DNA of 15,088 nt from Hadesarchaea archaeon (GTDB lineage Archaea > Hadarchaeota > Hadarchaeia > Hadarchaeales > Hadarchaeaceae): positions 1-15,088 of the forward strand of contig JAUXAS010000017.1 of assembly GCA_030619825.1 (NCBI GenBank), given 5' to 3'. Positions 1 through 15,088 of the stretch are shown here, in pieces. Position 1 is the stretch's first letter, and the number at the start of each line of letters is the position of its first letter. Below the pieces are notes generated by a model. The model had not been told where the DNA came from, ran no database searches, and saw nothing but the letters and a program-made list of their open reading frames with translations. The translations under genes and the position numbers were made by a program.

Positions 1-674
1 TATTTTCTGCGCGCCTGCATCGAGCGTCGGGTCCGAACCGCTACCGCTCTCTCCCGAAGGCTTTGCTCTATGTCGTCTAGGTTACGGTGATAAGTGGTGA
101 AACTTTTTCCGCCCGCATCGAGCAATTCGATGAGTTGTACGATGATGCCGCGCTCTGAAGTGTAGGCAATCATTCGTTCGACCTCGTGTTCGTTTACCCC
201 GGCCAGCAGGACCATGTTTAGCTTCACCGGTGTTAAATCAGCGGCGAGGGCAGCATCGATGCCATCGAGCACCTCATGTAGCAGCTTCCTTCCCGTTATT
301 CGTTCGTAAGTTGTTTCATCAAGCGTGTCCAAACTGATGTTGACGCGGTTGAGCCCAGCATCAGCGAGTTCAGCGGCAATTTTTGCTAGCAAGGTGCCGT
401 TTGTGGTCATGGAGACCTCTTCGATTTTAGGTTTAGTTGTAGCTGCAACTATGTCGACAATGTCTTCCCGCACAAGCGGTTCTCCGCCCGTCAACTTGAT
501 TTTCCTTATCCCGAATTCCGTGCCAACCTCAACTATTTTTTCAATCTCTTGGGGCGACATCCGACGGGAGTCGTTCAAGCAGCCTTCGTGGTGGCAGTAA
601 AAACAGTTCAAATTGCACTCGTTGGTAACCGAAATCCTCAGACCGATAACTGGCCTTCCCCATCTATCTCGCAT
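1..674 (-). CDS. moaA: GTP 3',8-cyclase MoaA (radical SAM), 3' end outside window
   Basis: Not in the ORF track. Manual translation from ATG at 674: MRDRWGRPVIGLRISVTNECNLNCFYCHHEGC, with the CxxxCxxC motif and MoaA LRISVT signature; later KLTGGEPLVR, MTTNGT, NRVNISLDTL, VKLNMV; open to the window edge (MQARRK). Overlaps the mobB stop. Confidence 0.95.
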   Translation of the reverse strand, partial: MRDRWGRPVIGLRISVTNECNLNCFYCHHEGCLNDSRRMSPQEIEKIVEVGTEFGIRKIKLTGGEPLVREDIVDIVAATTKPKIEEVSMTTNGTLLAKIAAELADAGLNRVNISLDTLDETTYERITGRKLLHEVLDGIDAALAADLTPVKLNMVLLAGVNEHEVERMIAYTSERGIIVQLIELLDAGGKSFTTYHRNLDDIEQSLRERAVAVRTRRSMQARRK

Positions 675-1413
675 GTCCAGACACCTTCAACTCGATGTTT
701 TCTCCTTCGGCCCCCTTCATGGAGGAAAGCATCCCAGCTATGACCCCAGCGACCAAGTCCTGCATAAAGGACTTAAGGGGAACCTTCCTACCGTCGACGA
801 TCAGGGAAACGCGCCCCTTGAGAGCTCTGCAGCCGTCAGGGGCAGCTCGACCCTTCAGCACCGCCACAATAAAATCTTTGCAACTTGGAAACCCACATTC
901 CCCACAGTCGAGACCCCCTACGAGCGGAGTAGCCCTTTGTTCAACGAGATTTGCAAGCGTCTTGAAGTCACCTAGCTTAAGAACTGGCTGTTTTCCTACA
1001 CCATGCCCAATGAATCCAATGGTTAAATCGTCAGTTAGCTCAGAGGCCTCCGATTCATTGCGCGCCACGATAACTTTTGCAATGATTTCAGACCCCTTGA
1101 AACCCTCCAGCACGACAAAATCAACCACACTAAACTCTCGGAGGATTTCCTCTAGCTTTGTTCGGCGTTTCCTCAGGACTGCAACTTCCCCAGGGCTAAT
1201 GCATACTACGGGATTGGCTCCAGCTTGAGCGTGACGCCATGTATCACTACCGCGCCGATCAACTGTGAACTTTTCATCAGTAACGTGCTTTATCGTGCCA
1301 ACCTGATGGCCCCGATTTTTGAGTTCTCGGACCAAGCCCTCAACTATTTTGGTCTTGCCTCTTTTTTTGTAGCCCACTATCGCTACCGTTCTAAGCAGCC
1401 CCAACACCTCCAA
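664..1413 (-). CDS. mobB: Molybdopterin-guanine dinucleotide biosynthesis protein MobB with C-terminal putative Fe-S domain
   Basis: P-loop GYKKRGKT, VGTIKH, DRRGSDTWRH, VVLEGFK; C-terminal LDCGECGFPSC...C. True start may be a few codons downstream, after GGAGGTG at 1405-1411. Confidence 0.9.
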   Translation of the reverse strand: MEVLGLLRTVAIVGYKKRGKTKIVEGLVRELKNRGHQVGTIKHVTDEKFTVDRRGSDTWRHAQAGANPVVCISPGEVAVLRKRRTKLEEILREFSVVDFVVLEGFKGSEIIAKVIVARNESEASELTDDLTIGFIGHGVGKQPVLKLGDFKTLANLVEQRATPLVGGLDCGECGFPSCKDFIVAVLKGRAAPDGCRALKGRVSLIVDGRKVPLKSFMQDLVAGVIAGMLSSMKGAEGENIELKVSGHAR

Positions 1414-2635
1414 ACAAGTTAACCTCTACGATCTCCCCCTCCCCAACGATTTCCCGCTCGAGCGGCACGTCTATGTATCCATCCGCGAGCGAAAGCGCAG
1501 TTATAGCACCCGAGCCCTTCAGGAGGGGGTTGGCGTAAAATTCCCGCCCCCTTCGAACGAGCTTCACGGGCACGAGCTCCCGCCTCCCTCGCGCCGAGAG
1601 AATTTTTAACGTCAGCTTCACTCGAACCCTCGCTCGCTCCGCTGGAGGCAGGCCGCTCAGACGCCGCAGGTAGGGCGCGACCAGCTGATCGAAGACCATT
1701 AGCGCGGAGACCGGGTACCCTGGGAGGCCGAAGATCGGTTTGCCCTGCACGACAGCCACGAATGTGGGTTTGCCGGGCCTAAGCGCGAGCCCATGGACCA
1801 AAACTCCGGGATTGCCGAGCCCATCGACGACGCTCGGCGCAACATCGCCCGCACCGGCCGAGGATCCACCCGAGAGCACGACCACATCGCAGATGGCCAG
1901 CCCTCTTTTGAGAAGAGTCGCCAGGCTGCGGGGCTCATCCCTCGCAATGCCGAGGTAGCTGGCCTCGCCCCCGCAAAGCTCGACGGCTTGACAGATCGCC
2001 GGGCCGTTGACATCGTAAATCTTGCCTTGCTTGAGCTGGGAACCCGCGCCAACCAGCTCGACGCCGCTCGATACCACCGCGACTTTGGGTGGTGAGTACA
2101 CTTTGACGCGTTTTTTTCCGATTGCCGAAAGCGTCCCGAGCGTTTGGGGAGTTATCATTTTCCCCGCTTTCAAAACCTTCGTTCCATGTTTAATCTCCGA
2201 ACCTCGCTCAGCGATGTTCTCCCCAGGGGCAACCGCACGGAGAACCCGAACAACCTTTGCCCTTGCCGTCGAGTGTTCGAGCATTACCACAGCGTTCGCA
2301 TCTCTCGGCACGGGCGCACCGGTATCAATCTCGGCACACTGTCCTCTCCTTATCTCAAACTTCGGCCACTCGCCTGCACGCACGCTACCCACCCGGGTGA
2401 GTTCGATGGGCGATTCCTCCCCCGCACCAAATGTATCTGCAGCGCGAACCGCATAGCCATCGAATGCAGCGCGATCGAATGGTGGAACATCTATTCTTGA
2501 AACGACATCTTTCGCCAGAACCCGCTCAGCGGCCTCTCCAAGCGGCACTTCAACTTCGCGTGGAAGGGGCCTCCAGCGTTTTTCAAGCGTCGCACGCGCC
2601 TCCTCAATCGTCGCCACTCGCAAAAATCTCGACAT
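1391..2635 (-). CDS. moeA: Molybdopterin molybdo/tungstotransferase MoeA
   Basis: VPPFDRAAFDGYAV, IDTGAPVP, SSGVEL, IYDVN, SGGSSAG, RPGKPT, GLPGYPVS, GSGAITAL. ATG at 2635 preferred over TTG at 2653. Confidence 0.95.
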   Translation of the reverse strand: MSRFLRVATIEEARATLEKRWRPLPREVEVPLGEAAERVLAKDVVSRIDVPPFDRAAFDGYAVRAADTFGAGEESPIELTRVGSVRAGEWPKFEIRRGQCAEIDTGAPVPRDANAVVMLEHSTARAKVVRVLRAVAPGENIAERGSEIKHGTKVLKAGKMITPQTLGTLSAIGKKRVKVYSPPKVAVVSSGVELVGAGSQLKQGKIYDVNGPAICQAVELCGGEASYLGIARDEPRSLATLLKRGLAICDVVVLSGGSSAGAGDVAPSVVDGLGNPGVLVHGLALRPGKPTFVAVVQGKPIFGLPGYPVSALMVFDQLVAPYLRRLSGLPPAERARVRVKLTLKILSARGRRELVPVKLVRRGREFYANPLLKGSGAITALSLADGYIDVPLEREIVGEGEIVEVNLFGGVGAA

Positions 2636-2771
2636 TCGAATCCTGATAACCAATTAAGCGCTAGGCTTTAAGATTACTGTTAAATTAAACGTGAATAGTT
2701 AACTCCAAGGGAGTTGAGTACCGTTTAAATCCTTTTGGTCCCAGCCCCAAATGAAACAATAAGGCGATCGC

Positions 2772-3134
2772 ATGGTGGCCCTCCGAACCCTTGCAAGCGT
2801 GATCTTCGCCGCGATTTTCCTCTCGATCTTCGCCTCCCTCTACCTACAATATCAGAGCGGGAGCACGGAGGCCAACTTCAGGCGTCAGGCCGAGCAGCTT
2901 GCGCAGCAGGCGAAGCTCCTAGCAGACCAAGATGTGGGGGCTTCCTTTCCCTTTGACATCGTGGTGCCCTCTAACTGCGAACTCCGATTCGAGGGGAACT
3001 CGGTAGTAATCGTGATTGGGGAAGTACAGGAGAATTTTGACGCAGGCATCGCGATAAGCGGGCCAGCGCTCAGCGGACAACAAATAAGGCTCGTGATCGA
3101 GCGCGCGGAAAACGGGGTGGCAGTAAGTGTCTGA
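2772..3134 (+). CDS. Hypothetical protein with N-terminal hydrophobic helix, possibly minor-pilin-like
   Basis: 120 aa; N-terminal TM segment, amphipathic helix, then beta-rich globular part. TTTAAAT at 2724-2730 and RBS-like AGGCGAT upstream; overlaps the next ORF. Confidence 0.7.
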   Translation: MVALRTLASVIFAAIFLSIFASLYLQYQSGSTEANFRRQAEQLAQQAKLLADQDVGASFPFDIVVPSNCELRFEGNSVVIVIGEVQENFDAGIAISGPALSGQQIRLVIERAENGVAVSV

Positions 3135-4122
3135 CGCCCATGAGTTGCCATTTTACTTGCTCTTCGGAATCCTCATGGCTATCCTGCTCGCGGGGGTCCT
3201 CTTTATGCAACTGACAAAACAGCGGGAGTTCGAAGTCGGTGCCCAAGCCCAAGCGCTCGCGGACGACCTCGCCCGAACCTGTTCCTCAGTCCTGCCGGGG
3301 CAGCAGCCCACCCTCGACCTGCCATCGCGATTGGCTGGTTCAAGCTATGAACTCGAGATCGACGAGAATCGTTCGACCTTCATCGTGTGGATAACCGGTG
3401 GAACTGGGGAAGGTGAAAGCTACTGGACCGTTGCAAACGTCGGGCTGCGGGTGGAGAACAGAGGCTTCGCCCCCGGAGGGAGGGTTTACTTCATGCGTTT
3501 GGGCAACGTGGTGGTTGTGAGCGCCTCCCCGATCGAAGCACCACATGAAAACATTCTCCCAACACCTTCGGGCGAACCATCGGAGTTTTACCACTTCGCG
3601 CGCGAGAATCAGCGTGAGGCAACGGCAATCATCGCTGCTTACTTCGACGTGTCCCAAGACATCGACGCGTACAAGTGGGAGAACAGTGACTCGATACTCG
3701 TTCGTGCCGGTTCAATTCTGCTCAGCGTTCAAGGGTACGAAAATGAGGAAAACGTCGGGCTCGTCGATAACGCTTGGATTATTTCAAACATCGAAAACTA
3801 CGCTGGGGAACTCGCAGGCGCTATCCCCTGCCCCAGCCCCGAAAATGCATACTTGAGAGGATGGCTATACTCGCCCTCACAGACGCTGAGCTATCTCCGC
3901 TCGCGAACTTGGCAACGCACGGACGATAATTCCACCGTCGCGATCCCAAGCGATGCTTTAGTCCGAGCTGCAGCCGTAACGACTAACGTCTCGAGCTACC
4001 CCACTTGGCGGGTCGAGTGGGAAAATTATGTCATTCACTACCAGACCGGACCTTGGTGGCACGCGGAAAATACTCCTGGCTTTGTCTTTCAATCGAAACC
4101 CGAGCTCGAAGCCTTGGTTTAG
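3127..4122 (+). CDS. Hypothetical membrane-anchored extracellular protein, possibly minor-pilin/adhesin-like
   Basis: 331 aa; GTG start after GGGGTGG; N-terminal TM (LPFYLLFGILMAILLAGVLF) then AQALADDLA helix; 8-nt overlap with the upstream ORF. Confidence 0.75.
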   Translation: MSDAHELPFYLLFGILMAILLAGVLFMQLTKQREFEVGAQAQALADDLARTCSSVLPGQQPTLDLPSRLAGSSYELEIDENRSTFIVWITGGTGEGESYWTVANVGLRVENRGFAPGGRVYFMRLGNVVVVSASPIEAPHENILPTPSGEPSEFYHFARENQREATAIIAAYFDVSQDIDAYKWENSDSILVRAGSILLSVQGYENEENVGLVDNAWIISNIENYAGELAGAIPCPSPENAYLRGWLYSPSQTLSYLRSRTWQRTDDNSTVAIPSDALVRAAAVTTNVSSYPTWRVEWENYVIHYQTGPWWHAENTPGFVFQSKPELEALV

Positions 4123-4128
4123 ACGGGA

Positions 4129-4833
4129 CTACTGTGGGACAAGCACTCCCCGAGCCCCGAAGGTGTCTTGCACCGTTACGTGGACCATGTCGTCCTCATT
4201 CTCCAGCTCCACTGCAAGTCCCTCGCACGCATAGTTCTCGTTGAGCGCTCGCTTCAGCTCCTCGAGGTTCGCCGCGCCCGCCGCCAGCGCCAGAGATAGC
4301 TCGGCCACGTGCCTTATCCGTTCGAACCTCGGGCGGGATACCGCTCGCAGGCTCAACCCGAATGCCCTGGGGCCCATCACGTGCTCGAATCGGGCGTCGA
4401 GGTATCCACGCGCTCGAATACCCCCATCCGGCAACCACTCCAGCGCAAGCGAGTTCTCGTCGCACGGAGGTACCACAACCGTGAGATTTGGGCGAGGATA
4501 AGCGTTGATGCTGGAAATGTGCGTGTTCAAATATTCGCGAACGTACTGCTCCACTTGCTCGCGGGTACCCCCTCTCAAGCCGACATCGTACATAGCGGCA
4601 GCTATCGAGCTCTCGAGCGCCGAGTTCAGCTCGCTCCCAACCTGCGATGCTGTGGCGCGAACCACATCGGCCGCGCTCTTCAAGATGATCGCCGAAACGC
4701 TCCGCTCCTCCAGCGACTGAAAGGTAACTATCGCCACGCTCGAGCAGAGGATTACAAAAATGGTGAAGACCGCGAGCGTCGGGGCGGATGCACGTCGGTC
4801 AGCTCGCAATCTTCGAATTTCAGCTTGCCCCAC
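4129..4833 (-). CDS. Hypothetical protein with class III (prepilin-like) signal peptide
   Basis: GGAGGT RBS before the GTG; basic leader ending DRRA, then SAPTLAVFTIFVILCSSVAIV, fitting the [KR][GA]-hydrophobic pattern of archaeal PibD/FlaK substrates. Confidence 0.7.
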   Translation of the reverse strand: MGQAEIRRLRADRRASAPTLAVFTIFVILCSSVAIVTFQSLEERSVSAIILKSAADVVRATASQVGSELNSALESSIAAAMYDVGLRGGTREQVEQYVREYLNTHISSINAYPRPNLTVVVPPCDENSLALEWLPDGGIRARGYLDARFEHVMGPRAFGLSLRAVSRPRFERIRHVAELSLALAAGAANLEELKRALNENYACEGLAVELENEDDMVHVTVQDTFGARGVLVPQ

Positions 4834-4867
4834 GCTGGAACCTCCTTGATTGAAATTGCTCCGCCGT

Positions 4868-5368
4868 TTAGATAACCCTTGGTATAAATCTCCAGCGAAC
4901 TTTTTTCATGTATTTTTTATATGTATCGCCGTAGGTTTTGATCAAGTGCCCTTCTTCCTCCCTTGCGGCTTGATTTAAGACTATAACATTGAAAATCGAA
5001 AAAAGGAGGATGATTAGTGATTGAAATAAAAAGGAGATCCCAAACATCCCCACAATAATCGACGAATAGTGAGGGTGCCGAATGTATTTATACATCCCCT
5101 CCGTTACCAATTGTCCCCTGTATTTCTTATGCCAGAAAGTAGTCCACCACCACCAAATCACCAAACCAATAAGAAGCGCCGCACCCCCGATTAACCAAAC
5201 TGCCATATCAGGAATTGGAAACAAAAACGGACCGAAAAATAGCCTGAGACTGATGCCAATTACAAAAACTAGCACAGTTGAGATTATGTATAGGAGGTGG
5301 TAAATTTTTTCTTTTTTCGCCTTCTGAGATCTTCTGATTTCAGCTCGACCAGGCGGGAATCTAATCAC
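4868..5368 (-). CDS. Isoprenylcysteine carboxyl methyltransferase (ICMT/PEMT) family membrane methyltransferase
   Basis: LVTEGMYKYIRHPHY and EEGHLIKTYGDTYKKYMKKVRWRFIP motifs; several TM segments; start uncertain (GTG overlapping an upstream TGA). Confidence 0.88.
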   Translation of the reverse strand: MIRFPPGRAEIRRSQKAKKEKIYHLLYIISTVLVFVIGISLRLFFGPFLFPIPDMAVWLIGGAALLIGLVIWWWWTTFWHKKYRGQLVTEGMYKYIRHPHYSSIIVGMFGISFLFQSLIILLFSIFNVIVLNQAAREEEGHLIKTYGDTYKKYMKKVRWRFIPRVI

Positions 5369-5464
5369 CTCGGGATGAACATAGGGACTTTTTTTCTGAT
5401 AACTTTTATATTCTTTACCAAACTCCCTGACCAGCTCCTTATCCTCCTTCCATGCGGTCAGATA
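5365..5464 (-). pseudogene. C-terminal remnant of a second ICMT/PEMT-family gene, frameshifted
   Basis: Minus strand reads YLTAWKEDKELVREFGKEYKSYQKK, then after one extra A in an A7 run (5389-5395) VPMFIPR*, matching the family's EE-x-L-x3-FG-x2-Y-x2-Y-x3-VP-x-FIP terminus. No start codon or N-terminal part. Confidence 0.75.
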
Positions 5465-5661
5465 TTTCCGGAAAAAATCTCGCTGCTTTCAGTTAACGGT
5501 CGCTGTTCTAATAAGCTTCGAAAGATATTGGGCTGACCCGTAAGCTTCAATTTTTGAGGATTTTTCAATTTATCGTAAAAATTCAAAGTCTTTCGTCGAT
5601 TCTTTTAACCAAACATTTAAGTTATATATCAAGGATTCAAAGGAGACAAGGAGAATCTGAA

Positions 5662-5856
5662 ATGAGAGAAAACCTTGTTTGGGTGGCTGTCTCTGTCGTC
5701 GGCATCTGGTTGGCTGTAGCACTCGCAAGCATATTTTCGCCTGACCTCGTCACTAACTCCACCCGTATCCCGGTCGCGGCAATTGTCAGCCCGATCTTTG
5801 GAGCATTTGCCACCTTTGCCACCCTATTCGTGGCGCTATTGAGCAAGGGAAAGTGA
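5662..5856 (+). CDS. Small (64 aa) two-helix membrane protein
   Basis: ATG at 5662 preceded by AAGGAG twice and TATA-like TTTAAGTTATATA (5616-5628); two hydrophobic segments around a FSPDLV loop. Confidence 0.75.
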   Translation: MRENLVWVAVSVVGIWLAVALASIFSPDLVTNSTRIPVAAIVSPIFGAFATFATLFVALLSKGK

Positions 5857-5977
5857 ATCCAAGTAGGCGTCATGCCATCTCCGGGGCAAGACTAGCCTTG
5901 AGCTAACCTCCGGCTTGACCGTTGGTTATAGGTGAACCTCAAAGGTGGGCTGAGTATCATTTAGGGCGATGAAACCG

Positions 5978-6011
5978 ATTTTTGTGCAGAAAATCTATTT
6001 TGTGCAAAGCC
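5978..6011 (+). repeat. Direct repeat, left copy
   Basis: ATTTTTGTGCAGAAAATCTATTTTGTGCAAAGCC versus ATTTTTGTGCAGAAAACCAATTATTGTGCAAAGCC at 6874-6908; first 16 and last 12 nt identical. Confidence 0.9.
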
Positions 6012-6026
6012 GAATCTAATAAAAGA

Positions 6027-6034
6027 TTTAAATA
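6027..6034 (+). promoter_or_regulatory. Archaeal TATA box for a probably leaderless GNAT-YoaP transcript
   Basis: TTTAAATA preceded by purine-rich AATAAAAGA (BRE-like), beginning 31 nt before the ATG at 6058. Confidence 0.65.
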
Positions 6035-6057
6035 TATCTTATTGTAATTATATTTTC

Positions 6058-6822
6058 ATGCCAGACATTATAATCATAAACATTGACAAAAACAATATTT
6101 CTCAATATGAACCTACATGCTTTCTAAATCCAAAAAATGAAGGATATCAAAAAAAGCTTGAGTGGTTAAAAAAGCGTTTTTCTGAAGGTCTGAAAATTAA
6201 ACTATTATATTTGGAAAAAGAAAGAAAATGTATTGGTTTTATTGAATACATACTAGGAGAGTATGCGTGGAGAGCTGTTGATGCAAAAGGCTACATGTTC
6301 ATACACTGTATGTGGATTTTTCCAACCAAGTACAAAAGAAAAGGATATGGTTCACTCCTAGTTAAAGAATGCATTAAAGATGCAAAGAAGGGATGAAAAT
6401 ATGGTGTTGCTGTGGTTACAAGTGAAGGTCCATTCATGGCAGGCAAAGATCTTTTTTTAAAAAATGAATTCAAGTCTGTGGCTAAGGTCAAACCTTCATT
6501 TGAATTGATGATTAAAACCTTAAAGAAAGGACCTTTGCCAAAATTCAAGGATTGGGAAAAGCAACTGAGCAAATATAAAGGACTGAATATTATCTATGCA
6601 AATCAATGCCCGTGGGTTGCCAGATCCATTAAAGATCTAGGCGAAATCGCAAAGAAAAAAGGTTTGAAATTAAAAGTAACTGAATTAAAAAACGCAAAGC
6701 AAGCACAAAACGCTCCCTCAATATACGCTACATTCAACTTAGTATATAACGGAAAACTCCTCGTAGACCATTATATTTCCAACAAAAGATTCCTTAACAT
6801 TATCAATAAGGAAATAAAATAG
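6058..6822 (+). pseudogene. GNAT N-acetyltransferase with C-terminal YoaP-like domain, interrupted by an in-frame TGA at 6394-6396
   Basis: ORFs 6058-6396 and 6412-6822 share a frame: DAKKG*KYGVAVVTSEGPFMAGK. GNAT motifs GFIEY, FIHCMW, KRKGYGSLL; YANQCPW; YoaP-like AQNAPSIYATFNLVYNGKLL. Confidence 0.85.
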
Positions 6823-6836
6823 GAATTTACTTTGAA

Positions 6837-6908
6837 TTTATGTGTAGAATCGAGTTTATGTGCAAGCAACCTAATTTTTGTGCAGAAAACCAATTATTGT
6901 GCAAAGCC
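6837..6908 (+). repeat. Array of four TTWWTGTGYA units including the right copy of the direct repeat
   Basis: TGTGYA cores start at 6841, 6859, 6879 and 6898 (spacing 18, 20, 19); array ends AAAGCC like the left copy. Confidence 0.85.
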
Positions 6909-6931
6909 CGTCGATTCGCAAATTCGCAAGG

Positions 6932-6939
6932 TTTAAATA
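6932..6939 (+). promoter_or_regulatory. TATA box upstream of the candidate ncRNA
   Basis: TTTAAATA; the same 31-nt offset seen at 6027/6058 lands on G6963, inside the 5' strand of the terminal helix. Confidence 0.6.
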
Positions 6940-6959
6940 GGGAAAATTTTTAAAACAGC

Positions 6960-7176
6960 AAAGTGCGGGGAAGAAGCCAGCAGAGAAAGCTGAACCTTCG
7001 CCCAAGGACGCGGGGGAACCGCGGAAAAACCTAGCGCAGCTAGGGAAGGCTGCGGATAAGGTGCGCGGTGGTGCGCGCCGAAGCTGAGTTGCTGGAAAGA
7101 GATCTCGCGGCGAAAAGCGCGGGTAGGAACAACCGATCCGCCGCGGAGTAGGTGCGCGATCGAATCCCCGCACTTT
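6960..7176 (+). ncRNA. Candidate structured non-coding RNA of unknown family (~215 nt)
   Basis: Perfect 12-bp terminal helix AAAGTGCGGGGA/TCCCCGCACTTT; nested helix 6977-6983/7089-7095; several GC hairpins joined by A-rich linkers; upstream TATA box; ends in TTTCT; no credible ORF. Confidence 0.7.
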
Positions 7177-9081
7177 CTACGGCAACTTTCTGAGTTTGGC
7201 CAATTGCTTTGCAACACCTTCGAGGCCGAGCGCTCTGAGGCGCGAACGTGGTATCCAGCCCGTCTTTCGATCCCAGCCTCGAAGTTTGTAGTACTGCTGA
7301 AGCATGTAGTCGAGCTCGACCACGTGCCCCTTGCAGGGACCCGCGGGGGCCGGCTCCTTGATCAAGCGCTCGGGCAAGCGATCGTCCTTGGCGGTGACTC
7401 CCTCTCGAATGTCGAATGCCCGCTCGAGCGTGAAGATTCTCTCACCAATCGTGCGAAGGTCTCGTTCGGTGTAGCGGACACCAGTCGCTGCCGTCAACGC
7501 CGCAGCGAAATCGGCGAAGTAAAACGCCGGGGGCCAGACCGCACCAAACTTGCAGGCTACCAGCGAGTCGACCACCGCGCAAAAGTTCTCCCCATCTCGT
7601 ACCATAAGCGCCTTGTGCTTGGGGTTGAGTCTATCGGCGGCCTCCGGCATCACCTTCTTGCCGAAGCGCTTCTCGATTTCTTCCACGAACCCGACTTCAC
7701 TCAGCACCTCGAATGATGTCAGGTGGTCCGCCCCGCGGTTCGCCGTGGCGTGAGAGAGTCCCATCGATTTCTGCGCCCGCCCGTCCTGCGCCGGCTCGTC
7801 CATCCCCTTCACGACCATCGTGAACCGTTCTGCCTCCTTGCCGAACCCCTTCGCGAACCTAGCGGTCCCCTCGGCGAGCTTTGCGCCGAAGCCCTCGCGC
7901 CTGGCGATTTTCTCGATACACTCGATGATCGCATCGGCATTTCCCCACCTCAGTTCGATGCCGTCGGTCTCGCGCTTAGTCAGCAGGCCGCGCTCGTAGC
8001 ACTCCATCGCGAAGGCAATCACGCCGCCGCACGATATCGTGTCGATGCCGTAGAGGTTACAGAGCCTGTTCGCGTGGAGGAGCTTTTCGAGGTCGGCGTT
8101 CCCGCAGCGCCCGCCCAGACTCGACAGCGTCTCGTATTCGATTTTACCCTCAGAGGGAAGCCCGCCCGGTGTTCGCACGAAGTTCTCGCAGCGCAGCGGG
8201 CAGGAGAAGCACGCGCGGTCCTTGACCTTGAACTCGCGAACTATCCGCTCGCCACCGATCTGCGCCGCGTGCTCGAAGACCCCGCTCTGGAAGTTGCGAG
8301 TGGGAAAGCGCCCAATCTCGCTCATGAGCTCGACCAAGATAGTCGTGCCGTATTTGGTTGTTGATGCCGAGAACTTATGTCGGAGCAGCCCCTCACGTGC
8401 CGCATCCGCGAGGCGTTCGAACCGCTCTATATCCGCGATCTCGAGATCCAGACTGCCCCTAACTGCCACTGCCTTCAGGCGCTTGGAACCCATCACCGCA
8501 CCCAACCCAGTGCGTGCGGCGGCGCGGTAGTTGGTCATTATGCACGAGAAACGGACGAGGTTCTCGCCAGCTTGGCCGATGGAGGCGACCTGAGCATCTC
8601 CTCCGTGCTTTTCCTTCAACGCGGCCTCGGTTTCCAGAGCCGAGCGACCCCAGAGCTGCTTAGCATCCCTGAGCTCGGCCTCGCCATCCTCGACGAAAAG
8701 GTAAGCGGGTTTGGGTGAACGTCCCCGGACGATGATCGCATCGAACCCAGCGTACTTGAGCTCAGCCCCCCAGTGCCCACCCGAGTTGGCCTCGCCGTAG
8801 AGTCCGGTCAGCGGGGACTTCGCGGCAACTTCGTATCGGCCAGTTTGGGGCCAGAACGTGCCCGAAAGGGGGCCCACCGCGAACACGAGCACATTCGCCG
8901 GGCCAAGGGGATTCGTCTTGGGTTTGATGAGGTCGAACAACAGCCTAGCGCAAAAACCATTGCCCCCGATGTAACTCCTCGCGAGCTCCTCCGGCAGCTC
9001 CTGGACAACCGCCTTCCCACGGGTTAAATCAACTTGAAGCAAGCGCCCAGCGTAACCACCCAAGGGGAACTTCCCAACCAA
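7177..9081 (-). CDS. aor: Aldehyde:ferredoxin oxidoreductase family tungstoenzyme
   Basis: KSPLTG, NSGG, AARTGLGAVMGSKRLKAV, CFSCPLRC plus a distal Cys (LVACKF) for the [4Fe-4S] cluster, EYETL, GIDTIS, NRGADH, DDRLPER, YYKLRGWD. GAGGTGG RBS before the TTG. Subfamily and substrate not assignable. Confidence 0.96.
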   Translation of the reverse strand: MVGKFPLGGYAGRLLQVDLTRGKAVVQELPEELARSYIGGNGFCARLLFDLIKPKTNPLGPANVLVFAVGPLSGTFWPQTGRYEVAAKSPLTGLYGEANSGGHWGAELKYAGFDAIIVRGRSPKPAYLFVEDGEAELRDAKQLWGRSALETEAALKEKHGGDAQVASIGQAGENLVRFSCIMTNYRAAARTGLGAVMGSKRLKAVAVRGSLDLEIADIERFERLADAAREGLLRHKFSASTTKYGTTILVELMSEIGRFPTRNFQSGVFEHAAQIGGERIVREFKVKDRACFSCPLRCENFVRTPGGLPSEGKIEYETLSSLGGRCGNADLEKLLHANRLCNLYGIDTISCGGVIAFAMECYERGLLTKRETDGIELRWGNADAIIECIEKIARREGFGAKLAEGTARFAKGFGKEAERFTMVVKGMDEPAQDGRAQKSMGLSHATANRGADHLTSFEVLSEVGFVEEIEKRFGKKVMPEAADRLNPKHKALMVRDGENFCAVVDSLVACKFGAVWPPAFYFADFAAALTAATGVRYTERDLRTIGERIFTLERAFDIREGVTAKDDRLPERLIKEPAPAGPCKGHVVELDYMLQQYYKLRGWDRKTGWIPRSRLRALGLEGVAKQLAKLRKLP

Positions 9082-9109
9082 GATACCACCTCGAAAAAAT
9101 AGGTGTTGA

Positions 9110-9117
9110 TAAATAAA
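9110..9117 (-). promoter_or_regulatory. Putative TATA box for aor; adjacent T-runs may also terminate glnA
   Basis: Minus strand reads CAGAACCTTTTTTATTTATC in the 51-bp glnA-aor gap. Confidence 0.5.
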
Positions 9118-9132
9118 AAAGGTTCTGAACTG

Positions 9133-10458
9133 TCAAAGCGCCGGCAAAAGTGTCTTTATCTCCCAATCGCTGACTTGGGCCCTGTAGCTGTTCCACTCCT
9201 GCCCCTTGATGTAGAGGAGGTGGCTGAAGAGGTGCCCCCCTAGCGCCTCTCGCACCAGGCTGCTTTGCCGCATGCATTCGAGCGCCTCCCCCAAATTCTC
9301 CGGAAGCGACCCGATGCCCAAGGCCTCCCGCTCCTCGGGGCTCATGCGGAATATATCTTTCTCGACGGGCTCGGGAGGGTCTATTTTGTCCTCGATGCCC
9401 TTGAACCCGGCCGCGAGCATGGCGGCGAACTGCAGGTAGGGGTTTCCCGCGGGGTCGGGGTTGCGGAGCTCGATGCGCGTGCTTGCGCCCCTCCCGGCCG
9501 GCACCCGGATGAAGGCGCTGCGGTTGCGGTTGGCCCAAGAGATGTAAACGGGCGCCTCGTATCCAGGGACCAAGCGCTTGTACGAGTTGACCGAGGAGGC
9601 CAAAATCGCGCACGTTTCGCGCGCGTGTTTGAGCAGCCCCCCGATGAAGTAGAGCGCGTTCTTGCTCAGCTTGTACGAACCCTTCGGGTCGTAGAATACA
9701 CTTTTTCCCTGGGGGGTCATCAGCGACTGGTGGGTATGCATCCCACTCCCAGTCACCCCGAAAATAGGCTTGGGCATGAAGGTCGCGTAGAGCCCATGTT
9801 TGTAAGCAATGGTTTTGGTAGCGTATTTCATCATCGCGACGCGGTCGGCGGAGGTGAGGGCATCGGCGTACTTCAGGTCTATCTCGTGTTGCCCGGGGGC
9901 TACCTCGTGGTGCGAGGCCTCGACATCGAACCCCATCGCGTCCAGATAGGTGACGATTTCCTTTCGAACGTTGTCGCCCCGATCGCGCATCAGGTCGAAA
10001 TATCCACCGTAATCTGAAGGTTTGGTCGTGGGGTCGCCCTTTTCGTCCGGCATGAAGAAGAAGAACTCGTACTCAGGGGCGGTGTTGAAGATCCAGCCCT
10101 TCTTCTTGGCGCGCTCCATCAAACGCTCGAGAGCCGCGCGCGGGTCACCCTCGAACCGATTTCCCTCGTGATCGTAGACGTCGCACACGATGCGGGCGGT
10201 TCTCATCGCATCCTGAGTCCAGGGGATCACGACGAATGTATCTGGGTCGGGCTTGAGGCGCATATCCGACTCCTCGATCGTGGCGTAGCCGAGGACCGAG
10301 GACCCATCGAAAAACACGCCCTCCTCAAGGGCATCATCAAGCTTTGCGGCGGGGATGGTGACATTTTTGACCGTGCCGAGGATGTCCATGAACTGCATCT
10401 GGATAAATTTTATGTCTTCTTTCTTCACCGTCTGTATTATCTCTGATTTTGATACCAT
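9133..10458 (-). CDS. glnA: Glutamine synthetase type I
   Basis: FDGSS, ESDM, PEYEFF, HHEVAPGQHEID, ATFMPKP, GSGMHTHQS, NSYKRLVPGYEAP, NRSAFIRVP, RIELRNPD, NPYL. ATG at 10458 gives 441 aa and fits the TATA position. Confidence 0.97.
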   Translation of the reverse strand: MVSKSEIIQTVKKEDIKFIQMQFMDILGTVKNVTIPAAKLDDALEEGVFFDGSSVLGYATIEESDMRLKPDPDTFVVIPWTQDAMRTARIVCDVYDHEGNRFEGDPRAALERLMERAKKKGWIFNTAPEYEFFFFMPDEKGDPTTKPSDYGGYFDLMRDRGDNVRKEIVTYLDAMGFDVEASHHEVAPGQHEIDLKYADALTSADRVAMMKYATKTIAYKHGLYATFMPKPIFGVTGSGMHTHQSLMTPQGKSVFYDPKGSYKLSKNALYFIGGLLKHARETCAILASSVNSYKRLVPGYEAPVYISWANRNRSAFIRVPAGRGASTRIELRNPDPAGNPYLQFAAMLAAGFKGIEDKIDPPEPVEKDIFRMSPEEREALGIGSLPENLGEALECMRQSSLVREALGGHLFSHLLYIKGQEWNSYRAQVSDWEIKTLLPAL

Positions 10459-10488
10459 CTCGCTCCCCACCCACATCCTCACGCGTTG

Positions 10489-10525
10489 GATTTAAACTTT
10501 AAGGCGATTGTATAGTGCACCATAC
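10489..10525 (-). promoter_or_regulatory. glnA TATA box (10489-10496) and upstream near-palindrome (10510-10525)
   Basis: Minus-strand TTTAAATC; GTATAGTGCACCATAC is self-complementary at 14 of 16 positions. Confidence 0.5.
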
Positions 10526-10629
10526 TTTTCTAAAACCTCAGCCCTGATGAGTTCAAATCTAGCATGATGCGTTCTCAATCCTGTAAGCTCGCGACTTGGT
10601 TTTTTATGATTTAAATAATAACTAAAATC

Positions 10630-11049
10630 ATGCCTAAACCTGAGAAGAAGAAGTGGTGGGATGAAAAATGGTATTGGGCGTTTTGTATTATTTCAGCACC
10701 TTTCTGGGTCTTCTTAGTCGATTATCTGATTTCTGGAAGCATACATTTAGCCAGAGATATACCCATGGCAGTAATGCTTCCTATAGGGGTTTTGGTTGCA
10801 TATTATGTTCGCTATCATGCACGTGGCGCTGCACAGATTCATTTATTTAAAATGCTTGCTATTGGGGGCGGGGCATCATTAGGATTTTTTATCGGAATTT
10901 TTTTATCAATAGGTTTAGGCTTTCTCAAGCGTCCATTCCCCCTTGCTGATCTTCTAATTGCGTTTTTGATCATAATTGTTTCAATCGCGGCTTGCGCCAT
11001 AATCGCTGACATTGTAATGAAACGCAGGGGCTACCTCCCTTTTGCGTAA
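10630..11049 (+). CDS. Hypothetical four-TM membrane protein, AT-rich
   Basis: 139 aa, four hydrophobic segments, basic termini; fills the gap between glnA and the platform gene; AT-rich TATA-like sequence upstream. Confidence 0.8.
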   Translation: MPKPEKKKWWDEKWYWAFCIISAPFWVFLVDYLISGSIHLARDIPMAVMLPIGVLVAYYVRYHARGAAQIHLFKMLAIGGGASLGFFIGIFLSIGLGFLKRPFPLADLLIAFLIIIVSIAACAIIADIVMKRRGYLPFA

Positions 11050-11058
11050 CAGCAGCTC

Positions 11059-13038
11059 TCAGCCCGCCCTGATGAGGCCGAATCCTAGATAGGCTGCAGT
11101 GAAAACTATTGCGGTAATCATGACAGTTTTACCCATCGTCGCCCAAAGCTCTACTTTATCGTTGCCAGCGCTTATCACCGAGATGTAGCGTGCCATCACC
11201 GCGGCGAGGGCTATCGCCGTCAGGCCCATCACGAGCTTCAGGAGAACTAGTTCGCTGGCCTCCATCGCGCCAAGTAGGAAGGGCAGGTTCGTCAATCCAG
11301 CACCCGCAGCCTCTCTCGCCATGGTGAACGAAACGCCCGACATGAACTCCATCACCCAGACCGACATCGCGCAGACGATTGGGAGGAGCACCACGGTGAC
11401 CAGCCACAGATTTCCCATCGCCTCCCCTATTCGCTCACGGAAACGGCGCTCAACCCGGTGTAGCGTCGAGATGAAGTCCGCTGCCATCATGCACGCCCGT
11501 CCCGCCGCTGTTTCCGAGCTCCGCCGGATGCGCGTGATCACGTTCAAGAAGCTTCTGATGAGGGGATTGCGGATATGTTTAGCTAGTCCTCGCCCGAAGA
11601 GCGCGCGACGCACATCTATCGCATATCTCTCGGTGCTCCCGACGATCGCTTGGAGCTGGTCCGCAACGGGCGACCCGGGCATCAGCTCAGCGGTCTCAAT
11701 CATCGCTTGACTCATCGGTTTTCCATCGATCACGCGCGAGCCTATGGTGTTGAATGCCGCTCCCCAGTCGACCGCTTTCCTTCGCTCCTCCTCTCGAAGT
11801 CTCCTCCGCTCCCTTGCGTAGAGGTGGGCGTAGGCTGCTACCGCCGCAGCCGTTGCCCAAATGAACCAAAACGCGTTCGCCCCCTGGGCGAGGAATCCCA
11901 GCACACCAGTCCCGACGCCCGCGAAGTAGAGGAAGCCAGGCCAAGCGAGGACTATGAAAATCAAGAGCGGCAGCAGCCAGAGTGGCACATCATCCCCGGA
12001 GGTCCTCGCCTTGCCACGCGACAGGCGCGGATCATCTTCTGGGATCTCGGGAGGGGGCAGGGTCATGGGCCTGAGCCTGCCCATGTAGGTGGTGAAGGCG
12101 AAAAATCCCGCCACAAGCAGGAGAGCTGCGAGCACGAAAAAGTGTAACTGGACAAAATTTGCCCCTATCGCGCCGAAGAGCGGGGAAAGACCGATAACCC
12201 CGACGATCGCGAGCGAGCCGAATACTATGAAGGCCATGGTCGGCATCACTAGTGCGTTCAAGCGCTTGTTGAGCTGGGCCTCACTGCCCTCGAGCACACG
12301 CTGCGGAGCCCGGCTCACGTCGGAGATGCGGGAAGCCTCCTCCCGAGCGCCCGTTGAGCGCAGGATGTCGAAGAGTGCCTGCCTCGTGCCCTCGTCGATC
12401 TCGCCCCAGCGATGCGCTAGCACCGTTAGCATGTGTCTGACGCTCTCGTAGCGACGGCGGGTATCGAGCTCAAGTAGCCCACGCTGAAGATCCCCTGCGA
12501 GCTCCCCCTTGCTCTCGTTGGCCGCTAGTATCGTCGCCCCGCGCAGGTCCGGCTTGTGGTAGAGGGCGAAGCTGAGCAACATTATCGTGTGGATTGCCTC
12601 CCCTTGAGCCTCGCTCCGCTTTATCCCAGCCAGGCTTGGGGGGTAGAGATAGAAGATCATCCCCAAGGCACAGCCTAGCACCAAGCCCAACACGGGGAGC
12701 CACCAAAGGGCGAGCAGATCGGACCCAGTCAGCCCCATCAACAACCAAGCGAAAACGTTCACGAGCACGGGGATACTGGTGGTGAGGAAAAAGCCGGCCC
12801 AATACTCGCTGGGCGATATTTGAATCTTCGCCTGCCCCAACTCACGCTTGGTGCTCTCGGTAACCTTCATCCCACGCGTGATGCCGCCGAAGACTTTGTT
12901 GCCCAACTTGCACAGGCGCTCATAAAAAGAGGGTGAGCGCTCCTCTGCCTGCTTGAGGCGCTCCAAGATCTCCCGCACATCCTCGCTCACGTGAAGCCAT
13001 TCCTCGACCTTCAGTGGGCTTTCAGCCAACTTTGCCAC
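11059..13038 (-). CDS. Type IV pilus/T2SS platform membrane protein (TadB/TadC/ArlJ-like, two-domain)
   Basis: 659 aa with two cytoplasmic helical domains each followed by TM clusters; overlaps the 3' end of the secretion ATPase gene, the usual archaeal arrangement. Confidence 0.8.
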   Translation of the reverse strand: MAKLAESPLKVEEWLHVSEDVREILERLKQAEERSPSFYERLCKLGNKVFGGITRGMKVTESTKRELGQAKIQISPSEYWAGFFLTTSIPVLVNVFAWLLMGLTGSDLLALWWLPVLGLVLGCALGMIFYLYPPSLAGIKRSEAQGEAIHTIMLLSFALYHKPDLRGATILAANESKGELAGDLQRGLLELDTRRRYESVRHMLTVLAHRWGEIDEGTRQALFDILRSTGAREEASRISDVSRAPQRVLEGSEAQLNKRLNALVMPTMAFIVFGSLAIVGVIGLSPLFGAIGANFVQLHFFVLAALLLVAGFFAFTTYMGRLRPMTLPPPEIPEDDPRLSRGKARTSGDDVPLWLLPLLIFIVLAWPGFLYFAGVGTGVLGFLAQGANAFWFIWATAAAVAAYAHLYARERRRLREEERRKAVDWGAAFNTIGSRVIDGKPMSQAMIETAELMPGSPVADQLQAIVGSTERYAIDVRRALFGRGLAKHIRNPLIRSFLNVITRIRRSSETAAGRACMMAADFISTLHRVERRFRERIGEAMGNLWLVTVVLLPIVCAMSVWVMEFMSGVSFTMAREAAGAGLTNLPFLLGAMEASELVLLKLVMGLTAIALAAVMARYISVISAGNDKVELWATMGKTVMITAIVFTAAYLGFGLIRAG

Positions 13039-15088
13039 CCATCTAGAACGCGCCCGTATTCTGGAGCGTTTTCCTTGACAAGCGTGAAATAAACGTCATA
13101 GGCGCGGCTCACAAAGGGAAGCTCGAGATAGCTCGCGTCGCCGGTGCGTCTGGCCAAACCAAGTAAGTCGGACTTCATCTTGGCCTCCGCGAGAATACCC
13201 TTGAGGAAATCTCGCTCATTTATTGCGAACCGCTTGCACATCGTGGGCACGAGCTGGCTTCCGCCCCTTTCGGGTGGCAAGAAGTCCAATCGCTTAGCAG
13301 CATCTAAGATGTTGAGTCTCGAAAGATCGAAGGAGTTCAAGCGCTCGAGGAGGCGCCTGTCACCGCGAAGGAAATTTTTTGGCACGAGCAAATCGCGCCT
13401 GCGGTCGTCGGCGAAAAGCTCGGCATACCCCGGCTTTTCCTCCCAATCCTTAAGCACCTCGGCCACCTCTGTCACCCGTCTGATGGTGCCGCTAGGTGTG
13501 GAAAAGCGAGCAGTGCTGACAATGAGATCAACATATTTGTAGGCTGCCTCATGCAACCCCATGATGCGGCAAACCAGATCAAACATCTCGCGCTTCGAGC
13601 GGGCGTGAAAGCTGCTCACGATCGGCTGACTTCCCTGTCGCGCTGCTGCCGACAAGGCCGCCCGAACCGCTTCCATCACCCTCACCTCCGTGATGAGCCA
13701 GTATGCCGCGCCCCCTCGAAGGAAGGCATCGATCTGGCGCTGGAGCTGCTCGGCGTCGGCAATTCGCACGTTCTCAATCGAATAACCGTGTGCAACGAAC
13801 TCCTCGAGGTGGAGCTCCTCCGTATCCTGAAATGCTATGATGCGTTGGTGGGGGCCTATCTCGGGCACGAGCGTCTCGACCTCGCTGGTCTTCGCGCTCC
13901 CCATCTCACCTATGATAAAAGCAGAAGCACCTCGCCGGACGAGGTTGCTCACGAGCGAGCTAGCGAGGGGCGTAAGCGTGCCCCGCTCGAGGAAGAGTGG
14001 CTGGGTCCAGGCTCGGCGGCGGCGCTTCCTGACCGATACCGCAATGCTCCTCGACCATATCGCCGGGTACCGACTCAAAAACAATCGCATCCCAAGCTCG
14101 GGAATTTCAATGTCCAACTGTGGGCGAACTTCGTCGAACGACGTCGCGAGGCGGGAAGCAAGAGTTTCCCCAAATCCCAATAACGCCGGCGTCGTCCAAT
14201 GGATACCGGTCTCGCACATATCCCAACGTTCGTGGACAACCCGAATCGACTGAAGCTCGGGCGGTGCGGGGATGTAGATGTCGGTGAGCTTGTCGTCGTA
14301 GCTGAGGGGCTCGAGCCATTGGTAGGTGAGCCAGCTCGACATTCGCTTGGCGAGCTCCCTGAGATCAGCCGAGGGGATCTTGACATCCGAGCGCTCGCGA
14401 AGGACGTGTAGCAATACATTGTACCACTCGTCGACGAACCCGGAGATTCGCGTTGGAAAAGCGAAGCGAGCGTGCCCCGGTTCTACCGTCGTCTCAAATT
14501 TATAGGCCTCGTCCAGCAGCTGAAGGTGCTCCGTGGGCATCTTAAGCTCGGGAAGGTCAAGCTCGTAAAACGGCAGCGGGCGCTCAAGTTGTTTGTAGAT
14601 CCGCACTACACCTCGCTGCTCAGGCAGCTCATAGGTTTCTAACAGTTTCAATTTGTGCTTCGGCGGGTGACAAACCCCCTCAACGAAAAATGGCACCACT
14701 CGCGCCTCAAAAACCTCGTCGTAATTCGTTCCGCTAGCTTTTTGGATGGCTGTAATGTTTTTCATCCCTGCTCTTGCGCTCGCGAGGAGTTTTAGAAAAT
14801 AGCGCTCGGTGCATTTCGCGCATTCACCCTTGAGCCCACCGTATTTTTTTACCAGTTCCTGAATCGGTGAAAAATCGTGCGGTGCTTTCAACAGCCTTTT
14901 CCATCGCTCAGTCAATTCTCCGTAACGCTTATCCACACATCCTTTACACTTGCCCCTCTCGCTTGCCGCGTAGGATGTTCGGTCAAAGACGAGTTGTTTG
15001 AGCACCGCTAGGGTCCGGGCAAGTTTCGATAGCTCGCTAGAACAGTACACGCGCTTGTAAGCCCGACGGAGGGAGACTTGATCTACCG
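13011..15088 (-). CDS. Type II/IV secretion ATPase (VirB11/CpaF/ArlI family), 5' end outside window
   Basis: Walker A-like GEMGSAKTS, Asp box FQDTEEL, Walker B-like YWLITEVR, His box SSFHA, RRVTEVAEV. Frame stays open to 15088 (VDQVSLRRAYKRVYC), so 15050 is not the true start. Confidence 0.9.
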   Translation of the reverse strand, partial: VDQVSLRRAYKRVYCSSELSKLARTLAVLKQLVFDRTSYAASERGKCKGCVDKRYGELTERWKRLLKAPHDFSPIQELVKKYGGLKGECAKCTERYFLKLLASARAGMKNITAIQKASGTNYDEVFEARVVPFFVEGVCHPPKHKLKLLETYELPEQRGVVRIYKQLERPLPFYELDLPELKMPTEHLQLLDEAYKFETTVEPGHARFAFPTRISGFVDEWYNVLLHVLRERSDVKIPSADLRELAKRMSSWLTYQWLEPLSYDDKLTDIYIPAPPELQSIRVVHERWDMCETGIHWTTPALLGFGETLASRLATSFDEVRPQLDIEIPELGMRLFLSRYPAIWSRSIAVSVRKRRRRAWTQPLFLERGTLTPLASSLVSNLVRRGASAFIIGEMGSAKTSEVETLVPEIGPHQRIIAFQDTEELHLEEFVAHGYSIENVRIADAEQLQRQIDAFLRGGAAYWLITEVRVMEAVRAALSAAARQGSQPIVSSFHARSKREMFDLVCRIMGLHEAAYKYVDLIVSTARFSTPSGTIRRVTEVAEVLKDWEEKPGYAELFADDRRRDLLVPKNFLRGDRRLLERLNSFDLSRLNILDAAKRLDFLPPERGGSQLVPTMCKRFAINERDFLKGILAEAKMKSDLLGLARRTGDASYLELPFVSRAYDVYFTLVKENAPEYGRVLDGWQSWLKAH

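Follow-up and report, generated by a model that had tools for sequence, protein, structure and literature searches.

Within the window, by which we mean the whole stretch of 15,088 nucleotides of a Hadarchaeota genome (G000) that was analysed, positions 6962-7176 of the plus strand are a genuine non-coding RNA gene with a product of ~212 nt. The host belongs to the Hadarchaeota, archaea of the deep subsurface; the glutamine synthetase encoded in the window has its nearest named relatives in Hadarchaeaceae and Hadarchaeales. The gene has a TATA box in front of it and a convergent oxidoreductase gene behind it, and the features of the locus are the following:

6927..6939, plus strand: BRE-like purine run and TATA box TTTAAATA (6932-6939), ~28-30 nt 5' of the RNA start.
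6962..7176, plus strand: RNA gene, belonging to the short subtype (subtype A) of its family; covariance-model score 217 bits, metatranscriptome contig over 6962-7173.
7174..7178, plus strand: T-rich tract resembling a terminator, overlapping the stop codon of aor, the convergent gene.
7177..9081, minus strand: gene of a tungsten-type aldehyde:ferredoxin oxidoreductase (aor; Pfam AFOR_N, AFOR_C), the convergent neighbour outside the RNA.

A preliminary description of this DNA had proposed a novel, independently transcribed, multi-domain non-coding RNA of the plus strand, and this proposal is supported by the lack of an Rfam match, by covariation, by the conserved promoter and T tract and by an RNA contig. 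The TATA box lies at the position given there and is conserved in homologs with unrelated flanks, and the TTTCT noted at the 3' end is present at 7174-7178, overlapping the minus-strand aor stop codon at 7177-7179. In aligned homologs conservation runs from the TATA box to the T tract, and the genes on either side differ. Among 145 genome and metagenome copies, which may overlap, 96 have a TATA-like site at -36 to -11 (mode -28/-29) and 141 have a T-rich end with at least 4 T among the 10 nt around the 3' end. We found a single contig of depth 75.5 in a groundwater metatranscriptome that covers 6962-7173 with one letter different and fits the predicted gene limits, the rest of 6400-7800 including the flanking yoaP-like and aor genes being uncovered in the same data; a DNA run covers all 30 bins of 6400-7800. 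This agreement of ends comes from one contig of one study, and contigs give neither strand nor level. We infer the plus strand from the TATA box, the T tract and the covariation rather than from reads, and the RNA is presumably abundant. The plus strand of 6955-7185 is calculated to fold at -106.7 kcal/mol (z = -4.7) with none of 200 shuffles being equally stable, as compared to z = -3.2 for the minus strand.

Comparison of the homologs supports a predicted overall fold in which P1 closes a three-way junction bearing a four-way-junction domain (P2-P3 with P4, P5-P6 and P7) and a long P8-P9 arm, composed of these elements:

6960-6971/7165-7176, plus strand: P1 terminal helix, closing the three-way junction; covarying core 6963-6971/7165-7173, double-sided changes at 9/9 pairs, 94% of cells paired.
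6977..7095, plus strand: P2 (6977-6983/7089-7095), a purine internal loop and P3 (6988-6991/7082-7085), leading to the four-way junction; P2 core 97% paired, 5/5 pairs covarying.
6995..7014, plus strand: P4 hairpin with a YAAG/YACG-type tetraloop, supported by alignment, covariation and mutual information.
7017..7057, plus strand: P5 (7017-7024/7050-7057), a conserved 5x5 purine internal loop (7025-7029/7045-7049) and the P6 hairpin (7030-7044).
7060..7079, plus strand: P7 hairpin; 90% paired, 7/8 pairs covarying in the model alignment.
7101..7161, plus strand: 3' arm with P8 (7101-7111/7151-7161), GAAAA/GAGUA loop (7112-7116/7146-7150), P9 (7117-7122/7138-7144) and a short tip; AAA and GAGTA of the loop invariant.

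A structure-blind MAFFT alignment of 25 homologs analysed with RNAalifold predicted 43 pairs, of which 33 show double-sided changes. Placing 111 copies on the covariance model, an alignment leaning to that model, resulted in 86.4% of cells being paired as compared to 33.7-42.8% in slid controls, with 0/500 shuffles as high and with double-sided changes at 63 of the 66 modelled pairs. When 96 long and 35 short copies are aligned each on their own, mutual information places the same nested helices on top, the P5-P6 pairs ranking with the strongest signals (P6 being 99% paired), and no pseudoknot is found among the top 60 covarying pairs. Helix sequences change freely and the conserved positions are unpaired purines: AAA and GAGTA of the 3'-arm loop are unchanged in 25/25 homologs, and the GAAAA/GAGUA motif, which we take to be of the loop-E/sarcin-ricin type, is present in 101 of 108 full-length copies.

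This fold retains a large part of the helices put forward earlier. The 12-bp terminal helix 6960-6971/7165-7176 is exact and perfect and is backed by the homologs, and CCAGCAG/TTGCTGG (6977-6983/7089-7095) and AGCT/AGCT (6988-6991/7082-7085) are present as described, with 6977/7095 and 6988/7085 each paired in 87% of cells in the 25 MAFFT-aligned homologs. All four suggested hairpins can be drawn at their coordinates, of which 7030-7044 (99%) and 7060-7079 (87%) are borne out by the homologs but 6995-7007 (74%) and 7009-7023 (69%) are not; the strings of CGCGGCG/CGCCGCG (7106-7112/7139-7145) likewise exist but do not form a conserved helix (69% of cells paired). In the same 25 homologs these three helices give way to 6995-7002/7007-7014 (87%), 7017-7024/7050-7057 (87%) and 7101-7111/7151-7161 (83%). 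The preliminary description missed that the gene is one of five paralogs in G000.

The covariance model R1, built from 25 homologs, matches in 51 of 66 Hadarchaeota genomes with 1-5 copies per genome, i.e. in 39/45 genomes of family f1, 1/1 of f2, 3/3 of f4, 6/6 of f5, 1/9 of f3 and 0/1 of f6. Judged by these predicted members, the RNA spans four of the six Hadarchaeota families in depth. BLAST at E up to 0.1 gave matches in 39 of the 66 genomes, ~10 of them being short chance matches. The five copies in G000, all with TATA box and T tract, are 6962-7176, a tandem pair on contig C64 and single copies on C31 and C28. From >120 pattern matches in metagenomes we fetched 80 loci, 38 of which have a real model match, and at all 38 the neighbours are 46-100% identical to G000 proteins. 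Searches outside the phylum set yielded no convincing match in 89 other genomes picked by archaeal 16S site, in 151 genomes of one Bathyarchaeia class sample, in 160 viral loci or in phage and plasmid records, the sole strong match being the Hadarchaeota genome G060 itself. The RNA is absent from the whole assembly of G043 and was not found with R1 in 7/7 genomes of genus g14; it is dispensable in some lineages. Rfam gave no match at E up to 10 over the element, in the window or at six other family loci, and the literature searched, comprising few subscription papers and no supplements, held no description of the family. By these comparisons the RNA is of a class that stands outside every family tested. 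Some lower-scoring copies are apparently decaying (L127:1550-1763, L119:1898-2111, L159:1545-1757, L160, L161, L162, L122:1515-1679), several of which are the short member of the tandem pair at the GTPase locus.

The copies fall into two subtypes by length, a short one of 205-223 nt and a long one of ~237 nt, in which the 3' arm has a longer tip ending in a conserved AGUGGUCGAG loop. In a tree of 63 copies short and long are separated, with support of 100/100 for 27 short copies and of 79/88 with the long-branch G055 copy included, and the 6962-7176 copy belongs to a short clade that has moeA-side genes on one flank and convergent aor or glnA on the other. We identified a 16-nt operator-like palindrome 57-60 nt upstream of most long copies, present within 4 mismatches at 72 of 104 long as compared to 2 of 40 short promoters and missing upstream of the 6962-7176 copy. 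With a matrix trained on such promoters, the three best sites in G000 are those of its three long copies (C28:3392, C31:9362, C64:45905), and apparently little else in the genome is preceded by one; a fixed operator+TATA pattern matches these three copies only (reversed control 0). The same pattern is found in 1/9 genomes of f4 and f5. The long subtype appears to be under control of one transcription factor. A different 19-nt palindrome lies directly 5' of the TATA box in the short copies L014-L019 and L023 of one subclade of the genus; these copies are situated near glnA.

Several known stable RNAs had to be weighed as possible relatives. That G000 encodes Pop5, Rpp21 and Rpp29 and yields no Rfam RNase P RNA first suggested a diverged RNase P RNA, i.e. 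a derived paralog such as MRP in eukaryotes or another ribozyme sharing RNase P proteins. By eye, the order of elements loosely follows P2, a CR-I-like GGAAG(U)CC, P5, an S-domain-like four-way junction, P15 and GAAU, and in local alignments to RNase P RNAs 12/30 members reach z > 2 against 2-mer shuffles. This alignment signal is lost with controls (RNase P 78.2, reversed 75.7, SRP RNA 82.2), and profile HMMs of the RNA family and RNase P RNA give shuffle-level scores in both directions. Taking the CR-I and CR-V search patterns as RNase P signatures, CR-V occurs in 0/105 copies versus 12/12 RNase P RNAs and strict CR-I in 0/105 copies versus 11/12 RNase P controls searched with a slightly looser pattern. 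A P4-like pseudoknot is not seen in the covariation, and HARP is absent. The 5x5 purine loop (7025-7029/7045-7049) partially resembles the interdigitated CR-II/CR-III T-loops and is shorter than the RNase P strands. Canonical RNase P RNA is above cut-off in 53/66 genomes, many of which, e.g. G024, also have the RNA family. Archaeal RNase P RNA (RF00373), as outlined in PMC4919922, is likewise an independent stable RNA gene with purine-rich junctions and a loosely similar element order, but it has CR-V and P4, whereas our family lacks both, shows no homology over controls and occurs beside the canonical gene; we consider this kinship improbable. The 'highly diverged' branch of the preliminary description, taken here as a diverged RNase P or SRP RNA, is not supported, RNase P homology being at control level and the canonical RNAs being found elsewhere; within G000 the SRP RNA sits on C33, and Rfam recovered no RNase P RNA. 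SRP RNA (RF01857) is not matched at 6962-7176, and ARAGORN predicts 0 tRNA or tmRNA genes in the whole window. An expanded 5S rRNA paralog or another ribosome-bound RNA seems the least credible of all, even though 5S rRNA is called to mind by the three-way junction, by the loop-E-type motif and, in long copies, by similar GGCGG/CCGCC ends. Canonical 5S is above cut-off in 54/66 genomes including G000, HMM scores between 5S and the family equal reversed controls both ways, RF00001 is not matched at 6962-7176, and the AGUA strand is 3' in the family but 5' in Hadarchaeal 5S. 5S rRNA (RF00001), including its expanded forms (PMC7812874, PMC7530397), shares the terminal helix, three-way junction and loop-E-type motif; the opposite strand order, coexistence with canonical 5S and lack of homology over controls set our family apart.

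The genomic context of the copies bears on three further readings. A cis element, either a riboswitch leader or an antisense or terminator element acting on the mRNA of convergent aor or glnA, could draw on the multi-copy occurrence, on a same-strand downstream gene at 50/148 copies and on the overlap of the T tract with the aor stop at 6962-7176. However, the downstream gene is convergent at 91/148 copies, which argues against a leader riboswitch, and missing at 7/148, each copy has a T tract of its own, the RNA contig stops at 7173 and neighbour genes differ at the orthologous site, leaving a cis role with a very small share of our confidence. The Moco/Wco riboswitch candidate is described in PMC2408646 as a 5' leader that precedes the genes under its control and has a GNRA loop and receptor. 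It shares its association with pterin-cofactor and AOR genes with part of our family, but the Hadarchaeota RNA comes from a stand-alone gene with a terminator, which mostly lies convergent with such genes or after them, and Rfam holds no match to it. A Moco/Wco leader position was rejected, with 1/108 copies having aor and 0/108 having moeA downstream on the same strand. We also disfavour, and hold to be quite unlikely, a selfish mobile cassette, be it a MITE or an omega/reRNA-like remnant without host function. Such a cassette would fit the several loci per genome, the foreign genes often inserted beside the 6962-7176 copy and the arrangement in G042 and G043, in which the two genes flanking the long copy in other genomes directly adjoin each other with no RNA between them. 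Flanking direct repeats at 105 copies are not above control, though, and the target-site duplications that the preliminary description had named as the mark of a MITE were not found; moreover, the same sites are retained across genera, the terminal helix varies with compensation, copy number is never above 5, recurrent neighbours include no transposase or nuclease, and the phage and plasmid records gave no match. A service in tungsten-cofactor/AOR metabolism is less remote than these but still doubtful: the RNA could be a free aptamer binding, storing or sensing tungstopterin or a pathway metabolite, or could bind a cofactor-assembly protein. The four AOR-less genomes G043, G045, G056 and G001 all lack the RNA as well (hypergeometric 0.002 before kinship), and the 56 G000 genes present in RNA-positive G062 but not in RNA-negative G043 include moaA, mobB, moeA, moaE, ThiS/MoaD, ThiF/MoeB and AORs of the molybdo/tungstopterin pathway. 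In addition, aor or moeA is at most 1.5 kb away at 21/108 copies, as compared to 1.6-2.6% of genome positions. Against this stand 11 genomes having AOR and lacking the RNA, three RNA-positive, fragmentary genomes lacking moeA, and missing matches to the Rfam Moco/Wco models; the four joint absences amount to about three separate events and may be due to general streamlining, the 21 copies derive from few inherited loci, 64/70 long copies are without such a neighbour, and the genes most often next to the RNA are those for an FAD oxidoreductase, for a TGS GTPase and for a PolB-like product. With the same tentativeness we envisage a new class of trans-acting RNA in archaea that would serve tungstoenzyme metabolism as a free-standing store or sensor by binding the tungsten cofactor or the proteins that assemble it, the long paralogs being regulated and the short ones controlled separately. 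The genomes G043, G045, G056 and G001 lack both AOR and moeA, implying that tungsten-cofactor metabolism was lost in them.

Among known systems, the raiA motif RNA is the best analogue in how it may work, being, according to PMC12968392, likewise ~200 nt, stand-alone and multi-junction with an E-loop, with subtypes differing in peripheral stems and with unknown function. As described there, raiA RNA is bacterial, abundant, single-locus and has two pseudoknots, whereas the Hadarchaeota family is archaeal, has 1-5 copies per genome and shows neither pseudoknot covariation nor an Rfam match. We looked for the PK1/PK2 pseudoknots and an Rfam match and found neither; since raiA needs two pseudoknots, the Hadarchaeota RNA is not a member. 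The OLE, ROOL and GOLLD RNAs are much larger than the ~212-nt Hadarchaeota RNA. As ornate orphan RNAs acting through their fold they are alike, but those treated in PMC12286853 are bacterial or phage RNAs, and the Hadarchaeota RNA has no Rfam match.

The gene, its fold, boundaries and paralogy, its range in the searched genomes and its presence in one RNA library are observed, and on this basis we favour, with moderate confidence, a model according to which the RNA acts in trans through its shape, serving a protein or ligand as scaffold or decoy. Helices vary, the unpaired purine loops are constant and neither a variable guide segment nor a fixed target gene is evident, making action in trans by shape the most likely mode. 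The RNA's own TATA promoter would drive an abundant, stable RNA of ~212 nt, with transcription stopping at the U tract, and this RNA would fold without pseudoknots into the three-way junction bearing the four-way-junction domain and the loop-E-type arm. The conserved non-canonical loops may pack the fold and create a surface to which a protein or small ligand binds, which would make the RNA a scaffold or decoy, as proposed for orphan RNAs such as raiA, and neither a base-pairing guide nor a cis switch. Copies would have spread by duplication of promoter-RNA-terminator cassettes at the DNA level, long copies probably being under one transcription factor and short copies, including 6962-7176, being mostly without its site. 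To our knowledge, few large structured RNA classes are known in archaea besides rRNA, tRNA, RNase P, SRP and guide RNAs. A conserved, expressed and duplicated RNA of 210-240 nt with an apparent regulon of its own across an archaeal order suggests that slow-growing cells of the subsurface have an RNA-based function not recognised so far, and the alignment, boundaries, subtypes and tungsten-pathway correlation make the RNA directly testable.

We considered an orphan protein as RNA partner and rejected it, its occurrence agreeing with that of the RNA in 14/18 genomes only and relatives being found in lineages in which we did not find the RNA. An uncharacterised archaeal protein of 152 aa (G000:C64:517-1137; L708:16013-16471) has 120 cluster relatives, no Pfam family and no clear fold match; in G062 its gene overlaps the 5' end of a helicase-like gene of 949 aa, which by eye is Lhr-like.

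Directly 5' of the RNA promoter, positions 4868-6930 are an inserted low-GC tract (30-48% vs ~58%) holding a PEMT-like membrane gene, a small membrane ORF and GNAT/YoaP genes. This tract is missing in the closest relative L012, and other relatives have different genes directly 3' of the RNA; the RNA gene is possibly a hotspot for insertions. The YoaP-type protein is split over two ORFs, the GNAT half at 6058-6396 and the YoaP half at 6412-6822, and a related run has 1 additional base at 6444. An imperfect repeat containing TGTG(C/T)A occurs four times at the edge of the island (6838-6908), and contigs of run X2 end or switch to other sequence at 6871-6909, suggesting that this repeat is common to other loci.
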